A stretch of DNA of 32,000 nucleotides from Clostridium amylolyticum (GTDB lineage Bacteria; Bacillota; Clostridia; Clostridiales; Clostridiaceae), in contig NZ_FQZO01000004.1 of the NCBI RefSeq assembly GCF_900142075.1, positions 150,868-182,867 of the forward strand. The letters run 5' to 3'. Every line of letters begins with the position of its first letter. The first letter of the stretch is position 1. The notes under the pieces were generated by a model, which ran no database searches, was not told the origin of the DNA, and saw only the letters and a list, made by a program, of their open reading frames with translations. The translations under genes and the position numbers were made by a program. Positions 1 to 32,000 of this stretch are shown piece after piece.

Positions 1-1550
1 CCATCCCAAGCCCATCTTCCAAAAAGGAACATGGAAGCCCAGTTAGCATCTCTTGGATCTTCACAACGGTTAAAGTCATTTGGCTCTACCATAGAAACAG
101 GGATATAGTTTAATGAATATTTCTTCATAGTATCTGATAAAGTGTTATTGACTACCTTTAATAAATCATCATACTGTGCTTTAGCCCATTGAAGTTCTTC
201 TTTTTCCCCTAGCTGCTCACAAATATATCTATAGGATAATAGCCCAAAAAGAGCAGACCAGTTATCTATAGTCCAATGACCAGTAGAGTCTATGGCATAG
301 GTTTGTTTAATTATACCTTTACCATTATCTATTCTATCTTCTTCTATTTTGTGGGTATTAGTTTTTATCACATCAAACTTCTCTTTAATATATTCTATAT
401 CTCCTGTTTTACGAAGATATATTGCAAAAGGCCAGCTGTATTTCCACTTAGCATCATCAAATTGAAGCTTTGCAGGAAGCGTTCCTAATAAGTCCTTAGC
501 CTCTGAAAAATCCCCTAAAGTAAATAGGGTAGCAACAATACCTATGGTATCATGGTCATAAATCTTGTCGTAGCCATTTTCTCCAACGTTTACATTTTTA
601 CCGTCTTTTACGATATGAGTGTAAATATATCCTGCTTTATATGCATTTATTAAACTTTTATTAGGAAGTTTTTCTATCTGTGCAATGGAACTTAATTTTG
701 TATCCCAATAATTTCTCATGTTAGTAAAATGAGTGTCATAGGATCCAGCAGCAGCTATTTCTGCATCGCTTGGCCAAGCATAGTCTTTACCAAATCTATC
801 TGCAGCTATAGCATAATCTCTTACCACAGTTTCACCAGGGTTTATTACAAATTTATCTGACGCTGCTTCATTTAAAGGAATGAGCTCAGGAGACACCACT
901 GGTAATAGCTTTGCTATATTAGATTTATTGGTAACAGTATATCTTGAGTAAGCAACTTCAAAGTCATTGCCATTTAAGTTTACCTTATCAGCAAAACTTT
1001 CAAGTTTAATATCTAATTGATCCTTATTATATTCGTTTACAAAGCATGGAAGATATTCAGAGTGGTTGTACCATTTTATTTTAGTTTCTACATTTGTAAC
1101 TCCAAATCTTACAATTAAATTACTCCTATCCCTTAGTTTATAACTTCCGTCTATATAAGCTATAGGAGCATGCTTATCTCCGTCCCATCCAAAGCTGGAA
1201 ACTAACCCTGGAGAGTTTTTATCGCTATAATCACCAGTGATAACTAAGCTCCTAACAGAAGTTTTTAAGGTTTCATAAGCTTTAACTATAGTATCCTCTG
1301 ATGGGGATGATGCTTTTTGAACTTCCTTAGCATCTGCTAAAGCTTTTTTAAAGTTAGCAATACTTTCTTCAGTATAGCCTTCTACCTTAACAGCTTCTAA
1401 ATCCTTAATAGTATTAGCTAATACTTCAGAATTAATTACCTTTACACCTGCTTGCGGTTCTACTGCAAAAGCAAGTACAGGAGGCACTTGGGTTAAAGCT
1501 ATTATAAAACTTATAATTAATGATAATAGTGCTTTCATTTTTCTTTTCAT
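1..1550 (-). CDS. Secreted carbohydrate-active-enzyme-like protein (partial; 3' end lies beyond the window start)
   Basis: The minus-strand frame is open from the ATG at 1550 to base 1. I checked it by hand at both ends and in the middle. It is absent from the ORF track because it has no stop inside the window. The SD AAAGGAG lies 7 nt upstream of the ATG. The N-terminus MKRKMKALLSLIISFIIALTQVPPVLAFA/VEPQ is a Sec signal peptide. A helical FIVAR-like segment follows (EESIANFKKALADAKEVQ...), then a long globular region. The gene lies directly downstream of the sugar-binding protein of the GH65 locus. The exact enzyme family is not recognisable by eye. Confidence 0.6.
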   Translation of the reverse strand, partial: MKRKMKALLSLIISFIIALTQVPPVLAFAVEPQAGVKVINSEVLANTIKDLEAVKVEGYTEESIANFKKALADAKEVQKASSPSEDTIVKAYETLKTSVRSLVITGDYSDKNSPGLVSSFGWDGDKHAPIAYIDGSYKLRDRSNLIVRFGVTNVETKIKWYNHSEYLPCFVNEYNKDQLDIKLESFADKVNLNGNDFEVAYSRYTVTNKSNIAKLLPVVSPELIPLNEAASDKFVINPGETVVRDYAIAADRFGKDYAWPSDAEIAAAGSYDTHFTNMRNYWDTKLSSIAQIEKLPNKSLINAYKAGYIYTHIVKDGKNVNVGENGYDKIYDHDTIGIVATLFTLGDFSEAKDLLGTLPAKLQFDDAKWKYSWPFAIYLRKTGDIEYIKEKFDVIKTNTHKIEEDRIDNGKGIIKQTYAIDSTGHWTIDNWSALFGLLSYRYICEQLGEKEELQWAKAQYDDLLKVVNNTLSDTMKKYSLNYIPVSMVEPNDFNRCEDPRDANWASMFLFGRWAWD

Positions 1551-1597
1551 GAAACTACTCCTTTAGAATTAAATGTTTTAATTTCTTCGAGTTATAA

Positions 1598-1640
1598 ATA
1601 AATCCCCATTATTCTAATATAAATGGGGATTTATTTTTTA
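1598..1640 (-). terminator. Stem-loop downstream of the SBP gene (possible partial terminator or attenuator)
   Basis: Inverted repeat aaatccccat(1600-1609)/atggggattt(1623-1632), with T-rich flanks on both strands. Only ~45 nt separate it from the next start codon, so read-through into the downstream gene is likely. Confidence 0.45.
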
Positions 1641-1650
1641 ATTTTATTTT

Positions 1651-2958
1651 TTACTTACTTTTAGCTGCAGCTTCTGTCATCTTTTCTGCCATTTTTTCTG
1701 GTGTTATATTACCAAAAGCAAGTTCTGGGTATAGTTTTGCAAACACATCCATAACAGTAGGATTTGAGGTATTATCAAGATTTGAGTATTTGTATTTAGC
1801 ATCTGCGCTAAGTTTAATTAAATCCACTATAAGAGGATTATTCTTTTTATATTCATCGCTCATTTCAACGTTAGCTGTAAGTGGTAATGCGCCACCTTTT
1901 TCCAACATAATCTTTTGAGTAAATGCTCCAGTTTTGAATTTTAAGAATTTCATTGCAGCATCCATCTTAGCTTTATCAGTAGTACATACCATATAACCTA
2001 TTTCATATTGTGAAACCAATCCATTTTCTGGATATAGAGCCACTCCTACTCTTTCTGCTAATCCTGGCTTAGATTTCTCTTTATCTGCGAAATCTGGAGT
2101 CATCCAAGGTCCATTTGCTATAATTGCAGCTTTTTCTTGGTTGAAATTATTTGCTGCATTAGAATACATAGCTCCTATAGCATCCTTTGTAGTGTAATCC
2201 TTAAGCATCTTTTGCATCATGGTAAGACCTTTAATTACAGATGGATTATTATAATCAGCAGGTTTCATAGTATTCATGAATTTATTCCCTGCTTCTCCAT
2301 CAGTACCAATTATTGAAGCCAATAAAAGATTTGATGTCCATGCATTTTCTCCAGTCATCAATGCTAGAGGTGTAAATCCTTTACCCTTAAGCTTTTCATT
2401 GTTGCTCATGAATTCATCCCAAGTCTTTGCTGGTGTAATTCCTGCCTTTTGGAACATATCCTTATTGTAGAAATATCCTATAAGCTGACGAGCATTTGCT
2501 ATGGAGTAAAGCTTTCCATCTCTCATGTTAGCTTTAATAGCTTCTTCGCCTATTTCAGCTTTATACTTTGCATCTTCATTAACCATGGAAAGCAAATCCA
2601 CAGCTTGGCCATTTTTAATAGCTAAGTCTATTATTCCATTTTTACCTTCTACTATGTCTGGTAATTGTTTTGATGCAGCTAAAACTTTCATTTTTTCCAC
2701 ATAAGCTTGGTCACTTGGTAGCTCTTCCACTACTAGTTCAATTTCATCACCATATTGCTTCTTAAAAGCTTCTATGATTTCTTTTTCAGCAGCAGCTGAA
2801 GCATGAGAACCAACTCTATAGGTTGGATATGTTATTTTTACCTTTTCTTTTTTTCCTGAAGCTTGATCTGCAGGTTTTGAACATCCTACTGCTAAACCAG
2901 ACATTATAACTCCGGTAAGCACTAAAGATAATAACTTTTTATATGATTTTCCTTTCAT
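1651..2958 (-). CDS. ABC transporter extracellular solute-binding lipoprotein (carbohydrate, CUT1 type)
   Basis: 435-aa ORF. The N-terminal signal has a lipobox (LAVGC). The SD GGGGGAG lies 6 nt upstream of the ATG. Overall composition resembles family-1 sugar-binding proteins. The gene sits in a locus with MalF/MalG-like permeases. Confidence 0.9.
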   Translation of the reverse strand: MKGKSYKKLLSLVLTGVIMSGLAVGCSKPADQASGKKEKVKITYPTYRVGSHASAAAEKEIIEAFKKQYGDEIELVVEELPSDQAYVEKMKVLAASKQLPDIVEGKNGIIDLAIKNGQAVDLLSMVNEDAKYKAEIGEEAIKANMRDGKLYSIANARQLIGYFYNKDMFQKAGITPAKTWDEFMSNNEKLKGKGFTPLALMTGENAWTSNLLLASIIGTDGEAGNKFMNTMKPADYNNPSVIKGLTMMQKMLKDYTTKDAIGAMYSNAANNFNQEKAAIIANGPWMTPDFADKEKSKPGLAERVGVALYPENGLVSQYEIGYMVCTTDKAKMDAAMKFLKFKTGAFTQKIMLEKGGALPLTANVEMSDEYKKNNPLIVDLIKLSADAKYKYSNLDNTSNPTVMDVFAKLYPELAFGNITPEKMAEKMTEAAAKSK

Positions 2959-2997
2959 ACTGTACTCCCCCTAATGTTTTTTTGTTTGTTGCAAGTT

Positions 2998-3140
2998 CAT
3001 TGTAAACCTTTTAATAACTACCTTGAATACAAAATACTTACCTGTTATTGTATAAATTTTGCTTATTTTCGTAACACAATGAATAGCATAGAACTATAAT
3101 TGCTATTTCTTTTAATATTTTTTCTTTTCTTGTATTTTTT
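2998..3140 (-). promoter_or_regulatory. Promoter/operator region, copy 1 of a duplicated ~145-bp regulatory module (upstream of the SBP gene)
   Basis: About 90% identical to 10868-10937 over the proximal ~70 bp (attgtaaaccttttaa..cttgaat.caaaatacttacctgttattgtat.aattttgcttattt). A second conserved block (taatattttt.cttttcttgta) lies at the same ~115-bp offset. In the sense orientation it contains TACAAT preceded 16 nt upstream by TTACGA. Confidence 0.55.
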
Positions 3141-3163
3141 CTACTTCAAATTGGAATTCTATA

Positions 3164-3246
3164 AACAAAATCAAGTTCTTCTTAGCTTTAAATGAAGTTT
3201 TCTTAAAGGAAATACTTCTCCATGAAAAACTTAGAAGAACTTATAC
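3164..3246 (-). repeat. Dispersed structured repeat, copy A (terminator-like, downstream of the histidine kinase)
   Basis: Arms aagttcttcttag (3173-3185) and cttagaagaactt (3230-3242) form a long imperfect hairpin around an inner ttc-ttaaa-gaa hairpin. In the minus sense it is followed by GATTTTGTTTAT. It is homologous to 17078-17181 and 16458-16558. Confidence 0.6.
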
Positions 3247-3258
3247 TTTGATGTTTTT

Positions 3259-5100
3259 CTACTCGTCAATATCTTCAGGTATTATTACCTTAATATTTGT
3301 TCCTTTATTAATACAGCTGTTTATAATCAATCCATATTTTTCCCCATAGATTAATTTTAATCTTTGATCAGTATTTTTTAATCCTATCTTGTCTCGCTCT
3401 ATATTACGTTTAGTAACGTCATCGTGGGTTTCATTTATAACCTTGTTCACATCAAAACCTATGCCATTATCAATTATCTCAATACAAAGATCCCCTTTTA
3501 CCCTATATACATTAACCTCTAAAGTAAGGTTGTCCACACTATTCTCCACCCCATGTATGATAGCATTTTCTACTATAGGTTCAACCGTAAGCTTTGGAAT
3601 ATATAAATTAAGGATATCCTCCTCTTCAATGTGTATCTTATATTCTAACCTTTCTTCAAATCTTACCTTTTGCAGGTATAAATAAAATTCCACATATTCT
3701 AGTTCCTGCTTTAATGAAATTTTTGCCGTGGAATTTGTATATATTCCTGCTCTCAATAAAGTAGTAAGTGCATTTACCATCTTATAGATATCTTCGTCCT
3801 GGCACATTTTTGCTTTCATTTGAATGGTAAGCAATACATTAAAAAGGAAATGAGGATTCATTTGATATTGTAAGAACTTAATATTCATCTCCTTTATTAA
3901 GAGCTGCTTTTCATAGGTTTCTTTAATAAGATAATTTAACTCCTCCGTCATAGAGTTAACTGCTATGCTAATTTCATCTAAAGATGCATCATTGTATATA
4001 GGCATTTTTGTATCATACTTTTTATTTTTAATATTGTTAATGGAAACTAATAAATCTTTAATGAATTTTGTTGAGCTCATCATAAGCATAACCACTACAC
4101 TGGTTAATACTATTATCAAAAATATTGAAAATACAATGAAATAAGTCATACTTTGAAAAATTTGATTTACTATGTTCTTTCTAGGTATGGTCATAACTAG
4201 GGTTAATCCATTGCTTTCAATTTCTTTAAACCCTGCTATGTAGGCTTTACCATCTATTTTAATCTCATTGATTTTTTTCAAGTCTATCTTTTCAATTATT
4301 TCACTATTAATCTTTTTGCCTAACATATCTTTATTATTGCTAGATAAAATTACCCCCTCTTTATCATAAAGATATATGTTAGCATTGTTATATCTAACAA
4401 GCTCTTGAAATTTATCTGCTATAAGCTTTTCTTTTGTAGCCACAAGAAAGGTAATAGTTTCATTATTATCGTAAGGGTTAATTAACCTTCTCACATGATA
4501 TATGTTATCGTCATATATTGTAGGTGGCACATCAAACACATAACTTGTTGCCCAATCTTTAGTATTATTAAATACCCTATCAGAATTAACTTTAAATTTT
4601 TCTATAGGCATTTCCTTGGTAAATATGTAACTTATACCTTTGTCATTTACATAGGTAGAAACTGTAGATATAAGCTTTAGATTCCATGCGTTATTAAATA
4701 AAAGGCTTCTCCTAAGTTCATCGTCAAAGATAGTTATTTTACCATAAGTATCTTCATTATACTCATTAAGATAATTTGCATCAGCAATCCATTCTTTCAC
4801 CGTGTTGCTAGAAGTTAATCCCAAGGTGGTATACTTAATTATACTAAAGGAATCCTCTAGACTTTTCGAAGTATTACTAATCATCAGGGATATATTAGAA
4901 TAAGTACTTTCTAACATGGAATTATACATTCTGGCATACATAAAGCTTCCAAAGATTGATAATGATATAATGGTACTAGCAAATATATATATTAGTATTT
5001 TATTTCTTACTGACATATCCCTTAAATAGGGTATTTTATTAATGAACTTTCTAATCCTGTATTTAGATTTAGAGTATTTCTTCAAAGGTATCACATCCAA
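3259..5100 (-). CDS. Sensor histidine kinase, YesM-like (HAMP + His_kinase + HATPase_c)
   Basis: 613-aa ORF with two TM segments flanking a ~270-aa extracytoplasmic domain. It has the H-box motif QMNPHFLFN typical of the LytS/YesM family and a C-terminal ATPase domain (NAIIHG, IIDNGIGF). The start is uncertain: 5100 is a TTG without a clear SD, and no in-frame ATG occurs before codon 29. Confidence 0.85.
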   Translation of the reverse strand: MDVIPLKKYSKSKYRIRKFINKIPYLRDMSVRNKILIYIFASTIISLSIFGSFMYARMYNSMLESTYSNISLMISNTSKSLEDSFSIIKYTTLGLTSSNTVKEWIADANYLNEYNEDTYGKITIFDDELRRSLLFNNAWNLKLISTVSTYVNDKGISYIFTKEMPIEKFKVNSDRVFNNTKDWATSYVFDVPPTIYDDNIYHVRRLINPYDNNETITFLVATKEKLIADKFQELVRYNNANIYLYDKEGVILSSNNKDMLGKKINSEIIEKIDLKKINEIKIDGKAYIAGFKEIESNGLTLVMTIPRKNIVNQIFQSMTYFIVFSIFLIIVLTSVVVMLMMSSTKFIKDLLVSINNIKNKKYDTKMPIYNDASLDEISIAVNSMTEELNYLIKETYEKQLLIKEMNIKFLQYQMNPHFLFNVLLTIQMKAKMCQDEDIYKMVNALTTLLRAGIYTNSTAKISLKQELEYVEFYLYLQKVRFEERLEYKIHIEEEDILNLYIPKLTVEPIVENAIIHGVENSVDNLTLEVNVYRVKGDLCIEIIDNGIGFDVNKVINETHDDVTKRNIERDKIGLKNTDQRLKLIYGEKYGLIINSCINKGTNIKVIIPEDIDE

Positions 5101-5130
5101 GATTATATTTTATTTTCATTATTAATGTTC

Positions 5131-6711
5131 TTATTTAGATTTATATTCTTTTGGGCTGCATCCACAATACTTTGTAAAGACATGGGTAAAATAAGCTGGG
5201 TCCTCTATACCAACTTCTATACCTACCTCAAATATCTTTGAAGAGGGCCTTTTTAGCAGTTTTTTTGCTATTTCAATCCTATATCTATTTAAAGCTTCCA
5301 CCAGGGTATCTCCTGTTTCTTTTTTATAGAGTCTACTTAAATAACTATTGTTAACATGCAAATAACCCGCTATGGTATTTAAACTAATATTCTTATTATA
5401 ATTTTCTCTTATATACTTATTTGCTTCTCTAACTATCAAGCTTTTGCTACTTTCGTTATTTTTTGATATATCTAAAATATGTTCAGCTATAAATAAGCTT
5501 ACCTCAAAAATACTTTGCAAGGATTTGCTTTCATTAATTTTCTGGTAAATTATTGTTTCTTGTTCTTTTAAATTATGCTGAACTATATTGTAATTTTCAA
5601 AAGCAGCCAAAGAAGCTGAAAATAACAGTATCATTTTTGTTTTTACCTGCTCTAGGGATAAACTACTATTACTAAAACTTTTAAATATATTTACTAAGGA
5701 TTTTTCTATCTCCTCTAAACTTCCATAGTTCATAAGGCTTTTAAGGTCTTCCACGCTCTCAGAGTTATTTGTAAAAATATCATCCTGTTTTTTATAGGTA
5801 TTCAGATAAAACTTTGCATTACTGGAATAAACCTTTGAAAGAGCCAATAATGCTTCTTTATAAGCTTTTGAAAGATTTTCAACACCTTCATGTTTATCAC
5901 TTATGGAAAACTTAATACTATAGTTAGTAAATTGATTAACCATATTATTAACATCTTTTAATAACATCTCAACCTTAGATACCTGAAGATTAGTATCATT
6001 CCAATATAGAATTATCATCCCTAGGTTTCTGTGCATTTTCACAATATTATATTCATAGTCCTTGAAAACCATATTTATAAAATTATTAATAACCTTTATA
6101 TCTCTATATTCATGGTTATATTCGCTACTAAAAAAACTGGTAAGAAGAGTGGTTTCATAATTTATTACACAGTAGCTCTTATTATGAAGTTTATATTCCT
6201 GCAACTTTTCTTTTATCTCTTCTTTATCTGTTAACATATCTTCTGCTAATTCCGTAAAAAACTTATACTTTAAGTCTTGTTGTTTTTCGTTAAGAATCAT
6301 TCTTAGGACTTCTACGTTATTCTCCTTTTCTCTTTGCTCAATAATAACTTTTTTTACTTTTTCTATAGCCGAAGGCAATTCATCTATGAACTCCGTCTTC
6401 ACCACATATTCAGATACATTATGTTTAATTGCCAGTTGTGCATTATTAAAATCAGAGTAGGCAGTAAGCAAAATAACTTTAGTTTTAGGCATGTTTAACT
6501 TCACATATTCTGCCACCTCTAGTCCATTCATCCCTGGCATTTTTATATCGCAAATTACTATGTCTACCTCATTATTTTTTAAATATTCTACAGCCTCTAA
6601 CCCATTGGCACAGTCCTTTATCACTTCACATTCCATAGAGTTCCAATCAATAATAGATATTATGCCATTTCTTATATGCCTCTCATCATCGACAATTAAT
6701 ATCTTAAACAT
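5131..6711 (-). CDS. Response regulator, YesN-like (REC + AraC-type HTH)
   Basis: Receiver domain (MFKILIVDDE..., ICDIKMPGMNG) with a C-terminal AraC HTH (LNTIAGYLHVNNSYLSRLYKKETG...). I moved the start to the ATG at 6711 because the SD AGGGAGG lies 7 nt upstream. The track start at 6774 adds 21 non-conserved codons. Confidence 0.85.
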   Translation of the reverse strand: MFKILIVDDERHIRNGIISIIDWNSMECEVIKDCANGLEAVEYLKNNEVDIVICDIKMPGMNGLEVAEYVKLNMPKTKVILLTAYSDFNNAQLAIKHNVSEYVVKTEFIDELPSAIEKVKKVIIEQREKENNVEVLRMILNEKQQDLKYKFFTELAEDMLTDKEEIKEKLQEYKLHNKSYCVINYETTLLTSFFSSEYNHEYRDIKVINNFINMVFKDYEYNIVKMHRNLGMIILYWNDTNLQVSKVEMLLKDVNNMVNQFTNYSIKFSISDKHEGVENLSKAYKEALLALSKVYSSNAKFYLNTYKKQDDIFTNNSESVEDLKSLMNYGSLEEIEKSLVNIFKSFSNSSLSLEQVKTKMILLFSASLAAFENYNIVQHNLKEQETIIYQKINESKSLQSIFEVSLFIAEHILDISKNNESSKSLIVREANKYIRENYNKNISLNTIAGYLHVNNSYLSRLYKKETGDTLVEALNRYRIEIAKKLLKRPSSKIFEVGIEVGIEDPAYFTHVFTKYCGCSPKEYKSK

Positions 6712-6811
6712 TTCCATGCCTCCCTTAAAAATTACTACAACGTTTACTATATAGATTATTAAACCTGCATTCACTACATAAACTTACGGCACAAATATTA
6801 TTATGGTTTAT

Positions 6812-6850
6812 AGCAAAACCTCCTACAGTAAAACATTATACTATAGGAGA
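6812..6850 (-). terminator. Putative rho-independent terminator after the GH65 gene
   Basis: In the minus sense the hairpin is CTCCTATAG-12 nt-CTGTAGGAG (8 of 9 positions pair), followed by GTTTTGCTAT. Confidence 0.5.
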
Positions 6851-6887
6851 TTATATTTTTTATATCTATATTTTATTAAAATATGTT

Positions 6888-9113
6888 TTAAATTTCATTT
6901 ATCCTTGTATAATTTTCCATAGCTTCAATCTTATAGGTTTTCCCCTGCCATATAAGCTTAAATTCTACTTTTTTCCATCCTTTAGGTAAAGAGGTTTTTG
7001 TTGATATAAGAGAGGTTTCATTCATGGCAGTATCTATGCCAGCTACACCGGTCATTATAAGCTGCCATAAACATCCACAATTTGCAATGTGTATACCTTC
7101 TTCTGCTCCACCAAGCCTTTCATTAAAATCCAAAGCCAAAGCATAATCCGTAAATTTATCTAAATGCTCTGTATTGTCCACCCAAGATGCTACTATGGCA
7201 TGATTTACTGGTGATAGTGATGAATCATGGGTAGTTATTGGCTCATAATAATTATAAGTATTGGTAATTTGTTCAAGGGTAAACTCTTTTTTAAATAGCA
7301 TGGTAAGAGCCAAAGCATCTGCTTGCTTTAAGCATTTTGAACGATATAACTTTTCTTGGGTAGCAAAGAATCCAAAAGGTTTGGATTTATCCTTCCAAAT
7401 CCCTTGAATATTTATATCCGCATAATCTTCAAAATCTTCACTTTGTAATATATAATTATTTTCTTTATCCATAGGAACAGGTAACTTTTCAGCTATTTCT
7501 TTAAAAAGTTCTAGTTCTTCTTTTGATATAGAAAGCTTATTCCAAAGCTTTTTATAAGCCTCTTCATCTTTACCTTTTATAATTTCTAGACTTTCCATAG
7601 CTTTATTTAAATTAAACTTTACCATTCTATTGGTAAAAGCATTATTTCTTGTCATGGCAGAATATTCATCCGGTCCCATGATGTTTATTAAGTCATAACC
7701 GCCTTCTTTATTCTTGTCCACTCTATCACGCCAAAATCTTGAAGTTTCTATAAGGATTTCTGCGCCATAGTTAATTAAAAAGTCATAGTCCTTTGTGGCA
7801 GAAAAATAATGCCATATCCCATAAGCTATATCTGCTGTTATATGAACTTCATTATCTGCATATTCCCATAAAGAGCACTGCTCATCCCCTCTTAAAGATG
7901 ACTGCCATGGGTACCTAGCTCCATTACAATTATAACTTCTAGCATTTTCCTTAGCCCCTTCTAAAGTATTATATCTATACATTAGTAAGTTTCTGGCAGC
8001 TTTAGGATTGGTATAAATATAGAAAGGCAATAAGAATATCTCAGTATCCCAGAAGTATCTACCGTAGTAAGCCTCTCCTGCAAAACCTTTGGCACAAACA
8101 GCCATACGAGGATCATCTTCATTATTGCTCCTTAAAAGATGATATATAGAAAACCTCATGGAAAGCTGATGTTTATCATTACCTTCTATCTTAACGTCAC
8201 TAATACCCCACTTCTTTTCTAGAACCTTTCTATGCTCTTCATAAAGTTCTTCATAGGATATATTAGCAGCATTAATTAAGTTTAATCCTCTTTCCTTTAA
8301 ATCTCCATCTTCAAGATCCCTATCTGTTAATATAACTGATCGCTTTTCAAACACATAATTTTCTCCAGCACTAACAGCTTTATCTCCTTTATAGAGAATT
8401 TTTTTCTCATCTTTTATTATATTGAAATTTATGTCTTTGGATTGAAGATTGCATAGCTCCATAACTCTATTACCTATGTCAGTTTTACAATCTAAGGTTA
8501 TAATATCTGATATTACATTAGTATTCATTTCAGTAAAATGGTTATAACCATTGGTAGTTACATTACCATCTATTCCTGATTCTAAGGATAACAAAGCTTT
8601 TCCCTCTAATACTTCAGCTTCAATTCGCTGAACAAATAAGTGTTTTTTCTCCATGCTAGCAAATCTTATATATTTTAATTTTATTTTACAGCTATTATCC
8701 TTGGGTATCCAAATAAATTCTCTTATAAGAGTTCCCTCTTTTAAGTTAAGCTCCCTCTTATAATCCACTATGGTAGATTGGTGCATATCTAGTTTTTCAT
8801 CTTGTATACTAAAGGAAAAATCCATAAAGTAAGGTAAGTTTATAATTACTTCATTCAAAGCAGGATGGCTTCCCATTATGGTAGGCACGTAAGTCCCCCA
8901 CTTTGATATAGGATTCCTTTGTATTTCTGTAGTCACACTCTTAAAGCTTCTTTCATAGATGTCTCCCTGACCTGCTCCTTGAAGCCCTTCCTCAAAGCTT
9001 GCTCTAACAGAAAAGTAGCCATTTCCTTGGCAAAATGCACCTTCATAATGTTTGTTTTTATTAATATCAAAATTTTGTTCCTTTATAATCCAATTATTTA
9101 AGTCACTATTCAT
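6888..9113 (-). CDS. Glycoside hydrolase family 65 protein (alpha-glucoside phosphorylase of the kojibiose/nigerose/maltose phosphorylase type)
   Basis: 741-aa ORF with GH65 N-terminal, (alpha/alpha)6 central and C-terminal regions. The motif NIMGPDEYS contains the family general-acid Glu. SD GGAGG lies 7 nt upstream. The substrate cannot be assigned from sequence by eye. Confidence 0.85.
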   Translation of the reverse strand: MNSDLNNWIIKEQNFDINKNKHYEGAFCQGNGYFSVRASFEEGLQGAGQGDIYERSFKSVTTEIQRNPISKWGTYVPTIMGSHPALNEVIINLPYFMDFSFSIQDEKLDMHQSTIVDYKRELNLKEGTLIREFIWIPKDNSCKIKLKYIRFASMEKKHLFVQRIEAEVLEGKALLSLESGIDGNVTTNGYNHFTEMNTNVISDIITLDCKTDIGNRVMELCNLQSKDINFNIIKDEKKILYKGDKAVSAGENYVFEKRSVILTDRDLEDGDLKERGLNLINAANISYEELYEEHRKVLEKKWGISDVKIEGNDKHQLSMRFSIYHLLRSNNEDDPRMAVCAKGFAGEAYYGRYFWDTEIFLLPFYIYTNPKAARNLLMYRYNTLEGAKENARSYNCNGARYPWQSSLRGDEQCSLWEYADNEVHITADIAYGIWHYFSATKDYDFLINYGAEILIETSRFWRDRVDKNKEGGYDLINIMGPDEYSAMTRNNAFTNRMVKFNLNKAMESLEIIKGKDEEAYKKLWNKLSISKEELELFKEIAEKLPVPMDKENNYILQSEDFEDYADINIQGIWKDKSKPFGFFATQEKLYRSKCLKQADALALTMLFKKEFTLEQITNTYNYYEPITTHDSSLSPVNHAIVASWVDNTEHLDKFTDYALALDFNERLGGAEEGIHIANCGCLWQLIMTGVAGIDTAMNETSLISTKTSLPKGWKKVEFKLIWQGKTYKIEAMENYTRINEI

Positions 9114-9130
9114 GGCTTATCCTCCTATGC

Positions 9131-9952
9131 TTATCCCTTTACTGAACCTGCTGCTAATCCGGAAACTACCTGCTCTTGAAGAGCAATATATACTAGTATG
9201 CTTGGTATGGTTACAAGAACTACTGCCGCAAACATAGCACCGTAGTCGCTGGCAAAGGCGCTCTTAAAGTAATATAGAGCCAGTGGAAGTGTCCTTTTGT
9301 TATTACCTGTAGTTAAGGTGAGGGCAAACTGGAACTCATTCCAAGATAATAAAAATTGTAATACTCCAGCAGTAGCAAAAGCTGGTTTAGCTATAGGAAG
9401 AATGATGGTAGAAAAGGTTCTAAAAAATCCTGCTCCATCTAAATATGCCGACTCTTCCAGCTCCTTTGGTATGGTAAGAAAATAGCTCATCATAATAAAT
9501 AAGGTGGTAGGAAGTCCAAAGCCTGCATATACAATTATGAGACCAATCAAACTATCATATAATCCTGCCTTATTTACAGTGATATAAAGAGGTTGAAGAA
9601 GAGCTGCACTTGGTATTAATAAAGCTAGAGAAAACATCAATTTAAAGAATTTCTTACCTTTAAAATTGTGTCTTGCTATAACATATGCTGCCATGCTAAT
9701 AGCAACAAGGTTTAATGCTGTACTACCTATGGCTACTATAATACTATTAACATAGAACCTAGCAAGGGGTGCTATCTTAAAAGCGTTAGAATAGTTAGCT
9801 AACTTAAGACCATTTCCAAATCCTTTAGTGGAAGATAATATGTCCGCATTTCCCTTAAAGGAAGATATTAACACCCATATAAAAGGTCCAATAGAAAATG
9901 CTATAATAACTGTTAAAAATGTTCCTATAAGTATTTTATTTATATACTTCAT
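9131..9952 (-). CDS. Carbohydrate ABC transporter permease (MalG-like)
   Basis: Six-TM protein with an EAA-type loop (ESAYLDGAGFFRTFSTIILPIAKP). I prefer the ATG at 9952, preceded by GGGTGGTG, to the GTG at 9964. Confidence 0.9.
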   Translation of the reverse strand: MKYINKILIGTFLTVIIAFSIGPFIWVLISSFKGNADILSSTKGFGNGLKLANYSNAFKIAPLARFYVNSIIVAIGSTALNLVAISMAAYVIARHNFKGKKFFKLMFSLALLIPSAALLQPLYITVNKAGLYDSLIGLIIVYAGFGLPTTLFIMMSYFLTIPKELEESAYLDGAGFFRTFSTIILPIAKPAFATAGVLQFLLSWNEFQFALTLTTGNNKRTLPLALYYFKSAFASDYGAMFAAVVLVTIPSILVYIALQEQVVSGLAAGSVKG

Positions 9953-9968
9953 CGATTTCACCACCCTT

Positions 9969-10835
9969 TTAATATGACTCTCCTGTTTTGTATATTTTGC
10001 TTATAAGTCCTACTGAAATAAGTCCTAATATAATTAAGTACACCCCACCAGTATTGGCAAGACTAAAGTTGTTTTCTGTTAAAGCTGTTTGATAAATAAA
10101 CATAGGCATGTTTAAGGTTTTATTACCTGGACCACCTGCTGTAGTCATCATTATAATATCCAATTTTTGTAACATACTTGTAGCGGAAAGTATAGTTGCA
10201 GTTCCAATAATATTCCTTAATAATGGTAATGTTATTAAAGTCATAGTCTGAAACTCTGTAGCTCCATCCACCTTAGCAGCTTCATAAACATCCTCTGAAA
10301 TAGATGCCATTTCTGCCATTATAAGTATTGCCACCACTGCTGCAAAAGGCAGCCAAGTTATGGTTACTGTAAAGAATGAGGTTTTAGGGTCCATAAACCA
10401 GTTTTGTGAAAACTCCGTAAAACCTAAAGCTCTAATGGTATTATTCACCATACCAAATTGAGGATTAAATATAGACAAGAAAAGTAATCCTAATGCTGCA
10501 CTAGAAATAATATTAGGTATCATAAATGCAGTTCTTGCAAACTTAAAATACCACTTTTTCCTTGAAAGTATTAAGGCAAATATAACTCCTATAGCTACGT
10601 GAACTGTAGATTGTAGCAATATCCATATTATTGTGTTTATTAAGCTCTTAATAAAATCTGCATTCTTAAAAAGCTCTATATAGTTCTTTAACCCCACAAA
10701 GCTAAGCTTTGATCCTATGCTCCAGTCAGTAAAGGAGGTTACAACCAATACTCCAATGGAAAAAGCATATACAAATGCAAAGATAAGCGTTGCTGGAACC
10801 AAAAATGCTATTATCCATTTCTTATTATTATTCAT
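9969..10835 (-). CDS. Carbohydrate ABC transporter permease (MalF-like)
   Basis: 288-aa multi-TM protein with an EAA loop (YEAAKVDGATEFQTMTLITLPLL). SD GGGAG lies 7 nt upstream. No cognate ATPase gene is present in the locus. Confidence 0.9.
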   Translation of the reverse strand: MNNNKKWIIAFLVPATLIFAFVYAFSIGVLVVTSFTDWSIGSKLSFVGLKNYIELFKNADFIKSLINTIIWILLQSTVHVAIGVIFALILSRKKWYFKFARTAFMIPNIISSAALGLLFLSIFNPQFGMVNNTIRALGFTEFSQNWFMDPKTSFFTVTITWLPFAAVVAILIMAEMASISEDVYEAAKVDGATEFQTMTLITLPLLRNIIGTATILSATSMLQKLDIIMMTTAGGPGNKTLNMPMFIYQTALTENNFSLANTGGVYLIILGLISVGLISKIYKTGESY

Positions 10836-10867
10836 AAAGCCACTCCCTCTATAAAGATTTCACAGTT

Positions 10868-11011
10868 ATTGTAAACCTTTTAACAGATGCTTTGAATCCA
10901 AAATACTTACCTGTTATTGTATTAATTTTGCTTATTTACTTCTCAATGATTTTCCCCTAGTTAATCCACAGAATCTTCTTATAATATTTTTACTTTTCTT
11001 GTAATATTTTT
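10868..11011 (-). promoter_or_regulatory. Promoter/operator region, copy 2 of the duplicated regulatory module (upstream of the permease-GH65 unit)
   Basis: See 2998-3140. It has the same two conserved blocks at the same spacing, ending 33 nt before the permease start codon. The -10-like TACAAT is kept, but the -35 position reads GAAGTA, which suggests dependence on an activator. Confidence 0.55.
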
Positions 11012-11154
11012 GCCTAAAACGCTAACTTTGGATTTTATCCGCTCTCTAGCCACTCCATTATGTGTAAAATAAAAAAGCCTTTAGAATATTATTTTAAATT
11101 TTATGAGATTATTTCTAATAAAAAGAGTATCTATGTGAACATATATTCCAAAGT

Positions 11155-11196
11155 ATAAAATCCGCCATCTTAAAACAATAAGATGGCGGATTTTAT
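11155..11196 (-). terminator. Rho-independent terminator of the SulP gene (bidirectional shape)
   Basis: Perfect 12-bp stem tccgccatctta(11161-11172)/taagatggcgga(11179-11190), flanked by an A-run and a T-run. Confidence 0.8.
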
Positions 11197-11220
11197 AACT
11201 GTTCACTTTTATTCAATTAA

Positions 11221-12867
11221 CTATATAATTGCATCTTCTAAATTCATAAATATATTATTTTCACCAATTAAATTTATAATATCTGATTTTTCTAAAGCTA
11301 ATTTAGGCTGCTCTTTAATGCCTGAAATAATGATTTTAATATTTTTGTCTTTGCACATGTCTATCATCCTCTGGAAGGCATGTAAAGCTGTTGCATCCAT
11401 GGCAGGAACATTCTTCATGTCAACAATTAGAGTCTCCACTTCATTTCCTACCTCATTCATAGCCTCCATAAATTTATCTGCAGCCCCAAAGAAAAGTGGA
11501 CCATTTATTTCATAAATCTGCACATTATTATTTGATATAAGCTTTGAGTTTATTCCTCTTAGGTTATCCCCATCTTCTTCATCCTCTTCTTCGGCAGAAT
11601 CTAATAAGAAGGTTTTAACATTAGAAACTTCAGCCATACGTTTCATAAACAAAAATGCAGATAATACCATACCTATTTCAATAGCTTTCACCAAATCAAC
11701 TAACACAGTAATAAAAAATGTAACTACTAATACCAGAGCATCGCTCTTTGGAGATTTTAGCAAGGATTTAAATTCACGCCATTCGCTCATATTATAGGCA
11801 ACCACTATTAGAATTGCTGCTAGGGATGCCAAAGGAATCATCTTTGCAAAAGGCATAAACACCACCATGATAAGTAAAAGTGTGAGGGCATGTACCATTC
11901 CTGCCACTGGAGTTCTTCCACCATTTTTTATATTAGCCACGGTTCTTGCAATGGCTCCAGTAGCTGGTATTCCCCCAAATAAACCTGACCCTATATTAGC
12001 AATTCCTTGAGCTACTAACTCCATATTTGATCTATGTTTTCCTCCAATCATACCGTCCGATACTACCGCAGATAGTAATGACTCAATAGAACCTAATATG
12101 GCAATGGTAAATGCCGGTATTATCAGAAGTTTAAATTTGTGCATATCTATATTAGGTATATTAATGCTTGGAAGCTTAGATGATAACTCTCCATACTTGC
12201 TTCCAATGGTTGCTACCTCCAACCCTAAGGTTTTTACTATTATTGATGTAATAACCAAAGCAATTAAAGCACCAGGTATTTTTTTATTAACCTTAGGCCA
12301 TAAAACAATAATTAAAAGAGCTAAAACGCCAATTAGTGTGGTTTGCACATTTATTGTATTAAATGCTTTAAAGTAGCTTCCCCATTTCCCCAAGAACTCC
12401 ACAGGAACCTCTCCCATTTGAAGCCCAAAGAAATCTTTAATTTGAGAAGAAAATATAACCACTGCAATACCGCTGGTAAATCCAGTGGTTATAGGATAAG
12501 GTATAAATTTAATTAAACTTCCTAGTTTCAACAGTCCCATAACAATCATTATAATACCAGCCATAATGGTGGCAATTACTAGACCATCAACACCAAATTC
12601 AGATACTATACCGTAAACAATAACCATAAAAGCACCGGTTGGTCCTCCTATCTGCACCCTGCTACCACCTAGCATTGAAATTAAAAACCCAGCAATAATG
12701 GCAGTATACAATCCTTTTTCAGGTGTTACCCCAGAAGCTATAGCCAGAGCAATAGACAAAGGCAACGCAATTATGGCAACTATAATTCCAGCAGTTACAT
12801 CTTTTAAAAACTGTTCTTTAGAATAGTCTCTCAATGTTGTAAAAAGTTTTGGTTTTAATGTAGACAT
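11221..12867 (-). CDS. SulP family inorganic anion transporter with C-terminal STAS domain
   Basis: 548-aa ORF. The N-terminal signature is DVTAGIIVAIIALPLSIALAIASGV..GLYTAII and the protein has many TM segments. The C-terminal STAS-like region is VQIYEINGPLFFGAADKF. Confidence 0.9.
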   Translation of the reverse strand: MSTLKPKLFTTLRDYSKEQFLKDVTAGIIVAIIALPLSIALAIASGVTPEKGLYTAIIAGFLISMLGGSRVQIGGPTGAFMVIVYGIVSEFGVDGLVIATIMAGIIMIVMGLLKLGSLIKFIPYPITTGFTSGIAVVIFSSQIKDFFGLQMGEVPVEFLGKWGSYFKAFNTINVQTTLIGVLALLIIVLWPKVNKKIPGALIALVITSIIVKTLGLEVATIGSKYGELSSKLPSINIPNIDMHKFKLLIIPAFTIAILGSIESLLSAVVSDGMIGGKHRSNMELVAQGIANIGSGLFGGIPATGAIARTVANIKNGGRTPVAGMVHALTLLLIMVVFMPFAKMIPLASLAAILIVVAYNMSEWREFKSLLKSPKSDALVLVVTFFITVLVDLVKAIEIGMVLSAFLFMKRMAEVSNVKTFLLDSAEEEDEEDGDNLRGINSKLISNNNVQIYEINGPLFFGAADKFMEAMNEVGNEVETLIVDMKNVPAMDATALHAFQRMIDMCKDKNIKIIISGIKEQPKLALEKSDIINLIGENNIFMNLEDAII

Positions 12868-13163
12868 TTCTTCACTTCTTCCTTTAATAAATCTATCAGA
12901 ACAGCAAATAATTTAACTTAAAATAGCATATAAAAAGCTTCTCAATATGTATTTCATAAATAATACCTATTACAATATGTATTAATATAGCTGCTCTGAA
13001 TGTAAAAAAACAACTCTTGTATTTTACTCCTGTTATTATCATTTATCAACATCAAAAGTGAAGGATTAAACAAATAGCTTGCAGTTATGCTATGATTCTT
13101 TAAAGAATATTAGAAATTTTAAACTTTCCTATTCTAATTTGTTTTGACTAACTAATATTATCT

Positions 13164-13838
13164 TTAAAACATATGAAATATTCTAAATCCAATAAGGATA
13201 ATTGCACTATCTGCCATTATATGAAGTATCCAAGAGTTTATGAAATTTTCTGACTTAGTATCCAGCCAGTTAAACACAAACCCTACCACAATAAGTCCTA
13301 ACAGAACCAATATGGTTATCCATAAGCTAAACCAAGTTTTAAAAATAGCAATATGGTAAAGTCCAAAAAGTAAAGAGGAATAAATATAAGCCGTTTTCTT
13401 ATATTTAAGCTTATACAAATTAAGAAATATAAATCCCCTAAAAAAGAACTCTTCTAAAAAAGAATTTCCAAAAGTAACATAAGCTCCTATTAAAGCAAAA
13501 TTTCCCGGAGTAATCTTAGACTTATTTTGTAATTCCTCAGTTATGCTTTGAAAGTCAATAAAATGTCCTAATAGATAATAAGCAACTAGTATAATAAAAA
13601 ATGAACTTACTCCAAATATAAACCCTAATTTTAAATGCCTTTTGTCTATTTTCTTAACATTTATAGCCTTATTTAAAACCTTATCTCCTAATAGGATTAT
13701 GTATAAATATGGAATTAATATAAATAATATAATTTTTGATATAGTTTTTATTCCATAGTTTACCTGAAGAAATTGTTCAATAAAATATAGTAATATACAT
13801 GCTGCCAAGGAACTTATTATTATATAGATTCTCTTCAT
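13164..13838 (-). CDS. CPBP family intramembrane glutamic endopeptidase (CAAX protease-like)
   Basis: 224-aa polytopic protein with motif 1 EEFFFRG, motif 2 FGLYH and motif 3 HIMADS. SD TAGGAG lies 6 nt upstream. Confidence 0.85.
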   Translation of the reverse strand: MKRIYIIISSLAACILLYFIEQFLQVNYGIKTISKIILFILIPYLYIILLGDKVLNKAINVKKIDKRHLKLGFIFGVSSFFIILVAYYLLGHFIDFQSITEELQNKSKITPGNFALIGAYVTFGNSFLEEFFFRGFIFLNLYKLKYKKTAYIYSSLLFGLYHIAIFKTWFSLWITILVLLGLIVVGFVFNWLDTKSENFINSWILHIMADSAIILIGFRIFHMF

Positions 13839-13924
13839 GCTTTACTCCTAACTCATAATGGATTTTTAATAATCCTAATTATATGAAAATATCACCATAT
13901 TACGTCATGAACTTATTATATTAA

Positions 13925-14239
13925 TTATAGTTCAGTATATTTTTTGCTATTACCCTTAGACTTTTCCACTGGATACTTTTTTTCATTCTTATTCATTTTA
14001 TCAAGTATTATTTCTTTAATATCAACTCCCATAGCATCTGCCATATGAATACAATAAATCATTACATCCGCTAGTTCTTCTGATACCTCTTGCTTATGAT
14101 AGTTACTGTCCCATTGGAAATGTTCTAGCAATTCTCCTGCCTCTATACTTATAGATTTAGCTAAATTTTCAGGAGTATGAAACTTGTTCCAATCCCTATC
14201 TTCTCTAAACTTACGTATTCTATCCAATATTTCTTCCAT
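13925..14239 (-). CDS. MazG-type nucleotide pyrophosphohydrolase (small all-alpha, DCTPP1/YpjD-like)
   Basis: MEEILDRIRKFREDRDWNKFHTPENLAKSISIEAGELLEHFQW...EELADVMIY matches the MazG EExxE...ExxD metal-binding helices. I moved the start to the ATG at 14239, which has SD GAGGTG 7 nt upstream. The track ATG at 14254 overlaps that SD. Confidence 0.8.
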   Translation of the reverse strand: MEEILDRIRKFREDRDWNKFHTPENLAKSISIEAGELLEHFQWDSNYHKQEVSEELADVMIYCIHMADAMGVDIKEIILDKMNKNEKKYPVEKSKGNSKKYTEL

Positions 14240-14347
14240 ATATATACACCTCAAAGTAAAATAAGATTAGCTAATCTTAAATTTATAAAATTAACTAATC
14301 TTATTATATAATAAATTATTACATATTACTTTTAAAACAGTACTGCT

Positions 14348-16339
14348 CTAACTTAAAATTTGACTTTCATGCTTTTTAAAGAAATCCACACGGGGTTCTA
14401 AATATTTTAGTTTATGGGTAGATTTATCTTCCATAAATGTATAAATTGGTTCAAATATATAATCCCATCTCCAAAGCTTCTCATTTACATTTAGATATTC
14501 CCTTACCATTTCACAGCTATCTGGTGCAATAGGATGTATTAAAGTAATAGCAGTTCTTACCGCATGAAATGCATCTATTAAGACTTGCTTACGAAGAGTA
14601 TTATCTTCACTAGCCTCAGCAGCTTTCATGTTATTTGCCCAATATTTATTCATTTTACGAATGTAATCATCCAAAACATAAGTAACACTATGAAATTCGT
14701 GGTTATACATGTGTCTTTCATAGCTTAAAATAGCATCATTGGATTCTTCTATAATATTAGCGCTAATTTCGCCTTCTGGTATGTTACCATCAAAATATTT
14801 CTGTGCGGTATAAAAGCAAGAACGAAGAAGTCTGTTAAATACATTAGTAAGCAAATTACCATCCTTTAAAACCGTATCTGGTCCTTGTTTCTCTTCTTCT
14901 TTCATATAAACCTGAGGCATGAAGCTGACACTTTTCTTAGCCAGTCCAAGACTTAGGAAATGCATACGCAATTGCTCTGCTGTGTAATATTCTAATAACT
15001 CTTTTGCCATAGGAGGTTTAATATCACTGCTGCTGCTTGCCTTTTTATCCATAAACAGTACATGGTTATTGGCGATCAACTGTGGAAGAGATATATTTTC
15101 AAAGTTTACTTTATCCTCGCTATTAATACCTAATAAAGCCATGAACAATGCCATCTCTGCAATACCATAGAAGTATATATTATCTTCCCCAATAAATTGA
15201 TAAACCTTTGAATCCTTAGAATTCCAAAACTCTTTCCACTCACTAGAGTCCTTTCCAATGGATTCAAGATACGCTTTGGTAAAGGAAATAGGCGCCCAAA
15301 GAGATTCAGGCCAAACCCAAAAGGTTAGATTTTCAAGATTTTCCTTTTCAGGAACTTCTATTCCCCATTCCACATTTCCTGATAGCCTAAAAGGCACCAA
15401 TGTCTTACCAGTTCTAAAGCGTATGCCAAGCTCATCTAATACCTTTCTAGCCTCATCTCTATTCTTTAGACTTTCAAATACATAAGAAATAGAAGCTTTC
15501 TTTGGATCATCTATGATGGTATGCTTAGGTAATTTATCTTCTAAATCTGTGATACCTTCTAATTGCTTACGTTTTACATATATAATTGGAGACTTCAAGA
15601 ATTCTTCAATGGTATTTAATAAATATTTTCTCCAATTTGAATGGGTTTTTAAATACTCTACTTTTTCTTTCAAAATATCATTATACTCATCCAGTTTAAA
15701 ATACCAGTTTGTAACATCCCTCAATTCAGGTGTTTTACCCGACAAAATGCTCTTTGGCTCAATTAATTCCATTGGCATATACTGATGTCCTAAAGCACAC
15801 TCATCCGCATAAGCCTTATCTGAATTACACCCCTCTATAGGACATTTACCAATCACTTGTCTGCCGTTTAACAGTACTTTAAAATCAGGATCGTAAAACT
15901 GTGGTGATGACAGCTTAAGTAAATATCCACCTTCATATAGTTTATTAAATATTTCTTTTGATAATTCTTTATGGATTTCACCAGCTCTATCTAATGCAGA
16001 AGCCCCATATAAATTTAAACTCATTTCATATTTATCTAATACTTCTTTTTGCTTATGATGATTTCCACGAACATAATCTTCTATGGTACCTTCATACTTA
16101 TGTTCATCTACAAGCTTTCTATAGCTTGCTGAAATGGGTGAACCATAGCAGTCTGTTCCAGATACAAATATAACATTTTCCCCGCCGATTCTATCCCGTA
16201 AAAACCTTGCAAAGGTATCCGCATGTACAAAAACCCCGCCTACATGTCCAAAATGCAATTCTTTATTGCCATAGGGCATACCTGCAGTTATAACAGCTTT
16301 CTTAGGAAATATAGGTCTTTCTATTTTTCTCTCTTCCAT
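14348..16339 (-). CDS. Class I aminoacyl-tRNA synthetase of the MetRS family, divergent paralogue
   Basis: 663-aa ORF. The HIGH motif reads HFGH. The CP-domain knuckle and following segment, [41 protein letters not shown], aligns with E. coli MetRS [48 protein letters not shown] aligns with FIGKDIVYFH. The KMSKS position reads KASSS. An anticodon-binding helical domain is present, but no C-terminal EMAP/Trbp111 domain. SD AAGGAG lies 8 nt upstream. Confidence 0.8.
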   Translation of the reverse strand: [663 protein letters not shown]

Positions 16340-16457
16340 AACTTACACTCCTTAAAATATATAGTGTTCAAGGCACAGTTTCCTTGTCACATCTAATCTT
16401 ATACATATAATCACTCTAAAAATATGGTTATATGTTTATAATTATAATCTCTTGTTA

Positions 16458-16558
16458 ACCAAGTGTTTCCTAGCTTCAGATAAATTCCCCTTAAAAAGAA
16501 TAACTTCTCCAAACGAAGCTTAGATAAACTTATTCAGAAGCTTAGAACTTATTATGTT
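16458..16558 (-). repeat. Dispersed structured repeat, copy C (degenerate, inside the 5' leader of the aaRS paralogue)
   Basis: Aligns with 17078-17181 along its full length, including the extra (a)taagtt..ctaagct unit. The arms are aagtgtttcctagcttc and gaagcttagataaactt. Unlike copies A and B, no T-tract follows the hairpin in the minus sense. Confidence 0.55.
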
Positions 16559-16611
16559 GCCACTTGAAAAAGCGTCGAGATAGGTTCCATTGGTTACTAG
16601 GTAAAAAAGCG

Positions 16612-16885
16612 TATAAAAAAACACCTCCTACAATATTCTGTAGGGGCGAATTCTGTCGCGGTACCACCCTATTTCATCAGCATGTCACCATACTAACCTT
16701 GTCGAGTACAAAGTATACTCTAGTTCTGTAACGTGAACCAACGTCATAGTATCACTTATCCCTTAGAATAAGATCCGTATGCAGCTCCGAGCCTTGTTTC
16801 GTTAAATCTTCCACCGCTCCCTCTCACCCACAGGAACTCTCTGTAAATATCCAAAATAACTACTCTTCTCTTCATTGCCTTTATT
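16612..16885 (-). promoter_or_regulatory. T-box riboswitch leader (Stem I, Stem II, IIA/B, III, antiterminator/terminator)
   Basis: The minus-sense leader contains these elements:
- GA/K-turn GCAAUGA...GAGC
- AGAGUA and GAA S-turn halves
- AG bulge CAGAGAG
- Distal GGGUGAGAG
- F-box CGUUA
- T-box sequence AAAUAGGGUGGUACCGCG (16657-16674)
- Antiterminator AGGG/CCCU + GCG/CGC
- Competing terminator CCCCUACA-GAAUAU-UGUAGGAGG followed by UGUUUUUUUAU (16613-16648). Confidence 0.9.
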
Positions 16886-16891
16886 TTTTTA

Positions 16892-16920
16892 AGTTTATTA
16901 AATGAATAGGATTTTGTCAA
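16892..16920 (-). promoter_or_regulatory. Sigma-A type promoter for the T-box leader
   Basis: In the minus sense: TTGACA (16920-16915), a 17-nt spacer, then TAAACT (16897-16892), immediately upstream of Stem I. Confidence 0.6.
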
Positions 16921-16995
16921 GGGGTATGAAAGTCTCCTTTGTTTATTATATTATTCACCATTATAATACTCTGGGAGTTTTTTTGATTTTATTAG

Positions 16996-17036
16996 CGGAA
17001 AAAATGGCTTAACTATTTCAGTATAAGCCATTTTAA
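16996..17036 (-). terminator. Rho-independent terminator of the GTPase-NYN gene (bidirectional shape)
   Basis: In the minus sense: AATGGCTTA-13 nt-TAAGCCATT followed by TTTTCC. It lies ~260 nt downstream of the stop at 17296. Confidence 0.7.
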
Positions 17037-17077
17037 TTATTTTATATCATTAAAACATCTTTATCCTAAGAAAAAGC

Positions 17078-17181
17078 AAAATCAAGTGATTCTTAGCTTC
17101 GGAGGTCGTTTCCTTAAAAGGAATACTTACTCCAGCTGAAGCTTAGAAGAACTTATCCAGGAGCTTAGTTCCCCTTATTCC
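17078..17181 (-). repeat. Dispersed structured repeat, copy B (3' UTR of the GTPase-NYN gene)
   Basis: Arms aagtgattcttagcttc (17084-17100) and gaagcttagaagaactt (17138-17154) surround GGAG/CTCC and an inner ttcc-ttaaaa-ggaa hairpin. An additional upstream (minus-sense) direct copy of the ATAAG..CTAAGCT unit is present. GATTTTGCTTTTTCTT follows in the minus sense. Confidence 0.6.
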
Positions 17182-17295
17182 ACTACTTAAAGAAATGGGC
17201 GTATTATGGGCGGTTAGCTATGGGATAAATTATAATTAATTTTTTTAATTAAATAAATATGTACTAATATTTTAATGCTTAACCTTAGGATCCAG

Positions 17296-19962
17296 CTACT
17301 TTTTCTGAGGTTTCACTGTGGCCTTAATTATCTCCTCCATTTGCTGCTTTGAAGCTTGAGGTATTGTATCTCCGAGATAATTCTTATTAATTTCCTGCAT
17401 CTTCTGATTTTCCTGCCTTATCCTCTCATTGGTTTCTTCAATCTCAACCTTCAATTCTCTGGCGGATAATAACAAGCATCCTTGCCCCCGAACGATTATT
17501 TGCTGCAAACCATCTGAGGTTGCTACAGATATATTATATTTTTTATTATTGTCATAGGCAAACCTTTCAATGTACTGGTCTGCTGTTTGTGCCTCTCTGG
17601 TATATACCAGGTGAATATTATGATAATCCATTGTACCTTCACCATGCCCCTGAACACGATAGGCATCAAACACAAGGATAATTTTACATTTTCGAACACC
17701 TTGATAATTACTCAAGATATCCATCAATTTCATTCTGGCACCTTCCATATTTTCATCTGCAAGCTCTTTCAATTCTGGCCATGCATGGATAATGTTATAA
17801 CCATCCACAAGAAGATACTCTTCTTTCATTGTTCTTTCTACGCTGGTATTCACTTGGTTAACAGGTTTATAATAGCTTTCACCTGCTGTTTTATGTGTTT
17901 TCCAGACAGATTTCTTTCCCTGATTTGTATAGAAGGTTTTATTGATAATCTCATCAATCTCTTCAGTACTAATAAAGCGTTCTTCCGTATATACTCCTTG
18001 ATTTTTGGATGTTTCTTCCCATAAATCTTCTTTTTCCTGAAAATAGCTTTCTAAATGCATATATTCCTTCACTTCGTCCCATTCAACAATAAAACCTGCA
18101 CCTTGTGCGCAAAATACTGAACTAGTGGGATTGTTAGTGTCTCTATCCGGATCATATCCTATGCTCTCTATGAGCTCATGATCATTATGGCAGGGTTCAT
18201 AGCCTTTTAGACTACAAAACAACCTACCCTTACCTTTGGTATAGGCAACTACCTCTTTCTGATAATTCCTCATGCCGCTTACAGGGGCCTTCCCCACAAG
18301 AACTGCCATTTCACCATCAGAATGAGATATTTCGCAAGTTCCATTGATTTTGTCTATATCGGTCATAGCTCTTCCTACCATTTTCTCAGGCAATTCCAGT
18401 TGGAAAGAATAGTATGGCTCCAATAAAACGGATTGTGCCTCCATTAAGCCCTGGCGCACCGCACGCCAGGTTGCCTCTCTGAAGTCGCCACCTTCGGTAT
18501 GCTTATGGTGTGCTTTACCAGAGACTAAAGTAATTCTCATATCCGTAATCTCTGAACCTGTTAAAACTCCTTTATGAGTCTTTTCCTCAAGATGATGTAA
18601 AACAAGCCTTTGCCAACTCTTACCAAGGATATCCTCACTGCATTTGCTTTCAAACACCAGACCACTTCCTGGTTCCCCTGGCTCCAATAGAAGGTGTACC
18701 TCTGCATAATGCCGCAACGGTTCGAAATGCCCTACTCCCTCAACAATATTAGCAATTGTTTCTTTATATACAATGCCTCCCGTATCTAAGGCCACCTTAA
18801 TGCCAAAACGGTTTTCTATTAGACTCTGTAAAATTTCAATTTGAACTTCTCCCATTATACGAACCTGAATTTCCTGTAGCTGTTCATCCCAAACAATATG
18901 AAGCTCTGGCTCCTCTTCTTCAATCTGACGCAGCTTTGGAAGCATGGCTCTTGGATCACAGCCTTCTGGAAGTATCATCTGGTAGGAAAGTACAGGCTCA
19001 AGAATGGAAGTATATGAAGCTTTCTCTATACCCAAGCCTTCTCCAGGTCTAGCCTTGCTGATTCCTGCCACTGCACACACGGAGCCTGCTCCTATCTCAT
19101 TCACTGCTTCAAACTTCTCTCCTGAATAGATGCGAATCTGATTTACCTTCCCTTCCCAGTGATCATTGGTTAAAATATCCTTTACCTTCAGCTTTCCACC
19201 TGTAACCTTCAGGTGTGTAAGGCGATTTCCCTGATCATCTCTTGTTATTTTAAATACTTTAGCTCCAAATACATCGGGATAGGAAGGTATGGTTACATAA
19301 TGGGCAATACAATGCATCAACTCATCAATACCTTCCAATTTTAAGGCTGACCCAAAAATGCACGGAAATACCCTTCTCTCCTTAACAGCTTTTTTTATTT
19401 CAAGGGTTTCAATATGTCCTGTTTCCAGAAAGGTTTCCAGCATGCTTTCATGGCACATAGCCAGTTGCTCATAAAAACTCTCTGTTTTCACCTGCCCAAA
19501 TTCAATACATCCATCACTGAACTGCTTTTTCAGTTCTTTCATTAAATTGTCCTTATCCGTTCCACTCTGATCCATCTTATTCACAAATATAAAAACAGGA
19601 ATGTTATAAAGGTCTAAGAGTCGCCATAAGGTCTTTGTATGACCTTGCACTCCATCTGCGCCACTGATAACCAAAATGGCATAATCCAGTACCTTCAGTG
19701 TCCTCTCCATTTCAGCTGAAAAATCCACATGCCCCGGGGTATCCAACAAAGTAATCTGAATTCCACCGGTTTCAAATACAGCCTGCTTTGAGAAAATCGT
19801 AATGCCTCTTGCCTTCTCCAGCTGGTAGGTATCTAAATATGCATCCTTATTATCAACCCTTCCCAGTTTTCCAATTTTACCACTCATATAAAGCAAACCC
19901 TCTGATAAGGTCGTCTTGCCCGCATCAACATGTGCCAATATCCCAATTACTACTTTCTTCAT
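17296..19962 (-). CDS. Fusion protein: Tet(M)/Tet(O)/EF-G-like translational GTPase (aa 1-~640) + YacP/Rae1-type NYN endoribonuclease domain (aa ~714-835)
   Basis: One uninterrupted 888-codon ORF.
- GTPase motifs: G1 AHVDAGKT (aa 10-17), G2 RGITI, G3 DTPGH (74-78), G4 NKMD (128-131).
- The rest of the N-terminal part is colinear with Tet(M) through SLKGYEP (~aa 585-590).
- The C-terminal segment EEYLLVDGYNIIHAWPELKEL...KIILVFDAY...TREAQTADQYIE...SVATSDGLQQIIVRGQGCLLLSARELKVEIEE aligns along its length with B. subtilis YacP (Rae1). Confidence 0.85.
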   Translation of the reverse strand: MKKVVIGILAHVDAGKTTLSEGLLYMSGKIGKLGRVDNKDAYLDTYQLEKARGITIFSKQAVFETGGIQITLLDTPGHVDFSAEMERTLKVLDYAILVISGADGVQGHTKTLWRLLDLYNIPVFIFVNKMDQSGTDKDNLMKELKKQFSDGCIEFGQVKTESFYEQLAMCHESMLETFLETGHIETLEIKKAVKERRVFPCIFGSALKLEGIDELMHCIAHYVTIPSYPDVFGAKVFKITRDDQGNRLTHLKVTGGKLKVKDILTNDHWEGKVNQIRIYSGEKFEAVNEIGAGSVCAVAGISKARPGEGLGIEKASYTSILEPVLSYQMILPEGCDPRAMLPKLRQIEEEEPELHIVWDEQLQEIQVRIMGEVQIEILQSLIENRFGIKVALDTGGIVYKETIANIVEGVGHFEPLRHYAEVHLLLEPGEPGSGLVFESKCSEDILGKSWQRLVLHHLEEKTHKGVLTGSEITDMRITLVSGKAHHKHTEGGDFREATWRAVRQGLMEAQSVLLEPYYSFQLELPEKMVGRAMTDIDKINGTCEISHSDGEMAVLVGKAPVSGMRNYQKEVVAYTKGKGRLFCSLKGYEPCHNDHELIESIGYDPDRDTNNPTSSVFCAQGAGFIVEWDEVKEYMHLESYFQEKEDLWEETSKNQGVYTEERFISTEEIDEIINKTFYTNQGKKSVWKTHKTAGESYYKPVNQVNTSVERTMKEEYLLVDGYNIIHAWPELKELADENMEGARMKLMDILSNYQGVRKCKIILVFDAYRVQGHGEGTMDYHNIHLVYTREAQTADQYIERFAYDNNKKYNISVATSDGLQQIIVRGQGCLLLSARELKVEIEETNERIRQENQKMQEINKNYLGDTIPQASKQQMEEIIKATVKPQKK

Positions 19963-20149
19963 CTTTATATCAAATCCTTTGTTTTTCTACTGCCTTGTAT
20001 GCCTATGCTCTAAATAATCTAAAAGTAAAATTATAGTTCTTCAAAACTACATTGCCTATATGTATTTAGCATTATATTGTCCAAAAGTATACCTGATTTA
20101 TTTATAATTCTAGTATAGCAAACATAACTATTAAATTTAAAGTTATATG

Positions 20150-20335
20150 CTAATATGTCTCCTCATTACATCTTTGTATTATATCTTTTATTTCTAATGT
20201 AGTGAATTTACTATCTCTTAATAAAACAATTTTTTGAAGCACTGGTATCTGTTCTTCAGAATACATTCTATATCCTCTAAATAAATCGACCTTTACAGGT
20301 TTTAATAATCCAATCTTATAATAGGCTTGTGTCAA
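20150..20335 (-). pseudogene. MerR-family regulator remnant (5'-truncated; wing and start of the dimerisation helix only)
   Basis: (T)QAYYKIGLLKPVKVDLFRGYRMYSEEQIPVLQKIVLLRDSKFTTLEIKDII matches the TLRYYDxIGLLxP...GYRxYxxxQLxxLxxIxxLRxxGFSLxEIK core. The N-terminal HTH helices are missing. The track start is a TTG with a stop 8 codons upstream in frame. The sequence upstream of 20336 is unrelated and ends the neighbouring higher-GC insert. Confidence 0.6.
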
Positions 20336-20371
20336 GCAATAGACTAAACTTTTTTAAACACCTTGCAAATA

Positions 20372-20410
20372 CGCCAAAAACCCAACAATAAACTGTTTAA
20401 TGTTGGGTTT
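20372..20410 (-). terminator. Rho-independent terminator after the PNPOx-like gene
   Basis: In the minus sense: AAACCCAACA-13 nt-TGTTGGGTTT followed by TTGGCG (T-run of 5 including the stem end). Confidence 0.65.
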
Positions 20411-20494
20411 CAGAAAACTAAGTTAGAAAATATTGATAATCAAGTAGTGGTGTTTTTTGGCTCTCAAGTTAGAAAGTGCTTATTCCTTACGGAT

Positions 20495-20971
20495 TTATTT
20501 CGCCGTTTTATTGATAAAGTCAATTTCATACTGACGTTCACCGTATTTTTTTTCGTTGTCAGTAATAATACCCTCTGTGAGGTTGATACGCAGAACGATT
20601 GAGTTCGGATTGTCTTCGTCACCAACTTCATCGAACCAGTTGAAGATTTTTTTAAATTTCGCTCTGATTTCCGCATTCTTCTCGTCCTTGACCCAACCTA
20701 GATTTTCAGCCGTGCCATGGAAAGCGTACCAATCTAACCCAGCCACGGAAACCTCGTTGTTCTTCTCAATTTCCAGCATTTTATTTTTTTGAGCGTCTGT
20801 AGAAACATAAAATACACCCTCTTCATAATAAGCGCAAACCATACGGACAGCAGGGCGGGGATTACCCTCAGTGTTTGGGGATAGTGATATTGTCGCAAGT
20901 GAAATAACTTCTTCTTTACCATTTCCACAACGTTCCTCCATAAGTTTCATGGCGTTTTCGTATTTGCTCAT
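20495..20971 (-). CDS. Pyridoxamine 5'-phosphate oxidase-like FMN-binding split-barrel family protein
   Basis: 158-aa ORF. Its pattern (...PRPAVRMVCAYYEEGVFYVSTDAQKNKMLEIEKNNEVSV...) is typical of the small PNPOx/general-stress-26-like family. SD AAGGAG is upstream. Its GC content is visibly higher than the surrounding sequence. Confidence 0.6.
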   Translation of the reverse strand: MSKYENAMKLMEERCGNGKEEVISLATISLSPNTEGNPRPAVRMVCAYYEEGVFYVSTDAQKNKMLEIEKNNEVSVAGLDWYAFHGTAENLGWVKDEKNAEIRAKFKKIFNWFDEVGDEDNPNSIVLRINLTEGIITDNEKKYGERQYEIDFINKTAK

Positions 20972-21047
20972 TTCAAATTTCTCCTTTTTTAAATTTATTT
21001 TTTCATGCTGTAACTATAACCAAACCACTTGAAACGCGGCTCAAAAT

Positions 21048-21665
21048 TTACAATTCAAGCTTTAGCCACAAAGCGGGACGGACGCCGCCTGTACATTTGC
21101 CATCGCTGATGTTGCCTTTCAATATATTGTTGCCTTGAATACCTATATTACCGTCAGTGCCAAAGATGTACACGGCTTTTACATTAACGCGGCCGGGCGA
21201 CCGAAGCCACCACCACCAAGCCCATTCTTTACCCAGAAGTTTTGCTATTCGCTTACTATTGTTTTCATCTTTTCTTTCAAACCAATATCTTTGATTTTTT
21301 CCTCGGTTTTGCAGTTTTGCACGGCTATCACCGAAATATTTGCACACTTCCTCAATGCTTAATAAAAATATACTGTCTTGCGTATCTGCTCCGCCATTTG
21401 AACCATACCACTGGTTGTCAGGATTTTTATTTAACACCGGAATTATTCTTGATTTATCAGTTTCGTTGAATTTATCATAAAATTCACCATTAAGATATTT
21501 TCTTAACGCGCAGTCAGCCCATGTTATATCTTTATAAGCATCATGGTAAGAACGTTGTTCTATAATATCTTCGGTTATAATTAAAGCCGTATTGTTTTGT
21601 ATGTCAAGCACACGCCAATTATAGACACTGAATGATAATGATGAGTGGATTTTAATATCTTCCAT
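21048..21665 (-). CDS. DUF6273 domain-containing protein
   Basis: The hallmark pattern is present: WRVLD...ALIITEDII...ITWADCALRKYLNGEFYDKF...IFLLSIEEV...WWWLRSPG...GVRPALWLKL. Confidence 0.75.
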   Translation of the reverse strand: MEDIKIHSSLSFSVYNWRVLDIQNNTALIITEDIIEQRSYHDAYKDITWADCALRKYLNGEFYDKFNETDKSRIIPVLNKNPDNQWYGSNGGADTQDSIFLLSIEEVCKYFGDSRAKLQNRGKNQRYWFERKDENNSKRIAKLLGKEWAWWWWLRSPGRVNVKAVYIFGTDGNIGIQGNNILKGNISDGKCTGGVRPALWLKLEL

Positions 21666-21719
21666 TTAACCACTTCTTTCTTTGTAATAGGTAATCTTCC
21701 TTCTCCTTCGAACTTATTC

Positions 21720-21980
21720 TTAACCCTTCTCCTTAGTCGGAAACAATAAATCAAGCTGTAAATCTTCCATTTTACCGCCTTTTTGTACAAAATTATAAAA
21801 ATTCAACGTTTTTTCAAACCCTTGTCCCACAACAGTTTCCGGCGATGTTCAATGTGGGGAATCCCAGTCATTATCATATTTATCGCTTGCGTTAACCCAT
21901 TCTTTTAATAAACGCCAATCCTGGAAATCCCATGTCCTCAACACATGTGCTACATATAACCCGACGTCAAAAGTTTGCAT
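21720..21980 (-). pseudogene. Hypothetical gene interrupted by an in-frame TGA (43 codons + 42 codons)
   Basis: The ATG at 21980 has SD GAGGAG 7 nt upstream. The product is MQTFDVGLYVAHVLRTWDFQDWRLLKEWVNASDKYDNDWDSPH, followed by TGA (21851-21849). The same frame then stays open for 42 more codons (TSPETVVGQGFEKTLNFYNFVQKGGKMEDLQLDLLFPTKEKG) to the TAA at 21722-21720. It is below the ORF-track size cut-off. Confidence 0.35.
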
Positions 21981-22000
21981 TAATTCACTCCTCATTTTTG

Positions 22001-22444
22001 TTACTGTACTTTACTGTATACCATAGGGATATATCGTATCTCGTTTGTTTTTTCTTCGGGAGCAATGTCGACAAAACCTAATCGGTGATACACCTCAACT
22101 GCATAAGGCGACGAATTCACTGTGATTTCTTTTGCGGTGCTGTTTTCTAATACAATCTGAAAGAGCTTTTTTCCTATTCCCTGTCTATGGTGCTTGCCAT
22201 CCACAAAGAATAGAGCGATATGGTTCCCCTTATTTCTCGTTGCAATTACTCCTAAAAGGGTTTCACTTTCATAAGCGCCATACATATTCAAGCTATCTAA
22301 AAAATCGTTATTATAGATTGTCGTGCGCTTGAAAGTCTCCACACCTTCCACGGAATAATCAGGCGCTTCAAACTGCATAAATACAGCCGAAACTAATTGA
22401 ATGGCGGTATCTCTTTGATTTCTATCTATCTTTTTAATTTCCAA
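22001..22444 (-). CDS. GNAT family N-acetyltransferase
   Basis: 147-aa ORF with acetyl-CoA binding motif A, HRQGIGKKLF. The TTG start has SD GGGAGG 7 nt upstream. Confidence 0.8.
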   Translation of the reverse strand: MEIKKIDRNQRDTAIQLVSAVFMQFEAPDYSVEGVETFKRTTIYNNDFLDSLNMYGAYESETLLGVIATRNKGNHIALFFVDGKHHRQGIGKKLFQIVLENSTAKEITVNSSPYAVEVYHRLGFVDIAPEEKTNEIRYIPMVYSKVQ

Positions 22445-22704
22445 TACAATACCTCCCTGCAGATGCAGATTAGATACTAGGCGCTGCTATTCATTTGTAA
22501 ACAGTACAATTAACAAAGTAATACCCATAAAAATCTTCTTCGTCCGTTATGTTTATGGTTTTATTTTAGTTTGGCTTTCACTCAAACACAAGGACATTGC
22601 CCATGTTGCGTTTTTGGGGAGTAAATTGTATGATTACTCTCATTACCGCCTGCAAGAGAAATTGGAATTTTGTCAGCTTAATATATTGCTTATTTTGAAA
22701 AGTA

Positions 22705-23295
22705 CTACTTTAACCGCTTCCTCATGACAAGCCCTTGTTCAGTCTCAAAAGACACATTAAATCCACTTTTTTTATACATCTCAAAATGGCCGCCAAAATC
22801 TGATGATTGATAATTAGATTCTTTGTATGGGTATGCCTCCACGAAGTCAAATCCATCCTGGACCGCATCCTTACACACACGCTCCAATAGCAGTGTGGCA
22901 ATGCCTTTTCTTTTCATCTCCGGCGCAATCACGAAACAAAATATGGATTTCACCTTTATGCCCGTGTTAGATTCCTCTAAAGGTACATAATCCATAAATC
23001 TTCGCCAACTAGCGCATTTCAAGCAATCTGATTTCGTATTTGCGTTGCACCATCCAACGACCGTATCACCACTATAAACAAGATAACCTTGAATGTTATT
23101 GCCTTTAACATATTGTAAGGCACATTCTCTTCTTTTTTCTACTGTTGAAAGATCTTTGCCCTCATAATCATCGTTACACCAACACACACAATAACATTTA
23201 TGCTCGTCCACATTGTTATCGTGTGGAGTAGTGTCAAAAAAATGCACGTAATCTTCTGCAAGCTTTGGTATTAACTTGCGTATCTCAATATCCAT
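22705..23295 (-). CDS. GNAT family N-acetyltransferase (Cys-rich N-terminal variant)
   Basis: 196-aa ORF with motif A, MKRKGIATLLLERV, and a CYCVCWC segment seen in one GNAT subfamily. Its GC content is higher than the flanks. Confidence 0.75.
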   Translation of the reverse strand: MDIEIRKLIPKLAEDYVHFFDTTPHDNNVDEHKCYCVCWCNDDYEGKDLSTVEKRRECALQYVKGNNIQGYLVYSGDTVVGWCNANTKSDCLKCASWRRFMDYVPLEESNTGIKVKSIFCFVIAPEMKRKGIATLLLERVCKDAVQDGFDFVEAYPYKESNYQSSDFGGHFEMYKKSGFNVSFETEQGLVMRKRLK

Positions 23296-23448
23296 TCATT
23301 TACCTCCAGTAATATAAATAATTTACAATTCAAATTCCTATTTTCCACTGTGCAAACAATTTTCTATCTCTTAATGCAACACTTCCCAACCAATATTCTG
23401 CTCTTCTTCTATTTTTTCGCTTCTTATATTTTCTGCGAACCCATTTAA

Positions 23449-23589
23449 CTAAGCAGCCATTGATATATCTAAGAACTCCATAAATCCTGCCATTAATCTA
23501 TGGTCAACATAATACCAGTGTATCACTATAATTGGTTTACCTTCACCAATTATCTCATAGTTAATTGATATATCTTTTACCTTACACTC
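23449..23589 (-). pseudogene. Alpha/beta-hydrolase N-terminal remnant
   Basis: A frame lacking a start codon reads (VEC)KVKDISINYEIIGEGKPIIVIHWYYVDHRLMAGFMEFLDISMAA*. This resembles the xINYExxGxGxPIxxxHGxxxDHRxM N-terminus of alpha/beta hydrolases, and the HG of the oxyanion motif is mutated to HW. The remnant is truncated after ~45 codons. Confidence 0.3.
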
Positions 23590-23593
23590 AACT

Positions 23594-24115
23594 CTATTTT
23601 AATAGTTCCCAATAAACTAAGCTGCAGTCTCGTTTAATTTCTTTCATTGCAACTTTTTCCAAAATCCTTATGGAAGGAGCATTATTTATAAGGCAATCTG
23701 CTTTAACGGCTCTAACCTTATCCTGGGAAAAAGCCCAGTCAATCATTGATTTTAATGCTTCAAAGCCATAGCCTTTCCCTTGTTCATCTTCAATAATCCC
23801 ATAACCAATCTCTACATCCCCATTTTCATCAGGTGTACCCTTAAATCCTATGTCACCAATTATTGTCTTGTTATCTTTTAAAACCATCATCCATCCTTCA
23901 AAACCAGTAGGTTGTCCATTTCTCTCAAAATCTTTGATGATAAATGGTAATACATCCATAGTATCCTGTCTTGGCCATTTACTATTTGTCTTTAGTCCTA
24001 ATTCTTCAACTTCCTTAACACTTCCACTAGCTAAAGCTTTAGCAATATTATAAGTAAAGGGGATTAATATTAGTCTTTCTGTATATATATTTTTTAATTC
24101 CATTTTTTCCTCCAT
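23594..24115 (-). CDS. GNAT family N-acetyltransferase (RimJ/RimL-like, Acetyltransf_3)
   Basis: 173-aa ORF: TERLILIPFT...IGDIGFKG...IGYGIIEDEQGKGYGFEALKSMIDWAF. Its AT-rich composition matches the host background. Confidence 0.8.
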   Translation of the reverse strand: MEEKMELKNIYTERLILIPFTYNIAKALASGSVKEVEELGLKTNSKWPRQDTMDVLPFIIKDFERNGQPTGFEGWMMVLKDNKTIIGDIGFKGTPDENGDVEIGYGIIEDEQGKGYGFEALKSMIDWAFSQDKVRAVKADCLINNAPSIRILEKVAMKEIKRDCSLVYWELLK

Positions 24116-24498
24116 AAATTACATTTATTAACGACTGTTTTAATTATTACACTCATTTGTGAAGATTACAAAGGAAAGATTAATTATAAAAATTCTTTCT
24201 TTACACTTTTTATAGAGCTTCAAACCTCTCCACGTCTTCCTCTATTATTATTAGTGAGCTTCTCCAAAAGTCTATTGAATGTAAATTTATATCCATTAAC
24301 TTTCCTAAATAAAAGTTATTCATCTTTCCTGTAGCCGCTAGCATTTTGTCAAGTTATAACTAAGTTTATGATACGACTTAACCACTACTTTTTCTTTTAA
24401 ACTATTCATATGAAGGGATTCGAGGAAAGTCTACGCTATTTATGCTACGGTTTAGCATCCCATATCCTAAACTCAAGTACTGGTAAAAACTAATCACA

Positions 24499-25356
24499 TT
24501 ATCTTTTCACTTCCATCTCATCTATACTTACATTAGGATTTTTATATCTCCCTTTTTTCTCTGTACCTTTTCCATATTGAATTGCCTTAACCGGGCAAAG
24601 ATGTAGACACGCCAAACACTGAGTACATTCCCTTCCCCACTTAGGATTTCCTTCAACCTTTATTGTATTACTGTTACACACCCTTTCACAAATACCACAA
24701 CCTATGCATCTATCATCAGCATAAAACTTTTTTGTATCGTTGGTACTTTTATTAAATAGAGGATTTATGATACCACTTAATACCTCGGGCATAAATCCCT
24801 TAACAACTTGAAAAACATCCCTTTTTCTCTCTTCTATAATTAAGTTTATATTTTTTAAAGCTTCTTCTGCCAATAAAAGTTTTTTTTCTTCGATGTCCTT
24901 TGAGTCCACATCCCCCATAATAATGTAATTATTAGGCATTACTACGGAAAACCCACTGTTCAAATTAAGATTCCTTTTTCTTAAAGAATTATCTAAAACC
25001 TTCATAGTATTTCCAATATTCTCACCACAGGTAGCTACAGAAAAAACATAATTATCCTTATAATTATCAAAACTCAATTTTTCTATAAAATTAAGCACCA
25101 TACTTGGTGGTGCCCAAGCATATACAGGATAAACAAAACCTATAGTTTCCCCATCTTTTAAAGTATACCTAAACGTTGGATCTTGAGCATCTTCAACGAT
25201 TTCTCCTGTCCCCCCTCCATCTTTTAACGCATACATAAACTCCGATTTCTTACTATTCATTTCCCTCGCTATAGAGATGAGCTTTTCCTCATTATACTTC
25301 CCAATACTTTTTGCCACCTGTAGAGAATTTCCTGTCCCTGAAAAATAAAATATCAT
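24499..25356 (-). CDS. EFR1-family flavodoxin-like protein with C-terminal 2x[4Fe-4S] ferredoxin domain
   Basis: N-terminal MIFYFSGTGNS flavodoxin P-loop-like motif. The C-terminus carries CIGCGICERVC and CTQCLACLHLCP cluster motifs. SD AGGTGAG is upstream. Confidence 0.8.
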   Translation of the reverse strand: MIFYFSGTGNSLQVAKSIGKYNEEKLISIAREMNSKKSEFMYALKDGGGTGEIVEDAQDPTFRYTLKDGETIGFVYPVYAWAPPSMVLNFIEKLSFDNYKDNYVFSVATCGENIGNTMKVLDNSLRKRNLNLNSGFSVVMPNNYIIMGDVDSKDIEEKKLLLAEEALKNINLIIEERKRDVFQVVKGFMPEVLSGIINPLFNKSTNDTKKFYADDRCIGCGICERVCNSNTIKVEGNPKWGRECTQCLACLHLCPVKAIQYGKGTEKKGRYKNPNVSIDEMEVKR

Positions 25357-25405
25357 ACTATCTCACCTATTTCCAATTATATTATTTTACTATTCTTAAT
25401 ATTGA

Positions 25406-25451
25406 TAAAAAATAGCTGTTTCAAATTTAATAATTTATTTTGAAACAGCTA
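25406..25451 (-). terminator. Rho-independent terminator after the PH-domain gene (bidirectional shape)
   Basis: Perfect 14-bp stem atagctgtttcaaa(25412-25425)/tttgaaacagctat(25438-25451), with a T-run in the minus sense. Confidence 0.8.
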
Positions 25452-25489
25452 TGATACTGACTAATGCATACTAAGCTAAAATACTTATA

Positions 25490-25867
25490 CTAGCCTAATA
25501 CATACTCAGCTAAAACACTTTGTAATTCATATATGTTTAAGCTCTTATTAAATTGTTTCTCTATAGGCATCTGTGTTCCAGATATCCAAATTTTAAGCTC
25601 TGCATCTAAATCAAAGTTTCCTGCAGTTTCTATGCTAAAGTGGGTTATGTTTTTATAAGGAATAGAGTGATATTCTATCTTCTTTCCTGTAACACCTTGT
25701 TTATCCACAAGTATTAGTCTTTTATTTGTAAAAATAAACATATCCCTAACTAACTTGTATGCTTTTTCCACAGTCTCTGTAGATGTCAAAACATTTGCAA
25801 ATGCTTTTTCAACTTCTTCAATTTTCACTTCAGAAGCATTGCCCATTAATCCATCAAATAAGCCCAT
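25490..25867 (-). CDS. Bacterial PH-domain protein (YokE-like, bPH family)
   Basis: 125-aa ORF: MGLFDGLMGNASE...VRDMFIFTNKRLILVDKQGVTGKKIEYHSIPYKNITHFSIETAG. SD AGGAGG lies 6 nt upstream. Confidence 0.75.
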   Translation of the reverse strand: MGLFDGLMGNASEVKIEEVEKAFANVLTSTETVEKAYKLVRDMFIFTNKRLILVDKQGVTGKKIEYHSIPYKNITHFSIETAGNFDLDAELKIWISGTQMPIEKQFNKSLNIYELQSVLAEYVLG

Positions 25868-26012
25868 AATATTCCTCCTAAAAATTAGTTTCTATTGAAT
25901 ATATTCTACACACAATTATATTAACCTTCTTATATGTGGAAATTATGTTATAATTTATATAACCATCCTTTACATATATTACTATTATATGAATTATTAA
26001 GGAGGCATGGGT

Positions 26013-26528
26013 ATGGAGAATTCAAAAGATGGTTTAGAGATTAATAATTTTACTGAAGATGAAATGTGGATGTTTATAGGTGACAATGCTGAGTTTTATT
26101 TGGACAAATGGAGGACAGCAAAAAATCCTAAAGTGTATGCTGGATGGAATTGGGCTACATTTTTTGCAGGTATATTTTGGTTTGGTTATAGAAAAATGTA
26201 CAAGACTCTTGCAATTATTCTAACAATTGATAATGTTTTAATGAACTTGATATTTTATTCTAATCCATATTTAAATACTTTTTTTATTAAACTTTATGGA
26301 TTCCTCATGGAGTTTTTATTGGCATTTTTCGGTAACTCATTATACTATAATTATTCTAAAAAAACTCTTAGTGATATAAAGAAAAAATCTGAAGATGAAT
26401 TACCCTTTCAAGGTATGCTACTCAAAAAAGGTGGAAATAACTGGGGTGGAGTAGGTATCGCAATTTTATTAAATATTTGTATTTCAGTTGTTATTACTGC
26501 TTTGTTTAAATATGTTATATTTCGTTGA
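26013..26528 (+). CDS. DUF2628 domain-containing membrane protein
   Basis: FIGDNAEFYLDKWR......GWNWATFFAGIFWFGYRKMY is the DUF2628 signature. The only plus-strand gene in the window. I prefer the ATG at 26013 (SD AAGGAGG 7 nt upstream) to 26007, where the spacing is only 1 nt. Confidence 0.8.
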   Translation: MENSKDGLEINNFTEDEMWMFIGDNAEFYLDKWRTAKNPKVYAGWNWATFFAGIFWFGYRKMYKTLAIILTIDNVLMNLIFYSNPYLNTFFIKLYGFLMEFLLAFFGNSLYYNYSKKTLSDIKKKSEDELPFQGMLLKKGGNNWGGVGIAILLNICISVVITALFKYVIFR

Positions 26529-26538
26529 TTACCAAGTA

Positions 26539-26568
26539 AAAAGATAGCTCTAAGCTATCTTTTTATAC
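26539..26568 (+). terminator. Rho-independent terminator of the DUF2628 gene
   Basis: aagatagct-ctaa-agctatctt followed by tttat. Confidence 0.65.
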
Positions 26569-26790
26569 TTCTAAATTTACTTACAAACTCCTCATCAGTT
26601 ATAAAAACTTCTTTATATCCTAAGTTTTTGCATAATTGTGTAACATGGGGTGGTTCTAGAAAGGCTTTTATTACTTCTTTTTCCTTTCCATATACATATC
26701 TTGTATCCTCATGTAGGATTACTTGTCCTTGTGTAAATACGATGGTCCTTTCAAAACTTTTTTCCTTCTTACCCCATTTTCATCTAATGA
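26555..26790 (-). pseudogene. Startless gene remnant with an internal degenerate tandem duplication
   Basis: The minus frame reads (WGKKEKS)FERTIVFTQGQVILHEDTRYVYGKEKEVIKAFLEPPHVTQLCKNLGYKEVFITDEEFVSKFRSIKR*, with no ATG, GTG or TTG start. Just upstream a diverged second copy in another frame reads CFERTILFTQVWSLDENGVRRKK. Family unknown. Confidence 0.25.
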
Positions 26791-26847
26791 CCAAACTTGT
26801 GTAAATAAAATGGTTCTTTCAAAACAACTTGTTAAAGATTCTAAACT

Positions 26848-28104
26848 CTAAATGGCTCTTTTCCTCTCTATACTCTTTTTCCACGCATACATACCTAAGG
26901 ATACCCCAATAACTCCATATACTATGAAAACTCTGAAATACTCTCCAATTTGAGGGTTGTCAAATAAATTCTTTCCTGCCATAGGAGAGATTATAAATAA
27001 TGTGTGAAATAATATTATGCCTAAAAGAGCTTGTCCGTTTGTTGCTTTGGAAACTGAAGCCCCTCCTATAAGTAAAGCTGCTATAGCAAACATACCTACT
27101 TGTTCATGACTCCCATAGGTGTTTAGGGTTCCTATATTTTGGAGAAATATTAGTTGTCCCCAAGCTGCTAGTACTGTGGATATTATTATAGCTACTATTC
27201 TTGTCTTATTAACCTTTATTCCTGAAGCATTAGCTACATGCATATCTTGTCCTACAGTTCTTAAATCTTGTCCAAGCTTTGTCTTTACTATAAATGAATT
27301 AAATAAGCATACTAATCCTATTACCAAAAGAGTAATTATTGGTACATTAACAAATTTTAATGCCATGTTAAACTTTGGAATAAAAAGAGAACATGCTATT
27401 ACTACTATGGCTAAGAATATATTAAAAATATATTTTACATTAATATTTATATGTTTTACTTTAGCCATAATAATTTTAATAACATTAAATAGTATTACCC
27501 CTCCTAATAAAATTAGAGCTGTAACTAATAAATCCAATTCAAAAATACCATCTAAGGCATATTTTATACCATTGTTTAAGTCCACGGTGTTTTTTATGCC
27601 TATTCCCCCGCTTAGTACAAGCACAGGATTCTTCATAGGAATAATGGTTCCTACAAAAAATAGAAATAAAAGCTGATAAAGTCCATTGGCAAATAGACCC
27701 AATATCATACTAGCTATCATCTCTTGACCTTTTGTCTTATTAAGCAACTTTCCAGTAAAATATCCAAATATTATAGCTATAGGCGTGCTTAAAAGTACAC
27801 AGAGCATAAAACCTGCTAGGCCTGTTACTTTCCAATGGGTTACAGCTATAATGGCTATCTGACCCGCCATGGCACCAATAACTATACCAAAGTTTAATCC
27901 CATTCCAGCAAGTACTGGAATAATTAAGGAAAGTACTAGGAATAGATTTCTAGATATTCTGGTAACTAATTCCCCTAGTACAAAAGAAATTGGCTGCTGA
28001 GAAAGTTTTATACCTATAGCACATAATACTACAAATAATATTGTTACCATATTATTAAATAACCATGCTTTAATTTTTGAGAAAACATCTAATTTTTCTT
28101 TCAT
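26848..28104 (-). CDS. ABC transporter permease (BPD_transp_2 / CUT2-BMP type, YufQ/NupQ-like)
   Basis: 418-aa ORF with ~10 TM segments. It overlaps the upstream permease gene by 4 nt (ATGA). Confidence 0.85.
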   Translation of the reverse strand: MKEKLDVFSKIKAWLFNNMVTILFVVLCAIGIKLSQQPISFVLGELVTRISRNLFLVLSLIIPVLAGMGLNFGIVIGAMAGQIAIIAVTHWKVTGLAGFMLCVLLSTPIAIIFGYFTGKLLNKTKGQEMIASMILGLFANGLYQLLFLFFVGTIIPMKNPVLVLSGGIGIKNTVDLNNGIKYALDGIFELDLLVTALILLGGVILFNVIKIIMAKVKHININVKYIFNIFLAIVVIACSLFIPKFNMALKFVNVPIITLLVIGLVCLFNSFIVKTKLGQDLRTVGQDMHVANASGIKVNKTRIVAIIISTVLAAWGQLIFLQNIGTLNTYGSHEQVGMFAIAALLIGGASVSKATNGQALLGIILFHTLFIISPMAGKNLFDNPQIGEYFRVFIVYGVIGVSLGMYAWKKSIERKRAI

Positions 28105-29144
28105 TCCTCACTACCCCCTACCTTAGTTAAAGCATATAAAATAATTCCATTGCTTATGATAATTCTTACTACCTCCGCAAGGTTTCCTTCAGTAACTATT
28201 TTATTTGCCACAGGAAGTCCTATGGTAAGAAGTCCTTGAAATAATATAGTGCCTATAATTACATGTGATATTTTAGCCTTAGTTGCTGAAGCTCCCCCTA
28301 TTAAAATAGCTGCTACTGCTGCAAAACCCATCATCATAGGAGCTTGATATAACTGATAGAAGCCGTAGCTTTGTGCATAAACTATTATCCCCACAGCTCC
28401 TAATATAGTTGAAAGCATAGTTCCAAATATTCTAGCACTTTGTATATTTATACCAGAAGCCTCTGCAAACTTGGGATTGCTTCCTGCTGCAGACATGGAT
28501 ATCCCCTTTTTGGTCCTTAAGATAACCCACATAATAAAGCAGCATGCTAAAAACATTAATATTAAACCCGTAGGAACCACTACTCCAGCAATTTTAAAAC
28601 TAAAAGCATGATCTAGCACCTTATCATATCTATCGCTAAGGGCTATGGTGGTCCTTAGTCCTTGTCCAATAGGCCACTTTATTTCTGAACTTTTAAAAGG
28701 AAGAAGTAGCCATGCTATACACATTAATGACACTGCAGAAAAACCCATATAAGTGGATACCATCATTTCAGATCCTTTAACTTTGTTTAAAAGAACTCCA
28801 TAAAAATATCCCACTACCGCAGCTATTGGAATAGCTACTAGTATTGCTACAAATAGAGCTATACCCCCTGTTAAATTCATCTCTAAACTTATTAATCCTC
28901 CTAAAAGTCCGCATAATATACCTAAAGGAAGACCAAAGTTTAATCCTATACCGCAAAGTATTCCTGGCACCATAGCCAGCACAAGAACTCCATTCATGCC
29001 TGTCCTTACTAAAGTATCGGATATAAGCATATTTATTGGTAAACCTAAAATTATGGACAAAATACAAAGAATTATAAAAAAACAAATTATTATAACCCTT
29101 GGAAGGCCTATACTTTCATACCAATGTTTAAGTTTTTCTCTCAT
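28101..29144 (-). CDS. ABC transporter permease (BPD_transp_2 / CUT2-BMP type, YufP/NupP-like)
   Basis: 347-aa polytopic ORF. It overlaps the ATPase gene by 4 nt. Confidence 0.85.
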   Translation of the reverse strand: MREKLKHWYESIGLPRVIIICFFIILCILSIILGLPINMLISDTLVRTGMNGVLVLAMVPGILCGIGLNFGLPLGILCGLLGGLISLEMNLTGGIALFVAILVAIPIAAVVGYFYGVLLNKVKGSEMMVSTYMGFSAVSLMCIAWLLLPFKSSEIKWPIGQGLRTTIALSDRYDKVLDHAFSFKIAGVVVPTGLILMFLACCFIMWVILRTKKGISMSAAGSNPKFAEASGINIQSARIFGTMLSTILGAVGIIVYAQSYGFYQLYQAPMMMGFAAVAAILIGGASATKAKISHVIIGTILFQGLLTIGLPVANKIVTEGNLAEVVRIIISNGIILYALTKVGGSEE

Positions 29145-30877
29145 TTCTCTTCCTCCTTTTGTGATGGATTTTTACTTGTAAAAAGTGGACTGACGGAGTA
29201 ACTTTTGCCCCTTTCTTCATCCTTCTGTATATGTGGCTCCATGAGAGTATCACTTGAATTTGGTTTGATCCATATTCTTTCTTCCTTCTCCTGTACTTCA
29301 ATATCAATATGTCCAGCTAGTAATAATCCATATTCTGCATCACTAGCTTCTGGCTTTAATATGCCAGCAATCTTTCCTTCAGATACTATAACTACTCTTT
29401 CGCATATGGATCTAAGCTCTGCTAATTCAGAAGAAGTCATGATAATAGTCATACCCAATTTCTTATTCAATTTAACCAATAAATCTAGCACCAGTTTTTT
29501 TGCTCCTACATCTATACCTCTGGTTGGCTCCGATACGAATAGTATCTTAGGATTAAGAGTAAGTGCTCTAGCAATACACACCTTTTGCTGATTACCTCCA
29601 CTAAGCCTTCTTGTAATCTGATTAGGTCCAGTACATCTAATATCCAAATCTTTTATCATTTTATTGCAATGTTCTCTAACCTTTTTTTTATCTAATTGTG
29701 TAAATAGCAAGTATTTATTTACAAATGCATCATTTATGTGCATAGAGGTTATAACAATATTATTTTCAATACTATCATCTAATAAAAGCCCAACCCCTCT
29801 TCTATCTTCAGATACAAAAGCAATTCCGTGTTTTAAAGATGCTTCAGGTTTATTAAGAGGTATTTCTGAGCCTTCCATGGTTACCTTACCAGAACTTCTG
29901 AAAAGTCCCATTATTCCGTTAGCTATACCAATTTTACCTTGTCCTGCTAACCCTCCTATACCTACTATTTCCCCCTTGTATATATCCAAGTCTATGCCTT
30001 TTACTTTTTCTCCTGGCATGTCTACATTTAAATTTCTAACCTGGAGGATGGTTTCCTTATCTTTATCTTCCTTACTGGTATCGCTTACTAACCTCTCTAT
30101 TTTTCTTCCTACCATTAGCTCAGCCAGTTCCACAATATTAGTTTCTTCAGTATTTCTATGGGCTACTACTTCACCATCCCTCAATATGGTAATTCTATGT
30201 GCTGAATTTATTACCTCATCAAGTCTATGAGTTATAAAAATAATAGCTATACCTTGGTCAGCTAATCTCTTCATAGCTTCCATAAGCTTTTCAGCTTCGC
30301 TTTCTGTAAGTACAGCAGTAGGCTCATCAAAAACCAAAAGCCTTATGTTTTTCTTATCTATTTCTCTAGCTATTTCTATAAACTGCATATAGCCAACTGG
30401 GAGCCCTTCTACCTCTACATACTCTTCCACACTTAGTCCGGCAGTATTTAAAGCTCTTCTGCTTTCTTTGTTCATAACATCATAATTTAAGCTTTTTAAA
30501 GAATGTCCAAGAAATCTGCTTACGATATTATGCTTAGTTATTTCCCTGTTAAGCTTTATATTTTCTGTAATAGTAAAGCCTGGAATAAGCATAAACTCTT
30601 GATGTACCATGCCTATTCCTGCATTCATAGCATCCTTAGGGTTCTTAATATGAGAAGCTTTACCTTCATATAATACTTCTCCTTTAAATCCTCCTGTATT
30701 ATGGATTACAGGCATCCCAAAGAGTATATTCATTAAGGTAGATTTCCCTGCACCATTTTCCCCTAGTAGGGCATGTATCTCACCTTTTTTTATATCCAAA
30801 TTGACATTTTTAAGCACCTTATTACCAAAATACTCTTTTTCAATATTCCTCATTGAAAGCACTGTTGTTTCCTGCAA
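29141..30877 (-). CDS. ABC transporter ATP-binding protein, tandem-NBD (CUT2 type), with a charged C-terminal tail
   Basis: Walker A is GENGAGKST. Signature-like motifs are LPVGYMQ (first NBD) and LSGGNQQK (second NBD). Walker B is LLVFDEPT in the first NBD and ILFVSEPTRGID in the second. The TTG start at 30877 is preceded by AAGGAGGGGGAG. The last ~50 aa (VQEKEERIW...KNPSQKEEEK) extend beyond the usual NBD2 end. Confidence 0.85.
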   Translation of the reverse strand: MQETTVLSMRNIEKEYFGNKVLKNVNLDIKKGEIHALLGENGAGKSTLMNILFGMPVIHNTGGFKGEVLYEGKASHIKNPKDAMNAGIGMVHQEFMLIPGFTITENIKLNREITKHNIVSRFLGHSLKSLNYDVMNKESRRALNTAGLSVEEYVEVEGLPVGYMQFIEIAREIDKKNIRLLVFDEPTAVLTESEAEKLMEAMKRLADQGIAIIFITHRLDEVINSAHRITILRDGEVVAHRNTEETNIVELAELMVGRKIERLVSDTSKEDKDKETILQVRNLNVDMPGEKVKGIDLDIYKGEIVGIGGLAGQGKIGIANGIMGLFRSSGKVTMEGSEIPLNKPEASLKHGIAFVSEDRRGVGLLLDDSIENNIVITSMHINDAFVNKYLLFTQLDKKKVREHCNKMIKDLDIRCTGPNQITRRLSGGNQQKVCIARALTLNPKILFVSEPTRGIDVGAKKLVLDLLVKLNKKLGMTIIMTSSELAELRSICERVVIVSEGKIAGILKPEASDAEYGLLLAGHIDIEVQEKEERIWIKPNSSDTLMEPHIQKDEERGKSYSVSPLFTSKNPSQKEEEK

Positions 30878-30903
30878 GTTTCTCCCCCTCCTTATTTTAT
30901 AAG

Positions 30904-30938
30904 GTTAAGGAGTGAAGACAAGCTTCACTCCCCTTAAC
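30904..30938 (-). other. Intercistronic stem-loop between the SBP and ATPase genes
   Basis: In the minus sense: TTAAGGGGAGTGAAG-CTTGT-CTTCACTCCTTAAC. It has no strong T-tract, which is the usual architecture for stabilising the upstream SBP mRNA segment. Confidence 0.5.
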
Positions 30939-30967
30939 TACATATCATCAAGTGATTATTATATTAA

Positions 30968-32000
30968 TTAGAATGTTATATAGTCTGAAAGTAGCATGTA
31001 GAAATTATCTAGCTTTTTCTTTGTTTTTTCATCATCTAAAGTAGTAATCTTAACAGGTTTTTTTGATATATCTGTGAATATTGCTTCCAATTTAGCCTTG
31101 TCATTCTTTCCATTAGTTTTGCCTTCTAAGAATTCTTTAGCATATTCTACTCCGCCTTCAACAAACATCATATTAATTGGAACAGGCCATGTAGAAAATC
31201 TTCCTTTTCCACCTTTTTCAGCAATTATTCTAGTTTCTTCTTGTACTATATAATCAATGTTACCTTTCTTATCTTCAGGTATGCTTATACCTAAAGCTCC
31301 TGGATATCCATGATAAGGTGATGGACAACATTGCTGTGGGAATATTGCTCCTTCTTGTAATACCGCTTTGATAAGTGGCTCTTGCATAGCACAGTTAGTA
31401 CTAAAGAAAGCAGTATCTTTGCCCAGTTCCTTTACCTTTCTAGGTACATCTTCTAATATAAACTGTTGAGCTCCTGGAACCCCAGCATCACCAGTGGGAT
31501 CTGGAGCTGTGGCATCAACAAATTCCAAGCCTAACTTTTGGCATGTTTCTTTTAGTAAATCTCTTCTCATGGCCAACATTTGATAAGACATATGTCTTGG
31601 GAATGAATAGTGAACAAATTTCTTTGCCCCTAACTTTTTAGCTTGCTCTATAATAGTGGTCCCCATTCCTAACTCATCCGCTTGAAGTACTATATCAGCT
31701 TTTGATGCTATCATATCTGGATCTTCCCCTGGAACTCCAGCTATAAATAGCATGTCTTTACGTTTTTCTCTTACCTTATCTATAGCTGCAGAGGCTCCCG
31801 GAACCGCTTGTACAAATATAATAGCCTTAACATCTGGGTCTGCTGCAAGACTTAAAGTATTAGCAATAGTTGTCTCTTGCTCCTTAGTAAAATTATCCGG
31901 ATATGTTTGAAGTACAATCATATCGCCATACTTATTTTTCATTTTTTCTGCAGCCCTATACTCTTCTTCATTTTGTGATACAGTTCCTGTTATAATACCA
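30968..32000 (-). CDS. DUF3798 domain-containing substrate-binding protein (partial; 5' end beyond the window)
   Basis: The track ORF starts at an internal Met (31942). The frame remains open upstream to the window edge (...GIITGTVSQNEEEYRAAEKMKNKYGD...), so the true N-terminus and lipoprotein signal lie outside the window. It has the periplasmic-binding-protein type I fold pattern typical of DUF3798. Confidence 0.8.
   Translation of the reverse strand, partial: GIITGTVSQNEEEYRAAEKMKNKYGDMIVLQTYPDNFTKEQETTIANTLSLAADPDVKAIIFVQAVPGASAAIDKVREKRKDMLFIAGVPGEDPDMIASKADIVLQADELGMGTTIIEQAKKLGAKKFVHYSFPRHMSYQMLAMRRDLLKETCQKLGLEFVDATAPDPTGDAGVPGAQQFILEDVPRKVKELGKDTAFFSTNCAMQEPLIKAVLQEGAIFPQQCCPSPYHGYPGALGISIPEDKKGNIDYIVQEETRIIAEKGGKGRFSTWPVPINMMFVEGGVEYAKEFLEGKTNGKNDKAKLEAIFTDISKKPVKITTLDDEKTKKKLDNFYMLLSDYITF

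Follow-up and report, generated by a model that had tools for sequence, protein, structure and literature searches.

A predicted tRNA-Gln-specific T-box leader in front of a divergent MetRS-family gene in Clostridium amylolyticum

A gene for a divergent member of the methionyl-tRNA synthetase (MetRS) family in Clostridium amylolyticum is preceded by a canonical full-length T-box leader. Our overall explanation, to which we give a probability of roughly 0.78, is that a glutamine T-box controls a remodelled MetRS-clade enzyme that would act on tRNA-Gln. This explanation draws on the T-box architecture, the Gln specifier, the match to the discriminator base of the tRNA and the altered amino-acid pocket, all of which were shown by computation. 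Coordinates are positions in the window, that is, the whole 32,000-nt stretch of contig NZ_FQZO01000004.1 that we analysed; the leader and the gene lie on its minus strand, with the following features:

16892..16920, minus strand: candidate sigma-70-type promoter, TTGACA-17 nt-TAAACT, just upstream of the leader (consensus scan, 10/12 matches)
16639..16884, minus strand: T-box leader, RF00230 full model (Rfam 96 bits, gathering score 93, E 4e-20)
16784..16878, minus strand: Stem I, with K-turn, Specifier loop with S-turn, AG bulge and distal loop (own covariance model R1, 96 bits)
16842..16838, minus strand: AG bulge of Stem I (within 16784..16878)
16832..16822, minus strand: distal loop of Stem I (within 16784..16878)
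16794..16796, minus strand: specifier codon CAA (Gln) (orthologous leaders, register controls, TBDB rule)
16657..16674, minus strand: T-box sequence AAAUAGGGUGGUACCGCG (direct reading and Rfam alignment)
16666..16663, minus strand: UGGU bulge in the T-box sequence, complementary to the tRNA 3' end NCCA (direct reading and Rfam alignment)
16641..16671, minus strand: antiterminator helix with 7-nt bulge (Rfam structure line; fold energy -8.5 kcal/mol)
16615..16648, minus strand: intrinsic terminator, core 16648..16622 plus U7 16621..16615 (consensus terminator scan and folding)
16340..16614, minus strand: spacer of 275 nt from terminator to start codon, longer than in most orthologous leaders
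16353..16348, minus strand: ribosome-binding site AAGGAG in the spacer (sequence)
14348..16339, minus strand: gene for the 663-aa divergent MetRS-family paralogue (Pfam tRNA-synt_1g, 4.5e-66)

The Rfam covariance-model search matched RF00230 over its entire length (model positions 1-219), and this was the sole Rfam match in the region, even at E<=1. An earlier note on this DNA had described a canonical T-box with all standard elements, and the full-model match at 96 bits bears that description out. By direct reading, the K-turn strands of Stem I are GC-AAU-GA ... GA-GC and the S-turn is formed by AGUA (16864..16861) and GAA (16800..16798). The K-turn and S-turn of the hand fold in the earlier note thus held, and its lower helix AGAG/CUCG had to be reduced to three Watson-Crick pairs (GAG/CUC) plus an A.G. 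The antiterminator and the terminator are mutually exclusive, again as had been noted, because 16648..16641 is common to both helices; the 69-nt segment 16680..16612, which folds into the terminator, has a minimum free energy of -17.5 kcal/mol. The promoter candidate is weak evidence because such sites are no commoner in the region than in shuffles. Within the 275-nt spacer we found short repeats only, with no Rfam match and no convincing ORF.

Our Stem I model R1 was used on 82 loci of the gene family. Immediately before the gene, it recovered a Stem I at 41/82 loci, namely the window locus and 40 of the 81 others, and the RF00230 gathering score was passed by 13 of the 15 orthologous leaders tested. 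The T-box was missing at the other 41 loci and in all more divergent members of the family, which weighs against the overall explanation; Rfam searches of 18 of those 41 loci revealed no other RNA element. Covariation across 44 related leaders supported the Stem I fold, with 96% of cells paired and compensatory changes at 16 of 17 pairs, while none of 500 shuffles was as good and slid controls reached 34-44%.

The 3' strand of the Specifier loop, GAAACAAGG (16800..16792), contains no AUG by direct reading, in agreement with the earlier note. Since the specifier is not AUG, the MetRS-family gene is under the control of a tRNA other than tRNA-Met. Within this strand, the GAA of the S-turn and the spacer A (16797) come before CAA, and the purine G (16793) comes directly after it. 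The corresponding columns of the 41 orthologous leaders held CAA in 36 cases and CAG in 5, with no other triplet. We calibrated this register, GAA-N-codon-purine, on T-boxes located before valS (two loci), ileS, gltX and thrS, whose genes, where scored, were above the NCBIfam cut-offs. The specifiers obtained were GUA for both valS loci (downstream gene scored in L030 only, 1235 bits), AUC for ileS (984 bits), GAA for gltX (319 bits) and ACU for thrS (650 bits). In the clostridial thrS T-box, ACU is located one base past GAA, in the same columns as the CAA of the window leader. The TBDB rule, which counts from the 3' end of the specifier bulge and takes nucleotides 2-4 (PMC7778990), also yielded CAA when applied to the Rfam alignment of the window leader. 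Two outlier leaders (L067 and L068) had a compact geometry, GAA-CAG. From these alignments, the leader is very probably a Gln-specific T-box reading tRNA-Gln.

The earlier note had instead read the specifier as ACA (Thr) or AAG (Lys) and suggested induction by tRNA-Thr or tRNA-Lys rather than by tRNA-Met. Both triplets do occur in the loop strand, and the '+0' frame of TBDB gives AAG if the loop boundary is strictly equated with the first Watson-Crick pair (CUC/GAG). A leader sensing either of these tRNAs is nevertheless hardly credible: CAR is invariant in 41/41 leaders while the two overlapping frames vary, both non-synonymously, ACA becoming GCA (Ala) in 5/41 and AAG becoming AGG in 4 leaders and AGU in 1. 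The valS, ileS, gltX and thrS controls put the codon one base past GAA, so that ACA is one base early and AAG one base late. The note had named in advance what would speak against its own reading, namely a different triplet at the Specifier position of a fold backed by a covariance model or by covariation; the fold obtained here has CAA there. Its proposal of control by a tRNA other than tRNA-Met therefore stands, with a different tRNA identity. As a point of method, a one-base error in the specifier call can arise from anchoring either directly on GAA or at the lower helix, on its first Watson-Crick pair. A loop with two codons serving several tRNAs, as in the NT-box of C. acetobutylicum, was also considered and rejected because the overlapping ACA and AAG frames are not conserved.

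The T-box bulge gave a second indication of tRNA identity. Of the 41 orthologous leaders, 25 had UGGU and 16 had UGGC. The discriminator base is G73 in 21 of 22 clostridial tRNA-Gln(UUG), and A73 in all 13 clostridial tRNA-Lys and in the one tRNA-Met examined. The UGGC bulge can pair with G73 of tRNA-Gln and cannot pair with A73 of tRNA-Lys or tRNA-Met, which in these 16 leaders further speaks against the tRNA-Lys reading. The alternation between U and C, as it appears in the alignment, fits the G73 of tRNA-Gln and not the A73 of the two other tRNAs.

The 663-aa protein contains only the Pfam domains tRNA-synt_1g and tRNA-synt_1, and it misses the MetRS equivalog cut-offs (250 versus 587 bits for NF001100, 204 versus 336 bits for TIGR00398). 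Judged by these scores, it is not a bona fide MetRS. The protein falls in a distinct clostridial clade that descends from archaeal-type MetRS and occurs in at least 587 species-level genomes, mostly of Clostridia; gut and rumen samples are the source of many of these genomes. The HFGH motif at 29-32 (HxGH), the KASSS motif at 433-437 (KMSKS-type loop), the Zn knuckle C166/C171/C181/H185 and D63 were each conserved in 82/82 members.

The methionine pocket is, in contrast, rebuilt. Relative to E. coli numbering, L13 is replaced by M21, Y260 by F353 and H301 by Y391, all fixed in the family, and the W305 position (residue 395) is Glu or Gln in 82/82 members. In P0215 and P0220, two canonical MetRS representatives, the Y, H and W are unchanged. 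L13, Y260 and H301 are the positions at which E. coli MetRS has been re-specified by mutation (cf. the title of PDB 3H97). The AF2 model of the paralogue was poor (pLDDT 65, 17 close sequences), and the pocket was therefore assigned by sequence alignment; a Foldseek search with this model confirmed the MetRS fold and flagged PyrN-C. On the anticodon side, the P-W461 motif is missing from the family, the W461 position being variable and never Trp in the alignment. The two anticodon-binding helices are near-invariant, with N499, N502, R506, Y510 and R561 in 82/82 members, N564 in 78/82 and K565 in 80/82; N502 and R506 are the equivalents of E. coli N391 and R395. The C-terminal tRNA-binding domain Trbp111 has been lost, and an insert of ~70 aa, which had no match in a Pfam search, has been gained at residues ~250-320, after the CP domain. 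As aligned, the residues for methionine specificity and the anticodon-stacking Trp are replaced and the class I catalytic machinery is kept, which makes the changed enzyme specificity raised by the earlier note a reasonable suggestion.

These replacements also bear on the possibility that the protein is an authentic additional MetRS, perhaps one that resists an inhibitor, and that its leader either drifted or came under cross-regulation by glutamine. Several sources annotate family members as 'methionine--tRNA ligase', and the closest solved structures are all MetRS. We nonetheless consider this very unlikely, given the wide gap to the NF001100 cut-off, the replacement of all five equivalents of L13, Y260, H301, W305 and W461, fixed in 82 members, and the purifying selection on a Gln-codon specifier in 41 leaders. 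NCBI, which has no model specific to the family, currently lists many of these proteins under the name 'class I tRNA ligase family protein', and the annotation 'methionine--tRNA ligase' is probably an error.

An enzyme working on tRNA-Gln might also attach glutamate to it. The paralogue would then be GluRS2-like, feeding GatCAB and providing a route to Gln-tRNA-Gln when free glutamine is scarce. This satisfies the logic of a Gln T-box equally well, the indirect pathway is used by many Firmicutes (PMC2494555, PMC3927822), and there is a precedent in the MetRS-like fold of PyrN-C (PDB 9L8V), which binds a glutamyl-adenylate analogue. PyrN, however, holds the Glu side chain by Arg residues, and the paralogue has no invariant Arg at the aligned pocket positions; the Glu or Gln at the W305-equivalent position in 82/82 members and the presence of a canonical GlnRS also count against glutamate charging, which we regard as unlikely.

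To the same small degree we consider that the paralogue may be a tRNA-independent amino-acid-activating ligase, with a T-box that simply makes its expression follow the glutamine status of the cell. In hydrazine synthetases, MetRS-like domains are known to activate Glu, Asp, Asn, Gly or Ser in the absence of tRNA (10.1101/2025.08.22.671884), and the loss of the C-terminal tRNA-binding domain and of the anticodon Trp goes in the same direction. A sister clade at 26-31% identity has the same insert and F/Y substitutions, and the gene for its member P0155 shares a cluster with ATP-grasp, ferritin and methyltransferase genes, a hint that the ancestor was a tRNA-independent ligase. Against such a ligase, both anticodon-binding helices are nearly invariant in the 82 members, the paralogue has no cupin domain, and no cupin or N-hydroxylase gene occurs among its annotated neighbours in the window. 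Inducing a Gln-consuming enzyme during Gln starvation would moreover make poor regulatory sense. Clustering the ORFs of the 82 loci revealed no conserved neighbour, which also counts against a ligase, and one divergent member comes after rpsF-ssb-rpsR, a translation context. Sporadic neighbours among these loci were a type-2 IleRS (upstream in 4), an ABC exporter and sensor kinases.

At least two of the genomes with the paralogue, L002 and C. hominis (L043 and L083), also encode a canonical GlnRS, and the need for a second GlnRS is therefore not obvious. The true GlnRS genes in L002 and L083 encode tRNA-synt_1c and the GlnRS-type beta-barrel anticodon domains. Using a motif and the Stem I model, we found no T-box Stem I upstream of canonical glnS in 80 loci; the gene of the paralogue is therefore the target of the Gln T-box. 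The T-box matches in these loci belonged to gltX and thrS, and served among the register controls mentioned above.

We thus return to the glutamine T-box acting on a remodelled MetRS-clade enzyme. The leader would be a transcription-attenuating riboswitch specific for tRNA-Gln, in which the UUG anticodon would pair with CAA (16796..16794), the specifier displayed by Stem I. The UGGU bulge would pair with the G73-C-C-A end of tRNA-Gln only if the latter is uncharged, and this pairing would stabilise the antiterminator (16671..16641) over the terminator (16648..16615), allowing RNA polymerase to read into the gene (16339..14348). The enzyme would most likely be an auxiliary glutaminyl-tRNA synthetase, induced when charged tRNA-Gln is scarce. 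Taken by itself, charging of tRNA-Gln by the paralogue has, from the sequences, slightly less than even odds in our estimation. It is a rather doubtful proposition that the whole clade is a second, non-homologous GlnRS, of class I and MetRS ancestry, which charges tRNA-Gln directly and is induced by a Gln T-box.

A T-box is a plain-sequence report of which tRNA a gene serves, and here 41 independent leaders name tRNA-Gln before a protein labelled methionyl-tRNA synthetase in databases. If the paralogue does charge tRNA-Gln, a synthetase specificity would have a new origin, and Gln-tRNA-Gln could be made in a third way, in addition to GlnRS and the GluRS-GatCAB pathway; like lysine, glutamine would be served by two synthetase types of unrelated evolutionary origin. 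Another role with glutamine or tRNA-Gln would also be new. Our literature search found no paper on the family or linking a Gln T-box to a MetRS-like gene, although a mention in older T-box surveys is possible.

Compared to other members of the T-box family (RF00230; e.g., B. subtilis tyrS and glyQS), the window leader has the same architectural elements and the same terminator/antiterminator logic. It differs in its Gln (CAA) specifier, one of the three rarest classes, with 226 Gln leaders in TBDB among a collection of 23,535 (collection size from PMC7778990), and in that the amino acid read is not the one in the family name of the regulated synthetase. In Bacillus cereus, a T-box-controlled class I LysRS (lysK) coexists with a housekeeping class II LysRS (PMC2916919). 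Like lysK, the gene studied here is a T-box-driven second synthetase-type gene, structurally unrelated to the housekeeping enzyme of the same genome, the canonical GlnRS being present without a T-box. Unlike B. cereus LysRS1, which has a demonstrated activity and a GluRS-like fold, the paralogue has a predicted activity and a MetRS-like fold.

In both sequence and fold, the paralogue is best matched by the archaeal-type MetRS of P. abyssi (PDB 1RQG), with E 2e-57 when the family profile is used and E 1e-20 in Foldseek, at ~24% identity. The two proteins share HxGH, the Zn knuckle and the N391/R395-equivalent residues, and KFSTS in the former and KASSS in the latter are both KxSxS-type loops without the second Lys. 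The paralogue departs from archaeal-type MetRS by Y260->F, H301->Y and F304-W305-P306->A-E/Q-M, by the loss of the 'PW' anticodon motif and of Trbp111, and by its ~70-aa insert. With the MetRS-like domain of hydrazine synthetases (PyrN-C 9L8V; Spb40/Tri28) it shares a MetRS-derived core with a re-specified pocket. The amino acid accommodated is Glu in the case of PyrN, whose relatives take Asp, Asn, Gly, Ser or Tyr. The relationship with PyrN-C is distant (E 3e-8 across the N-terminal half), and hydrazine synthetases have a cupin partner, use N-hydroxylysine and are tRNA-free, whereas the paralogue is under tRNA-sensing control. Finally, compared to canonical GlnRS and to GluRS2 with GatCAB, the paralogue has no homology to the GluRS/GlnRS catalytic family and lacks Pfam tRNA-synt_1c, but its T-box implies that it serves the same tRNA.

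Rfam model RF00230 covered 16884..16639 on the minus strand, with all 219 model positions aligned at 96 bits (gathering score 93; E 4e-20), and no further Rfam match was found in 16200-17350, even at E<=1. This full-length match, together with the elements legible in the sequence, confirmed the earlier note's claim of a T-box with every standard element.

Elements of the T-box leader
K-turn, minus strand: GC-AAU-GA ... GA-GC (direct sequence reading)
16864..16861 and 16800..16798, minus strand: S-turn halves, AGUA and GAA (direct sequence reading)
AG bulge and distal loop, minus strand (direct sequence reading)
16674..16657, minus strand: T-box sequence AAAUAGGGUGGUACCGCG, UGGU bulge at 16666..16663 (direct sequence reading)
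16671..16641, minus strand: antiterminator, -8.5 kcal/mol
16648..16622, minus strand: terminator core, then U7 at 16621..16615

Positions 16648..16641 are common to the antiterminator and terminator helices, and the 69-nt segment 16680..16612, which includes the terminator, folds at -17.5 kcal/mol. Taken alone, the riboswitch is a typical representative of a known family. Its terminator is separated from the start codon by a 275-nt spacer (16340..16614, minus strand) whose sole features are short direct repeats, with neither an Rfam match nor a credible ORF; most orthologous leaders have about 100 nt from T-box motif to ATG.

The Specifier-loop strand GAAACAAGG (16800..16792) indeed lacks AUG, as previously noted. 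Neither codon proposed in its place, ACA (Thr) or AAG (Lys), was borne out by the orthologous leaders. A Stem I covariance model built from 23 leaders recovered the stem at full length immediately 5' of the gene, both in the window and at 40 of 81 other loci. Standard pairs filled 96% of the Stem I pair cells in the resulting alignment (34-44% in a partner-sliding control), and compensatory changes occurred at 16 of the 17 pairs, a value matched by none of 500 shuffles. The specifier columns of these 41 leaders read CAA in 36 (16796..16794 in the window) and CAG in 5; the base between GAA and this CAR triplet was A in 34, G in 5 and absent in 2, and the base 3' of it was G in 40 and U in one. 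Change was synonymous in the CAR register only: ACA became GCA (Ala) in 5/41 leaders, because the spacer base after GAA is G in five, and the AAG register held AGG or AGU in 5/41.

Other T-boxes in the fetched DNA that were matched by the Stem I model and precede known genes served as register controls.

Register controls (downstream gene, NCBIfam score)
GAA-G-GUA-G (loci L027 and L030): GUA (Val), valS, scored in L030, 1235 bits
GAA-U-AUC-A: AUC (Ile), ileS, 984 bits
GAA-G-GAA-G: GAA (Glu), gltX, 319 bits
GAA-G-ACU-A: ACU (Thr), thrS, 650 bits

All scored genes exceeded their NCBIfam cut-offs. In every control the codon lay one base past GAA and was followed by a purine, and the same columns are CAA in the window leader; codons taken immediately 3' of GAA gave wrong amino acids, valS being read as Gly and ileS as Tyr, for instance. 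TBDB calls the specifier from the Infernal structure, counting from the 3' end of the specifier bulge and taking nucleotides 2-4 (PMC7778990); on the window's Rfam alignment this rule likewise gave CAA. The Glu leader upstream of C. hominis gltX (locus L083, 6767..6940, minus strand) is unusually short, its T-box sequence coming soon after Stem I. The Thr leader upstream of thrS belongs to a Clostridium MAG (locus L086, 6611..6813, minus strand), which also carries a TwoAYGGAY RNA motif (RF01731, 73 bits) at 4331..4484 (plus strand), in the gap of about 210 nt towards which glnS (ending at 4131) and thrS (ending at 4543) converge.

At the variable position of the UGGN bulge, 25 leaders have U and 16 have C, bases that pair with G (G-U or G-C) and not with A. 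Discriminator bases, read from the tRNA genes of 22 Clostridia, were G73 in 21/22 for tRNA-Gln(UUG), A73 in 13/13 for tRNA-Lys and A73 in 1/1 for tRNA-Met. The U/C alternation agrees with tRNA-Gln and argues against tRNA-Lys and tRNA-Met; it also speaks against Thr. The computations show the leader to be a tRNA-Gln-specific, terminator-based T-box.

The regulated gene (16339..14348, minus strand) encodes a 663-aa paralogue that matches Pfam tRNA-synt_1g (4.5e-66) and is named "methionine--tRNA ligase" or "class I tRNA ligase family protein" in the sources. Scoring 250 bits against a cut-off of 587, and far under every NCBIfam MetRS equivalog, it is no genuine MetRS, and its family is without a model in NCBIfam release 20. 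At least 587 species-level genomes, most of them from Clostridia, contain the family, which is a small clade, with only 201 of 1.8 billion cluster representatives reaching E<=1e-30. Among structures, P. abyssi MetRS (1RQG) is the closest, at E 2e-57 against the family profile and about 24% identity, and it also tops the Foldseek matches. All 82 members compared conserve HxGH, the alpha-amino-binding Asp (D63), the Zn knuckle (C166, C171, C181, H185), K433-A-S-S-S437, and N502 and R506, equivalents of the anticodon-helix N391 and R395. The missing second Lys of KASSS is no sign of inactivity, since the archaeal enzyme has KFSTS.

The side-chain pocket differs: polar Tyr and Glu/Gln stand in place of the Trp and of the His and Tyr that contact the sulphur.

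Pocket substitutions, E. coli MetRS to family
L13 to M21: changed, then fixed
Y260 to F353: changed, then fixed
H301 to Y391: changed, then fixed
F304-W305-P306 to A394-E/Q395-M396: 396 is M/T/Q in members without T-box

E. coli MetRS has reportedly been re-specified by mutating L13, Y260 and H301 (PDB 3H97). The fixed substitutions M21, F353, Y391 and A394 are common to members with and without T-box, and residues 395-396 alone separate the two groups: E395 and M396 are nearly fixed with a T-box, whereas Q395 and T/Q396 are frequent without. These pocket residues contradict the reading of the paralogue as a true MetRS2. Unlike canonical MetRS, it also lacks the "P-W461" motif, which stacks on anticodon base C34, and the C-terminal Trbp111-type domain, and has an insert of about 70 aa after the CP domain; the canonical archaeal-type representatives aligned with it retain all MetRS features. 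The insert (residues ~250-320; 15380..15590, minus strand) separates the CP domain from the second Rossmann-fold half; it matches nothing in Pfam and is predicted to form a small alpha/beta unit (local AF2 pLDDT 80-90). It is family-specific except for a more distant sister clade (26-31% identity; cluster representatives P0155, P0174 and P0186), which shares the F/Y substitutions but retains KMSKS.

No gene neighbour of the paralogue is conserved across the 82 loci, and those in the window are unrelated (MazG-like, CPBP protease, SulP, and an EF-G/NYN fusion upstream). In this last, an 888-aa ORF (17296..19962, minus strand), an EF-G/Tet(M)-like translational GTPase (domains G, II, III, IV and C; NCBIfam tet_protect 433 bits, under the 775 cut-off) is followed at the C-terminus by an NYN ribonuclease domain of the YacP/Rae1 type (PF05991, residues 717-879, E 1e-55); the pairing suggests a GTPase that binds the ribosome, fused to a ribosome-dependent endonuclease family. 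Canonical GlnRS lies 2 kb from the paralogue in one genome (L002), and canonical glnS (735 bits) coexists with it in C. hominis NSJ-6. No T-box Stem I was found upstream of canonical glnS (0/80 loci); in these bacteria the Gln T-box is therefore that of the MetRS-like gene rather than of glnS. The T-box is missing from half of the family (41/82 loci) and from all more divergent members (38-47% identity), one of which follows rpsF-ssb-rpsR. At locus L017 (144..2945, plus strand) and three similar T-box-less loci, a type-2 IleRS gene (with DUF5915) immediately precedes the paralogue on the same strand, an arrangement that may represent a two-synthetase operon. Two contigs of one Herbinix MAG (L011 and L013) carry two paralogue copies, each with its own Gln T-box.

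T-boxes induce genes restoring the charging of their tRNA. The two anticodon helices of the paralogue are nearly invariant and all class I catalytic signatures are retained; from these features and the T-box logic, we infer that its product would act on tRNA-Gln. We favour an auxiliary GlnRS as its putative function; a rival reading has the enzyme form Glu-tRNA-Gln, feeding GatCAB. It could also be a tRNA-independent ligase like PyrN-C, the MetRS-like domain of hydrazine synthetases, which binds a glutamyl-adenylate analogue (PDB 9L8V; 10.1101/2025.08.22.671884), but the regulatory logic and the lack of partner genes weaken this reading. The sister-clade P0155 gene (31% identity, KMSKS) stands, without T-box, immediately after a ferritin gene on a metagenome contig (L282, 1..4938), near RimK/ATP-grasp, methyltransferase and ferrochelatase/MFS genes, and may itself encode a tRNA-independent ligase in a biosynthetic cluster.

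TBDB catalogues 226 Gln T-boxes (215 CAA and 11 CAG) without discussion, and a literature search, outside which two key T-box surveys lay, found no paper tying Gln T-boxes to a MetRS-like gene. What is new, and testable, is the coupling of a Gln specifier to a re-modelled MetRS-type enzyme. For an auxiliary GlnRS beside canonical GlnRS, the analogue that we propose is the T-box-controlled class I LysRS of B. cereus, which stands beside a class II LysRS (PMC2916919).

Follow-up and report, generated by a model that had tools for sequence, protein, structure and literature searches.

A clostridial fusion of an EF-G/Tet-lineage GTPase to a Rae1-type NYN nuclease, a candidate factor for mRNA cleavage on stalled ribosomes

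Rae1 (YacP) of B. subtilis occurs as a free protein, some 170-180 aa long, whose gene lies in the gltX-cysS-mrnC-yacO-yacP operon (PMC5499597); it requires translating ribosomes, cuts beside stalled ribosomes and supplies tmRNA (PMC12407103, PMC10351889, PMC13622287). On a stalled ribosome its cleavage sites lie 12 nt upstream of the A-site codon (PMC12407103), and it feeds collided ribosomes to tmRNA (PMC13622287), so that the picture of Rae1 as a nuclease cutting in the A site, which the original prediction for the locus described here had adopted, is dated. Tet-like proteins with a YacP-like NYN domain were recorded in ten Clostridiales species by Atkinson 2015 (BMC Genomics, PMC4342817), and Matelska et al. 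2017 (NAR, PMC5499597) mention 'TetM-NYN_YacP fusion proteins' in 'some Clostridia', in both cases in a single paragraph and without experiments. Our literature search found no experimental study or characterised member of this fusion family, as the original prediction had supposed, although the architecture itself was already on record in these two papers.

The gene analysed here lies in a window of 32,000 nucleotides of Clostridium amylolyticum DNA, to which all positions refer, and is an orthologue of the family described by Atkinson and Matelska, with identical architecture and from the same taxonomic group. To this known family our analysis adds a distribution over at least 597 species, an apparently obligate fusion, a failure of the Tet criteria, distinct signatures in domain IV and after domain V, and a nuclease-free sister group in the Lactobacillaceae. 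The features of the locus are as follows:

17296..19962 (-): whole gene, translational GTPase-NYN fusion, 888 aa (ORF listing, translation, Pfam and NCBIfam scans)
19294..19962 (-): G domain, aa 1-223 (PF00009 GTP_EFTU, 176.6 bits)
19054..19263 (-): domain II, aa 234-303 (PF22042 EF-G_D2, 31.6 bits, cut-off 27; confident in the AF2 model)
18787..18996 (-): domain III, aa 323-392 (PF14492 EFG_III, 28.2 bits, cut-off 27)
18433..18774 (-): domain IV, aa 397-510 (PF03764 EFG_IV, 69.2 bits)
18181..18429 (-): domain V, aa 512-594 (PF00679 EFG_C, 63.5 bits)
17998..18180 (-): post-V segment, aa 595-655, a conserved family-specific extension
17821..17997 (-): flexible linker, aa 656-714, rich in E, K and R (AF2 pLDDT, length variation, dN/dS)
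17326..17820 (-): Rae1/YacP-type NYN endoribonuclease domain, aa 715-879 (PF05991 NYN_YacP, 188.6 bits)
19963..20149 (-): intergenic region on the 5' side, containing the RBS AAAGGA and probably a promoter (sequence, alignment of relatives' upstream regions)
16999..17032 (-): intrinsic terminator, hairpin AATGGCTTA...TAAGCCATT followed by TTTTTT (sequence, RNA fold)
20150..20335 (-): remnant of a MerR-family regulator, N-terminal domain fragment only (PF13411 MerR_1, 31.4 bits, profile positions 19-68 of 69)

First, the two halves form one protein. The frame runs from an ATG through 888 codons to its only stop, the terminal one at 17296-17298, and an open frame of this length in DNA of 33% G+C rules out a chance origin. 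Every domain of the five-domain body (G, II, III, IV and V) and the NYN_YacP domain scored above its Pfam cut-off, with the GTP_EFTU match spanning aa 4-223 and the NYN_YacP match aa 717-879, and in the AF2 model (pLDDT 89) the body resembles EF-G/EF2, the post-V segment and the NYN domain are both folded, and the tether is disordered. These data, together with NCBIfam and structure-sequence matches, bear out the original prediction of an uninterrupted frame that joins a translational GTPase (trGTPase) of the EF-G/Tet lineage to a YacP/Rae1 NYN domain, including the GTP_EFTU, EF-G-type and NYN_YacP families that it expected an HMM scan to return. The architecture is common in Clostridia: among GTDB species genomes, GTPase and NYN domain share one continuous frame, unbroken by a stop or frameshift between the halves, at 78 of 79 loci, and the GTPase clade is present in at least 597 species, the best 80 of which are nearly all Clostridia. 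Within the clade the fusion appears obligate. The closest named genome is that of Clostridium punense, and an orthologue with 95% identity occurs at the syntenic loci L001 and L002. Two records of the family labelled 'phage' proved to be bacterial fragments, so they establish no phage link, and our searches found no association of the family with mobile elements or small plasmids.

Second, the nuclease half retains what is needed for a Rae1-type enzyme to be predicted. The match covers positions 1-165 of the 166 in the NYN_YacP profile, at 188.6 bits against a gathering cut-off of 24.6, and aligns with residues 3-142 of B. subtilis Rae1 (5MQ8/5MQ9; E = 2e-26, 43% identity over 140 aa), in keeping with the NYN assignment and the colinearity with YacP proposed earlier. 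The original prediction listed three intact acidic positions of the active site; all are retained, and with D795 their number rises to four, namely D720 (VDGYN), D766 (VFDA), D795 (TAD) and D817 (TSD), each aligned to Rae1, where the equivalents of D720 and D795 are the residues changed in the catalytic mutant D7N D81N (PMC10351889). Conservation across orthologues, on which the assignment had been staked, is high for D720 (141/144), D795 (142/144), D766 (145/150) and D817 (146/150), and both catalytic centres of the fusion protein are kept in about 97-100% of 144-150 representatives with 41-61% identity. With its acids intact, this half is predicted to be a catalytically competent Rae1-type endoribonuclease. 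It thus shares with Rae1 the NYN_YacP fold over the whole profile and the four acids, including the D7 and D81 equivalents, but differs in being the C-terminus of an 888-aa GTPase, with a predicted factor-site module attached, and in a variable gene context unrelated to the Rae1 operon.

The tether between the halves is shorter than the roughly 70 aa first estimated, as conservation and AF2 pLDDT place its flexible part at about aa 656-714, or roughly 59 residues. The pLDDT falls below 50 at aa 656-665 and 678-710, around one short semi-conserved helix (aa 666-677), and the stretch corresponding to aa 637-716 ranges from 61 to 193 aa among relatives. A dN/dS of about 0.1 in the GTPase and the NYN domain alike (0.07-0.10 for the latter) indicates purifying selection on both halves; the value is higher in the linker (0.13-0.35), which is under purifying selection too.

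Third, the GTPase half carries all motifs of its class: G1 AHVDAGKT (aa 10-17), G2 RGITI (52-56), G3 DTPGH (74-78), whose His78 is the catalytic histidine after DxxG, G4 NKMD (128-131) and G5 GSALK (204-208). Among 144 divergent relatives K16, D74 and D131 are invariant (144/144 each) and H78 is kept in 143, and the intact G motifs lead us to predict that this half is catalytically competent. The original prediction of a complete GTPase with intact G1-G4 stands, but its boundary near aa 640 does not, as the module runs on through the folded post-V segment (aa 595-655). The latter is modelled at a pLDDT of about 91-94 to roughly aa 640, has the consensus GY..CHN..YDP..D..NP..SVFC.HGAG..VPW.EV..MH in fused relatives, and returned no relative from a PDB sequence search. 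Domain IV is the best-conserved region of the fusion protein and bears two family-specific loop motifs, GHFEPLRHYAEVH (aa 411-423) and AHHKHTEGGDFR (aa 484-495); H488 is retained in 142 of the 144 relatives, and loop III reads GKAHHKHTEGG in our protein, with AHxKHTEGGDFR as the family consensus. Such a clade-specific signature in the most conserved domain would fit a conserved ribosomal contact. In a structure search the AF2 model matched EF-G and EF2 best (E about 1e-52), with archaeal EF2 6u43 giving the best global superposition (TM 0.57/0.69). Our protein has every GTPase motif and the five-domain body in common with these, and its loop III histidine aligns with a loop histidine of EF-G, yet identity is only 22-25%, a full G' subdomain is lacking and loops I and III are the family's own. 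EF-G proper was considered and rejected, because the score for the NCBIfam EF-G equivalog TIGR00484 (287.2 bits) lies under the cut-off of 659.4; the fusion protein is not the organism's translocase.

The gene appears to be transcribed on its own, as originally proposed. A TATAAT -10 element at 20071-20076 lines up with the TTGTCA-N17-TATCAT promoters of relatives in an alignment of upstream regions, so that a promoter is probably present in the 5' intergenic region, where we found neither a hairpin resembling a terminator nor a match to Rfam. The intrinsic terminator expected at the 3' side exists as well, but it ends the transcript about 265 nt past the stop codon and not directly after it; a consensus terminator scan missed the hairpin because of its 12-nt loop. 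The destroyed MerR gene noted on the 5' side is confirmed by the MerR_1 fragment, which matches an intact MerR/TipA-like gene upstream of the L011 orthologue (E = 5e-7); the MerR gene has decayed at L001 as well, and the remnant is a part of the history of the locus and probably functional no longer. Neighbours in the window include MetRS and PNPOx, among others. Across 74 loci no neighbour family recurs, the largest reaching 4/66 upstream and 2/71 downstream, and the A. thermocellum orthologue is flanked by one divergent and one convergent gene, which supports a monocistronic unit; the lack of a conserved neighbour further indicates that the fusion protein is self-sufficient. The fusion gene sits in a block of roughly 6 kb with atypical codon composition.

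We propose, with a probability of about 0.5, that the GTPase half is a GTP-gated docking module that delivers a tethered Rae1-type nuclease to stalled or collided ribosomes, where it cuts the mRNA. By homology, the GTP form of this half would bind the factor-binding site of the ribosome, with domain IV reaching in towards the decoding centre, while the flexible, charged tether of about 59 residues would carry the NYN endoribonuclease. The nuclease would thereby be brought to the stalled or collided ribosome and cut the mRNA close by, and the truncated message would be cleared by tmRNA or other rescue systems. The net effect would be the function of stand-alone Rae1 with a built-in module for GTP-gated delivery and sensing. 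Because domain IV in the A site would exclude the NYN domain from it, the cut would have to fall elsewhere, for example at the mRNA entry channel or on mRNA between ribosomes. Ribosome binding, the mRNA substrate, the trigger and the link to rescue are what we infer for the fusion protein, and it is a good lead on how bacteria cut mRNA on stalled ribosomes.

The sister group in the Lactobacillaceae bears on what the GTPase does. These 'translation factor GTPase family proteins', among them WP_324177469.1 from L. salivarius, share about 49% identity with our protein over aa 1-641. The two groups also have loop I (GH[FY]EPL[RK]H[YF]), the core of loop III (H[ST]xGGDF) and the post-V segment in common, the last conserved in 117/117 unfused relatives. 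The unfused proteins differ in having no NYN domain and end about 31 residues past the SVFC motif, and in four genomic contexts no NYN gene was found near them. As the unfused protein stands alone and ends exactly where the tether of the fusion begins, the GTPase seems to be a ribosome-factor unit in its own right, with the nuclease added on, and the existence of the unfused form shows that some role of the GTPase does not require the nuclease. A bolder, Rosetta stone reading, which we put forward only tentatively and consider doubtful, is that this uncharacterised EF-G-like subfamily is a GTP-gated sensor of translocation-blocked ribosomes, such as one that trails in a collision or one whose A site is idle, and acts free in the Lactobacillaceae and tethered to a nuclease in Clostridia, where the residence time of the factor on the ribosome would license the Rae1-type cut of exposed adjacent mRNA. 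If true, the protein would amount to a bacterial counterpart, in one polypeptide, of the no-go decay that a trGTPase assists, and the free Rae1 of other Firmicutes would be predicted to be recruited via the same ribosomal site or a comparable factor.

The substrate could also be rRNA or tRNA in place of mRNA. In a ribosome-directed nuclease of this kind, serving maturation, quality control, inactivation or turnover under stress, the GTPase would dock on the ribosome or a subunit and the NYN domain would cut either a bound tRNA or rRNA, the latter for example close to the sarcin-ricin loop, the 3' end of 16S or the decoding centre. An rRNA RNase activity was proposed for these proteins by Atkinson 2015 (PMC4342817), and rRNA/tRNA maturation was the first prediction for YacP, whose operon includes mrnC and an rRNA methyltransferase gene (PMC5499597). 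Moreover, a tether anchored beside domain IV or V would probably leave rRNA at least as near as mRNA, and the unfused GTPase has a ribosome-related role without mRNA cleavage. However, the experiments on Rae1, the nearest nuclease homologue of the NYN half (43% identity), all concern translation- and frame-dependent mRNA cleavage and not rRNA processing, and the neighbourhood genes provide no link to ribosome biogenesis, so that we regard this alternative as rather unlikely.

A role as an antibiotic ribosomal protection protein, directed against tetracycline or another drug of the A site or GTPase centre and with the nuclease as a second resistance or clean-up activity, is in our view improbable. 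Tet(M) and Tet(O) have the same domain order as our protein, a similar length and likewise no full G' insertion; among PDB sequences they match it best (about 30% identity, colinear over aa 1-591), tet_protect is its best NCBIfam model, and many sources call its relatives TetM/TetW/TetO/TetS family proteins. In addition, Rae1 is tied to antibiotic responses via bmrCD, chloramphenicol and erythromycin, and MerR/TipA-type regulators, one of which lies upstream of one relative and persists as the remnant in the window, are often antibiotic sensors. The scores, however, lie far under the curated cut-offs (tet_protect equivalog, 433.5 bits with 775 required; TetM/W/O/S, 296 with 1100 required), and the linkage to MerR is seen at 1 of about 74 loci. 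The loops of domain IV in Tet-type proteins dislodge tetracycline, with loop III reading ...YYSPVS... (PMC4342817), and in a residue alignment the GLYYSPVSTP of Tet(O) 4v6v and Tet(M) 3j25/3j9y is replaced in the query by its own loop III motif. The C-terminal extension also differs, being longer and followed by the nuclease. Furthermore, the family is chromosomal and lineage-wide, occurring in hundreds of species in variable genomic contexts, and only two large replicons carry it among 72,556 plasmids, where true tet genes abound. The sub-cut-off scores and the replaced loop III therefore make a role in tetracycline resistance unlikely, and the earlier label 'Tet(M)-like' was overstated. Judged from its sequence, the GTPase half (655 residues) is best described as a subfamily of its own within the EF-G/Tet lineage, neither EF-G nor a tetracycline protection protein.

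Still less probable is the toxin or defence role that the original prediction had entertained, in which a translation-targeting toxin or anti-phage abortive-infection effector would, once triggered, dock in a GTP-gated manner and shut down translation with its nuclease. RelE and other ribosome-dependent mRNA nucleases are classic toxins, defence systems include PIN-like and NYN domains (CRISPR-associated NYN), and the gene lies within the 6-kb block of atypical codon composition; against this, the PADLOC models gave no match, no antitoxin, immunity or sensor gene is conserved next to it, phage and small plasmids show no association, and its broad, slow-evolving and largely lineage-wide conservation is typical of housekeeping factors. 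Finally, an assembly or annotation artefact that merged adjacent GTPase and yacP genes through a sequencing error, which has nothing in its favour beyond the fact that YacP usually stands alone, is already refuted by comparison: the same frame recurs at 78 of 79 loci from independent genomes and in protein clusters from independent sources, hundreds in number, and the linker itself is under purifying selection.

Overall, the original interpretation of the fusion gene is partly supported. If the GTPase half does deliver its nuclease to stalled or collided ribosomes to cut mRNA, the protein may share a logic with SmrB of E. coli and Cue2/NONU-1 of eukaryotes, that of a nuclease recruited to stalled or collided ribosomes (PMC12407103 for SmrB and Cue2). 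This likeness would be functional only, as these nucleases have an SMR fold unrelated to the NYN domain of our protein. The rescue pair Hbs1-Dom34 of eukaryotes, recruited to such ribosomes with the aid of a trGTPase, would offer a further parallel of this kind. None of SmrB, Cue2/NONU-1 and Hbs1-Dom34, however, joins a trGTPase and a nuclease in one polypeptide, as the clostridial fusion does.

First, we find that the fusion gene is a single 888-codon ORF with an ATG start and its sole stop at the end, at 17296..19962 of the window on the minus strand, and both the ORF listing and the translation bear out the uninterrupted frame described in the original prediction. A Pfam scan of the 888-aa protein recovered GTP_EFTU, the EF-G domains and NYN_YacP as anticipated, all six domains scoring above their curated cut-offs.

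Pfam domains of the fusion protein
aa 4-223: GTP_EFTU
aa 234-303: EF-G_D2
aa 323-392: EFG_III
aa 397-510: EFG_IV
aa 512-594: EFG_C
aa 717-879: NYN_YacP (188.6 bits, cut-off 24.6, entire profile covered)

The G1 AHVDAGKT, G2 RGITI, G3 DTPGH and G4 NKMD motifs are all present as proposed, as is G5 GSALK. A residue-level alignment places the NYN part opposite YacP (Rae1), the ribosome-associated endoribonuclease of B. subtilis with solved structures (5MQ8/5MQ9; E = 2e-26, 43% identity), which supports the colinearity that had been claimed. Three acidic NYN positions had been predicted to be kept; they are, but the correct count is four (D720, D766, D795 and D817), and D720 and D795 are the counterparts of D7 and D81, the residues exchanged in the published catalytic double mutant Rae1 D7N D81N (PMC10351889). 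Across divergent representatives (144 full-length fusions or 150 listed matches), each acidic position is conserved, from 141/144 to 146/150, alongside the key residues of the GTPase.

Conservation of catalytic residues
K16: P-loop lysine, kept in 144/144
D74: G3 aspartate, kept in 144/144
H78: catalytic histidine, kept in 143/144
D131: G4 aspartate, kept in 144/144
D720: NYN acidic residue, kept in 141/144
D766: NYN acidic residue, kept in 145/150
D795: NYN acidic residue, kept in 142/144
D817: NYN acidic residue, kept in 146/150

Comparison with three orthologues gave dN/dS values of 0.09-0.10 in the GTPase body, 0.07-0.10 in the NYN domain and 0.13-0.35 in the linker. Judged by their residues, the GTPase and the Rae1-type nuclease are both predicted to be catalytically intact.

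Second, an AlphaFold2 model built on a divergent alignment (mean pLDDT 89, pTM 0.71) contains five EF-G-type domains, a confidently folded segment after domain V (the post-V segment, aa 595-655), a low-confidence stretch with one short helix inside (aa 656-714) and a well-folded NYN domain (aa 715-858) followed by a C-terminal helical tail; a model from a shallow alignment (37 sequences, 74-95% identical; pLDDT 44, pTM 0.28) was set aside. The retained model matches EF-G structures with E of about 1e-52, and its best superposition is on archaeal EF2 (6u43; TM 0.57/0.69, 750 aligned columns). The post-V/linker segment has no sequence relatives in the PDB, and only generic GTPases were matched in a viral fold library. 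The E/K/R-rich stretch equivalent to aa 637-716 is between 61 and 193 residues long in relatives; the linker therefore behaves as a flexible tether. EF-G residues after domain V fold back against domain IV, and if EF-G-like packing holds, the tether would begin near the decoding-centre side of the factor. By a rough polymer estimate, a disordered chain of 59 residues would as a rule extend over about 50-60 Å, with an upper limit near 200 Å, which would bring the entry-channel region within range.

Third, Lactobacillaceae have a sister group that lacks the nuclease. When plasmids were searched with tblastn, Ligilactobacillus salivarius megaplasmids proved to encode an unfused relative (49% identity over aa 1-641). 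A homology search from this protein led to further proteins of 640-660 aa, a family present in Ligilactobacillus, Companilactobacillus, Levilactobacillus, Paucilactobacillus and Pediococcus, with many copies encoded on chromosome-sized contigs. PF05991 is absent from all members of this family, and none of four Lactobacillaceae contexts checked for a split-gene (Rosetta-stone) arrangement has an NYN gene beside the unfused GTPase. The loop I and post-V motifs are kept in 117/117 full-length unfused members, and loop III reads ASNVHSVGGDFR. These proteins stop about 31 residues past the SVFC motif, exactly where the tether of the Clostridial protein starts; because they end there and lack the NYN domain, the GTPase with its post-V segment forms an autonomous module, and the Clostridial proteins consist of this module, a tether and a Rae1 nuclease. 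On one 248-kb L. salivarius megaplasmid (NZ_CP117984.1; 4402-6920 of the retrieved locus), the unfused GTPase gene runs divergently from those of an rpsN-encoded ribosomal protein S14 paralogue and a 'putative metal homeostasis protein', with IS elements on the flanks; this arrangement might point to a link with alternative ribosomal proteins or zinc limitation, or be a coincidental adjacency.

Recent work on Rae1 departs from the original model of docking in the A site. The premise of the original prediction that Rae1 cuts in the A site is superseded, as its sites lie at the trailing edge of the stalled ribosome, 12 nt upstream of the codon in the A site, and cleavage may require collided ribosomes (PMC12407103); moreover, tmRNA tagging after collisions needs Rae1 (PMC13622287). 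A 2025 NAR paper describes structural work on Rae1 as still in progress, and a 2026 preprint sets out the Rae1-tmRNA (CART) pathway but not how Rae1 is recruited; the GTPase fusion is mentioned in neither PMC12407103 nor PMC13622287. We propose that the GTP form of the fusion protein would dock at the GTPase-associated centre with domain IV pointed at the decoding centre. The A site has no room for both domain IV and the NYN domain, so cleavage of the mRNA most plausibly takes place just outside the docked ribosome, the zone to which the new Rae1 data also assign it. The cut would fall on the entry side, or in the segment that separates a stalled ribosome from one collided behind it, and the truncated product would then be handled by tmRNA. 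We give this model as a whole, a docked GTPase whose tethered Rae1-type nuclease cuts mRNA near the ribosome, about an even chance of being right (roughly 0.5). Its main rival, in which the docked nuclease would act on rRNA or tRNA, appears unlikely to us.

A resistance role is considerably less probable. The GTPase lies nearest to the ribosomal protection (Tet) proteins, yet appears not to be one of them. It scored 433.5 bits against a cut-off of 775 for the tet_protect equivalog and 296 bits against 1100 for the TetM/W/O/S model (and 287 against 659 for the EF-G equivalog), and loop III of domain IV reads GKAHHKHTEGG, as compared with GLYYSPVSTP in Tet(M)/Tet(O) and GSYHEVDSS in an EF-G homologue, so that the Tet(M) part of the earlier designation 'Tet(M)/EF-G-like' goes too far. 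Tet proteins dislodge tetracycline by means of domain IV loops (PMC4342817). Domain IV is also the most conserved region of the whole fusion protein, with a strongly conserved signature of the clade's own (GHFEPLRHYAEVH and AHxKHTEGGDFR). Database names of the relatives are inconsistent and include 'translation factor GTPase family protein', 'NYN domain-containing protein', 'elongation factor G', small GTP-binding protein, TetM/TetW/TetO/TetS ribosomal protection protein and 'Tetracycline resistance protein TetM from transposon Tn916'. As to the Tet names, the window's protein falls short of NCBIfam's own cut-offs; the label is unsupported by the evidence here and could inflate resistome counts in gut metagenomes or mislead resistome surveys.

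The surroundings of the gene argue for a self-contained unit.

Features flanking the fusion gene in the window
14348-16339, minus strand: methionyl-tRNA synthetase (MetRS) gene, 663 aa, preceded by a T-box leader
16639-16884, minus strand: T-box leader (RF00230, 96 bits), just downstream of the fusion-gene terminator
16999-17032: terminator hairpin, about 265 nt past the fusion-gene stop
20150-20335, minus strand: fragment of a MerR-family gene (Pfam positions 19-68 of 69) that adjoins the 5' side of the fusion gene

Neighbours are wholly different between relatives, the biggest homologous groups comprising 4/66 upstream and 2/71 downstream neighbours, and the Acetivibrio thermocellum orthologue is flanked by one divergent and one convergent gene; the description of the gene as monocistronic thus holds. 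A conserved operon partner or HTH regulator, hinted at by Matelska et al., was rejected, as neighbours are unrelated across 74 loci. Of the other predicted features, the destroyed MerR gene on the 5' side was confirmed as a fragment, and the gene's own terminator was found as a hairpin, set well beyond the stop. The fragment matches an intact MerR/TipA-like gene at 127-876 of one related locus (a MAG), 205 nt upstream of the orthologue, and this is the only such case in about 74 loci. The nearest orthologue (95% identical) has the same remnant with an extra insertion of about 235 nt that contains a duplicated stretch. The 260-nt 3' untranslated stretch (17035-17295, minus strand) folds much better than shuffled sequence (z = -4.4), and a 53-aa ORF is called there in the nearest orthologue. 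Neither the leader nor the 3' region matched an Rfam family, even with E <= 1 allowed, and the leader has no terminator-like hairpin indicative of an attenuator. A start-stop mini-ORF in the leader (AGGCA ATG TAG, ~20035-20050, minus strand) is kept only in the nearest orthologue, and is not conserved in Desulfosporosinus or Pseudoclostridium. Five consecutive minus-strand genes at 17296-23295 (the fusion gene, a PNPOx-like gene, DUF6273, a GNAT acetyltransferase and a 196-aa ORF) have a GC3 of 0.35-0.42, versus 0.22-0.28 in the other 16 genes, and look like a block of foreign origin of roughly 6 kb; this reading fits the identity of the fusion protein to Desulfosporosinus (77%) versus Lachnospiraceae (about 60%).

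The toxin or defence function once suggested is more doubtful still. PADLOC found no match, and phage carriage was rejected: two GenBank records with the fusion gene from human faecal samples, MT835563.1 and MT835514.1, are named 'UNVERIFIED: Bacteriophage sp.' and appear to be bacterial fragments. MT835563.1, for example, looks like a piece of bacterial chromosome misfiled as phage because the neighbours encode ProRS, DapF, an aldose epimerase and an enolase-superfamily enzyme.

Finally, the fusion is neither an artefact nor a one-off. All of the 120 best protein clusters (74-95% identity) have the identical six Pfam domains, and an exhaustive search over 1.84 billion cluster representatives listed 150 matches, among which 144 are full-length fusions (41-61% identity). 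In GTDB, scanned at one genome per species with the clade-specific domain IV motifs, at least 597 of at least 600 stretches were confirmed. Among the best 80 of these loci, the survey of domain architecture found NYN in the same frame in 78 of 79 GTPase ORFs, chiefly from Clostridia, the sole exception being cut by a contig end, which leaves an artefact with a negligible probability; the linkage is apparently obligate within the clade. Neither the 32-kb window nor any related locus retrieved has a stand-alone yacP/rae1. Carriers are overwhelmingly Clostridia, with Clostridium punense the closest named genome among the matches listed, and include Desulfosporosinus, Desulfitobacterium, Anaerovorax, Oscillospiraceae, Pseudoclostridium thermosuccinogenes and many Lachnospiraceae. 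Two of the 80 best loci fall outside this distribution, in MAGs that carry the names Prevotella sp. and uncultured Bacteroides sp.; binning contamination is the likely cause, transfer a less probable one. Among 72,556 plasmids, just two large replicons have the full fusion. In one 1040-aa ENA protein (P0271), EFG_IV and EFG_C each match over two stretches, which points to domains IV-V having been duplicated within the protein or to a mis-assembly. Further long members have G-domain insertions (P0205) or lengthened linkers, and alternative effector domains were found on none.

Together, our analyses establish a factor-site GTPase and a Rae1-type nuclease, each with its catalytic residues intact, a flexible tether, an obligate linkage of the two within the clade and a self-sufficient gene. 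A nuclease hard-wired to a factor-site GTPase is therefore a natural experiment on the place and timing of nuclease action, and bears on how Rae1 recognises stalled or collided ribosomes, a question of bacterial ribosome quality control. Hundreds of Clostridia carry the family, including the abundant human gut genera Anaerostipes, Blautia, Dorea, Roseburia, Agathobacter and Mediterraneibacter, all of them Lachnospiraceae, and the carrier A. thermocellum is genetically tractable; for its orthologue, a search for expression gave one text match, to two different 'small GTP-binding proteins' not mappable to the gene. The original prediction that no member had been characterised stands in that we found no experimental work on the fusion in the literature, but the architecture is in print twice (Atkinson 2015, PMC4342817; Matelska et al. 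2017, PMC5499597) and in databases under inconsistent names. New here are the scale of the family, the apparently obligate fusion, the findings that speak against a Tet assignment, the signatures of domain IV and the post-V segment that are specific to the clade, the Lactobacillaceae sister group and the link to the stalled/collided-ribosome view of Rae1. We regard the fusion as a solid and timely experimental lead and not as the discovery of a new type of system.
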